64,000 nucleotides of DNA. It comes from Amoeboaphelidium protococcarum X5 (taxonomy: Eukaryota; Fungi; Aphelidiomycota). This document shows, piece after piece, positions 1 through 64,000 of this stretch. A program made the translations under genes and the position numbers. Position 1 is the stretch's first letter, and every line of letters starts with the position of its first letter. The notes beneath the pieces are model-generated. The model was not told where the DNA came from, did not search any database, and saw only the letters and a list, made by a program, of their open reading frames with translations. Location: assembly GCA_023515725.1 (NCBI GenBank), contig JALDTO010000098.1, positions 398,164 to 462,163 on the forward strand, given 5' to 3'.

Positions 1-480
1 GAAACACCACACAAAGTGTGAGGCATTCACTAAAGCGATAAAATAAGATTTAGCTGCATTAAATAACACTTTTCTAGTATATTCGAGTCTCCTCTTTCAT
101 TTAAAAGAAACCGCAAATGCAGAACACCTCTCGCTTGGAAATTACTCATACCACACAAGGCGTGATGTACTTTAGGGAAACGCATCACAAGGTGTGAGGC
201 ATTGCCAAACCGCGATAAAATAAGATTTAGCTGCATTAAATTACACTTTTCTAGTATAATCGAACCTCCCCTATCATTGAAAAGTAACCGCAAGTGCAGA
301 ACACCTCTCGCTAGGAAAATACTCATACCACACAAGGTGTGATGTACTTTAGCGAAAAACCTCACAAGGTGTGATGCATTGTCAAACCGCGATAAAATAA
401 GATTTGGCTGCGTTTAATCACACTTTTCTAGTATATTCGAGTCTCCTCTTTCATTTAAAAGTAACCGCAAATGTAGAACA
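1..480. repeat. Tandem array A, ~176-177 bp unit, ~2.7 copies (runs off window start)
   Basis: CACAA(A/G)GTGTGA(G/T)GCATT recurs at 10, 186 and 363; GCGATAAAATAAGATTT and CACTTTTCTAGTATA recur with the same period. Confidence 0.9.
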
Positions 481-551
481 CGACTCTCTGAGAAAATAGC
501 TATAACGGATGCCAGTATAACAGGAATTAATGTCTTTGAACATCTATGGCC

Positions 552-1284
552 TCAAAATCTTCGCAATTTATTGTAACTCTTGGGAGGAAGTGTACACTAC
601 CCTTGTGAACGCCTGCGTATATACTGCTTGAATATGCGCTCATCCAAGATGACTCCTTCGTTAGTTATCATTGATTAGACACACTCCTTGAAATAGTTGT
701 TCTGCCATGCTATCAGTTGATGCTTTGGGAGGTTGGCAGGTGCAGATTTAAGTAGGGAATCATCTCTGGTGAGTCTAGTAAGCGATGAACCAACAGCTGC
801 ATGCTGACCAGCTGCTGCGATAGACCGGCCCTGCGCCTCCACCATATACATTTGGGAGGACATTAAGGTGGTGACTAATTTAATAACATGTCTGTTGGCA
901 CCTTCTACAGATTGATAGTCTACGCGTAAGTTCTCACAGCATTCCTCAGCGTCGATTATGCCAGACTTCAGGCCAGCTACTACTACCAAGTACGGAGCGT
1001 ACTCGTACTTCCAGACATCTCCTTTCCTGAGATCGCCGAAGCCCCAGATCTCGCTGCTGCTTGCACTGTTATGCTTGATGAATATGGTCTACTCATCCAA
1101 CGCGTTCTGAGCAATTCTATTCTGCCTCTCGGCCTCATTCAGTACAGGCACATCATCGTTGGAGTCATCGTCGGAGTCATCCTGTCGCTACACTGCAGGA
1201 CTGCTGTCACCACCATCTTAGAGTGCGCACGGCACGGCAGGGCCTGCGTATATATCTTAAACAACTATGATGACCGCGAAATCC
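552..1284 (-). other. Open frame of ~244 codons (code 6) with no clear start; unknown or decayed coding sequence
   Basis: No TGA between 552 and ~1285; acidic DDSDDDSNDD segment; no recognisable domain. Confidence 0.25.
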
Positions 1285-1530
1285 AATCAAGGACTCATCA
1301 ATCCAAGTCATTCGATCCGATTTCCAACACTTCTAAAATCTGGCGTTCATCATGTCCAGTAATTTACGCACCTTCCAAAATCTATCATCTTCATCAATCT
1401 CCTCGCTGTACTTTTCGCAGCATGTAAGATCAAAGCTTAATAGACATAGCGATTGTGTGACATGATCTTACCCAGAAGATGTATGTGTAGCATTAGTATG
1501 TATTCCAGTTATCTGCCATCTGTGCTTTGT
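1242..1530 (-). mobile_element. piggyBac-type transposase relic (frameshifted, truncated)
   Basis: Minus strand reads DRFWKVRKLLDMMNARFQKCWKSDRMTWIDESLIGFRGHHSCLRYIRR, matching the piggyBac block D-x-x-x-K-[IV]-R...IDES-[ML]-x-x-F-x-G...Y-I (first catalytic Asp at 1297-1299); upstream GKIMSHNRY (MSRNRF motif) lies in another frame. Confidence 0.8.
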
Positions 1531-2615
1531 CATTAAAGGTATTCAAAGGATGTATAATGAGATAGACTCCAAAAATCTTAAACGGTCATTGGGCCTTCAT
1601 GACTCTTCGTTAGCAGCTTCAAAATTAACACGTCTACAGTAGAGAGTGAGAGGCAAACTCGGAAATTGCAGATTCTGACAAGAGACTGCAAGTCAGATTC
1701 AGACGCTTCGTAGTAGCAATCAGGATGAAATGATTTTAAGTATTGGCAGAAAAGCTGGAATGCACTATTAATATTACCAAAAGATGAACCTGTTGATTTT
1801 TTCAAAGCCGCAAGTAGCCACCTGGAGTTACAGAGGATTTGTTCAGCCTCTCGACCAAGTTGATATTTACATCTTCGTACAGTAGGAAATACTCATTTTA
1901 CAGAGACAGCAAGATATAATTATACTGAAGGATACCGTTTTAAAAGCAGAACTCCAACCAGCCAGCATTGAAGCTTCGTTCTGCGCTCTCCCACTAAACA
2001 AGGAGCAGAATCACAGGGCTGCTTATCCAGCGACACCATCAATAATGATATTGGACCAACACTCTGATAGCGATAGTACAGCTATTTGACAGAAGTAACG
2101 AGCCCAGTTGTCAAAACTGCACTTGGATAGCTCTCCATAGCGTCCAATCTTGCATATTATCAAGTCGCACTAAAGATCATTTTCGTGCAGTAAGGTACCT
2201 AAGGTACCGAAGAACATTACATAACAACAGTTATTAAGAAAATGCCAACCTAAAATGAATGGAGAGAGAGAAAGAGAGAAGTCGCCTTTGCGCAACAGCT
2301 TTGGAGGAAAACATTTCCTTATTTACTCCCATTTCGATTGAAACAATGATCGAACTCAAACAAACACATCAATGTACTGTATATTGTACCTACACGCTAA
2401 GTCGGATATTGCAATTTATTTTTTCCCGCAATATAGTTTAAGGTCACGTATTTTATAGTCTGATATGTTCCATCTCCGCTTGAGGACTGTTTTAAATAGC
2501 GATGACATTTACTTGACAACGCTTGTAACACAATCACGGCTTAATTTTAAACTTTAACGCTCATTCGAAACATCTTCAACCACTCGAAATTAATAAAATC
2601 ATTATCGGTAATTAT

Positions 2616-3173
2616 ATGAGGTACAACTTATTGTTTTTAGCTGCGATATTCTGTCTCTTGTTTACAGAGACCCTGGTAGAGGGTGCTTGCGGAGATTATT
2701 TGAATATAGCTTCTTGCGTTGCTACCACCTGTAGTTGGTGTAAGCCAAAAGATGAAAGTGTTGCAGAATTCTGCGGATCAATATCATCATGGAAATGTGA
2801 TGGAGAGTAGTTCATAGTGTTTGAAAAGATAAACACTACATCTGCTGGTCTGATATTCCTGTATGTGTTGATCGCGTTGGGCATACCGGCTTTGATTCTA
2901 TTCGTTTACTTGAAATGGTCCTGTTTGAAGTCTTCCATGAAGAGGGGCAAGATATAGAATAGATACGCTTTCGAGAACAACATGAATAAACTATCTGACA
3001 AGTGGACCAAGGTGACTACGAAGCTTAATCCAAAGCAAGGCCGCGGTAAAGATGGTAAATTGTTGGATGCTGAGCAGATTATCGCGTCATCAGATTATGG
3101 CATGAGGAGCAGTAGTAGCTCGACGTCACCATCAACAAAGACGTCAAAGATTGGCGGATTATTTAAAAAGTGA
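2616..3173 (+). CDS. Small type-I membrane protein with a Cys-rich PSI-like ectodomain (PTTG1IP/PBF-like), 185 aa
   Basis: Signal peptide; C..SC...CSWC...C...WKC ectodomain; TM LIFLYVLIALGIPALILFVYL; basic tail; joins two ORF-track pieces via TAG=Gln; TGA stop. Confidence 0.7.
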
Positions 3174-3202
3174 TTTTATGATACTATGGTGGTATAATTA
3201 TC

Positions 3203-5911
3203 TCAATTCAATTCATGATCATCAATGGGAATCTCTAATACTTCCTTCATAATAAAAGTCCCGCAATCTTCATCTTTCCAGTAGTTGAAATGAGCACTCA
3301 GAGCTGACAGATACGGATTCTCAATAAAACTGATATTCAGCGAGTAGTCCAATCTTCGTCGCCGAGGATTAAGACAAGCCAGAATCTACTCCGTGGTAAA
3401 CTTGGGAGATGGACACTTTTCCACCACAACTTCCGGCACAGGTGTATCACTTCTTCCACCAAAAGGATTAGTCGTCATTCCGGATGAATATTCTACAGAC
3501 GAAGCATCAGATCTGACAGACATTCGATCAGCCTTTGATCTCCTATCTTTTGATTTTTTCAATTTTGCGTCAAGCTCTATATTGTCTTGCTTCACCTTGT
3601 CCCCTTCCATTGTGCTCATTGTCTACTTAAAAGCCATCGAAGCAATCACTGTGCTCTTCAACTGATCCAAGAGTCCAGTAGCTTTATTAGCAAAGTCATT
3701 CGTTGTTTTAGATGCGATTTCTCCAATATTAAACAAACTTGATGACGGCTTACCATTAGGCACCACTGCAGGCTTCTAGGTAGCCAGAGATTTAGCAATC
3801 ATGGGCTCACAACGATTAGCAATAGGATCATTCGGATGGATAATGGAATACATTCCATCCATATGGAAATGCATAACTTCATTAGCGTGAAAGTCCCACA
3901 GCTGATTAATCAGAGCACTCTTGTCATCCTCTAGGCAAAACGGATGCTTTTAATGCCACAGCTAATAAAACTCTAGCATGGCCGTGAGTGATGCTCCAAT
4001 TCTCTTTGATTTCAATAAAGCAAATAATCCCAGCGGACTGCCTAATAAGAAGAACTTGGAGACTGAAAAGTTGAGACATGTCCTCACTTCATCGTCATAT
4101 TGACGCTTCTTCTTCTTTATGGCAAGACTTGGATACTTTTAATGATAAACTTCTGATAAATCAACTGGGCTTTCCGGTTAATCGCAATCAGCGGGCTGAC
4201 CGACAAGTCCCTGCTTAACATCGTGATGATAACACAACACGTCAGAGACTATGATACTACCAAGACTATGAGATACCACGTGAACTTGACCAACTTTACC
4301 ATCAGCACCAGGCTCTAAGAATGAAGGATGTTTAGACACAAATATGGCGTACAAGCGATTCATTTCTGAAATCAATCTGACCAGCATATCAGTCTTATGC
4401 CGAGGTTCCATGTAAAGAAGAACATCCAACAGTACATCTGATATGATGTTACGCAAAGCAGGTATAGTATCCAAATTAATATCTTAAAGCGATGGGACTT
4501 CATCTTCTGGCATATCCTAATCTTGAACTGGTCTCTCATCAAAACTCAGCTTCTTTCGCCATTCAATGGGAATGACCATGATATTTGGCGGTTTATAGAG
4601 CTCAGGCTTTCCTTAATTATTATCGCCACTGCTTTTCTTGGCTGATTTCTTATTAACCACCGGAACAATGTTATTCTAAATGGAATCCTTAAAGTTCTTC
4701 CTCAACACAGTAACATCCTCAATAAAGTTCACCGCAGACAATTTCTCGCCCAACTTCTATCCAATACCATGAATAGCAAATACCAAGTGTCTAATATTCT
4801 GCTGACCTTATAACCATTCTTAAGTAGAGTTTACGCTTTCTATAGCACTTTATTTGTTCTCTTTACCGTCATCCTTTGCTTAAGTCGCAGCTTTAGTATT
4901 AAGCGGTTACTGCTGTGATGATGCTGATGAAGACTAAACAGGCTTTTTAGATGGACTACTAGAGCCAGACTTTTCGCTCTTTTAACTTTTACTTCGAAAA
5001 TCCTCAACATTATTCCATCCTCTGATGACTCTAGTTCCCCAATAACTCTCATTAGAACTACTTATCCTCACGTAGATAGCCTAAGCAACTGTAGAGGTGA
5101 TGTCATCTTTACAAAGCCATCCACCAGTCTGTGAATTATAAACAACAAATTACGCAGAGTACTTGCCAAAAAGTGACCATTTAAGCTTAGATTATATCGA
5201 TTATTGCTATTACTACTACTACTAGTATTGTTACTATTAAGTCTAACCCTACTAAGAACTTTGAGAAGTAGGAGATAGAATAGACTCTGACTTGTCATCT
5301 TATTATTGAGATGATGCTATAAGTGGAGCAAATACATTGTACGGTTTATACTTTAGATATCCATCCTCAATCTACTGAGCCATCAGCTCCTCTATTGGAT
5401 TATACTTGGCATTTGCACCGGTTCCCTCAACAGTGAACCACGATGCTCTTATCACTGGATACGCAGGGCCATCCCAATATACTGGATATATGATTCTCTT
5501 TTAGATGTCCACTTCATACAGATAATCTTCATGTACTATCACTTTTCCGTCCTAAGATTGGTTCTTCTACAAAGCAACATACACATTTTCCAGAGCAAGT
5601 TCTTCCTCAGCAGAGAACTGCGTCCACACAGTAGGAACACCAGCTAGCCTATTACTTTGAGCCTAATCATTCAAAATCTGAGCCTGTTTAGTATCACGAT
5701 GGGGAGTAGAATCCAAGCTTTCATCATAATCATCATTATAATTATCACCATGATCAATTTTATCAGTGCGGGACGGTGTATCTCGATTTTTAGGCGTCCC
5801 ATTCTATAACTCATCCTACCAATTATAGCACGCATGAACAGGATTATTCGTCGCCTTGAACCACTTATACGCCAACTATGGAGGTTGATCTTGTTAAATT
5901 AGAGACTCCAT
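3203..5911 (-). CDS. DDHD-domain phosphatidic-acid-preferring phospholipase A1, ~902 aa
   Basis: LVFAIHGIGQK, lipase SHSLGS, HPNDPIANRCEP, RLDY, SAHFNYWKDED; frame consistent with TAR=Gln; TGA stop. Confidence 0.9.
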
Positions 5912-6210
5912 TCTGCAAATATGAAATGGGATGACTATAAGGATAATAAAAGACAGAAGAACAATGTACGAACAGATAGATTCACAATAATGCTAGAGCA
6001 GTGCCCCTGACAGAAGAAGAGGAATGTCTAAAAGATTCAAAGTGAAACGGAACGCGAGAACAATTGGAGCGAGATTCAATCGCAAATGGCTGGCTATTTT
6101 TATGATGATTGTTTCAATTTAATCATCCTAGTAATTCTTGAATTTCTTTGATTTTTAAAAAATCTATATTCTACATTCAGTGTAAAGATAATCTTATAGT
6201 AGAGTACAAT

Positions 6211-7056
6211 ATGACATCTAGATCAATTGAGCTGATGGAGACGGGACTTTACAAATCATCCCACTTGAACAAGTCCATGATTAGTCTGAATCAACTCGGA
6301 GGGACTAACAATGCAACACCCAAAATGCGTAATATTGATGGCTCATTGACATTACAACATATCCCGCATGATACTTAATCCTTGTTAAATTCCTTTGCAT
6401 ACCTCTTTCTAGGCAGCGCATCGCTGGGAGTGACAATTGGGTTGATTCTGGCAGACGAGATGAAAAAGACTTTGCGAGGCTAATAATTAGTTAGACTGCC
6501 CGCTGTCGGTGTCAGTGATAGTGCAGAGCCGGCGTAAATGAGCCAAGCCGGTGCTAATGAATGTTTCGTACTATCAAAGTACTTCTAAACCGAAGTGGTT
6601 ATTGTGAGCGCAATGCAAAAGACTGCCGGATCGACAATGAAGTTTGGCTCGGCAGGAAATTACAAATACCGAGTATATCTGATGCAACTTGCGCCACTGA
6701 TCTGCGAGCCGATAGTGTTTCAGGCTGGCAGTGAAGTCTTCAAACAATTCCGCTGTGATGATGAAGCTCTGTTCAATGATGCAAAGGCTTTCGCGTTCAT
6801 ATGCACTGAACTCTCATCTATTATAGTGTAGAATACTAGCTCGCTCATGGAAGATGGGATCGTTCGCACGAGTAGCACTGCAACTCTATTCAACTCTGCA
6901 GACAGTGTCCGAAACAAACGATTCAAGAGAATATGTGGACTAGATAGAGAAGATTTCTGCCAAATTGCAATAATTGCTCTAATTACTTCAGCCGCTATTG
7001 GTCTTATTCTACTCTTAACAAGTCTATTTGATCCGAATACACGAGTGACTTTCTGA
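6211..7056 (+). CDS. Hypothetical membrane protein, 281 aa, with C-terminal TM helix
   Basis: Three in-frame ORF-track pieces joined by TAR=Gln; hydrophobic segments AYLFLGSASLGVTIGLIL and IAIIALITSAAIGLILLL; TGA stop. Confidence 0.6.
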
Positions 7057-7076
7057 TTAACACTCATCTCAATCAA

Positions 7077-8039
7077 TCAATCAATATACTTTTTCGTGAT
7101 ATTCCACAATTTTGACTATACTTCTTTATCTTGAGGATAGTCTGTCTACTTCATCACCCTGCCCTTGAACATAAAGCCGCCAGACAAGTTCTACTCTGTC
7201 GACAGACCAGCGGCAACTAAACTAATTGCACCATCGTCTACAGTCATCTTTGCTGCACCAAGTTTCCCTTCAATCTCTTTTGAAGTGAATCCGTAACTTT
7301 CTCTAAGCAAATTAGTTCTAATGTACCCAGGATCAATGCATACACTCTCCACCGTGACCCCCTTCAAATCCAATCCTTTCACATACTCATTTTAATCTTT
7401 TTCAACATTAAACATATTATGAATGTAATTTGACCACACCAACTGCGACAACTTTGACTGACAATACACTTTCCAAAAATCAAATTCATTACTTTGCGTT
7501 AACAAGTTGTCAAAATCCAGCTTAACAGTTCTGTAACAACCAGCGCTAGTATTGATAACACGCATCAAATTGGAGACTGGTTTATCCAACTTGGCAATAT
7601 TACGCATCATTCCGTGAGTGAAAACAGCATGACTGAGATAGTTACTTTGGAAAGTTAGTTCAATGTCATCTCTGGTCAAAACTCGGTCTTTGGACATCAT
7701 GCCAGCATTGTTAATGATGAAATCAGGACAAACGCCAACATAGTTTTAATAATCCTTCATTGATAGATGGATATCTTCTAGAGAACTCAGATCCATTTTA
7801 ATGGCGAAAAATTGTTGCTCCTTCTTCACCTCTTCAGATGATACATTTTGATCACGAAATGGTATAAGCTGTTACTGGATAACATTCTTCCCGTCCACAA
7901 GCTTCCGACATCCAAGAACAACATTGCATCCAAGAGCAGAGTACACTTTGGCAGCCTCCAGACCAATACCTTGTGTGGCACCAGTGATGAACAACGTCTT
8001 TCCAATCAGCGACTTGGTTCCCAAGAATTTACTAGCCAT
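7077..8039 (-). CDS. Short-chain dehydrogenase/reductase (retinol dehydrogenase/WWOX-like), 320 aa
   Basis: TGATQGIG Rossmann motif, INNAG, NYLSH, catalytic YCQSK, DPG. Confidence 0.9.
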
Positions 8040-8440
8040 GACGTAGTTATTGTTATTGTTATTGTTACTGAGGAGAAAAGAAAGAGGAGACGGACGCTGC
8101 GAGATTTTCAATAGAGACGAAACCGCACAGCTGAAACAATAGCAGCATGTAGACTGATGACTGAAGTTGTTAACTGATACTTAGTAGAGGCAATGAATAA
8201 ATGCGGATCTATTTCATTAAAATAAATACCCTACTCAGCTAATGCCTCTTCAAAGGATTGAAACACCATGACGAGCTAAATTTAGACTGCATCAATCCAT
8301 GACCGTAATCTATACTCAATAACAATCCCTCCTTAATCTATCAATTTGACTGACTAATTCATTTTCATTATTCAGGTGTTAATTTAATTGAGAAATAGTC
8401 GTTATAACTGTAACGAATAAAAAATTGGGATATTACTGAT

Positions 8441-9823
8441 ATGGCACCGATTGCGGATTCTAAAGGTAGCCAAGACGCGACATAGGCTGCGGTTAATAAT
8501 GGATCAACGAGCCTTGTTAGGAAAAAGAGTCTAATACCTAGACCATCCAGTGGTAAGATTAGCAGTGTTTAGTAGTAACAGCAGTAGAAAAGTATCAATG
8601 CCTCAGATTCATACGATATATTACAGCAATCCTCTGCTAGCAGCTTCAGGGCAATGTCTATCTCCTCAGCTGAATATGAGCCTACGCCGCCCTAAAGGGA
8701 GATGACTGCGGGGAGTTAAAAGTTCAAACGCGACCGAATACGTACACCTGGTAAGCTGAGAAACTTTTTTGATGAGGCCAAAAAGACACCGAAGAAGGCT
8801 AGTGATAACTCTTCGATACCTTAACTGTACAAAGAGATGGTGGTGTCTGCCCAGTCGCTGTCTAAATCATCATCTGGCATAGGAAGTGACTTTATGGTTA
8901 GTGCCCGCTCATCTCGTGTCAACTCTATCAGTTCAACTCCGTCGGCAACACTTAAGCAGTCTGCTCCGCTTACTATCCTGAATGGATCGCCATCTGCATC
9001 AAACTAAATAGGTAGCCCAAAGACTTTGCCTCGCGCCAAGGCTAGATCGTCCTCTTTCTCATCGTCTTTGAATTCGTCATAGATGCAACATGAACAAGTG
9101 ATTCAGTAATCCATCCAAAAACTTCAAAAAGAGTCTCAGCCTATAAATGGTTCCAACACTGATGCCTTCGCCGCGTCAAAGGCAACGGGGAGTTTCCCCA
9201 AGATTATGAAGCAGTAGCCTGCTGAGAAGTAGTAATCGCGTGGTAAATCTGCGACTGCGCATACTCAGCCAAAGATCAAGATAATACCTCAAATTTCATC
9301 TTTCGACTCAAGCAAGTAACTGAATAAGTCTGCCACTGGATTGAAGAAATCGACTAGTGTTAGGAAGTAGAAGCCGAAGGAAGTCGGTAGTGATAATGCT
9401 GATACTCAATCTCTGTTCACTTCAACCGAATAGTTGATTACCGCGCCTGCTATCAGCGCACCATCTACAAAAGATAAACTACCTGGACAAAGTAATGTCC
9501 TTGTTCCTACAGAAGATGCTAAGCCAGTGGAAAGACCTCTTACTCCAGATGGAATGAAGAGATGCGAGTTCTGCGAGAGGACTTTTAATCTGGACAGAAT
9601 TGAAAAGCATTAAGGTGCATGCGCGTCAAGTCCGTCTAAAAAACAGCGCAAAGTCATGGATGGAAAGACGTTGCGTACTAAGAATACCGAATTTGAAAAG
9701 AATGTCAAGCGGATGGCTAAGCAACCATAACAAAGTGTACCTAAAAAGAAGAAAGCTGACTGGCGCAAGTAACATGAAGATTTTATCAATGCTATCAGAG
9801 CAGCAAAATTACAGTCTTCGTGA
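8441..9823 (+). CDS. C2HC zinc-finger protein (ZC2HC1/FAM164-like), 460 aa
   Basis: C-terminal CEFCERTFNLDRIEKHQGAC followed by WRKQHEDFINAIRAAK; long low-complexity N-terminus. Confidence 0.8.
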
Positions 9824-10189
9824 TTTAATCAGTGAGATATGGTGTGTGTGGGGGGCTGAATTTATTACAATGTCGTTGACTCAATTAAATCTTTATCACT
9901 ACATTTCTCTTATCCTCTTGTTCGTGATGACTTCATCAATCATGAGTGATTATGTGACAGCCAAGCATTGATGATATTGTGCCACGTCAAATGTAACAGG
10001 GCCTTCCATTAAACGACGTTCCACGAGAATGGTTGCGTGACACACTGCGCCAAGCGTAACATGATGTAGTATGGCGGCCCTCTGATTGGCTGACTTGATC
10101 ATTTTTAATCTCAGTGATCAATTTCTAACATTCTTTTCTCCTAAGTATATATACTTGAATACAGACATATAAATAATACTGCATCCGAG

Positions 10190-10684
10190 ATGTTTGGTAA
10201 AAGATCATTTATTGTAACATTGCTACTTGCATTTAATATTCGCGCGTAATCTGTCGGGGAAGCTGTTGCTTATCATGAAGGCAAAGTGTATTACCCAGCC
10301 AAAGAGCCGGTTCCACAGCCTGAAATTAGAGAGCCTATTATTATCGATGAGCGTGTGAAATAGTCACAGACTACTGTCAGTGCCGCTACTGAGCCGTCCC
10401 CTTTGCCTTAGTAGCCAGCGTCGTTTAGAAATGCCACAATGCTGAACAGTACCATGATCACCGCTCCTCCTCTGCTGGCTAATGTGAACGCGTCAGATAA
10501 TGCCACCTAGTATCGAGCTGCATCCTCAAAGAATGATAGCACCAACTCTACAAATATAGCAGACTCCTAGAATGACACTGATAAAGAATACACCGCTCCA
10601 GTGAGAGATGAAGTGAGCTCAGGATCCGCTGTGGTGACTTCTCTTCTGTACTCGTCCGCATTACTTGCTATGATGCTTCCATGA
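10190..10684 (+). CDS. Small secreted, probably GPI-anchored glycoprotein, 164 aa
   Basis: Signal peptide, many N-x-S/T sequons (NAT, NST, NAS, NDS, NDT), hydrophobic C-terminus SSGSAVVTSLLYSSALLAMMLP; absent from the ORF track. Confidence 0.7.
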
Positions 10685-10943
10685 TGACTTTACATTATAA
10701 TAATAAATTTTCTATAATATTTTAAATTTATAAAGCTTTTTTCTGTTGCCAAATCATTTATAATCAAACAGCCTGATTTATTCATCGTTGAGACTGAATG
10801 TCTTTCCTTTGATCGACCTGAAACAACAAAATAGGCCAACTGTCTCTTTTAGCAACAACAGCAGCTCGGTTTTGTTTACATTCACATCCGTTGTTCATAC
10901 GACCTCATAACTTAAAGCATAAATTTTTTGTAAACTATATAGA

Positions 10944-11630
10944 ATGATGAATGGTATGGATTTTTTGGGCAAGATTAAGGAAGAACTACAGCGAGCGAAT
11001 CTAATGTCTCCTCCGCAAGCTAAAGTGTCAAGAATGCGACAGCACTAACATTAGCCCGAAGATACATAGAACAATAGCACTTCCACGAAGATGACACAAG
11101 AATCAGGAAGTAGATTTATATGCAGAAAAGTTGCCGGTAATGACATTGATTAGTTGAGACAATTTAATGAAGAGTTATTCCCGGTAAAGTATTAGAAACA
11201 GTATTATGATGATCTGCTGCGGTAAGAGAAGCAGTGGAGAAAAGATGACGACTTCATGCACGTAATTGCCTTCATCGTAATTGACAGGAGATGTGAAAAC
11301 GGTAACCCGATCGTAGCCTCCATTGGGTGTAGAATACAGTATGGATAGGAGGGACATCATGCGTACATAATGAGCCTCGGTGTTCGACCATAATATCGAA
11401 ACAAGGGTTTTGCGCGTCACTTGATGAGAAAAGTGCTCTCAATGATTCAATGTTAAGAGATTAAAGTTTCGCTCGACGTCCTTCCTTCAAACGAAGCTGC
11501 GATCAATCTGTATCGGTCGTTCAACTTTGTTGTCTCCCACGTCAATGTTGCCTATTACACTATAGAAGGCCAGGAATACGATTCGCTACACATGATCAAG
11601 TATTATAAAGATTGCCTTAAAGAGGAGTGA
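10944..11630 (+). CDS. GNAT N-terminal acetyltransferase (NAA60/NAA50-like), 228 aa
   Basis: LFPVKY, YIMSLGVRPQYRKQGFA acetyl-CoA motif, LDVLPSNEAAINLY, YYTIEG. Confidence 0.85.
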
Positions 11631-11828
11631 TTAATATGATGATGTTGAAATGTAAGTTATTGTGTGTAGTATCTATCATGTTAGAGTTTCTAGTGTTTAA
11701 ATTTCCAACCCGACCAAAAGTCAAAAGTTTATTGCTGATCAAACAAACCATCGCTTGAACAATTGAAAAAACAACAACATAATATATCAGATACATAATG
11801 AAAGCAAGTAAAAATATCTAATAAGTAC

Positions 11829-12434
11829 TCAAATACGTTCAAATGAATCTGATACTATGCGAGGATTCTTGTTGGTGAGCACCTTCTTATGACTTTCAGC
11901 ATAGTCAAATGTGCAGTTGTGATTGGCACTTATCTTGTGAGCATCACAGAATACATAGCCGCACTTGCACTTGTTAGATATTTGTTTAGCCATATTCATT
12001 TTCAGTTTACATATATTGCACCGCTTCAGCTTGGCAGGATTAATTTCAGCTACAGTAGCTTCTTTATTACCACTCTCTGTTGTTGTTGTCTCCTTGACAT
12101 CAGCTGTTGTGCCGCCGCTTTAAAAATGGGCAGTCACATGATCAACGACGGCGGAAGAATCACTTGATATACCATCCACAGCAATAAAAGTGGCAGTTGA
12201 TGGAGAGGCAATAGTAGATGAAGGGGCAGAGATAGCAGGAGTAGATACTGGAGCAGCTGAGCCGGATATCTGTTACGATGCGGATGCGGAAGGATTATTA
12301 CTACTAGCATTTGATTACATCATCTTATAACACTTGGAGCACATCTGACCAAACTACTCATTTCCAAAGAAGCCACAGTTGGCGATACAGAGCTGAGGCT
12401 CTTTGGCAGGACTAGGCGTTTACTAATTATTCAT
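11829..12434 (-). CDS. A20/AN1 zinc-finger protein (ZFAND5/6, SAP-like), 201 aa
   Basis: N-terminal LCIANCGFFGNEQFGQMCSKCY; C-terminal CNIC...CKCGYVFCDAHK...HNCTFDY. Confidence 0.9.
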
Positions 12435-12918
12435 ATCAGATTTATTTTATCGTTAAAGTTTATAGCTGTTCAATTGCAAAGATAATAATCAATCAGCTGA
12501 TGCGACTAAAAATGTGATTGAGAGTAATAGAAAGGAAAGGAAGGCCGATTGCCGGCAAAATGATGTCAATGCCGACGTCCGATTGGGCAAAATCTGTTTG
12601 ATCACGCGATATTTAATTTGATCGTTGAGTTGCTCTGCGTTTCCCGCTTAAGTCTTCTGCATTCCAGATTAAAACAGGAAGTCGTTCATCTTGGTGAAAC
12701 AGATATAGTCGATTCAACGCGCATATGCTTTCCTATTTCAATCATGATGATGTTTCACTATTGAGTTTTCTTTATTTCAAGTACAGTATAGTCTATTCCT
12801 GTGCTATTGCATCTTTGAACAGGAAGTCTTTTTTGCCAGCTGAAGATACTTATTCAGGAACGCTTAAATTTTCTCTTCTGAATAGTCACTTGGAATATAT
12901 AATCAATTTTATAGTTCA

Positions 12919-14568
12919 ATGTCAGAAATAGAGACTGAGGAAGAGGAATTTGCTAGTGCTTCAGAAGGTGAAGATTTTATTGACAATTCGGAACTCTCTC
13001 CTACTAGCAACGTATTGGATCAAAGTTAAGTCATTCCGGAAGTTGATCCAACTATAGCTCATGGAACTTTAAGTACTTTATCGCCCGAAGTGGAGTAGAA
13101 TGCACCTTCTTTGGTTGATGAAGTAGATTAGTCTTCTGATATTAAAGAGTAATAATCTGAAAAGTAATAATAAGAGTAACCAAGTGCAGGTGGATGGTCA
13201 AGTTGGTTAACTTCCGCAATTTCCGCTGTGTAAGAATCGCTTCAAGATGATTTGAATGAAATCTCAGAGACTGCCAAAGATATTGGTGGCAAGGTGACTA
13301 AGGTATCTGACGTGGTTGGAACTAAAGTTTACACTACTCTTGATGGCGGTCAGACGGTGGATTTTCGTGCGGCTGATGATCAATCAGTTGGTGGTGGTAG
13401 TGACAATGTGGACGATGGAGATGGACAACAAGTTATCACTAGTCCAAATGGTAGCATTATGAAGGGAACTGAAGTTGTTATTAAAGGTTTAGACTCTGCC
13501 ATGGATTTCACTTCAGATTTATTGGGTAATGCGGTGCTCACTTCCATCAAGAAGTTGAATGAAGTGTAGATTTAGGATAAACTCAAAGATGGTCAAGTTG
13601 TCGGTCAAGTACTATTTTAGAATGGTGTCGGTGCCTTGGAAGCTATAGGCAGTATAATTGGAAATAAGACTGCTAATTTACTCGCAGAGAACCGCAATTA
13701 GTAGAAGTAGAAGAATATGCAATAGAACAAGCTGAAAGGCCGCCGTTTACCTAGAATTGCCACTGTGCACGACTATTTTGATGATAATTGTGGACTTGCT
13801 CATATGCAAGCACTGGAAATGCTGTCTGAAGAAGCCAAGAGTAAAACTTTGGTCATTCAGGATGTAGAGACGTCTCTAGTTGATTAATTGCTATCTCAAG
13901 AGAAGTTGCAAGATGGATGCATTAAATTGGCCATAGATTCCGAGCATTTTAATTAAGCTAGTGCATTTGCGAGTGAATCCAGAGACATATTATAAAATGT
14001 TGGTGTTGGCAATTTCACGCAAGTTGATGATATGGACAAGTATTAGAGCACCGTTCAAATTAAGATTTAGCAGAAATTTGAGTAATACTAAGCCTAAATG
14101 GATAAGATCAACGATTAAGATAATTAAGGAGAGGAGCGGGAGAACGTCACTGACAACTTTACCCGCTAGTATTAGAGTTTATGTGCACAGTCTCTGGCTG
14201 ATATTGCAGAAATGTCTTGTGAGTAGATACTGCGATTGGCTGAGATTTTTCTAATGTCCATTGCGGAGTAGCAGATAAAAGCAGGCGAGCAATCAACCTC
14301 TGATAGAGCCGACAATGTTGATAAATTGTGTTAGAATGTCGAAAAATTGGTAGTTTAGATGGCCAAGCTGTTGGCTGCTTGTGCCTCATTGTTGAACTAG
14401 AATAGAAGTTAATTCATAGAATACGCAATTAGCCACAATGTCTAATGCTCGAAACTATAGAATTTGGAAAAGTAGATACAAAGTGATTTTGAAATCTGCA
14501 AGTCGTGGGTAATTGACTCCGCTTTATGCCTTACATCTATTCTCAAGCTAATGATGGCCATTAAGTGA
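12919..14568 (+). CDS. FAM114A/Noxp20-like protein, 549 aa
   Basis: Acidic N-terminus, GGWSSW motif, HDYFDDNCGLAHMQALEMLS block. Confidence 0.75.
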
Positions 14569-14747
14569 ATAATCTTTGATCATATTTTGATAGACTATAT
14601 GACTCAAGTTAATAGAGATTTCAAGTGAGAATGAGAAAGTATAATCATGTCAGCAATATTGTACTGTATATTTTTAATAATAATCACTCTAGCTCATTAT
14701 AAGTTCATAAACAAGAAAGAGCAATAAAGCACTTGCAATGATCAGAT

Positions 14748-16067
14748 TCACAACTGGAAGCGAACAGACTTGATGATCTCAGCATTGATCTCAGACTTCA
14801 TCATGACCTTCTGAGCAACAGCTGCAGACTCTTTATCAGCAAGATGGCGGGAAGCATCCACACCGTTGAACAGCAACTTGTTAGGAGATCCCCATCCGGC
14901 TCTCTTCACCTTGTTAGGAGTGGACAGCTCCAGGACACGCTTCTTCAACTCGGAAGGAGTGTAGTCCTACTCAGCAAGCAGCAGAGCCATCACACCACAA
15001 ACGTGTGGTGAAGCCATGGAAGTACCAGAGATAGTGATGGTGGAGTTGACATCATCGTTCCAAGCAGCGGTAATCTCGTGACCAGGCGCAAAGATATCGA
15101 CACACTTGCCGTAGTTACTGAAGTAAGCACGAGCATCGTAACGATCAGTAGCACCGACAGTGAGAGCGTCCTCAGCACCAGCAGGTGAGTAGCGGCAAGC
15201 ATCACGGTTGTCATTACCGGCAGCAACGGCGAACAGGACACCCTACTCAATAGCCCGGTTGACTGCATTATCCAGCATGGTAGACTTTCCACCACCTAGA
15301 GACATGTTGGCAACACTCTTGATCAGCTTGTTAGCGCGCACTCTCTTGTTGTGGTCGCTGGCAACGAACTCAATGCCGGCCAGGACATCAGCAGTGGAGC
15401 CATAACCAGAAGATCTCAACACCTTGACGTTGATGATGGTAGCCTTCTTAGCAACACCGTACAGTTTACCAGCAATAGTGGAAGCGACATGAGTACCGTG
15501 ATTACCATCAGCCTCCTTCTCACCACGCGGCACAACGACACCCAACTCGGCGCGATTCTCAAAGTCAGTGTGGTTGACCAAGACACCATTGTCAACAACG
15601 TACACATTAACACCCTCACCGGCAGACTTGTAGAAGACATACTCATCCTTCATTGGCAGATCGCGCTGAGAGACACGCTTCAGACCCCAGTTATCAGGGG
15701 AAGCCTGGCGGTCATACTGCTCATCAGAGATCTTGTACACCTGATTGGCCTCAATAAAGTCAACCTCAGGCATGTGACGCACCTTGGCCAGAGTCTGCTC
15801 ATCAAGCACAGCAGCGTAACCCAAATTGAAGCGGTGGATGATATTGTTTGACTGAATCAAAGACTCGCCAAATAACGCGTCCAAGTGAGCCTGAACAAGG
15901 CCAGGATACGCGCCATCACTGCTGACAGCCATATCAGGAGCCTTCAACTGCACCAGATACTCATTAGGGATTTCCAGCGATTGCTCAGAAGCAAACAGAA
16001 GAGGAGCGAGGCGCTCAGCAGATACAGCGGTAAAGCCAACAATGGCAGCGATAGATGATAATAACAT
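14748..16067 (-). CDS. Subtilisin-like serine protease (S8, proteinase B/cerevisin-like) with I9 propeptide, 439 aa
   Basis: Signal peptide, [24 protein letters not shown]. Confidence 0.95.
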
Positions 16068-16526
16068 GGTGTTATAAATACAAGGACGCGCTACTTATAA
16101 TAAAAAAGTGATAAGGGATAGTGGGAAAGAGAAAAGAGAAAAAGAAGCGAAAGGGACTCCGTTTAGGTACGCAATGTCGTGATCTCTCGCTCGATCAATC
16201 ATCCATCATCGGGCCGCGTCGAATCAGATGACCTCTGATCTCCTTTGTTTCAATCAAGCTCGGCCCCTGATTGGGTGTGGTGCATATAAATTGGACAGTG
16301 ATCAAATCACTTCTTGACAATTTGATTAACTGCATATATTACTTTCTAAAAATTAATTTCAAGTCGTTAGTTGAATTTTGATTAAAGACTTGACCTGCTG
16401 TAGATGCCAATCTATGCATCACGCGTTAGACTTATTGAATTCTGCTTCAACTTAGATACACTTTTCTCTAATGAAATATGATCGGATCACCGTGAAGTCA
16501 AATAAAATGCTTCATTATTTAAAAAA

Positions 16527-18522
16527 TCAACGCAAATTTTAAATTTTACAATAATCACTTTGACGCTACTTAAGCAAGTCAACGAATCTCAATTCTTAAT
16601 ACTTGTCCAGACCAACTCCTGCCGAAGGATCAGATGCACGGCCATACTGCATCAGAGCGCGTTTATTGAATGATTAGGGATAATAACTCACTGCAGACTA
16701 ATTCATGGATTATCCAGCACCAAGTGAACGATGATTTACATCGAAATCGTCGCTGAGACTCGATGCCAATTTATCCATGTCCTCCTCGGTGAGAGATCCT
16801 ATTTAAGGAGCCGTAGTTAAAGAGTAACTCTATTCACGTTACGCAACATGTTCAGCCTCTTCAATCATCAAGAGGCGCTCCTTAACATCGGGACGTTGAC
16901 ACAAATTCACAAGAGCTTTGAAGAATCTCAACAACAGACACCAAACATTACTGATGCCTTCAAGGACCGCCAGCGAGTTGTCAAACCGATTCTTAACATC
17001 CATCGACAGTATCATATTATCAGTCATGCAAATAAACGATATTTTAATGAGACTTGAATAAAACACGGCAAGTCCTGCAACTACCGTACACGACCCCAGT
17101 TAATTAACTTGTTAATCAATCTCATGCGCCAATTGCAAAGCAAAATCCAAATCAGACGGATGAGTCTTTGCAACCTCATTCAAATCCAAAGTCAGTGCTT
17201 GAGGACAATATGAAATCAGTTCAACGAGCAAATGCGCAAGTACCGAGTCACAAGTCTAACTCAGGTCAGTCTTCTTCAAAACTTCCTCAGAGTCCTGTCT
17301 AACAGAGTTACAACGCGTCTAATCATATAATGGCTGGTAGGAGCTTACCTGAACACTTTCCATCAATTTACCCAAATTATGGGCAGCAATGACTTGGGAG
17401 CAGAAATCACTATATCCAACATCCGCTTAGTAGTAAGTTTGCAGAGTAATCTCAGGCAGAGCCTTTGCAGTATTGTACTCGGACAACATCACCAGATCGC
17501 TATCCGGTAACTCCACCGTGGATTCATGGTCGGCAATGATGACGGCGCGCTTTCCCACTGCGGCATAGAGTCTATCCAAGATGTAACACAACCACCACGT
17601 TCTTCTCGATGTCTCTGTCAACACAATGTTCTTACAATTGAATAAAGAGTAATTCAAATTCAACCTTCTACTCGACTCTATCGCCTCCTCCAAATACCGA
17701 CTGGCCAGCGTTAGACTACCACGCATAGAATGGGTCATTGAGATTAGTTGAAGAGATTAGATGCGCCAAATTTCATGCAGACTATTCTACTGAAAACTTA
17801 CCGCGGCTGACATCTACATGGCCTGCATAAAGTACTATGAAGCTATCTCTGGAGTGACAAAAGGCAATAACTATGCAGCCAGAGCATGATGACACACCAA
17901 AGCGTAAAGTGATAGGCAGAGAACATGATGAGTCGTGCTATAGTGATTAAACGCAGCGACAAACAGACTTCTGCATATAATAGGCGCCGTTGACCATAAA
18001 TGCTAGTAGTAATAATCAATCAGCTCGGATTAAAACTCTAAACTAAAGCTTAAGGGACTTGCACCAGACTGATCAACAACGTTCACAGGAGGAAGAGATC
18101 CCGTCATCAACGGAGCCTTAGGTAAGAACGCTTAGTTTTACATCATGGCATTGGCATTTAAAAGTCTAGGCTGCGGCTACTAACTAATAGCACTGAGAAC
18201 TTGAGCATCAGGCGCTTTTAACTATGGAAGCGTTCTCTGCGGAACGGGTGCATTCTAAGCCAGACTGTCCTACTTGGAGTACACCACATTAGATGACTTC
18301 ATATCAGAATCACGGTGAGCAGACTAGCGTTACGGTGGCTAAGATTGTCTCTCCTTCCTCTTACGACTCTCACCAGAGTAGATGCATTCAATGTTCCGCT
18401 TAGCACACGTGGGACACGGATGTCCACCAAGGCACCTAGTCTTTCGCCGATGACAATTATCACACGCAATGTTGATTCTCTTCTTTCTATCCACTTACTA
18501 ACGCTTCTATTGTAACTCTAAT

Positions 18523-18553
<31 letters not shown>

Positions 18554-18653
18554 GTTATTACTAGAATTGCTATTACTCTTTATCTAGCTCTTAAATACTA
18601 TCAAATTGATCAGAACCATCAGAATCATACTACTATTACTATTTATCCATCAT
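16527..18653 (-). CDS. Zn(II)2Cys6 transcription factor with fungal middle-homology region, ~708 aa
   Basis: ACDNCHRRKTRCLGGHPCPTCAKRNIECIY; ETSRRTWWLCYILDR; N-terminal polyQ. Confidence 0.92.
18522..18563 (-). repeat. (TAG)n coding microsatellite: 14-Gln run, 13 codons TAR
   Basis: Plus strand TTA(CTA)9CTGTTATTACTA, in frame within the Zn2Cys6 gene. Confidence 0.9.
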
Positions 18654-19589
18654 TTCAGACTACGAATACGCACAGAGCTACCACGAATGATATATTGAAT
18701 TATTTATTATATTATTTCACAGGTAATCAGCCGCAAATTTAAAAAAAATGAAGAATGGGGACCAACTATCCACGTACAACATGGCACAGGCTGAGGAGAG
18801 TCCGGGAAAATGACGACTGCGAAGTGATGATTCATCAATCAATCAATCAATCAGTCAGTCAGTCGGTTTTGATTTCATACGCTCTTTCACTGGAAACTGA
18901 ATGGTTCAACATCATCGCGCTGCCATACCCTTTAAAGTGAATTTGATTAGCTCTTCTTTACTCGGACATTAACTAGAGCTGAAATTTGAAGAAAGAAATA
19001 ACTTTATTAGTAGCTGTATCACAAGGCTGGCTTTCTAACCAAATCACGCAAGGCGTTTCCAATGGGCACCTTTGCAGAAAGATTTGCATGAGAGCAATCT
19101 TGAGGAATCCCAGCAAGAACGAAGCATTTCTGCTTCATATCCTGGACAACTCATAAGACGTCCAACAAGTCCAAACAGCACGACTTCTTTTTCTCACGAC
19201 TTCAATATCTCTCCAATTTGCGTACTTGTTATCCAATATTCGAGAAGCACAAAAGCGCTCGCCAAATGCTAATAGAGTTTCCCTCAACTTTCTATTTTCT
19301 GCAGCTGTCAACCCTCTTTTAACAGAATCAAACTCTTCGGTGGTGACATGGATTTATCCATCTGCACTCTTGTCTTCGAAATCTGAACTATTTGGCAGAG
19401 CTAGGCGAGTCTTAGGTAATTGCCAAGTAGGCTAGCTCTTAACTGACTTTGAGCGCGACGATTACTAGCGGTTACTTGATTGATGCGACATCTTTTACGA
19501 ATGGACTTTGACATTAATGACAAGCAAAGATAGATGGCAGTAGCAAGAGGATGCAAATTTCTTCGACTAAGGTTAAGCTTAAAGCAAAA

Positions 19590-20610
19590 TTTAAACCGTC
19601 TGGAGTATGCGTCATCGCAGTTGAATCAAGTCTTAGAAGTGAACCCAGAACGCGCAGCATGACGTTCAGTCTTGAGCGAGCAGAGTCTAGATAGTAGAAT
19701 TTTCGGCCAAGAAATTCTAGAAACTAGAATGTGACAGTACATTGAGTAGACAACGTGCGAGAACTTGAAAACTGTTTAGATATGTCGTATTGACCATACT
19801 GAAACATCTGAAGTATTAGCCAGCGAATGTTCAGCATGACTTTTGGTGAAGAGGGATCAGTTTCTAGTTATTAGAATATCACCGCCGCACGACACTAAAT
19901 GTTAACCGAGCTATTGCACAGATTAGAATGTAACAGCGCACTGAGTAGGCAACATTAAAACACTTGAAAACTACTTGAATATACTCTATTGACCATACTG
20001 AATCATCTAAGGCAGCCAGCGAGAGCGCAAGATCAGTGTTGGGGCTGTGAGAGATAAGGCTAGATATTGGAATATTATGCTGAGAAAATCTAAAACTTAG
20101 AATGCGACAGCGCAGTCAGCTGGTAACTTCAGCAAACCTGAAAACTACTTGTATATATCATATTGCCTATACTGAATCACCTTAGGCAGCCGGCGAGGGC
20201 GCAGCATCCGTTTTGAAGCTGTGAGTAAGCAGCCTAATTTTTAGAATATCCAACAGAGAAATTCTAAAGGTTAGAATGTGACAATACAGCGAGCAGACCA
20301 GTTCACCACACTTGAAAATTACTTAGACATACAAGATTAAGCATATCAAATCACCTACAGCAACCAGCGAATGCGCAACATGCGTATTGATGTTGTCTGC
20401 GCGCATTCTAATTCCTAGACACACTGGCTCGCGCGACCTTACTTAGAGTTTACTGGGCGATTTTAGCAGTTAGAATGGAACAGCACATCCAGTGGATAAC
20501 TTGAACACAGTTGGAAATTACTTGGAATATATATATTTAACCATACTGAATTTCCCAAGCGGTCGGCAAATGCTAAGCATGGGTTTCGCCGTTGTGAGTG
20601 AGCAGTTTGA
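19590..20610. repeat. Diverged tandem array B, 174/199 bp units, ~5.5 copies
   Basis: TAGAATG at 19725, 19924, 20098, 20272 and 20471, each followed by variants of ACTTGAAAACTACTT and TATTGACCATACTGAA. Confidence 0.85.
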
Positions 20611-21251
20611 CACTACAGTAAGACGCTCGCAGTGGCGCAATGAGTGGCTGCGCGTAGTTAGAACTGGAGTTCTCGCGGCTCTCAAAGTGACATTAGTTAG
20701 TGTTTGACCACTTTCAATAGTACCATTCTAAAGAGCATTCAAAACTACACCTATCCTCCAAGTGTTAGTGTTTCAACAACACTCCTCATGGTAGCAGACA
20801 CTTTAGTCACAAAATGTGGCTAAAGTATCTCACCTTTCGAGGCTGGCGAATATGCACTTGAAGTAAGACTATATAGAATCTGTAAAGTCTACTCCATAGA
20901 CCCATCAAGGTTTGAAGTGGTGATAGTGTTTTATAGGCGGCACGTTAGTTGATTGATTGGGCAAACGTAGCCGTACGTGGTGTTATCTGGAGTTCTACTG
21001 CCGGTAACAATGTCACCACTCAATTAATGGCCAATGAAATTGGTACCAGCTTGTAGCGCATCCAATAATGTACTTGTTCACCATATAATATCGAGTTATA
21101 ACAGTCAGTGAGCTTCTGCGGGTTTGTGAAGTCGGCCAATTGACAGAATTTGGGTGATCAAACGCGTTACATTTCTCATTTTTACCAAAGAGTCTTACTC
21201 TTTGTTCCAGAAATTGCTCCTATTGACTTTACTAGAGTGTTAATTTAAGAA

Positions 21252-21679
21252 ATGCCTTCGCAAGCTTTCGAAGTAGATGAGACTGTAGTCAATCGACTTC
21301 AATAGGAACTCAATACGATAAATACTTAGTTTGCTGGCTCTGTGTCCGACTTATCTCAATAAATGGCATAGGTGAGATTGGAATTTTACTTCTGTAAAAT
21401 CTTTAATTATTTACCGTTTGATTTGAATTGTAGATTATAAATACGTCCCATTAGTAGACATTAATTTTCGATAGGTCAGTTAACAAATGGTGTGATGCTG
21501 TTGACGACACGTCGCGATAAGCACAGAACTTGGCCTCCACAAAGAAGGAGATTGATGATGCTTATTTATCAGAGGGCGGTGATCAAGTTGATGATGAACT
21601 TGACAAGACCTTAAAACTTATTTCAGGCTTGAAGCGACGAGCACAGCACGTTTTGAGATTGTTTCAATAATCAAAGTGA
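21252..21679 (+). CDS. Small coiled-coil protein, BORCS6-like, 121 aa; exons 21252-21371, 21434-21679
   Basis: GT...TGTAG intron; RSVNKWCDAVD resembles the BORCS6/DUF2365 C-terminal helix. Confidence 0.55.
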
Positions 21680-21948
21680 TCCGGTTCGTTCGCGTCCTGG
21701 TTTATATTCTCCGCCACGTTCTTTAAAAAGATTATGCTGTCTAGGTACATATTGTATTGTTTCAGAATTTTTTTTCGTTCTATTTCATCTTTCAGCTACT
21801 GCCACAAAACGTTGGTAAATTGTGCGTGTTTGTTTCTACGTGAGATTTCCCTGTGTGTGGGATGGATCAGCGAGCATCGCCCAAACATGTGTCCTCTTTT
21901 CAAAGTTGTCTCAGATCTGCAATAAACTCACCTCAAATAGGTAGTAGT

Positions 21949-24900
21949 ATGAGTTTAGTAGATTTATATTCAACTAGAGTAAGTTGTAATGTGATTTAAT
22001 ATTTAATATTTAAATGATCTCATTATTCTAAATGTGTGTAGAATGCCAAAGTTTGGGTGGCCGATGAACATGATGGCTATGTGCTGGCCAAGATTACAGA
22101 GTTTGAGGTTGATCAGAGCAAGGATCTGTTCACTCTACACCTTGAGACTGATGATGGTGGTGTAAAAGTGACATAGTCTATATCCCTGTCATTGCTGCAG
22201 AGTAAAAGTACATCTGATATGGATGTTGGACTGCCATTGTTAAAGAATCCGCAAGTCTTGGAGTCTGTTGATGATCTTACCAGTTTGACTTACTTACACG
22301 AGGCTGCAGTTCTTTCCACTGTGAAAACTAGATACTTGCTTCAACACAACATTTACACCTACAGTGGCATAGTGTTGATTGCTGTCAATCCGTTTGCAAG
22401 TTTGAATATTTATCATTCATCAGTGGCTGAATAGTATCAGGATAAGAAGCGTGGAGAGTTGGAACCTCATTTGTACGCCATAGCTGAGGAAGCGTATAGA
22501 GATATGGTGCAGTACGGCAGGAATTAGTCCATCATTGTCAGTGGTATGAGTGGTGCTGGAAAGACTGTTAGTGCCAAGTACATTATGAGATACATTGCCA
22601 ATGTAAATCATGAGTTTTCTGATTTGGAGCCCAAGTAGTTGCAACATTAGCCTTCTAGTGCGCGGCTGCCTAATACCAGCAATGTGGAGTAGCAAGTACT
22701 TGCCACCAATCCACTTATGGAATCATTTGGAAATGCCAAGACTACCCGGAATGATAATAGCTCTCGGTTTGGAAAGTATATTGAGATTCAATTTGCGTCT
22801 GCATCAACTGCGGTCAGTAACTCTGTGGCAGATTCCGAGATGGAGATTGTAGGTGCTGTGATGCGCACGTATCTTATTGAGCGTTCTCGAGTTGTATTCT
22901 AGCCAGAGAATGAGCGAAATTATCACATATTTTATCAACTCTGCTCTGAAGGAGTTCCATCTGCTGAATAGAAGGAACTAGGACTGCAGGGATGGGATCA
23001 CTTTCATTATCTCAATCAAGGCAGATAAGGAACGATTCAGAATGTTGATGATGCTGCCGAGTTTGAGTCGACGATTAGAGCTCTGAGTACTATTGGTATT
23101 TCCGTCACAGTCTAATGGTCAATATTTAGATTGCTGGCTGCCATTCTGCATCTGGGTAATGTTTAACTTTCAGCGCAAGATAAGAATCAGGATGCATCTG
23201 TAATCAAGTTGGATTTTCATGATAACTAGAAGCATTTGGAATATCTGAGCAAGTTGTTGGGCATCAGTTTTGAGGAATTTTGTAAGAGATTGTGCCGCAG
23301 GGTAATTGTTACCAGAGGAGAGAAGATTGAGAGTAGTTTGAACACAGGCGCTGCCGTTGTGAATAGAGACTCTGTGGCCAAGTTTCTGTACACTTCCTTG
23401 TTCGACTGGCTGGTGGGCAAGGTGAACTCTTCCCTGTCAATGTAGAGTGTCAGCGGATCCGCTTCATAGAAGGTGAAGAATTTTATTGGAGTGTTGGATA
23501 TTTATGGATTTGAGCACTTTGAATTGAACTCCTTTGAGCAGTTTTGTATTAACTATGCAAATGAAAAGTTACATCATCAGTTCAATCAGCATGTATTCAA
23601 GTTGGAGTAGGAAGAGTACGTGAAGGAGAAGATTGAATGGACCTTCATTAACTTCAGGGATAATGTTGGGTGCATTTAGCTTATCGAAGGAAAGCTGGGC
23701 ATTCTGGATCTCCTAGATGAAGAATGTCGTCTCGGCAATAGTGGAAATGATGCATCGTTTGTGTAAAAGTTGTACAAGTAGTTTGAGGTTGACATTAAGC
23801 AGGCGAAGAAGAACGAATCTACTGCAACTGCTGGCGGGAAGGATGGAAAGTCTATGAATACCATGGACCCTAAGCATTACTTTTAAAAGCCCAGATTCTC
23901 CAACGTGTAATTCTCAGTTGAGCATTATGCTCTGCCTGTTGTTTACACCGTGGATAATTTCTTGGAAAAGAATAAAGACTCGATGCCTGAAGAGATTTTT
24001 GAATTGCTATCAGAAACTTCTAATCAGTTTTTGAAATCAATTCTGGATATCAACAATCAGTCATAACAGTAGTAATAGCAGTAAGCCAAAGCGTCTCCTC
24101 AGAAAGCTGGGCCTGCTAAGCGTGGTGGTTTGTAAAAGCCTACACTTGGTAGCGTGTTCAAATTGTCTCTTCATCAATTGTCAGATACTATCGGTTCTAC
24201 TGAAGTTCATTATATTCGTTGTATCAAACCGAATGAAGATAAATAGCCTTTCCAGGTGGACTCTCCATACGTGCTTGAATAACTGAGAGCTTGTGGTGTT
24301 CTTGAGACAATCAGAATTAGTTGCGCTGGTTATCCATCTCGATTTCTTTTCAGGGACTTTATTGACAGGTACTGGCTTCTTGGCATTGGGAAAGACTTGT
24401 ACAAATGGAAGGGGAATTCTCTGAATAGTCATAACGCATAGCAGAATGATAATGTTGATCATTTGAAAGATGTCTGTGTTGCCATTCTCAAGTGTTCTCT
24501 GAAGGATGCTGATCGATTCCAGGTGGGTATAAGTAAAGTCTTTTTGCGGGCTGGCGTTGTTGCGTACCTGGAAAAGTTGCGAAGTGATACTTTGTTTAGA
24601 GCTGCTGTGATGATTTAGAAATCTGTAAAATGTGGTATTATCAGGAAGAAGTATTTATCCGTTCGAAAGAGTACGCTGCTTCTACAGCGTGTAGTCCGTG
24701 GTCATCTAGCTAGACGTTTGGCCCTGACAATGCGCCGCGTGAAGAGTGCAATTGTCATTCAGAAGAATTGGCGTAGATTTGCTGCAATGAAGAAGTACCG
24801 CAGTATACTTAGTAGAATTGTGGAATTGCAGTCGGCTATCAGAATTTTTAAAGCAAAGCGGTAGTTACAGAGGCTAAAGTTGGAGCATTCTGTTCTTACG

Positions 24901-26838
24901 ATTTAGCGTGTGTACAGAGGTCATTTGAGCAGAGTTCTAGCTTAAAAGTAATTGCGAAAGATTGTCCTAGTGCAATGTATTGTAAGGCGTCATTAGGCTA
25001 GAGTCTTGCTTAAGAAGCTGCGAATGGAGGCAAAGTCTGTATCACATATTTAGTAGAAAGCTGGAGCATTGGAGCGTAAAGTTATTGAATTGACTCAGCT
25101 TCTATCCGGGAAGGAGGATGAGCTGGAGAGGCTGAAAAAGAAATTTCATTAGCAGGAATAGCAAATCTTGTAGTTAAAAGAGAAATTGGTACAGAAAGAT
25201 GACAAGATGAAAAGCTTAGCGTAAGAAGTCAAGGATCTTCAGAGTAAAATCGACCATGCCAATAGTGTGCATTAGAAGGAAAGAGATACTTTGGCATTGG
25301 AAATATCGACTCTCAAGTAGCAGAATTAGGTACTCATTCAGGAGGCTCAGAAAGCTGTGGCACCGCCCGGGATAAATACAGCCAATAAGTTGTCGAAGCA
25401 GGCCAGTGACGTGTCGGCTTAATAAGATGTGAACGAGAAGCTTACCGTCGTTATTATGGAGAACCAGCAGTTGAAAGAGAAATTGGCCAAATTGTTCGCG
25501 TCCAATAGAGGTAAATCTGAGAGAGGGCTGTAAAATTCTAGTTCAAGTGCAGCTATTTCTGCAATACCACAGAGCCCTGTAATGAAATCTCCGTCTCCGA
25601 TCCACTAATAGTAAGTTGCTGGTTAACAAGTCTATTAAGCGACAAGCTTGTTTTCTAGTACCCAGGTATCGCCGAGTGATCGTAATTCCACCAAAGCATC
25701 TCTCACTGATCCTCTTCTGGACAAGGAGTTGGTCGATGTTTTGGTTGTACATTTAGTGATGCCACCTTAATTACCACCAGATACTAGAACTGTATAGGAT
25801 GTTTTATTCCCATCAATCATTGTGGTTCGAGTTGTGGTTTAATGTATCAACGCTCACTTGATTGACAGGACCAAGTTAATTCTATCTAATTATGTTCGAT
25901 CCATCTAGTCTGTGATCAAGTTTGAGAATCATCCATCTACTATTTATTGGCTATCTAATCTGATATATTTGATATAGTTGCTACAGACCTTGTAACAGGA
26001 TGTTGGCTTGAAGAAGGATGCTGATTTGAACAGATTTTTGGTAAAGTTTATTCAAGACACTACTACATATGCAGGTGATATATTTAGATTTCTACTCAAA
26101 GATTTGAAAAAGGTATTCAGTAGAATGGTTGTGCCTGCTGTGATTGAGTATTAAGGCCTCTCTGGATTTATAGATGATGCATCCAACAATTCTGGCTTTA
26201 TCAATAGACTCATGGGAAGTGGTGCTCCTACAGTCTTGCCAACAGAGAAGTTGATAACGTTCTTGAACAAACTCAATCTGAGCATGGAGAGTTACTATTT
26301 AGAGGATTCTATTAGAAGGTAGATAATTGTCAACCTGGTATCTTACTGTGGTACTGCTTGCTTTAATCAATTGATGGTGCGCAAGAATTTTTGCACTTGG
26401 AGACGCGGTATGTAAATCCAGTATAACATTACGCGTATAGATGAATGGTGTTCCAAGACTGGTGATGTCCCAGAGGCGGCGTTCCATCTGGAGCCGTTGA
26501 TGTAGTCTGCAAAGTTGATGCAACTGAGTAAATCTTCAGTGGAGGACGTGGATATTATGTTTGATGTGTGCTTCCTTCTCACTCCTGTATAAATTAGGAA
26601 ATTGCTGTCAATGTGTCAGTCTAACGGAGATTATGACAATCCAATTTCATAGCAAGTTATAAAAGCAGTGTCTGACCGATGCGCTGATGATAGAGATTCT
26701 GCGATTCTGTTGGAGTAGAATGAAGACACTGCTCTAATGATGCCGGATCATCTTCCTATATCGGATTTACAGTGCTCTCTGCCAACGTATTTGGAACAGA
26801 AGCTACCTCTCTGTAAGAAACTAATGTCTATTAACTGA
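21949..26838 (+). CDS. MYO2: Class V myosin (Myo2-like), ~1608 aa; exons 21949-21978, 22042-26838
   Basis: [13 protein letters not shown]-loop [26 protein letters not shown] repeats, coiled coil, DIL domain [22 protein letters not shown]. Confidence 0.95.
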
Positions 26839-26996
26839 AATTGAATAAATATTTTCATTCATCTATAGATCATTTGCTTGCTGTTAATTATTAAAGGTGA
26901 CTCGTTTCGTCTTAGTTTTTCATTGTTTTGTTTCACGCCGTCAGTTTTGTCTCTTTTAAGTATCGTATTTCCTCGAGTTGAATAGCATCAAGTAGA

Positions 26997-28493
26997 ATGT
27001 CCTTTGCGTCTTCTAGTAGATAATTGTCTCCTGAAAGTTCAATATTGACTAGTAAAAGTGGCAATAAAGATGTGTCACAATTTGTAAAGTATCTGCTTGA
27101 AGGATCTGGTGTGAGTGAAGATGTTCTGGATATGGCCATTCTGAGGCAAGAACTGGAGCATTTGGATGAAGAGGAGTAGTAACTATCTCCTATAAACTCT
27201 TACAGTACAAAGCTATAGAATTAATCATTCACTAGTCAAATGTATGGAAATTAAACTGCGGCTGCATACAAGTAAAATAGAGTGCGTAATAGCAGCATAA
27301 TGGCACTCAATGGAAGCTAGGAAGAGCTGGCGGAGAAGAGTTCTCTTCAAAAGTTGAAACAGAAATTTGAGATTCTGAAACAAGAGAATTCTAAATTGTC
27401 GAATCAGGTTAAAGAGCTTACCAAGTAGAACCAGAAGTTAACTCTACAATTAGAAGAAGAAGAAGAAGAGTCTGCTCCTGGCAATTAATTCTTTTTGGAG
27501 TACTTTGATATCACTGGCTAGGATGCATCTGATAGTGCCATTCACTCAGCGATTAACAAGGTGCGCAGTTGTCGCGATAGTGAGAAGGATCAGTTTATTA
27601 CAGTTGGACAATGTCTGACGATAATCAATTGGTATGAGAAGGAGCTGGAATAAGCACAAGTGTAGAATTAGCAGTCTCACCACAATATGGGTGGTATATA
27701 ATAGAATGAAGAAGAGTAAGTGCAGGATGAAATTATTTAGCAGTTGACAAAAGAGAATAAAAAGCTCCAAATCGAGTTGTAACAGAAGAATAAATTGCTA
27801 CAAAGAGCCAATACTTAGATTGATGAACTTTAGTTGCAAGTATCTGTTGATTAATAGGAGCGGTAGGAACTCATAGACTCCCTGGGATAGGAGGCAAAAG
27901 AAAATAACTATTATAATTTCAGCGATTATCCTAGTCAGTTATAAGGACCTGCTACATTCACCAGAGAGTTGATCAAACGCGACAAGAAGAGGTTCGTTGA
28001 GTGGAAGCGAAAGTCTATGAGCGCTCTGCCTGACAAGAAGAAGGATACTACCACCTTAATTCCAGTTGCTTTACCCAACCCATTAGATTGCAGGGATATC
28101 GTCTTTGATATATGTCAGGAATTGCAGATTAATGATGTTAGGCGCTTGCACTCTGCCTTAAAAGACATCTCCACGTCAATCTCTGCCATTCCCAAGATGA
28201 AAGATTTTATTGAGAGTGTCCATAAGCTTCTGTACGCGACCAAGTCTAGTTAAAAGAGCTTGAAGTAGACTCTGGTAAATTTGCGATAAATTTTGTAGCA
28301 GTAAAGTAGTAACAATCAGAGTAAAGCACATACTACAAAAAACCCCCACACTGTGCGTCTACCTGATAAAAGCGATCATGATAATGTCGCGATTGAGAGT
28401 ATGGATGATATTCTGCATCAGGTTGAATCGGTCACTGATGTAAACGGTGTTCAAAATGATGGCTATTCGTATTTAAATGATGATGATAATTGA
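26997..28493 (+). CDS. Coiled-coil protein, CEP70-like, 498 aa
   Basis: Q/E/K-rich heptads; RDIVFDICQELQINDV...AIPKMKDFIESV block resembles CEP70 homologues. Confidence 0.55.
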
Positions 28494-28566
28494 TGAGATT
28501 ATAATTTTGTATCTATTGTATTTATAAAGTGACGAAATCTTTATTCTAATCAGCATACATGTGAAG

Positions 28567-29496
28567 TCAATCTGTGTTATTCAAATGCTGCTTTAGAGTA
28601 TCAACAAACTGATGCGGCTTTTCTGAATGAAGCCAATGTCCAGCATCTATTCCAACAATTTTGTTTTTAGGGAATATTTGCCTGATCAGTAACTCATCAT
28701 CACCAGCTACATCTCCAGATTAGTTGCTCATACGATAATAATCAGATCGAGTTCCATAAATGAAGAGCGATTTAACCATGGACAGCGGCTAATCATTATC
28801 AACTTGAGGTGACGGAAAGTGAGCAAACTAGTCCAGAGATTATGAAATTCCATTCAGATTTACGCGAAATATCAAAGTCTTTTCCAAATCGGGCAACTCG
28901 GTCAACTCCTAATACTGACCAAGAAGCAACTTCTACGCGGTCGGATGTAATTTATTGAATTGTACAAAGTTGGTAAGTAGGAACGCTTTAACACTCTCAT
29001 CCTACACGGCGGCATTCAGCAATTTACCAGCATCTTGTTTCGTGAGCTTCCCACCAGAATGTATCTATTCCTTCTAGATATCAAGCATACAATCAATGTA
29101 ACTGCGAAAAGCATTTGACAGCTGCAGAGGTCGCGGCGGCATATCAACAGAAATCATGGCGGATAAAAGCTTAGGATTTCGGACGGCAGTCATCATTGCA
29201 ATTTTGCCACCTAGAGAATGTCCACACAAAGCAATGCGCTGTCCCTAAAACTAATGCGCTATAAATTCCTCCACGTCTTGAACCATGTCTTGCAACTGAG
29301 TACGCCCATCGGTCCACTCTGACTCTCCGTGATTCCTCAAATCCAAAGCATACACAGAACGCTAACACTCGGTAGATATCAACTTGCTCAGAGACTTCCA
29401 ATTCTATTTACTCCCAAACAGCCCATGGAGGATGACGAGCGGAGATTTAGGAAGTTACTACGAAGCATTTTATAAGGTATACGCAAGATTGACCAT
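28567..29496 (-). CDS. ABHD11: Alpha/beta hydrolase (ABHD11/YbfF-like), 309 aa
   Basis: LHGLFGSKQNW, DLRNHGES, GHSLGG, DAGHWLHSEKP. Confidence 0.9.
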
Positions 29497-29758
29497 GATT
29501 AGAAGTGGATATGTGATTCAAACCGCGGAATTCCTGAATAATATGCTCAGTAATAATATAAATACGGTAAATACAAAACCCTTCGACACTCGAAATATAT
29601 TAAAGAGCTGACTGGATTCTACAGTAATTTTGAATTGACGTGATCAGCGTCGCGTTCTGCTCTCGTTTTGTTTCTCTTCTCTTCTCCTCTCGTCTTCATC
29701 TAAAATACACCTATAAATCATCATTAATATCTACTTATTTTTATTATTTTTTATATTT

Positions 29759-32700
29759 ATGAAGTATACGATTAAAGAATTGTGCGAAAATATCATCAAA
29801 CCTTAGGAGGATGATAGGCTGTATAGATATCTAGTTCTTGAGAATGGCTTGAAAGTCTTGCTGGTCAGTGATGGTAATGCTGACAAGGCGGCAGCGTCCC
29901 TCTCTGTTAGCATCGGATCTATACATGAGCCCACAGATTGGTGTGGACTGGCTCACTTTCTTGAACATATGCTCTTTCTAGGTACAGAGAAGTTTCCGGT
30001 GGAGAATGAGTACAGCTCATACTTGAACAAGAATGGTGGCCATTCTAATGCTTACACCTCTGGTGATGAGACTAATTACTACTTTGATGTTGCCGTCAAT
30101 GGTGGTGGAGAGGGATCTGATCAGGTTCTGGATGGAGCATTGGATAGATTCTCGTCATTCTTTACATGTCCATTGTTGGGAGATGGTGCATCATCTACAT
30201 CTTCTTCAGACGGTTCTGCTGTGGAACCTTCTGGCAATGCTAGCAATAGTAATGCTGTGGATAGAGAAGTAAAGGCTGTGGATAGTGAATTTAAAAAGAA
30301 TCTGAATGAAGATTATCGCAGAGTGTATCAGCTGGTCAAGAATGAATGTGATCCCAAGCATCCTTATAACAAGTTTGATTCTGGTAACATGTTGAGTTTG
30401 TAGTAGAATATGAATAGTCACGCGCAGGATGGTTAGGGTAGTGCGGTTAGTAATGCTATGAATGCCCTGAAATAGTTTTACAAGGGTGCATACAGTAGCC
30501 ATCTGATGTCTTTATGTATACTTGGTCGTTAGCCATTAGATCAGTTGTAGTAGATGGCGGTGAAGTATTTTTCAGGTGTGTAATTGAACCTGAATGCAGA
30601 CTAGTATCTGTCAAAGATTCCTAGTAGTCACCCATTTGACAATACTCAGATGAGGGGTTCTATCATTTACACCTGCCCGCTGAAAGATATTCGTAAGCTG
30701 ACTTTAAAGTTTGCCATCCCACCTCAGTATGAGAATAGATGGAACAAGTCTTTTCGCTATCTTGGTCACTTGATTGGGCATGAATCTACCGGTTCCATAT
30801 TGTCAGTGCTGAAGAGTCTCGGATGGGCCACGTCTTTGAGTGCTGGGGTGAGTTCTCATGGATCAAAGTATTTTGACATGTTCTCCATTGACATTAGTCT
30901 CTCTGTGGAGGGATTGTAAAGTTATGAAAAAGTTATCGAGACTGTCTTTGCGTATATCAACATGCTGAAAAGTGAACACCCTTTTGTGGAATATGTCTAT
31001 CAGGAGGTTAGGATGATTAGCGACATTCAGTTTATGTTTGCAGAGAAGAGCTCAAATGCCTCAGGATACGTGTCCGGTCTTACTGAGTCGATGCATTATT
31101 ATAGTGATCGTCCGGAATTACTTCTGAAGGGCATTGGCTATTTTGATGAAGATTATCAAGATTGTTAAAGATCTGTTGTAGAGTTGTTCGAGAAGTACCT
31201 TGTTCCTGGTAATTTCTGTGCCGTTGTTCTATCTAAAGAGTGTCCTCAATCTTTACAATAGCAGATGGCTTAGACGACCAAGAAGAATGAGAAATGGTAT
31301 GGAACTGAGTACTCTGTGATGTAGTTGGATCGGTAGTTTTTGTCTCTGCTGAATTCAGTCAAGTCTTCATAGAATTTGAGTATTCCTAGGCCTAATCCTT
31401 TCATGCCTAAAGATTTGTCATTGTGTATTGAGCCTCAAGATGGCTTATAGCACCCGCTGATTGTGCGTGAAAGTCCTCTGATGAGAACTTGGTACAGACT
31501 TCCATCAAAGAGCATTCCTGTTCTGCCAAAGATGATTATCTGTATGAATGTAAAGAGTTAGTAAGCGTACTAGCCGTCACCGTTTAACTCTATATGCTCA
31601 TACTTGATTTGTTAGATGGTGCATGAAGAACTGGCAGAGTTGAGTTATGAGGCAGAGTGCGCTCTGATCAGTTGGTAAATCGATGCCACCGCTGAGGGAT
31701 TTTCTCTTCTGTTTGGCGGAGTGGGTAAAGGTATCATTGGATTGATGGAAATCGTATTAAAAACGCTGAGGAATTATAGCGATGTATTTTCTGACACTAA
31801 GGATCAGACCATGCATTAGAAGCGTCTGAAAACTTTTGAGGTGCTCAAGGACAAGTACAAGAGATCATTGATGAGCTTTGGTAAAGAGCAATCTTACTAA
31901 CATGCAATCTATTACACGACTCAGATTATTTAGAGTTTGTTGTGGACACATGAAGATAAGCTGAATATTTTAGAATCCGTCCGTTATGATGATCTGGTAA
32001 AGTTTAGCCGCCATCAATTGTGGTAGAACATTTATACCGAGAGCTGGTGTTTTGGAAATGTCACCAAGTAGGAAGTTGTAACTATTTCTACTAAAGCTGA
32101 AGAAATTTTAAGTAATGCAAGCCCAAGTAACAATGGTGCTGCTTTGTAATCTTTACCTTTATCGGTAAAATCTGGCGTTAGATCTCATTTGATTCCACCA
32201 GCTAAAACTATATTACATGTCAAGTCTTGTGCTAATCATTTGAATCCGAATTATGCGATAGAGTTATTCTATCAGTGTGGCCCGTTGATGTCTCAAATGG
32301 ATTAGTATTCTGTTCGTAATGAACTTGAATTGGGTGCTAATGCTGATCCTCATGTCAGATGTATTGTGTTTCTCTTGGTATAAATGATGCAAGAGGCTGC
32401 GTTCAATTAGTTGAGAACTAAAGAACAGCTTGGATATATTGTGTTTACATCAATGCGTAAATCTGTAGGTAGTATTGGATTGCGCGTAATTGTGTAGAGT
32501 GAACGTGATTCCTCGTATTTGGAATAGCGTATTGAGAATTTTCTTCTAGACTTTGGTAGGTAACACTTGAAGATTGGGATGGATAATGAAGAAAGTGGTA
32601 TTGACTAGTAGCTGTTCAGCAAGTATGTGCAATCTTGCATCAATGTAATTACGTAGAAAGATGAGAATATGATGGCCGAATCTACCAGATACTGGAAGCA

Positions 32701-33250
32701 CATATCTGGTGGCTATTATGAATTTAATCAAGTGGATGTCGATGTTGCGGCGTTGAAGGCTATTACTCCAGAGCACTTGGTTGAGTTTTACACCACGTAC
32801 ATTGATCCTAACTCTCCGTACAGATCCAAGCTTGTCACCCATATCCGTAGTGTTCATCCTCTGTGTAAATAGTTTGGCATAAAAGATGCTGAGGTGAGGT
32901 GTGATAGTTTGTTGGCATCTGGCGTGTAGTAGATTCTTGCAGATGAACATGACACTTTTGTATCTTCCGAAGAGATTGGTATCCTGATTGATTAAATGAA
33001 TCTTGGTCATGATGTCAATGATGCTGGTTAGAATTTAGAGGTAGAAGACTTGGCCAAGAAGGTTGCAACCAAATATGGTACTGATCTGATTTTAAAGAGA
33101 AGGTTGAAGGAGAACACTGTGCTGGTTGACGATGTTGATAGAATCAAGTCATTGCTCAGTCTTGGACCGTGTGCATTGCCAGTCAAACCTTCATACCTGA
33201 AAACTTCTTAACAAGAAAATGGTTCTATTGCCCAGAAAGCTCACCTATGA
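29759..33250 (+). CDS. STE23: Insulin-degrading enzyme/Ste23 (M16A metallopeptidase), 1163 aa
   Basis: GLAHFLEHMLFLGTEKFP, NAYT, HLIGHESTGS, FNQLRTKEQLGY; C-terminal -AHL. Confidence 0.95.
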
Positions 33251-33344
33251 GAGTTGTTCGAGAACTTGCATGAGATATATATTTATGAAATCATAGCAGT
33301 GAAAATAAGTGATAATAAAACAATCTATCAAGATTAGTATTTTG

Positions 33345-34151
33345 TCAAATAACATTCCATAAGTCTTCAAAGACATTGCAGATTTTACCGCATGCAACGG
33401 ATGCACTCAACGAATAGTCACTAATGGATACTTTCTCATCGCACCACCCATCTGCAAAATCATCCTTTCCATGAGCAAAGGCTCCTACTATAAAGCAAAC
33501 TGGCTCCTCTCTCAAAACTTTTGATCTTTTACTAACTGATTCTGATTGTTCATTAGCAGGCGAATCAACTCCATCATTTTCTCTTGTATCGCTCTCACCA
33601 GTTACGGATGAAGAAGATTTACTCATCAAAGATTAAATATAATTAGACAATCTGACTGTAGGCGCGTCACCAGATAACAAAATCTTTTTACAGCCGACAG
33701 GTAGGTGATCAGTGACAGGGTTCTTTATAACTTTGAGAAGCTTCTCACCGCCATTACCTTCAGCACTGCGAATTGATAGTTTATGCAACAGCTGAACCAT
33801 CAGACCAGAGAATCTCTTGTACGTTCTCGGAATACGCGTTTGCGGATTGATTTCAATCAGAACATTCTTCTAAGTCTTTATGAATACCTACAACATGCCA
33901 GCCTTATTAAGCGGACTATCCATTAGGGTGAGCAGACACTGGTGAGTGATATCAGGTCGCATCTCTGCCACCTGGCGACTGTGCTTCTTCAGCAAGGACG
34001 CGTGATCATCACAGTTGAGCAGATGATAAGACGATGTATCAGCGGATCTATTCCCTCTACTACTCTTTTATGATACTTTAACAATCTCGAGTGGAGCATT
34101 GTCAAGCACCACAATCAACCGCTTTCTCTGCGAAACTGGCTTCAACGACAT
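33345..34151 (-). CDS. EMG1: 18S rRNA pseudouridine methyltransferase Emg1/Nep1, 268 aa
   Basis: [52 protein letters not shown]. Confidence 0.95.
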
Positions 34152-34475
34152 TTTGCGCAATTTTATCAAAAAGCTAATTTAAAGAGAAGTGAAAACGCGT
34201 TAGAGCGACTGGTTGGCTGAGACGTTATTATCATTTAAAATATAAACACATTACAGTAGGACGTCTTTTGCTTCACAATTGAAGATTGAAATGTAAAGAC
34301 AATAAAGTGCCATTATCAAGATTAAATCTAGAATAGAAATACACCGTACAGATATAACGAAAATGAAAATTTATTCATTTATACCAATCTTCTCATATGT
34401 ATAGCATCTCTAAAGTGATCTTTATCTTTTGAGAGTCACAAGCATATAGAGTACTTGATCTCTTACTCTGAAATA

Positions 34476-35033
34476 TCAATCGTCCACCTTATTAATACCA
34501 AAGAACCTGACCAGATGGAGAGCTGGAAGTTTTGCAATCAACACAACAATCAGTGGAATGATGTTGATGATAAACAGAGTGGCATCATAACGCGTGTAAT
34601 GAGTACTCAGCAAGAACATGAATATAGGCAGTGCGGTGAGATACTTCTTGGCCGGTGTAAACTGCTGTCCATCATCAATCTGTTCCCACAGCGTGAGACC
34701 TGCATACTCTCCCTGATCTGCATCGAACGGTGTTCCAATAATCATATGAAATAGAATAAAATGTCCCTACATATTAAAAAATTTATTTCCTTGATAATTG
34801 TATACTCTAAATAGAACAATATAAATATTTACAGTCAGGTAGGATATGTTGGTGAGTGTCCACGCGATTTCTGTGGATACTGATGGAATGATGCCAAATG
34901 CAATTCGGAGTATGAGGATGACCAGAGCGTTCATAGTCCATGCGCCTTTACTATTCACCCACGTAGAATTGGGATTGATCATGGAAGGGTAGGATGATGA
35001 TCCCTTGGTTTTAGCGATCAAATCTGATATCAT
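34476..35033 (-). CDS. ORM1: ORM1/ORMDL sphingolipid regulator, 163 aa; exons 35033-34833, 34766-34476
   Basis: NSTWVNSKGAW, AWTLTN, GTPF, LTLWEQIDDGQQFTPAKKYL, AKLPALHLVRFFGIN. Confidence 0.95.
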
Positions 35034-35664
35034 TTTTTTCCCTCAATAAGATTATGCAATTGATTTGAAATAGATTTTTTATCAATTTTGGTGAAAGAAG
35101 GCGAAATGATAATTTGTGTAAGAATGATTGCACAACTGGCGCAAAGGGTGAAAACCAGATTCACACGGGAGGACTAAAAGTATTAGGAGTAACGGATTAA
35201 AATGTATTAATAATCGATTCGCGTTTTCAGCTCTATTTTGCCTTTAACTTAGATAAAGGCACTCAAGTTGTTGGGGAGTCAGTTCATCGCAATCTTACAG
35301 GAAACTGATGTCGCGCTTAAGCACTATCCAGGGAACTAAACTGATCAGAAGTACTTTTCAGTTGAGGTGAATACAAGATCTCTTTAACGACTCGCACTTT
35401 GAAGATATGAACTTATAATTGGAAGAATATAAAGACGTCGTTTATATACCGTACATATAGACATCTACGCGATTTGGAGCGTGTCTAAACGTACTGTATG
35501 TGTCAATGTTTCGACTCCCTTCGATGATTGATCCACAGAGCTAACAAGTGTATGAAGTGATGAAACATTATAAATAATCAGTGCTATGCAAAACAATATA
35601 TTTGTACATAAAATTCATTCTAAAATGCAATCAATTAAAAATAATAGCAATACACAATATACCA

Positions 35665-38013
35665 TCACTGCTGAGACTTGAAAGTCTGAGTTACGAGAGA
35701 GTCAAGACGGCAGATGGCAAGGAAGATTTGCTCTTCCAGTGAACGACAGATTCTCTTTTTCAACTGATTGACCAGAGATGTGCCCAATAATCTGTAAGCA
35801 AAGTCGTGGCTCGAGTCGTGCAGATTTATGCGCAACGCGTCAATGTTCACCTTAATGTCCACAGGAACCAAGGTGGTGTACCACAGATTGGTGTCAATGG
35901 CAGTCTTCGTTGTGATACTCAGTCCATTTCCACTTAAGAAGATGTCAGCAAGTCCAGCGTCGCGCAGAGGCGGAAATCCTCGCTTGTTGATTGAAAACTC
36001 CACATTGCGCAAATCAGCCTGGATCTGGTACACATTGACATCCACGGCGCTAATGTAAAAAGCACTAGGCAGATTGGGGCGGGGAGACATTTGAATGTTA
36101 TTCGTAAAGTTGACTTCAACCAAATTAGGCAAGGCGCTTTCCAATGAAATGACAATATTGTCGAAAGTGACATCCATATTTGCATCAGAGATTTCAATTC
36201 TTGGTAGAGCTACAAACTTGAATGTGGACGCAATTATGGGCAAGAACACCTGTCTCAAGTCCTGAATCAGATCCTACTTCAAAGTCACCTAGCCTGATTG
36301 AGGATCCATCAGGATAGACTGAACCACCTACCATCCAGATTAGTAGATTGCATTCAATGCACGATCGGACTGCAGGCCATTCAGAATATTTTACAATTCA
36401 AACACAAAGCTGTTGATCAACTGAGGAATCTTGGTACCAAACAGCTTTCTACCATCCTCAATCAGGCGGATAGACTTCAGAGTGTATTCTGGACCATTCA
36501 AGTAGCCGGGATCATCCATACAACGACTAGAAAAATACTGCAGAGATTCCAAATAGTCCCTAGTCTCCCAATCCTGTGTAATGAACAATTAAAACTAATC
36601 AATGACGCGTATCAGACCATCCAAGGAATATCCATTTGCAAATCTTTACACCAACTGCTTAAGATCTTCAAGCATAGCAGGCCTATTCGCTTCATAGTAC
36701 GACAGAGGAATAGTACGATGCATCCTGTGATACTCCCTACCAGTCACTGCACCAAGTTCCGCAGCCATACGAGCAATCAAAATCACAGCTTGTAGCAACT
36801 CTGGACTTTACTGCAGCGATTACAGGATACTGCGTAGAGACTCGGCAACTAGGGCCGCTTGATCAGCTGTTAATGGTGTGCGTAAAGCTGATGCATAATC
36901 TCTCATCATTGGTTACGCAGAAGGTGCTTAGAATTGCAGGGGACTTGGAGCATTCTGATCGACTCGCACATACATCTGCTCTCCGCCCACCGTCGTTCCA
37001 CCGCCACCATTTCTCATTGACGCAGCCTAAGATTACATTGGACGTTATTGCTAAGGCTCAGGCATCGGAGATTGGGATTACTATGAATTGCCAATCATCT
37101 CCAGCAGTCCGCTAACTTCAGTGCCGGATTTCAACAACTTTCCCAACTACATTAGAATTTTCATGACATGCTGCTACTGGCCACCTCTACCAAACTACTA
37201 ATCAGGCATTCCATACTGAGATATGCGTTACTTCACCTGAGCCGTAAACATTGAAGATAGATACGCGTGCTGCAAGAAACTCTGCAACTTTTCATCATAA
37301 TTCTTCTCCTGCAGCACCTGTCCCAATACCTGGATGAATTACTGCACATTGATCAATACTTCCGCTGATGCTGGTGACAAATTCCCACCATACATGGAGC
37401 GATTGATAGAAAAGTTTAGCCTTCCGATAAGCTCGTGCAAAAACTGGTTGGTTGGAATACGTCCCTGCATAAAGATTTCCTATACTTGCATCATGAATCT
37501 TCTGGAGTCCTAAATCTCGCGTTATCTCATTAAAGATAGTGTACCATATGCAGGATTGGTATACGGCGACTGACGTCTTCCGCGGGGAGAATTGGCAATC
37601 GAGAGCAACACATCCTTGGGTGTGAATCCATAGTAGTAGTGATCGCTGTACGGACCAATTCCATAAGTTTACACAAAGTTACTAGGATAAGCTTGCGGTG
37701 CCATGCCAAGTTTGCTTGCGTAATAGGGCATCATAAATGGATACGGTCTCTGCATAGGACCCGGATTGAACGCTGCCGTATGCGTCTTCACTTCCCTATT
37801 TAACTGAGCCTACGCTGTCTGTGATTGCTCCTCTTTGCGGCGAGGCATGAGAGCAATTTTAGGGCCTTTACCGGCGCCTTTTTGGGGCATCACCCCATAT
37901 CCTTGATATCCTGGCTGAGGGTGTTCAGTAATGTTGCGCGCTCTCAGCAGTTGCTCTTACACGTTTTCTTCAGTCCTTGGAGCAGTTTCTTGCGCTTTCC
38001 ACTGATTATCCAT
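35665..38013 (-). CDS. HAM1-like/DUF4449-type protein, 782 aa
   Basis: GRIPTNQ...EKNYDEKLQSFL N-terminal block; LPRIE...DNIV and IQADLRNV.F...GFPPLRDAGLADIFLSG.GLS C-terminal block. Confidence 0.75.
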
Positions 38014-38423
38014 ACCTTATTAGTGATAATGTATTTTAATATGACCAGTTGAATTGGATTACAGATAATTCAGACTGAAAATAGGTAAAGCCAGTATCCA
38101 TTTTATGATATCATGATATAACACCACCAACTTTGCATGAACACTTCTAACTCAGGGATGACCGCCACATCAGTCACCAAGTGAGTCCATAACTATCCAT
38201 GTGTTTCAAATAAAGATTAGTAGATACTATTAGATAATTTCCATGTTAAATAAATATTTACTGCTTATTTGTAAAATTGTTCAGTCCAATACACTAAAGC
38301 AACTCTACATACAATATTTGACACACTAAAGTAACTCTGCCTAACAAAGTGAGAGAAGACGCGCCTCTTAAGATTTATTTCAATATCATCAGCGGATAGA
38401 TATAATAAAATCCGAAGTACAAT

Positions 38424-39179
38424 ATGAAGACGCTACTGATATTAAGTGGAAAGGGCGGTGTTGGTAAATCTTCAGTATGTGGATAATTGGCGTTAGCATT
38501 ACACAGCCGCGGTCTAAGAGTGGGAGTACTTGATGTGGATCTTTGCGGTCCATCAATGCCACTGGTATTTGGCGTACCTTAAGCATCAATAGAATAATCA
38601 TCGAATAGCTGGGTGCCTGCTCAGGTGGCAGATGGCCTTTATCTTATGTCTATCAATTTCCTACTCTAAGACAAAGACACTGCTATAGTGTGGCGTGGTC
38701 CTAAAAAGACTGCAATGATCTCTCAGTTTATCCGCAATGTAGATTGGGGTCATCTCGATTACCTGCTCATAGACACGCCACCTGGAACATCCGATGAGCA
38801 TTTAGCTGTACTGGATGCGATAAGGAGTAATCAGGATTAATATGCATTAGATGGCGCAATCTTGGTCACTACTCCGTAGTAAGTAGCGGCCGCAGATGTT
38901 CGTAAAGAGTATAATTTTTGCAAAACAGTCGGAATCCCTGTGCTCGGAGTCATTGAGAATATGAGTGGATACAAGTGCCCACATTGCTCCGATTGTACGG
39001 ATATATTCAGCTCTGGTGGTGGATAATCGCTATCTTAAAAGTATAATATTCCGCTGCTAGGCAAGATTCCGATTAATCCGCAGTTGGCATAGATGATGGA
39101 TGAAGGGTCTCTAGTTCACGACTTTACCTCTCTCTCCACCTGTGACGATTTCAAGTCGATTGCTTCCGAAATATTATGA
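38424..39179 (+). CDS. CFD1: Cytosolic Fe-S cluster assembly NTPase Cfd1/NUBP2, 251 aa
   Basis: [45 protein letters not shown]; lacks the Nbp35 N-terminal ferredoxin motif. Confidence 0.93.
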
Positions 39180-39414
39180 TTCTTCTTGTTACAAAATAAA
39201 CTATATGTAATTTTAAATTGATAATGTGTTACAAGAGGTTCATATTTAATTACATCTTTCATTTAGAAAGATACTGTTGATAAACCATCCCTGATAATCA
39301 TAAGCAAAGTGTGCCATTCTTTTTTTTCTCACACATGCTACATTGTTAAAGCAAATAAACAAGCCCATGTTGAGAAGTGTGAGTGACTGGATAAATGACG
39401 TCATCGAACGAGCC

Positions 39415-40112
39415 CCCAGTAACAGTGTTATTCATCGACCAAATAGTCAAACATAAGTCTGATAACTCAAAACTGAGTGCGCTGGTTGCTGATGACTATA
39501 ATTAAGATAGCCAGCGCAAAGCCGGAGGAGGAATATCGTTTTTTGTAACAACGACATGCGAATAACACTTTGTTACTCCAAGAACGCGTGCCCAGTAACA
39601 AAGTGTTATTCATCGACCAAATAGTCAAACATAAGTCTGATAACTCAAAACTGAATACGCTGGTTGCTGATGAATATAAAAAGTTCAACCAGCGCAAAGC
39701 CGGAGTAGGAATATCGTTTTTTGTAACAACGACATGCGAATAACACTTTGTTACTCCTCCATCGCGTGCCCAGTAACAAAGTGTTATTCATCGACCAAAT
39801 AGTCAAACATAAGGCTGATAACTCAAACATAAGATTCGCTGGCCGCTGATGACTATAATTATGATAGCGGGCGCAAAGCCGGAGTAGGAATATCGTTTTT
39901 GTAACAATGCCAATGGGAATAACACTTTGTTACTCCAATAACGCGTGCCCAGTAACAAAGTGTTATTCATCGACCAAATAGTCAAACATAAGTCTGATAA
40001 CTCAAAACTAAATGCGCTGGTTGCTGTTTAATATAATTAAGATAGCCAGCGCAAACCGGAGTGTATACCGTTTTTTGTAAACAATGCCAATGGAATAACA
40101 CTTTTGTTACTC
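39415..40112. repeat. Tandem array C, 176-179 bp unit x4, each unit bounded by 17-bp inverted repeats
   Basis: CCCAGTAACA at 39415, 39591, 39769 and 39948; consensus unit starts AGTAACAAAGTGTTATT and ends AATAACACTTTGTTACT (small indels in the outermost copies). Confidence 0.95.
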
Positions 40113-40315
40113 GATGAATGCGTTCCGCTTTGAAACGTTCGACCGGTTTTGTCGTGTTTTACTTTCCCAGTTTCGTCTTTTACGCATTCACAGTTCAGTT
40201 TAGTTCATTTAATTAAGAACAGTGTGAGTTTCTTCCTCTTTACTCTACTGCAAACTTTTCACCATTATCGTTTACATTGGTCTGGGAGAGACTTTAAATA
40301 TTCTATCCAAAAAGC

Positions 40316-42916
40316 ATGCCAGCATCCTAGCCTGCTACTGTGATGGATTAGGTTCCAACGTCTGGTGACTTGAAGCATCATAAGAGAAATAATACTGGTG
40401 CTCGTGGCCAGAAGCATAACTAGGTTGAGCTGACTAAGGAGCAGTGGTAGCACTGGAATGAGCTGATGAAGCAGGATGATATCAATGTCAACACTGTGGA
40501 AAAATCTGTGGTCAAGCATGCACTGACTACTCTTGCCAGGACTCCTTACAATCTGGATGGACTTGCTGCGTACCAGTCAGTTGCTCATTCTGTCAGAGAC
40601 CAGTTGATCAGTCGCTGGAACGAGACGCAAAACTACCACACCGCCCAGAATATGAAGAGAGTGTACTATATGTCTTTGGAGTTTCTGATTGGTCGCTCAC
40701 TGGACAATGCCATCTTGAATATGGAGCTGAAGGGAACGTACAAGGATGCAATGCGTCAGTTGGGGTTTGATTTGGAGAATGTGATTGAGGAGGAGGTTGA
40801 TGCTGCTCTGGGTAATGGTGGACTTGGTCGTTTGGCTGCTTGCTTCATGGACTCGTTGGCTTCTCAGAATTATCCTGCTTGGGGTTACGGTCTGCGTTAC
40901 AATTATGGTATTTTCTAGTAGCGTATCATTGATGGTTTCCAGGTGGAGTTTCCTGACTACTGGCTGACTTACGACAATCCTTGGGAGTTGCCTCGTCTGG
41001 ACGTTACGTATGATGTGCGTTTTAATGGTACGGTTCAGCGTGAAGTTGATGCTAATGGTAAAGCCAGGTGCAGATGGGAAGGTGGCGATGTTGTTCAGGC
41101 CGTTGCTTACGATGTGCCTATTCCTGGCTGGAAGACCAAGAATACGATCAACATTCGTTTATGGCGCTCTGTGCCAAAGAAGAAGTTTGACTTGGCTTCC
41201 TTCAATGAAGGTAATTATCAAAAGTCTGTTGAGGAGAACATTAGGGCTGAGAACATCACCTCTGTCTTGTATCCTAATGATCACACCATGGCTGGTAAGG
41301 AGCTACGTTTGAAGTAGCAATACTTCTTCTGCTCAGCCACCCTGAGAGATATTATCCGTCGCTTTAAGAAGAAGAATTAGGATTGGAAGTATTTCCCGGA
41401 CCATGTTGCTATTCAGTTGAACGACACTCATCCAACGTTGGGTATCGCTGAGTTGTAGCGTATTCTGGTTGATGAAGAAGGCTTGGAATGGGATGCTGCT
41501 TGGGGAATTGTGACCAAAGTGTTCTCCTTCACTAATCACACTGTGTTGCCTGAGGCGATGGAAAAGTGGTCAGTGCCAATGTTGCAAGAGCTGTTGCCAC
41601 GTCATATGCAGATTATTTTCGATATTAATCTCTTCTTTTTGCAGAATGTGGAGAAGAAGTTCCCGAATGATCGTGATCGTCTGGCTAGAATGTCTATTAT
41701 TGAAGAGGGAATGCCGCAGTTTGTGCGTATGGCCCACCTGGCTATTGTTGGATCGCACACTATCAATGGTGTGGCAAGTATTCATTCCAGTTTGATCAAG
41801 TAGACTATTTTCCAGGATTTTGTCAAGTTTTATGGCGATGAGAAGTTTTAGAATAAGACCAATGGTATCACGCCTAGAAGATGGCTGCACCAGAGTAATC
41901 CTGATTTGAGTGATTTGATTACAAAGACTTTGGGTAATCAGGACTGGCTGAAGAATTTGAGTTTGTTGAAGAATCTGAAGAAGTTTGCTGATGACCAGCA
42001 GTTCTAGTAGAAGTGGATGCAGGTCAAGTTGGAGAACAAGATCCGTCTGGCCAATTACATCAAGGATAATAATGAAATCGATGTTGACCCGAATGTGATG
42101 TTTGATATCCAAGTGAAGCGTATTCACGAGTACAAGAGACAGTTTATGAACATCCTGAGTGTAATCCATCGTTATTATCAATTGAAAGCAATGACTGAAG
42201 AGCAGAGAAAGGGCGCTGTTCCGCGTGTTGTTATCTTTGCTGGTAAGGCTGCACCTGGCTATTACATTGCAAAGTTGGTTATTAAGTTGATCAACTCTGT
42301 GGGTGATGTTGTGAACAATGATCCGTAAACGAGCAAGTATCTCAAGGTGGTGTTCTTGTAGGATTACAACGTGTCCTTGGCTGAAGTTATCATTCCTGCA
42401 AGTGATATCTCTCAGCACATCTCTACTGCTGGTACTGAGGCCAGTGGTACCTCAAACATGAAGTTTGTGCTGAATGGCGGGTTGATTTTGGGAACTCATG
42501 ATGGAGCAAATGTGGAAATTGCCGAGGAAATCGGGTCTGAGAACATTTTCAATTTTGGATTGAAGGCTGATCAAGTTGAAGAGGCTAGACATCAGTAGCG
42601 TTATAGAAAGACTCCGATGAACAAGGACCTGGCTGCAGTACTATCCCAGCTGTAGAAGGGAGCATTTGGTAATGCTAAAGTTTTGCAGCCTCTGTTGGAT
42701 ACTCTGACTGTTGGAGGAGACCATTACCTGCTGTCTGTTGACTTTGCGTCCTACTTGGATGCTCAGGAGCGTGTTGACAAGGCATTCCAGGATAAGAAGA
42801 AGTGGGCCAGAATGTCGATTCTGTGTTCAGCCGGCATGGGCAAGTTTTCTTCTGACAGATCCATTCAGGAATACGCAGAGTAGATTTGGAAGATTAAGCC
42901 TTGTGCTCTTCCTTGA
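40316..42916 (+). CDS. GPH1: Glycogen phosphorylase, 866 aa
   Basis: [45 protein letters not shown] motif [10 protein letters not shown]. Confidence 0.97.
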
Positions 42917-43098
42917 AAGTGACACGTGGGATGATTTTATGGACATGGGCGTTTAGGAATGACTGGGTGATATTTTGAAATGAGAAGAAGGCGAATGAAC
43001 AATTTTATCAGTGTGGAGGAAATGAATATTAATGCTCAAAATTATTCTGTATTTCATCATTGTCGAATATTAGATATTTTACAAACCGCAAATCATCA

Positions 43099-44231
43099 TC
43101 ACATTATACCTGAAGTCTTTAGCGAGTTCTTAATCAACGTATCCTTTACAGCGGAGAAGACAACCTTGATTTACTTGGTGTCGGTAGCGCATGTCAAATG
43201 AGGATAGATGGTGAGTCCTTGATGATTTGACTATTTAAATCTCCATAGCATAAACTTGGACGCCTTGGTAAAATCATCATCACCCGCATATTCAGGAAAG
43301 TACTTGTTCAAAGGAGTCTTTTTAATTTTCTCCTTGAACAGATCAATCTTATTCAAAAATAGAATGAAAGAACTGTTCACAAACCACTAGCTGTTCACGA
43401 TAGCCTCGAACAAGATGATGCTCTCTGCCATACGGTTTTACGATGAATCCTCCAACAAGACTTGATCATATTCTGACAGCGCGACTATAAATATCACAGA
43501 CGTGACATTCTCAAAGCAATGGATCCACTTCTTTCGCTCCGACCTCTGCCCGCCGACATCATACATTGTGATATTGAGTTTATCAAGCACAAACTTGGTC
43601 TCGGTTATACCAGTAGATTTGACACGCGATTTCAATACGTCATCCTCACTTGGAATGTAATCCCCAGAGGCCACCCTTTCGATATTGTCAAAAAAGTACG
43701 GAGCAGTGTCCATAATGTAGAACTCGTTGCTCCTCTCGAAAGCTCGTTTTACCGCAGCGTCGATCCACACGGCCTTGATCATGTCACCCGTCGGTTTGTT
43801 GATCGTGGCGTCCATTGCACTGTACTTCACACCCGTCAACTAGCGTGCAATTTCTACACATTCAGGATTCTCAAACTGATACTCGAATCGCTGACATGCC
43901 TCAATTAATGCCTTGATGCTGTCGTAGATATTCTTGCAAATGATGGGTTTGACGGACAAGAGTTCATCCTTGCTGTATCCGTTCATGAAACAGATTCTCA
44001 TTTGTTTCACAATCGTTGATTTTCCAGATTCTCCGGCTCCTACACTAACGATTAACACACAGCGGTCACTTTTTAATCATGAAATCTAATCAATAATGAG
44101 CTCTTACCTAATAATAAAATCTTGCATTATTTAGTGCTCTGGCTCTTCTTTGCTTCCTCTTGCAGATACTGATTGATCTTGGCAGATTACTTAATTTACT
44201 CCGACTATTCTTGAGATAGACAAAGGCCCAT
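43099..44231 (-). CDS. Heterotrimeric G-protein alpha subunit (fungal group III/Gpa2-like), 354 aa; exons 44231-44108, 44039-43099
   Basis: MGLC acylation start, [38 protein letters not shown]-terminal LKTSGIM. Confidence 0.95.
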
Positions 44232-44555
44232 TTTAATTATTAGAGCTATTGTAAAACACTTGCAAAGTTATATTAATCTCGATTGTAAATAAGACTCGCC
44301 ACTAATGTTAACTAACCAACGATACGCAGAGTTCACTATAACGTGATAATTAAAGACTCACGGATAGTAATAGTCTTTTGTAAAGATTAAGAAGGTAACA
44401 CTTTCGGCCCAAATAAATTGCGAAATCTATAAATAGTTTGACTGGTCGCACCCTCATAGCTATGCGCCCATTGACAACTCCCATCAACTTTGACAAAAAT
44501 AAAAACTAAAAACAAAAATCTAAATCATCTTTTATAAAAATATACCAAATAAATT

Positions 44556-45293
44556 TCATCTCATATTGTCAATCAAAGAATCGCGCATATCTGTCACAAT
44601 GGCAGATGGCTGGGCGTTCTACAGCTTGAAGATGCTCTCAATCACGGCCAGCTCTGTACTGGTTGTGTCAAGGCCGGCAAACGCGCTGTAATCATTAACG
44701 ACCAATCCACCGCCAATAACATCACTACCACGGTTCACAGTTCCGGAGACCAATGGAATCTGAAGGAGTGAAGACAGCTCATCTTGATCCTGCACAGTAG
44801 TTCTTGGATGAACGAGGCCACCCTGATTCGAGAGAACACAGTAACTGCCAACAAGGACATTGTCAGCTATAGTCTGTCTGAATACTTCCACCTTGAGTAC
44901 ATCGGCAATAATTTCTTCAGTTTCCCTATCAATATCTGGATGAACGAGAGCGACATAATCATTACAAGCGATCACATTACCCAGAGCACTGAGACGTTCT
45001 TCTATACGCTAGATGGCCACAGAGTCTGGCAGCGAATTCCTGAGATGCTACAACTCCTGATCAGTGGTTGTACTAGGAACCAAGAGACCATGACGATTAC
45101 CAGCAGTCAATCTACCAATGATACGAGTGCCAGCGATAGACGTGTGAACCACAGGAATGACCTGTCCAAGTTCACTCTCAAATACACTGTAAAAGTTCTC
45201 CGATCCACCAATAGCCACCAAGCAGTACGCGTTAGTCAGACGCGAAAACACTCCAATATCATTCTTATTCTCAAATTAAGCACGCAGCGCCAT
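44556..45293 (-). CDS. TIF6: Translation initiation factor 6, 245 aa
   Basis: [49 protein letters not shown]. Confidence 0.97.
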
Positions 45294-45492
45294 TTTAATA
45301 TTATAATTATTGTACTTGGGTAGTAGTAGGAGTTGTTGTGTAAAATATATCAATTTTGATAATCAATAATTAAACAGCAATGATAAAAGATCAAAATGGG
45401 AAAAGAATGCAAATTCGACCTTAACGCTCGGCTCTCTCTCTCTCACAGAATTCAATCGATTTTATAATATTCATCGCGGATATTCACATTGA

Positions 45493-46668
45493 TCAATCCT
45501 GCATCGCTTGTTTTATAGCTTCGAAAACTCTCAGCTTATCTGGGACGTAGAATTTCTCAAAAATAAGCGGGAATGGAACATCATATCCACAGACGCGTTG
45601 AATCGGTGTCTCTAGTCGGAGAAAGCAACGCTCTTGGATAGTGGAGGCAACTTCGGCTGCAAATCCTGCAGTCACCGGAGCTTCGTGAGATATAATCAAT
45701 CGGCCAGTCTTGTTTACAGACTTTTCAACAGTCTCAATGTCCCAGGGGGAGATTGTGCGCAGATCAATCAGCTCAATCTTGATGCCGGGAAACTGCTGCT
45801 CCGCCATTGCAATAGCCCATTCCATAACATACAACTGCGAGCCATAGCCAACCAGAGTGAGGTCACTACCCTCTTATAGCACTTCAGCCTTCTCTAGTGG
45901 AAGAGTGAAATCTTCAACAGGAACCTATTCCACAGCGGATCTATACAAAATTTTTGGCTCCAAGAATACAACTGGATTAGGATCTTGGATTGAGGCGAGT
46001 AATAGTCCCTTGGCCTGCAGTGGACTTCTTGGCATCACAACTTTAACTCCGGGAGTATGAGCGAAATAAGCCTCCGGTGACTGAGAGTGATAATGACCAC
46101 CATGACCGACAGCACTACACGGGGATCTTATAGTGAGTCCACCGCAGTCAAACTGATTACCAGATCTGTAACGATACTTGGCAGCTTCATTAACAATCTG
46201 ATCGAACGCCGGAAATATGTAATCTGCAAACTAAATCTCGGCAATAGGAGTATGACCCATAGAAGCAAGTCCAATAGCGAATCCAGCGATACCTCCCTCA
46301 CTCAGTGGAGTATTAAACACCCGTCCCTGTCCATACTTTTACAACAGGTTCATTGTGCATCGAAACACTCCACCGAATGCAACATCCTCACCAAACACCA
46401 CAGCTTTATCGTTATTCTGCAGAGACAAGTCTATGGCATTATTCACAGATTGACACATGTTCATTTTCTACAGTTCATCCAACTTCTTGCCAGGATTCGA
46501 GTCGTAAAGTTCCTTATACTAACGGACATCATCTACATTATGAAGCAGGAATTTAGACTGAGCAATGGTCAAGTTTTCTCCAGAAGCAGCCATTGGACCA
46601 GCTGCTGCATTCATCTATCTACTCTTTTAAGAAATTTATCTTTGAAAACTTTTAATTACATGGTTCAT
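45493..46668 (-). CDS. BCKDHB: Branched-chain 2-oxoacid dehydrogenase E1 beta subunit, 391 aa
   Basis: [53 protein letters not shown]. Confidence 0.95.
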
Positions 46669-46708
46669 ATTATTATCTGATTAATCAAATTTAAATTCAA
46701 CTTTAATT

Positions 46709-46863
46709 AGAACGGAGACTTTAGCGGGAGAACAGACTGAGAATGTAAGAGAAGCCTCTCTTGAGAACGGACTTCCTTCAACGAGTGTTCGTTCCATCAA
46801 CGCGCTTTACAGAGAACGGAACTGCTTGTTCTCTGAGTGTTCAACAATCACACGGCCGTTCTC
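46709..46863. promoter_or_regulatory. Bidirectional BCKDHB/GRS1 promoter with repeated (G)AGAAC(G/A)G motifs
   Basis: Copies at 46709, 46728, 46763 and 46812; inverted copies at 46827 and 46856. Confidence 0.5.
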
Positions 46864-47011
46864 TCTTTCTCAGTTTCTTCTCATTTCGCCTTAATCAGTG
46901 ATTAGACGTGAGTGTTAGCGGACAGTCTAGTCGCCATTAGGTACATTGAAAATACGCGTTTTTAATCAATATTATAGGTAGGCAAATCGATTCATAAGTC
47001 GAGTTGGTAGA

Positions 47012-49090
47012 ATGGACGGTTTGCAGTAAAAGATTAGTGAATTGTAATTACTGGTTGAGTAGTAAGGTGCTCTGGTCAAGCAGTAGAAGGCTCAAGGTAA
47101 AGCGAAAGATGAAATCTAGCCAGACATTACCAAATTGATTAGCCTCAAAGCTGAGTTATCTAAGCTAGAAGATTAGTTGCCAAAGTCTTAGAAATTTAAT
47201 CGCGCTGCTTTAGAGGAAGTGTCGAGGAAGCGCTTCTTTTATGGTTAATCCTTCAGTCCTTATGGCGGTATATCTGGTCTGTATGATTATGGTCCTGTGG
47301 TGTGCGCGCTGTAGAACAATGTTGTTGACTTATGGAGAAAGCATTTCGTGTTGGAAGAAGACATGTTGGAAGTTGATTGTACCATACTCACGCCGCATGA
47401 TGTTCTCAAGACTAGTGGACACGTTGATAGATTTGCAGATTTGATGTGCAAGGATCTGAAGACTGGCGAGATTTATCGCGTAGATCATCTGGTGGAGAAT
47501 GAGTTGGAGCATAGATTAGAGCATGATGAGCTGTTGAAGAAGGGCTAGAAGCTGCCAAAGAAGGATGTGAAGGTTGAGCCGCTGTCTCAGGCTCAGGTTG
47601 AAGAAATAAAATCTATCCTGGCCCAAATTGATGGATTCAACATGCAAGAGTTGAAGGATATTATCAAGAAGTTTGATATAAAATCACCTCAAGGAAATGA
47701 AGTCAGTGAGCCGGAAATCTTTAATCTTATGTTTGGCACGTCCATTGGAGCAACTGGTCAATTTCCTGGATTCTTGCGGCCAGAGACTGCGCAGGGTCAG
47801 TTCTGCAACTTTAAGCGCCTGCTTGAGTTCAACAATGATCAGATGCCTTTTGCTTCTGCTTCTATCGGAAAGTCGTTCCGTAATGAGATTTCGCCTAGAA
47901 GCGGTCTGCTGCGTGTCCGTGAATTCCTTATGGCTGAGATTGAGCATTTCGTGCATCCATAAAAGAAGTAGCATCCAAAGTTTGACACTATGAAGGATGT
48001 GATGCTTAATTTGCTTCCTGAGAGTGTATAGATGCAAGGCAAGACTGAAATTGTACGAATGAAGTTGGGTGAAGCTGTGAGCACTGGTTTGATTGATAAT
48101 CAGACTATTGGCTACTTTATGGCCAGGATTCATCTGTTCCTGGAGAAGATTGGTGTTGATATGCAGAGAGTTCGCTTTCGCCAGCATTTGAGAAATGAGA
48201 TGGCTCACTATGCTGTGGCCTGTTGGGATGCTGAGATTCATAACTCTTATGGATGGATCGAGTGTGTCGGTTGCGCTGATAGAAGTGCTTATGATTTGAC
48301 CAAGCACACGGAGCGAACTAAAGAGAAGCTGGTGGCGCGGGAGCAGTTGGAGAAGCCCATGGTTGTGGAGAAACTGTCATTGATTTTGAACAAGAAACTA
48401 TTTGGACCTGCGTTTAAAAAGGATGCTAAACTGGTGGAAAGTGCTTTAAATGCTTTGGGAGAGTCAGAGTTGGCGTAGTTGAAGAAGCAATTGGATGCTG
48501 GTGTTAGTGTTAGCGTCAAGTATGAGCAAGATCAGACTGCTACCATCACTCCATAGATGGTTCAGATCGAGTTGATTAAAGAGACGGTTCACGTGGTGGA
48601 GTATACTCCGAATGTGATTGAACCATCGTTTGGTATTGGTAGAATTCTGTACTCATTATTGGAACATTCATGGTACGTTCGCGAGGGCGATGATTAAAGA
48701 AATGTGTTCAAGTTCCCAGCAGTTGTGGCTCCTACCAAGTGCCTTGTGCTACCAATTTCCAATAATGCCGAGTTCCACCCAGCCCTGCAGTAGGTGACCA
48801 AAAAGTTGAATAGACTTGGAGTTTCGAATAAAATCGACAACAGCTCCGGTGCTATTGGAAGAAGATATGCCCGCAATGATGAACTAGGTACCTCGTTTGG
48901 TATCACCATTGATTTCTAGACTGTGAGCGATGGAAGTGTAACGCTAAGAGAGCGCGATACAATGTCACAAGTTCGTGGTAGTGTTGATGAAATTTGTGAA
49001 GCTGTGCGTGATCTATGTCAAGATGTCTCTAGTTGGAGCGATATTGTCAAGAAATTTCCAGCCTTCACTAAGCAGGATACCGACAATTGA
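47012..49090 (+). CDS. GRS1: Glycyl-tRNA synthetase with N-terminal WHEP domain, 692 aa (possible UUG-initiated extension from 46946)
   Basis: [62 protein letters not shown]. Confidence 0.97.
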
Positions 49091-50186
49091 TTAAAAAGAC
49101 GATGGTTCATACCTGATATCAATATATATACCATTCACATATTCTATTTGACGCTCTCTATTTTATTTGTCAGAGTTGGTGTTAAATCAATCTGTTTAGA
49201 AGTTTAGATCTTAGCAGTAGATTTTATCCAACGCTAAATGTGGCTGATGTTAACCAGTACAGATTGATCGCCTACACACATTAGGGTATAAGTTGTAAAT
49301 ATTGATCTCGGTATCAAAATCAAATAGGATATACCATGGGCATCTATAGCGATATGGGTACAGACATAACAGACATTGAGATTAACAATATTCGCGCAAC
49401 CACTGACATGTTCTATCGCAAATCTTACATCTACAGTATATGCAAACATATTAGCGACAGACAATAGTACGCATGTCATCGCAATTGCGATCTGTAAAAA
49501 CCTTACCAGCTTGAGATTTAGTAGATGAAGGGAAACTAAAAGTCCAGCTGAGAGAAGGGACGGATCTCGCCGCGTCAAATCTTGCCAAATGCCAAATCCA
49601 CCTGTAGAAAGTCCATTGGCTGGTAAACGTTGAGCTTAAGCGGAACTTTTTTTATTATCCTCTTTATCTTATTATCCGTTAAACCATATCGTGTCATGTC
49701 CGCATATAGATCTTAATGAGAGCGAGAGAGATATGAATATCGGAATCTAGATGAGAGGGAGGACAATGTGATTAAGCGGGCGAAAATTGGCTATCCTATG
49801 TGCTTTGTGCAATTTGACTTTGTATCGAGAGTCTATCAGGGCATACTGTCGCACGATATCAGTATACGGAGTTATACTCTGTAATCGTTAGCTGGACGCG
49901 TGTAGATACATCGACACTGGCAGAGTTGTCATCGACCGCACCAATATCGTAGACTTTACAATTGTGAACCACCACTTTTCATCATCACTGTGCAAGTAAT
50001 CCATCCAGCGAACCTTAAATTATAAGACTGCAGTTTCGTCAGCAGATTACCGAACGTTGACGTTTCCTTTAAAGTTCAAAACGCGAAATCTCAACGCGAT
50101 TTTTCCTGCTGAGCCTGCTTAAGCCTTTACAACTGTTCTCGCCTCACGCCTCTCACTTAATTATTAAGCAATTTCCTCAATTAATA

Positions 50187-51072
50187 ATGATGAAGTGGTG
50201 CTTGGCAGTTCTGATTGCCAGTCTTGGCTTGGTTGTGAATGGTTTACATTTTTATATGCAGACTGATCAAGTGAAATGTTTTATTGAAGAGTTGCCTTCA
50301 GAGACTTTAGTACTCGGTAGGTGTGTAAATAATACTCTTTCGTTTAAAGTCTTCTTTGCATATTGATTCTGCTTAGTGTAGGAAAGTATAAAACTGAATA
50401 GTTTAATTCTTAAATCAATTAGTGGATTGAGAACCCAGCCTTGGGTGCGGAAATTGTGGTTGATGTAAGATACATTTTATCTTATGTTTTTGATAGAATG
50501 AACAAGTGTCGTTCGTTGATCACACAGTGATTGTTGTAGTAAGTGCATGATAGACAAGTTATCAAAAGCCAGAAGGGAGGAAGTTCTGGTAGATTTTCTT
50601 TCACTTCAGGTAAGTCTATTGTATCCCAGTTTTGAAACATACATATGTCCAATGCTTGGCCTTATGGTCATTAATTAATAATAATAATAATGTAGCTGAA
50701 AGTGCCACTTATTCCATCTGCCTCAGCACCAACAGAACTGGATGGTTTCAGAATGAGCGCGCGAAAATTCATTTCGATTTGGCGCTGGGCGATGCGGCTC
50801 AAGACGAGAGCGATCTGCAGCAGCTGGACGAGTCGCATCAGAAACTGTCCAACATTGCCTTCCGTGTCCGTGAGCTGAACCACAGAATTGCTGATATTCG
50901 ACGTGAGTAGGCTTACTAGAGACAGCGCGAAGCTGAGTTCAGGGACAAGAGTGAGTCCACAAATTCCAGAGTGTTGTGGTGGTCGTTCTTTCAAGTGGTG
51001 TTGCTCAGCCTGACTGCTTACTGGTAGGTGAGACATTTACAAGGATTTTTCACTGCAAAGAAGATGGTGTGA
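50187..51072 (+). CDS. p24/emp24 GOLD cargo receptor (p24alpha, Erp1/TMED9-like); exons 50187-50316, 50382-50464, 50540-50609, 50696-51072
   Basis: LHFY...KCFIEELP, GRFSFTS, REAEFRDKSESTNSRVLWWS, C-terminal FFTAKKMV. Confidence 0.92.
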
Positions 51073-51150
51073 TATTATGAGTATCAACATACATGAGTGT
51101 TTTTAACTTTTACATTTACTGTTTTCAATCGCGTTGTAATTTAGTATGTT

Positions 51151-51745
51151 TCAATTCACGTCTCTGGGCGTGAATAACTCTTGAGCATCCGACATCTCGC
51201 ATTTAACATGATCGTAAGTATTAGTTGAATATGATTCCATATTGGTCTATGGCGCCTGAACAAAGTGGATTAAAGCTTTGTAAGCAGTTAGGTATTCTTT
51301 GTCCATTTCAACAAAGTCCTTTTTTGTCTATCAATTCTGAACAAGGTACCGCGTCACGTCGCCCTCCTTCCTGATCCCAACGAGAACCATAGCGTGACTT
51401 TTCCTTATTGTAGTTGACACAGATCCAAGGCTCTGCATATACTCAGAATCATACGCTTCTTCTTCTATTAAAAGGCAAGATCAATCGTGGACTGAAAGAC
51501 TTCAAATATGATCCCATCTCTCGGTGCCCACGGCGCGTAAGGAATACTGGTGCAGGCTCTTGGACCAATATCTGTTCCAGGAACTCATCTTTCCAAAACC
51601 TTCGCTCCAGAGCCACCCACAATCCTATTCTTCTCCAAGTTAATCGCAGTATTTAGCATCGGAATAGAATCTTTAAACCTAAAGCTAATTTCATAATGTT
51701 TCAGAAAGTATCTGAATGCATCCGCAGTTGAAATGAAATGATGGA
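51151..51745 (-). pseudogene. Papain-like cysteine protease relic
   Basis: HAMVLVGIRKEGDVTRYLVQN-TGA-TAG-TKKDFVEMDKEYL; in-frame TGA at 51331; upstream part frameshifted; no catalytic Cys block found. Confidence 0.65.
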
Positions 51746-51884
51746 CTTTTTTTCTTGTTTCGAAATTTAAAGGGGGCGGCTGGCGACGCGTTTTTTTTAT
51801 TTCAGTCCAAGTCGCAGGTTGTTGTCTTTGAATCTGTGTGTGTGTGTCTGCTGTGTGAATATATACTGATAAGGATATCTTGGG

Positions 51885-54800
51885 ATGACATTACCTAATA
51901 ATCTTAGTCCAGATAGAAGGAGAAGAAATTAGTCTTAGAAAGGTAATCTCATATAATTGCCAACAGATAATTAGATCACTGACTCCACCAACACTTCGCG
52001 GCCTTGCGTTGGGACTTCTCTTCAATATTCCTCTGCGCAAGACAAGTCTGCTTATTTTAATTAAAATTCCCGTTAAGCCTACTATAGTAATAGCATGCAG
52101 AAGAAAGCATTACCTTCATTTTTGCAAGGGTAAAATTCTGGCACTAATGCGTGGTCGAGTCAAAAGTCATAAGGTGTAAAGCCTCTTTCCAGTAGTAGGA
52201 ATGTTGTGGTGGAAATAGATGACGCAGATGATGGCGTTAAAACTCCAAAAATGTCTACTAATAATCCCATTAGGTAAATGCAGATTTCTGGTACGAGTAG
52301 TGCTCTGGATAGTCGTAGGAATCGAGAGACGGTCATCTCTCAACCATAAGTAAACTCTCATGATGCGTATCTTAAAATCTAAGCTTCTGGCGTTACCACT
52401 ACAAATATTGATTAAATGATTAAAATCGGTCCAAGTCTTACTGCATCGTATGATTCTTCGTATTAGAATGTTTTGAACTAGGCAGAGTAGAACAAGACTC
52501 AAAACAGAGACGTGGTGGATCTCAGTAACGACGATCATAGCTCAGTGTCGCATGCAAAGTCTAATGTTAGCAATCGCAGAATATTTAAACCTTTAATTGA
52601 TTCCTCTAATACTGGTGCGAATAAACGAAACCGTAAAGAGCCTTTTTAAAAGAAGAAGAAGCAGCTGAAGTTGTCCGCCGCAGAAGATCAGCCGCCCAAG
52701 GAAAAGCAGTAGTCATCGGACGACGATTTTGACTTTAAAGACTCTGAAAGCTTGCCGCCTGTCCCAAAGTTGGTAACAGCATTAGGTGGCAATGGGTTGA
52801 CTGATTAGCAGAAGGAGAAGATGTTCGAAGATCATTATGAGGTGGACACTAAATGGTCTGGGTACATGAATAACTGCCAGTTCGCCTCTGGTACAAGCAA
52901 TTTTAAATAATCTGGCCAATTGTCTATAGGAAATGATGACAGAATTTATTTTACTGATGGCGACAACAAGTATTTTGTCATTTTGAAGTTGCGGCATCTT
53001 ACTGTGAACAATTATGTCACTGCTGCTGAGGCTGAAATAATGCGGCAGTATACTCTAAAATTTTAATTCCCGTCTAGCTAGTTTGTGATGAATAAAACTT
53101 TTGAAGAAGGTGGGATGCGGTCAGTTGATAGTATTGAGTGTTCTACCCAGCTATCTGCGTCTGAACTCTAAAATCTTATGAGATTGGTCAAGTTAGATTT
53201 AAAGGCAACCTTTGAAACTCTTAATTGCAAGAAAAGGAAGTGCGATGATGTTGGCACATCTCGATCCAAGAGTCTGGCTAGAGGCACTTTGACTAGGCCT
53301 AAAAGTCCTGATATGAGCTTTTCCGGTAGCTTATCTTAAAGCGGATTATGGGATAGATTGCAGAGTGGCCGTAGATTGACTAGAAATTCTCAGTCATCTT
53401 TAGGTCACCAGAAAGTCAAGTCGAATGCTGATAATCCGATTACATTCGATGATGACGATGATGATGATTGTGAGGATAAAGTTGGCGATTCTTTCTCAGC
53501 TGTGAAGTAAGAGTCTGATTCTTTGGCCCAGCAGAAAGTTTAGGACAATTCACGTCGCTCTAGACTGGCAATGAAGGATGAGCCTAAATTGCTATTTAAG
53601 TTTCCTTTCAGTGGTAAGCATAGAATTCATGTAACTGATCATGATGCTCTTCGATTGCACGATCCTGAATTCCTTAATGATGTTGTTATTGAATTCTACT
53701 TGGATTACATTTTCAGCACACGAGTGAATCCTATTTGGTAGTAGAAGGCGTATGTATTCAACAGCTTCTTTTACAAGGTGCTCACAGAGAAAGGTCATGA
53801 TAAGTAGAATGATGAAAACCGTTATCTAAGTGTAAAAGAGTGGACCAATAAGGCGGATGTTTTCTCTAGAGATTTCCTCATCGTTCCTGTGAATGAGAAT
53901 TTCCACTGGTATCTGGCCATTATTGCATATCCTCACCGGCTGATAGATGCTGCCAAGCGCGATTTGTCGACTTAAGTTGATGCTCAAGACTCACCGGTCA
54001 AGACTAGAGGCAATACCGGAGGTCGCTCTCGAACTAATAAAATCATGTCTTCTCCCGAGAATAAAAAGTTTGATGGTATGCTTGTTGTCGATATGGTGGA
54101 TGATGACGATGACGATGTGGCGAAGCCTAAAGTTTAAGTAGATTAATCAAAGACTCTTAGTGTTGAGTCTCCCTCTAAAGCTGATTTGCGGCTATTCGAA
54201 AAGGCAAAGAATCAAGCTCATGTCATAATCCTGGATTCTTTGGGATCCTCTCGTCCCGCTACTGTAAAATCTCTCAAGTTATTTCTCTACCAAGAGGCAA
54301 AGCATCGTTTGGGTGTAGAGATTGATCTTTCTCTAATTCAGGGCTCAAATGCCAGAATTCCTCGACAGCCCAACTCTTATGACTGCGGAGTTTATTTACT
54401 CAACTGTGCTGAACAATTTCTCACTGATCCACCTGCTTAATTTCATCAGTTGATTCTACGAAGATCTGGCGATTGGTTTAAACATGATGCTATCCAAATG
54501 AAGCGGATTGAAATGATGTCTTTATTTGAGTAATTGACCAAAGATTATTCCGCCTCAGTTAGTCGCGATAGTTCGGTGGCTAATAGTACTAATGCAGCTT
54601 CTGTCAAAGATGAAAATGATAGTGATGGCGAAGATGTGTTTGAAGAAGTTAAACCATCCGCCGAGTCCTTGACATAGTCGGCAGTCGACGCTTCATTCGA
54701 CAACATCAGCTTATCTATGAGTGCATTGTGTGAATATTCGAAAGAAGTGAAGGAATTAACACCGGAAGTCAAGAATGATAACTAGTTTGCCGTGCTTGAT

Positions 54801-54974
54801 GGGCTGTAGGAAGATTTTAATATGGACGTTTTAGATTCAAAGAGTAATGATGTTTAACAGTAGTCTCCTCAGGTCAAGACTGAAGAATCTATTGAGTAGT
54901 TGTTCAACGATAACAGTCATTTGACTCCGGTGAAAAATGACACTTAATCTGTGATGAGTTACGATTAAAAGTGA
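51885..54974 (+). CDS. SUMO protease (Ulp2/SENP6-7-like, C48), 1029 aa
   Basis: EFLNDVVIEFY, FNSFFY, PVNENFHWYLAII, ILDSL, QPNSYDCGVYL; long disordered N-terminus. Confidence 0.9.
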
Positions 54975-55052
54975 ACGTGCTTATGAATTTAATATTGTTC
55001 TGTGACATTTAACTAAAATGTATTTCCAATCTTAATAGTCAATCGATACCGG

Positions 55053-56060
55053 TCATAAGTGTTATTGCAACCATTCAGATGCGATTGTAGCCATAGTTTC
55101 TGAACCTTCGCCACTAAGAACAAATGAGTGGGATAGTCCTTTTGAGCACAGGTGTACTTGACCAGATGGAAACCGTGCTTTCATGTCTTCATAATACTTT
55201 ACCGGTGCCCATCGATCATCCACACCATAATAGAATATCAACTTGTCGATATGCTACTTGTAAAAACGTTCATCAATAGCCTGAATCTAAGCCATCTCAG
55301 TAAACGCCATGTACAATGCATTCTGACAAACATCAGAGTCTATCATTTACGATGCGACTATCGCGGACTCTGCATCGTTAGTCCCAATGACACGTGACAC
55401 CGCTGTCTATAGAGCACTTAGAGGTAGAAACGATAGAGCAGTGGCAGCTGAAGATAAACACAGCCTTCCCATCCACGAGAATGCAGGTGAAAGCAGATAG
55501 CCATTCGGAGTGGCAGCGATATGTTCCAGAGTCGGAAACAGCAGTAAACTTCTTTCAAAATTATATGCTGGTCGAGCCTTCATTATTTCAGTGCATATAT
55601 AAGCGCCTACAGAGTGTCCAGCTAGAATGATACGGGCATCCTTGTACTAATCAGCGACTAAACGATCCAAAATCGCAAGCTTATGATTGACTTGATCTTG
55701 CAATCCAAAGAGACCGGTCTGACGCAGCTCTTCGGATTCATTAAATTTCACAGAATGCACCAGAGGATAATGATCAATGAACTACTCCTTTGTATGTTTG
55801 GCATGCTGTACTCCAATAACATTGAGACGCTAATCACATTTCTGATAAATAGACTGCAAAAACTGATCGTAAAAGTCAATCACACCTGGGTTGCCTACAC
55901 AATGATAACGCAGTCATTATCGACTTTGCATATACATAGCATTTCGAGCAGAGAACGTACCTGGAATAAAGAATAACAAAACATTGCAAGACTGATTCAC
56001 AGCTTCTATAACGTTAATCTGCGTGCGAAATCCGCCTATTTACCACACAGTCTTTTTCAT
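55053..56060 (-). CDS. LDAH: Lipid droplet-associated hydrolase (LDAH/Ypr147c-like), 313 aa; exons 56060-55961, 55894-55053
   Basis: FIPGNPG restored by splicing, LQDQVNHK, GHSVGAY, FYYGVDDRWAP, HSFV. Confidence 0.88.
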
Positions 56061-56508
56061 TTCAAACCCGGGCGCTTCTTCTCTAAGCGGTGAAAAGTAA
56101 AAACGACGAAGAGTGAAAAACGAATCAAAACTCTTTATGAAATTGCAATGGCTGAATAGTTTATTTACAGAAAGTTGTACTGTAAGCTGAAAGTTATTTA
56201 ATCAGATTTTGTAACAAGAAGCTTGAGTACGATAGAAATAGCTGCTTTACTGACTGACACGTGAATAGAGAGAATTGATAACGAAAGCACTAAAGTGAAA
56301 CAAGCGATGAAACAAACTCAGAATAAGTGAAACGCGTCGCTCGTTGTTTTAAGTTGTGACGTGATGTGAATCTTCCGATAAATTCACATTTGTTTCAACT
56401 TCACTCTCTTCCCATTTACTCACTCTCACTACCTTCCTCACATTCCTCTTATCATTATCATATCCAGGAGTCTATAGTTAGTTCCTGTTACCTTGAATAT
56501 CATCATTA

Positions 56509-57723
56509 ATGAAGTCTTTCGTTATCTCTGCTTTGCTGGCAGCATCTGCTTCTTATGGTTTCGTTCTGCAAAGAGACACCTCTGCTCCTCTATTCATCTA
56601 GAACGATAATGCTGAAGCTGTCCCGCAAGAGTACATTGTTGTTCTGAAGGAGCAGTCTGACCTGTCTAGTGCTCAAATCATGTCAGATCTGGTATCGTAT
56701 GCTTCCATTGCTTCTGACGATATTCTGCATACTTATGATACTGTGCTGAGTGGTTTCGCAGCCAAGCTGAGTGAAGATTAGCTGTCTTTGATGGGATCCC
56801 GCCAAGAGATTGCCTACATTGAACCAAATCAGGTTGTATACGCACATGCTGCTCAGAGTCCAGTTCCATCTTGGGGATTGGCTCGTGTATCACAAAAGTC
56901 ATTCAAAGATCCTTCTACTTACAGCTATCCATCCACTGCTGGTGCAGGCGTTGACGCCTACGTCATTGATACTGGTGTCAATGTTCAGCATGTTGATTTT
57001 GAGGGTCGTGCCAAGTGGGGAAAGACTATTCCAAGAGACTCTAGAGACTTTGACGGAAACGGCCATGGTACACATGTGGCCGGTACCATTGCTGGTAAGA
57101 CTTTCGGAATTGCTAAGAAGGCCAACATTGTCGCTGTGAAAGTTTTAAGTGATAGTGGCTCTGGTACCACTGCTGATGTTATTGCCGGTATCCAGTGGAG
57201 TGCAGAGTAGTCCAAGAGCAAGGGCAAGAAATCTGTCGCCAACATGTCTCTTGGTGGTGGTAAATCTAATGCACTGAATGCTGCAGTTGCAGGTGCTATT
57301 CAATAAGGATTGCAGTTCGCTGTGGCTGCTGGTAACTCCAACAGAGATGCATGTTTCTACAGTCCAGCCAGTGTTCCAACTGCTATCAGTGTTGGTGCTT
57401 CCACCGTCAACGATGGCCGTGCATACTTTTCCAACTTTGGCAAGTGTGTCCACATTTTGGCGCCAGGTTAGGATATCACCTCTGCATGGACTGGTTCAGC
57501 TACTGCACAAAGAACTATCTCTGGCACATCTATGGCATCTCCTCACGTTTGCGGTGTAATGGCCCTGCTGTTGGCTGAAGAAGACTTGAGTCCTGCCGAC
57601 TTGAAGACCAAGATTATCAACTTGGGTGTCAAGGGAGTTTTCACTCGTCTACCTGCTGGAACTCCAAACTTGCTATTGAACAATGGCTACTGCAGCAATG
57701 AAAGCACCGACCTGTTCTGGTGA
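56509..57723 (+). CDS. Second subtilisin-like serine protease (S8, proteinase K/B-like), 404 aa
   Basis: Signal peptide, I9 propeptide, [25 protein letters not shown]. Confidence 0.95.
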
Positions 57724-57951
57724 ATTTCTTGGAATTTCTGTTTTACGGTTTGATTGATCTATGATGTTGTGAATGTATTATTTTCGTATCTCACATTAAT
57801 TTCCTACTTCATTTTTACACTATTTGATGGTAAAGGCAGTTTGAATTCTTATCGCTGCAGATATTTCTGAGACAGATTTTCACAACTTTCTCTTTTTTCT
57901 CCTTTGCATTCAAAGTTTCAATCATTTTAAATAAAGGCAGTGTCTGGTAAG

Positions 57952-59691
57952 ATGGACTAGAGTCCTATATACTACGACGTGTTTTACTGTCCACTTTTTG
58001 AGTAAACTATTTAATAGGATACCACTGATAGTCTCAATAATCCCCCAAAGATCCGCGATAGTGTCGCTGATGATAACTCTTAAAATGACGAGACATCTGT
58101 GCCTATTGTAGCTGGCAACGATACCCCAGATTAAGATGATAATTTAAATAAGACCGACGAGTCGATAGGATAGTCTTCAATAGATAATGAAGATGCAAAG
58201 CCAGATAGAGTTGTTCCTGTAATAAAGACGTGCGGTCCTCCCACGTAGAAAGATAGATTCAATTATGCATCTTTTGACTGTGGTGCTATTATTCGCCAGT
58301 CTGACTCTTCAACTCAACATGCAACATCAATTCTAAATGCTAATAATAAAGACACCTATATGCTCACTGTGTGCAGTGATAAGAATGAAGAGCGATTCGT
58401 GACAATAGAACTGTGTCAAGATATTCTGATCGATGGTGTGGTGATTGCGAATTTAGAGTTCTTCAGCTCCATGTATAGTAGAATTAATGTGTACATTAGC
58501 GATTTCTATCCTCCCGTCTAGTGGACTCATCTCGCTGTATTAGACACGGTCAATAATAGAGATTTGTAACTATTCTAGGTAGAAGAGTCCCTCATGTGGG
58601 CCAAGTATGTCAAGTTGCAGTTTGTTAGTCACTATGGAAGTGAGCATTACTGTCCGCTGACTCTAGTCAAAGTTTATGGCAGCACAATGATGGAGGATTT
58701 GCGTAATTTTGAATTAAGCTAGGCCAAGGCACCGGATTCATAATCTGAGGTTAAACTGTGGTCTAATCCTCAGTTTACGTCTAACGCGCACCATCATCAT
58801 TTGGTGTCCTCTCTCAGATCTCGCGGTAGATTGTACCATCATCCTGCTGGTAGTAATTGGCATTCATAATAACAGCAGCAGTAGAATTCTTATTAACAGG
58901 AGCTCTCTGATTTGAATAAAAAGTACCAGAATCTTAATGATTAACCGTCCTGGTAGTAATATTAGTAATCATCTTAAGCGTATCATGATAATGGGCCTTA
59001 GTCATCACCATCTTCATCGTCTACAGATTCCGTATTCAAATCTATACTAAAACGATTAAACAAGTTGGAGTATAATCTAAATGTAACGAATAATTACCTG
59101 CAGAATAGTATAGACGTGTTCAGATTAGAGTTGGAGCACTTGGAGTAAGATACTCGTCTCCGTGTGGAAGATTATCTGGAGCGTCTCGGTGCGTCTGTGA
59201 TGACGGGGATGAATGAGATGCGACAAGATTTTGACTCTTCACTGCATCACATGGTCACAGATGGTAGGTAGGCCATCTCTAATTTGCAGTCCTTCACCAC
59301 CACGTATTAACAATAGTTCTACTTCAACTTGTTCTTAATCATCAGCTTGTGGTTGGTGGTGGGATGTCTCATATATTTAGTGCAGACTGGGTAGACGGCC
59401 AGTGATGTTCTACGACGATTACGGAGGCGTAATGGCAATTAAAGTGCTCTTAATCGGCGGTCTGTGTTCGCTTTCAGCAATAATGAGCTTGTTATGCGTC
59501 AACCATTTTAAACTCCAGATGCATGGCAGCAGTTTTTGGAATCTAATATTCACAAGATTTACGTGACTACAAATGGTGGTGGTGGTGGTGGCAATATAAG
59601 AAAGATGAGAATGCGCAGATTTAGTTTCCCATCAGATATCAATACTCGACACCATCATTCGCAGTATAACCGGAGATCTAAGCGAGACTGA
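57952..59691 (+). CDS. Mid-SUN domain membrane protein (Slp1/SUCO-like), ~579 aa; start uncertain
   Basis: [48 protein letters not shown], coiled coil, TM helix. Confidence 0.85.
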
Positions 59692-59911
59692 CCTCTTCCC
59701 TTCCGTTTTTATAATGTTGATGATCCTCTACCAAAGTGACAAGAATTTAAACAAGAGTATCGTAATAATAAGAATCTCACTTTATTACATCAGAGAACGA
59801 CAACATTTTTAAAATCTCTTACTTGTGTGTTCATCGACAAAACAATCACCAGTCAATCTTTAATCATGATCTTCGATTGACCAGTGAATATTTATCAACA
59901 ACAGCATTTAT

Positions 59912-61937
59912 TCACTTCATAGAAGCCACGGCATTAGTCTTCAAGTGCTGAATCAAAGTTCTTACGAATCCCTGCTCATACTTCGTATTCTCAAGAATAA
60001 CCTGCAGATTCTCAGAGGGACAACGTAGAATATTGGGAGCAAACACCATCGCAATATTATTGATACTCATTCGAGTGACTGGCTAATTCTTGGGCTCACC
60101 AACAATTTGGAGAAAGTTGATCAAGTACTCCAACACGTTCTAATTATGCTCGGGAATCTTGCTGAATATTGCAAGAGCCTTTTCCGGATTCTCTGCATTC
60201 TTTATGCAGTAATCATAGAGCTCAGTAGGCACCAGAGGATCAGTCAGATCACGAAGCCAGAACTTGAGTAGCGATGCAGGTACAGATGCATCATTAATAC
60301 CGCTAATGTCATACACATTCTTCTCAATGCGCAATCTCAAGTCTGTGATTTGGTCAGCATCGCCCGGCACTCTGAATATTCCCTCAGTCTGGCATCCATT
60401 CAAATTGAGAATACACTGAGACAGAAACGTCATGATTCTAGGCAATTTCAACTGAGGCTCCTTCTCCTTCTGGATATCCATAATATCTGCAAGAGACTCT
60501 CCAAACACTGATGGGAAGAAGGGAGCCTCCTTAGCTCGATCAATCTCAGCAATAGTAGGCACCTTACCTCTTGGTCCCTTCACCGCGATTCTAGTCAGCT
60601 TAGTTAGGCAATGCTTAGAGAATATCTGAATCTTCTCATCTGGATCAGAGAAACGCTCCTTCATAAACTACTCAAGATAGCTCTCAAAGTTCTTGGATGG
60701 TGGGAAGGTGACCACCAGCGTGGACATCAACTCCCATCCTTTGTAAACACTTTCAGTACCCGGGTTTCCAGTGAGCTGTTTACACACTTGGCAAAAGATT
60801 TCATCTCTCATCTCACCAAAATTGATCCCAGACGCCAGAATCTCCTGAATATCCTCACTGTTACTCTTGGTATTCTTGGACTAGGGGGCACGATCTCCCA
60901 TGGCTCTTTGCACAGTTTTGAATATCTTTATAGCCTCCTTGTGCAAATTCTTGTTCAGAGTAAGAAGAGGTAGAGAAATGGCATCCTTTGTGAACTTGAC
61001 CATCTTATCAACGGGGACTCGCTTGCGCAATATACCACGCTTATGAGTGGCAAAGTACTTTGATGCAAATCCCTCCAACTAGAATTTAGCAATGTCTTTC
61101 ATCAAGCTATTAGGCAGAGCAGCACTAGAGCCTTGGATCTTTGACAGCTCCGGCTAGGCAGTGCGTCCATCTAAACTCATTCTACCGTGATGACCAGCAC
61201 CAGCAGAATTGACAGTCTAACTTGCAGCCAGAGGGGATTGATTGACAGGCATGGACATGGAGATATCATGCTGCCTATTCGGTGCAGAGAGATTCTACGG
61301 CTACTATACGAATAATCATAATAATAAAGTTGATGACACTAAAACATACAAAATAATATGATACTTACTGCTTGATTCGGCATTTAGCCTTATCCTTAAC
61401 TCTCTGGAGACTTTCGAGCATTATTCTACTACTAATACTACTCCTATTAAGCAGTGTCTGCATTGGACTTTTACTACACCGGAGTGGGAAATCCGCTGGT
61501 TCCAGAGGCTCTTTGTAAAGCTATAAGTGATATTACATACGCAGCAGCTGGCTTCACCCACTCGGTCTGACCAGTTTTAGTATTAAAGTAATACTACACA
61601 GCTCATAATAATATATATATATATATATATAGATATATAATGAATTAAGGAATTGAATCAATAAATTTAAATCATACAGGTAGCTTGTGATTGTTATCAA
61701 ACAGCTCCCACCACTCTTCCACATTCGGATCTCTCGCGGTTACTTGGACATTGGACGGTTTCTCCCAACAACATTCACCTACAATAATATTCAACAAGAA
61801 ATAATAACTTGAACGTATTATTTATAAATAAAAGAGATAACAATATAATGCTTACCAGAAATAGTGTTGGCATAGAAGATTTTACGACTCTACGGATCCA
61901 AAATCTCCACCCAATTATTATTATTGTTATTCGACAT
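59912..61937 (-). CDS. WW-WW-MyTH4-RhoGAP protein (ARHGAP39/Vilse-like); exons 61937-61856, 61778-61678, 61593-61369, ~61300-59912
   Basis: Two WW domains, MRDEIFCQVCKQLTGNP (MyTH4), EGIFRVPGD and SINNIAMVFAPN (RhoGAP). Confidence 0.9.
61610..61640. repeat. (AT)n microsatellite in an intron
   Basis: About ten AT dinucleotides in RhoGAP intron 2. Confidence 0.8.
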
Positions 61938-62671
61938 TCACTTCAGCAAAGTATTTTATCACTCAATTTGAAAGTAAAGGGGACAGCAAAGTTTAACTTT
62001 ATTCTGATAATATACTAATCCGCAACAACTTATTGCAGGCAGCTAGCTCTACAGCAGATATATATCGTTGATGATAATGTTGTTGTTAACCAGGAAGGAA
62101 CAAATACGACGGTGAACAAGAAGAGCAAAACGATTTCTCCCCGACCAGAGAAAGCATCTCTTTTGTTTGTTTCAGCTTTGCCCATTCAATAGACTAGACA
62201 GGACACGGTGCTTGAACTCAATCTTACTCATTTTAAAAATTTATAATTATATTTAGAGTTGTCCTTAGGATTGCTTAATATTTACTTATTTGGTTCAGAC
62301 AGAAAGACATTTACAACATGTATCCTTCATTTTTCAAGTTCAAAATATATAAATTTCTAATCATCTTTACAGAGCTCAATATCTTGTTAGAATCGTGATA
62401 AATTAATCAATGCCCGGGGAATACTGCGATAAAATATACATTGCATCAATTACACTCTCAGTGGTTATCTTTATTAACCAGAACGGTGTAGTAAGTGCGA
62501 CAATTCATCACGGCGTATTTTCATGTCGCGACGATTGTTGGACTTGTGCTGTGTGTTCGTTCCATGTCGCGTTTCCTTTCAGCCAGATACGTCGCCCTTT
62601 GTCACGTTTTTATATCGTCATTCCTGAACTTTATAGTCGTAAGCGAACCTTTGAATAGTAATAAAAATAAA

Positions 62672-63604
62672 ATGTTGAAATTGACGCGCTGTGGACTGTC
62701 TATCACCGCAAAGGGTGGTTTCCGTTACAAGCATACTCTGCCAGACTTGCCTTATGACTAGTACGACTTGTTCTGACATCAGCTTGAGATATCATGACAA
62801 TCTTGTGTGTAGTAATGCTCTAGAGCCTGTTGTATCTGGTAATTTATCGATCTAGGGATGTTGGAACTTTTGATGACGATATTCTGACAGCGATATAATG
62901 TAGCTGAGATTATGCAACTGCATCACTAGAAGCATCACCAGGCTTATGTTAACAACCTGAACTTGGCTGAGGAGAAGTTGTATGAAGCCAAGAACAAGAA
63001 TGATCTGCCTGCGTCCATTGCACTGCAGTCGATGTTGAAGTTTAACGGTGGTGGCCACATTAACCACTCCATCTTCTGGACCAACTTGGCTCCAATCGCC
63101 AAGGGTGGTGGTGAACCTCCTAAGGGTAGGATTTTTTTATTAATTTTATATTTATTGCATCATTGCTGTATTACTTGAACTCCGTCTTATAGTGTAGGCA
63201 ACTTGCTTAATGCCATTCAGAAGGATTTTGCCAATATGGACAACTTTATCAAGAAGTTTAATACTTCAGCAGCGGCGGTTCAAGGCAGCGGTTGGTGTTG
63301 GCTGGTAAGATATCTTCTTTTGTGATCTTGGATCCCACATGAAATACTAAACTCTTTGATTCTCATAATATAATGTCAACTGTTGTAGGGATACAATAAA
63401 GTGACAAAGGGCCTGGAAATCTCCACTACACCGAATCAAGACCCGCTAGTGCTGAATGGTCTTGTGCCATTGTTGGGTATTGATGTGTGGGAACACGCAT
63501 ACTACCTGCAGTATAAGAATGTTCGTCCAGACTATTTGAAGGAAATCTGGCGTGTGGTGAACTGGGAGAATGTTGCAGAACGTTACATTTAAGCACAACA
63601 GTGA
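62672..63604 (+). CDS. SOD2: Mitochondrial Mn superoxide dismutase; exons 62672-62760, 62813-62838, 62904-63125, 63198-63304, 63389-63604
   Basis: Presequence, [55 protein letters not shown]. Confidence 0.97.
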
Positions 63605-64000
63605 GTTAGTTGGTGGAGTATATATTGTAGTGATTACAATGCTAATTGTGCAGAAATGATAATTGAATTTTGACAGTGAATACAAAAATTTGCGATTCAT
63701 ACATTTTCATTTAGACGATACAGCTCTGTAGTCAGACAAAGCGCGTCATACTGTAGTTTCAGTTCGAGTTCCGTCGCTCGCCCGCTCAGATCGTCGCGTT
63801 TCATCCCCGCTCGGATCAAATGAGCGATCTCAGTTCCATTGAATGTGAATTTGTTTCTCTTTACTGTACCATACTGTGTTTCTCTGCTGTACCAATCTAG
63901 TCTCGATATACATCCGTCTATCCATCTAAACCCAATATATTTTTATTAGATATTTCAGAATGGAAGATTTGAAAAATATAGCCTATACAGTGGCAGAACC

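Follow-up and report, generated by a model that had tools for sequence, protein, structure and literature searches.

The window analysed here is a stretch of 64 kb from Amoeboaphelidium protococcarum (C98:398164-462163), part of an assembly of 23.6 Mb in 346 contigs. All 12 of its open reading frames (ORFs) of at least 150 amino acids are exons of eukaryotic genes, and the DNA is therefore that of an intron-rich eukaryote; Pfam matches assign window exons to a subtilase, an insulinase, a HAM1-like protein, a RhoGAP/MyTH4 protein and a glycogen phosphorylase. The genome of this species is duplicated, with quartets of paralogues (PMC10608142), and the contig has homeologous counterparts in C142, which is ~92% identical to C98 in exons, and in C245 (~97%). 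Upstream of the glycogen phosphorylase gene, whose exons carry the Phosphorylase domain (Pfam E-values of 2e-24 and 5e-43), lies a short tandem array that ends ~190 bp before a block conserved between homeologs and ~340 bp before the ATG (Table 1).

TRF reports a single array with a period of 178 bp, 4.0 copies and 87% matches (score of 1060), in agreement with the tandem units of ~177 bp that an initial, sequence-only reading of the window had described, and a search with the family profile by nhmmer gives four matches on the plus strand with E-values between 1e-45 and 1e-56. The unit opens with AGTAACAAAGTGTTATTC and closes with its exact reverse complement, GAATAACACTTTGTTACT. These arms, recognised before as terminal inverted repeats of 17 bp, are perfect over 18 nt on the left of units 2-4 and on the right of units 1-3; they are separated by 126-127 nt inside a unit and by exactly 16 nt over each junction, and the head-to-tail arrangement of the units thus creates 18-16-18 palindromes at the junctions. 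As single-stranded DNA, a junction composed of right arm, 16 nt and left arm forms a perfect 18-bp hairpin of -14.7 kcal/mol (z of -7.7 to -9.5), and the arm itself contains a mini-palindrome, TAACA-AAG-TGTTA. Both the array and its inverted-repeat structure are real and lie far above chance. The unit is non-coding, with a period that is not a multiple of 3 and no ORF common to the units.

The three linkers between units in the window follow the form CC-NNNNN-CGCGTGCCC, with AAGAA, TCCAT and AATAA as the five letters, as had been proposed from the sequence; the additional claim that only these 5 nt vary fails across the family, where other linker positions vary too and the five letters fall into two shared types, TCCAT and AAGAA-like. 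The TCCAT type is present at loci A, B, C and D. Since the linker is carried by every copy, solo or arrayed, it is part of the repeat and not captured target DNA. Linkers of the AAGAA/AATAA type (39578-39593 and 39935-39950) contain the palindrome ACGCGT, which we take to be the MluI cell-cycle box of fungi, and the TCCAT type reads TCGCGT at this site. Another palindrome, ATGACGTCAT, immediately precedes the array at 39395-39404 and is retained in the C245 copy.

Table 1. Coordinates of the array, its parts and the family members elsewhere in the genome. Positions without a contig name are those of the window; the borders of units 1-4 follow a register chosen in the analysis, left arm first.
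Feature	Position	Strand	Remarks
Tandem array, 178-bp unit x 4.0	39415-40123	.	TRF, repeat finding, nhmmer
Unit 1	39418-39593		
Unit 2	39594-39771		
Unit 3	39772-39950		
Unit 4	39951-40128		
Left arm of unit 1, AGTAACAGTGTTATTC	39418-39433		16-nt variant without AA
Left 18-bp arm of unit 2, AGTAACAAAGTGTTATTC	39594-39611	+	repeated at 39772-39789 and 39951-39968
Right 18-bp arm of unit 1, GAATAACACTTTGTTACT	39560-39577	+	repeated at 39738-39755 and 39917-39934
Right arm of unit 4	40093-40111		variant with additional T
16-nt linker, CCAAGAACGCGTGCCC	39578-39593	+	
16-nt linker, CCTCCATCGCGTGCCC	39756-39771		
16-nt linker, CCAATAACGCGTGCCC	39935-39950		
Linker-like array ends	39402-39417 and 40112-40127		
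Inner inverted repeat of unit 1	39479-39517	+	GCGCTGGTTG at 39479-39488, TAGCCAGCGC at 39508-39517
Donor segment	39600-39785	+	unit 2, TCCAT linker and first 14 nt of unit 3
Homeolog-conserved block (92.5%) and first coding exon of glycogen phosphorylase	40316-40918	+	ORF 40466-40918
Locus A	C98		window array, 4 units
Locus A	C245		0.75 unit abutting another satellite
Locus A	C142		two solo units 6.26 kb apart, each joined to one of the two flanks
Locus B	C98:482k		~2.4 units, two full (one diverged) and a partial
Locus B, homeolog	C142:606k		~4.3 units, 3 full and two partials
Locus C	C200:60k		5.0 units
Locus D	C154:709k		1.05 units
Decayed solo unit	C179:216k		

Family members and their insertion sites

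Genome-wide searches by BLAST with several units, by the 18-mer pattern and by profile returned a family of about 20 units at about 8 places. Copy number differs between homeologs, with 4 against 1 at locus A and about 2.4 against about 4.3 at locus B, which is the expected outcome of unequal exchange, and the phase of the array differs among loci A, B, C and D. The 18-mer has 32 genome matches at up to 2 mismatches, all of them in family loci (the match on C179 being the right arm of the decayed solo unit) except for that at C214:707784, a single unexplained match with no family unit around it. Outside this genome, two pattern scans of metagenomes, for the junction palindrome and for the two arms spaced as in a unit, returned no relatives.

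The surroundings of two loci deserve description. At locus A, comparison of C142:551400-564100 and C245:198000-207900 with window positions 34881-40316 indicates that the homeologs are rearranged around the repeat: on C142, a patch of the 177-bp satellite and a HAM1-like segment lie between the array flanks, 6.26 kb apart, and on C245 the partial unit abuts the 177-bp satellite, which is followed by the HAM1-like segment. The repeat is located at the breakpoints of a larger rearrangement or segmental duplication. At locus B, a Sec10-like exon on the minus strand of C142 (607473-607817), covering the end of the N-terminal domain and the start of the helical bundle, points to the array; between the exon and the array nothing obviously codes for the other ~580 aa of the Sec10-like protein, and the gene either runs on across the array through short exons or a long intron or is a gene fragment.

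For two of the loci, the flanks of the repeat are contiguous on a homeologous contig, and filled and empty sites could be compared. At locus D, the sequences on either side of the C154 copy adjoin each other on C205; the filled site reads AAACGTGAT at the left and AAAGTGTTG at the right junction, 179 bp apart, and the empty site has a single AAACTTGAA. The solo copy at C154:709006-709191 is 96.8% identical by BLAST to the donor segment of the window array (Table 1), and it has both the stem variant specific to unit 2 and the TCCAT linker. Since its flanks are 84-91% identical to C205, the insert is younger than the duplication and was copied from the window array or its allele. At locus C, the two sides of the C200 array are directly joined on C158; here the filled site holds 895 bp, or 5 x 179, bounded by (A)TTCATCT and TATCATAT, where the empty site has a single TATCATCT. 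Segregating variants are common to the five C200 units and to units of the window array, and it was therefore a multi-unit piece that moved and not a monomer that was amplified in place.

The family has colonised at least two new loci (C154 and C200) as whole-number multiples of the unit, and the two events have much in common. The breakpoints of both insertions are internal to the left arm (positions 7-14 and 13-20) and not at the arm end; in each, a 6-9-bp imperfect target homology to the left arm is duplicated at both junctions, and the truncated first and last units sum to one unit. Only two such filled and empty pairs exist, and their polarity rests on the similarity of insert to donor (97%) exceeding that of the flanks to the homeolog (84-91%); precise loss of the insert, by exchange between its duplicated stretches, would look no different. 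The junction pattern fits the signature that would be expected of a looped-out or circular piece of array that reintegrates, unlike that of a transposase-mediated MITE insertion.

Arm conservation and the origin of the array

Comparison of distant copies (locus A with locus B, and locus A on C98 with locus A on C142) indicates very uneven divergence along the unit, the 36 arm positions being 94-97% identical and the 126-nt core 59-63% (Fisher p of 2e-6 to 1.5e-4), and the suggestion that the inverted repeats are special is borne out. The flanking intergenic DNA is 56-78% identical between homeologs at locus A and 78-87% at locus B, so that, at locus A at least, the arms are conspicuous. Across 14 family units the arm is invariant or near-invariant, with its outermost two positions the least conserved, contrary to transposon termini; two old solo units have decayed arms. 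From this pattern the inverted repeats appear to be the constrained part of the unit, and we infer that the arms would be needed for the persistence of the family, whether as a site for a protein or as a palindrome prone to breakage. The arm contains AACAAAG, presumably an HMG-box-type core. In the solo unit at C142:552853-553023, both arms lack 2 nt at roughly mirrored positions (AGTAACAGTGTCATTC and GAATAACATTGTTAAT), and the left-arm deletion is common to unit 1 of the window and to C245; the mirrored deletions, a single anecdote, may reflect arm-to-arm correction or coincidence.

Taken together, these data suggest that the locus is probably a short euchromatic array of a low-copy, dispersed satellite of nucleosome length (178 bp) with palindromic unit ends, non-coding and not an RNA gene, that has spread by reintegration. 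The units are head-to-tail, their number has changed between homeologs, and the inserts are whole multiples of arbitrary phase with microhomology at their junctions, all of which is satellite-type behaviour. We propose that unequal exchange between homeologous arrays would change the number of units, that pieces of an array may be looped out via exchange between units, probably as circular DNA, and that a single recombination or template switch, guided by microhomology, could return such a piece to the chromosome, the palindrome at the unit junction favouring breaks or switches. The inverted repeat would be retained as a protein-binding or structure-forming element on which the persistence of the family may depend. 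Against the satellite explanation counts the size of the family, about 20 units being very small for a satellite, and the strong conservation of the arms is not explained by neutral satellite dynamics alone.

Of the origins named in the sequence-only reading, the closest is a tandemly amplified MITE, in which the arms would be 18-bp terminal inverted repeats (TIRs) recognised by a transposase and the linker would be target DNA trapped between adjacent insertions. The family is dispersed and was mobile, its perfect 18-bp inverted repeats are the best conserved part of the unit, as expected of transposase binding sites, and like the MITEs and MITE-derived satellites reviewed in PMC12628747 and PMC9659126 it has an AT-rich unit of ~180 bp, a MITE-like size, with terminal inverted repeats in tandem; transitions from transposable element to satellite are well known (PMC5932611 and PMC12628747). 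The insertions, however, are not those of a MITE: both datable ones have their two ends within the left repeat, contain linkers and comprise whole multiples of repeat plus linker, so that the copies are not bounded by TIRs, and the solo copies all contain linker sequence. The datable insertions show no fixed-length target site duplication (TSD) independent of the element, because what is duplicated (about 8-9 bp) shares homology with the left repeat of the element itself, and the low conservation of the outermost two repeat positions is the opposite of what transposon termini show. Nor was an autonomous partner, or any longer element with these inverted repeats, found genome-wide by the 18-mer search at up to 2 mismatches, which misses partners sharing fewer than 16 of the 18 nt; the Tc1 region at C98:192000-201000 gave no profile match and, with up to 4 mismatches allowed, nothing that resembles an arm, and the search for a transposase with matching TIRs, as advised in that reading, came up empty in both. 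We consider a MITE unlikely, and at best a remote origin of the unit.

It is also unlikely that the array is a cis-regulatory module kept by the host, with the palindromic arms and the ACGCGT linker as putative transcription-factor sites upstream of genes. In both homeologs one unit lies 187-188 bp from the conserved 5' block of glycogen phosphorylase, with 35/36 arm positions identical between the two in surroundings of 56-78% identity, and at 3/4 loci a gene of the same orientation starts within the next 700 bp downstream, although proximity to a promoter is the rule for intergenic DNA in a compact genome. The near-absence of the 18-mer elsewhere in 23.6 Mb argues against a general factor site, one recent copy sits downstream of eIF5A, and copy number varies freely from 1 to 4. 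A cis-regulatory role upstream of glycogen phosphorylase could be a secondary exaptation, and as such is compatible with the satellite explanation.

The 18-16-18 palindromes also resemble lox/FRT or Crypton-type sites, and together with the circle-like signature of the insertions they led us to weigh an array of site-specific recombinase targets, already named as a candidate before, whose units a tyrosine recombinase would move as circles. Enzymes of the lox/FRT type exchange strands in the spacer between inverted arms, whereas the two crossovers found here differ from each other (arm positions 7-14 and 13-20) and neither falls in the 16-nt spacer; the fixed crossover of lox/FRT/attC/Crypton-like sites is thus not seen. 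Moreover, the duplicated stretches are imperfect homologies to unrelated targets and no recombinase gene is linked to any locus examined, and we regard this explanation as quite improbable.

The sequence-only reading had placed most weight on an inner inverted repeat, which exists (GCGCTGGTTG and TAGCCAGCGC in unit 1), and held that its stem keeps pairing as the sequence changes, under selection on RNA or ssDNA structure. In an alignment of 14 full family units, the stem (columns 65-74 with 94-103) pairs at 80.0%, against 79.5% in shuffles, with 245 of 500 shuffles as high; a double change is seen in one pair, where 0.7 would be expected, and the covariation score is 0.172, against 0.167 in shuffles. 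RNAalifold favours another inner helix, with a covariation term of -0.3 kcal/mol. The variants TT to CC on the 5' side of the stem and CCA to GGG on its 3' side are not opposite each other and occur in all four combinations, with both in A_u3, CC alone in C200_u2 and C245, and GGG alone in C200_u4; the 'perfect' stem of unit 2 is due to G.U pairs altered on one side to G-C/A-U, and the stem of unit 3 has to shift its register to pair. The 3' arm of the stem falls where the unit is least conserved (columns 91-100, 0.63) and is missing from diverged copies. The pairs of the 18-bp arms are invariant across units and, since they never vary, are uninformative on structure, and the z of -4.2 of the single-strand fold of the whole unit relative to shuffles is due to the perfect inverted repeat alone. 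A search of Rfam 15 at E up to 1 over 36000-44000 gave 0 matches, and ARAGORN found no tRNA-like genes in the window. For the inner hairpin, then, we see no evidence of selection on an RNA or ssDNA fold. A polycistronic array of structured ncRNAs, for which the better-than-shuffled fold of the unit might have spoken, is highly improbable, being ruled against by covariation at shuffle level, the empty Rfam and tRNA scans, the loss of the 3' arm and the insertion of copies in either gene context.

Comparison with other satellites

The closest parallel to a satellite spreading in this way is found in the Rsp-like and 1.688 satellites of Drosophila (Sproul et al. 2020, PMC7403614). These too form short arrays of complex monomers among genes, in which unequal exchange alters copy number; the truncated first and last monomers of their new arrays add up to one monomer, the junctions show microhomology (4-7 bp or more in Drosophila), and spread by extrachromosomal circular DNA (eccDNA) has been proposed. 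Unlike them, the aphelid family is tiny, at about 20 units, carries an 18-bp inverted repeat at each unit end and has entered unique DNA instead of another satellite; circles are here proposed from the sequence. The TCAST satellite of Tribolium castaneum (PMC3411249; PMC11610590) is similarly present as monomers to tetramers in gene-rich euchromatin, often near genes, but unlike the aphelid family it has a huge pericentromeric source array, and some of its copies are embedded in transposon-like units that have inverted repeats and 3-bp duplications of the target. Neither a composite unit of this kind nor a large source array was found in the aphelid genome.

The window itself holds three tandem arrays of near-equal period, at 1-481 (177 bp), 19965-20283 (174 bp) and 39415-40123 (178 bp). 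The first two resemble the 178-bp family in their class of unit length and in having internal palindromes, although no two of the three arrays are significantly similar in sequence, and the similarity of the 178-bp unit to the other two scores within the shuffled range. The core ACAARGTGT occurs 11 times in the window, where 1.3 are expected, and 10/11 occurrences are in the 177-bp and 178-bp arrays; this 9-nt palindrome core is common to 11-372 and to the arms of 39415-40123, in satellites that are otherwise unrelated. The near-equal periods may reflect a shared nucleosome-length constraint or a shared origin, for example from mononucleosomal circles. Among the palindrome-bearing satellites of this genome, the 178-bp family is newly described here.

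It is improbable, in our judgement, that the arms are landing sites for a putative dedicated protein, such as a domesticated transposase, an HMG-type factor or a recombinase, that would loop out units as circles and aid their re-entry at arm-like sites. If this were true, the family would be a protein-assisted, circle-borne mobile satellite, and the putative arm-binding protein could explain both the ~177-bp period and the ACAARGTGT-type palindromes in unrelated satellites.

With no covarying RNA hairpin and no ncRNA array at the locus, a false lead has been removed. What the family provides is a clean sequence-level record of the spread of satellite units in a lineage next to Fungi, in which the duplicated genome supplies empty sites that make the insertion junctions unusually legible, and in which one insertion, that on C154, can be traced to a particular unit, unit 2, of the window array.
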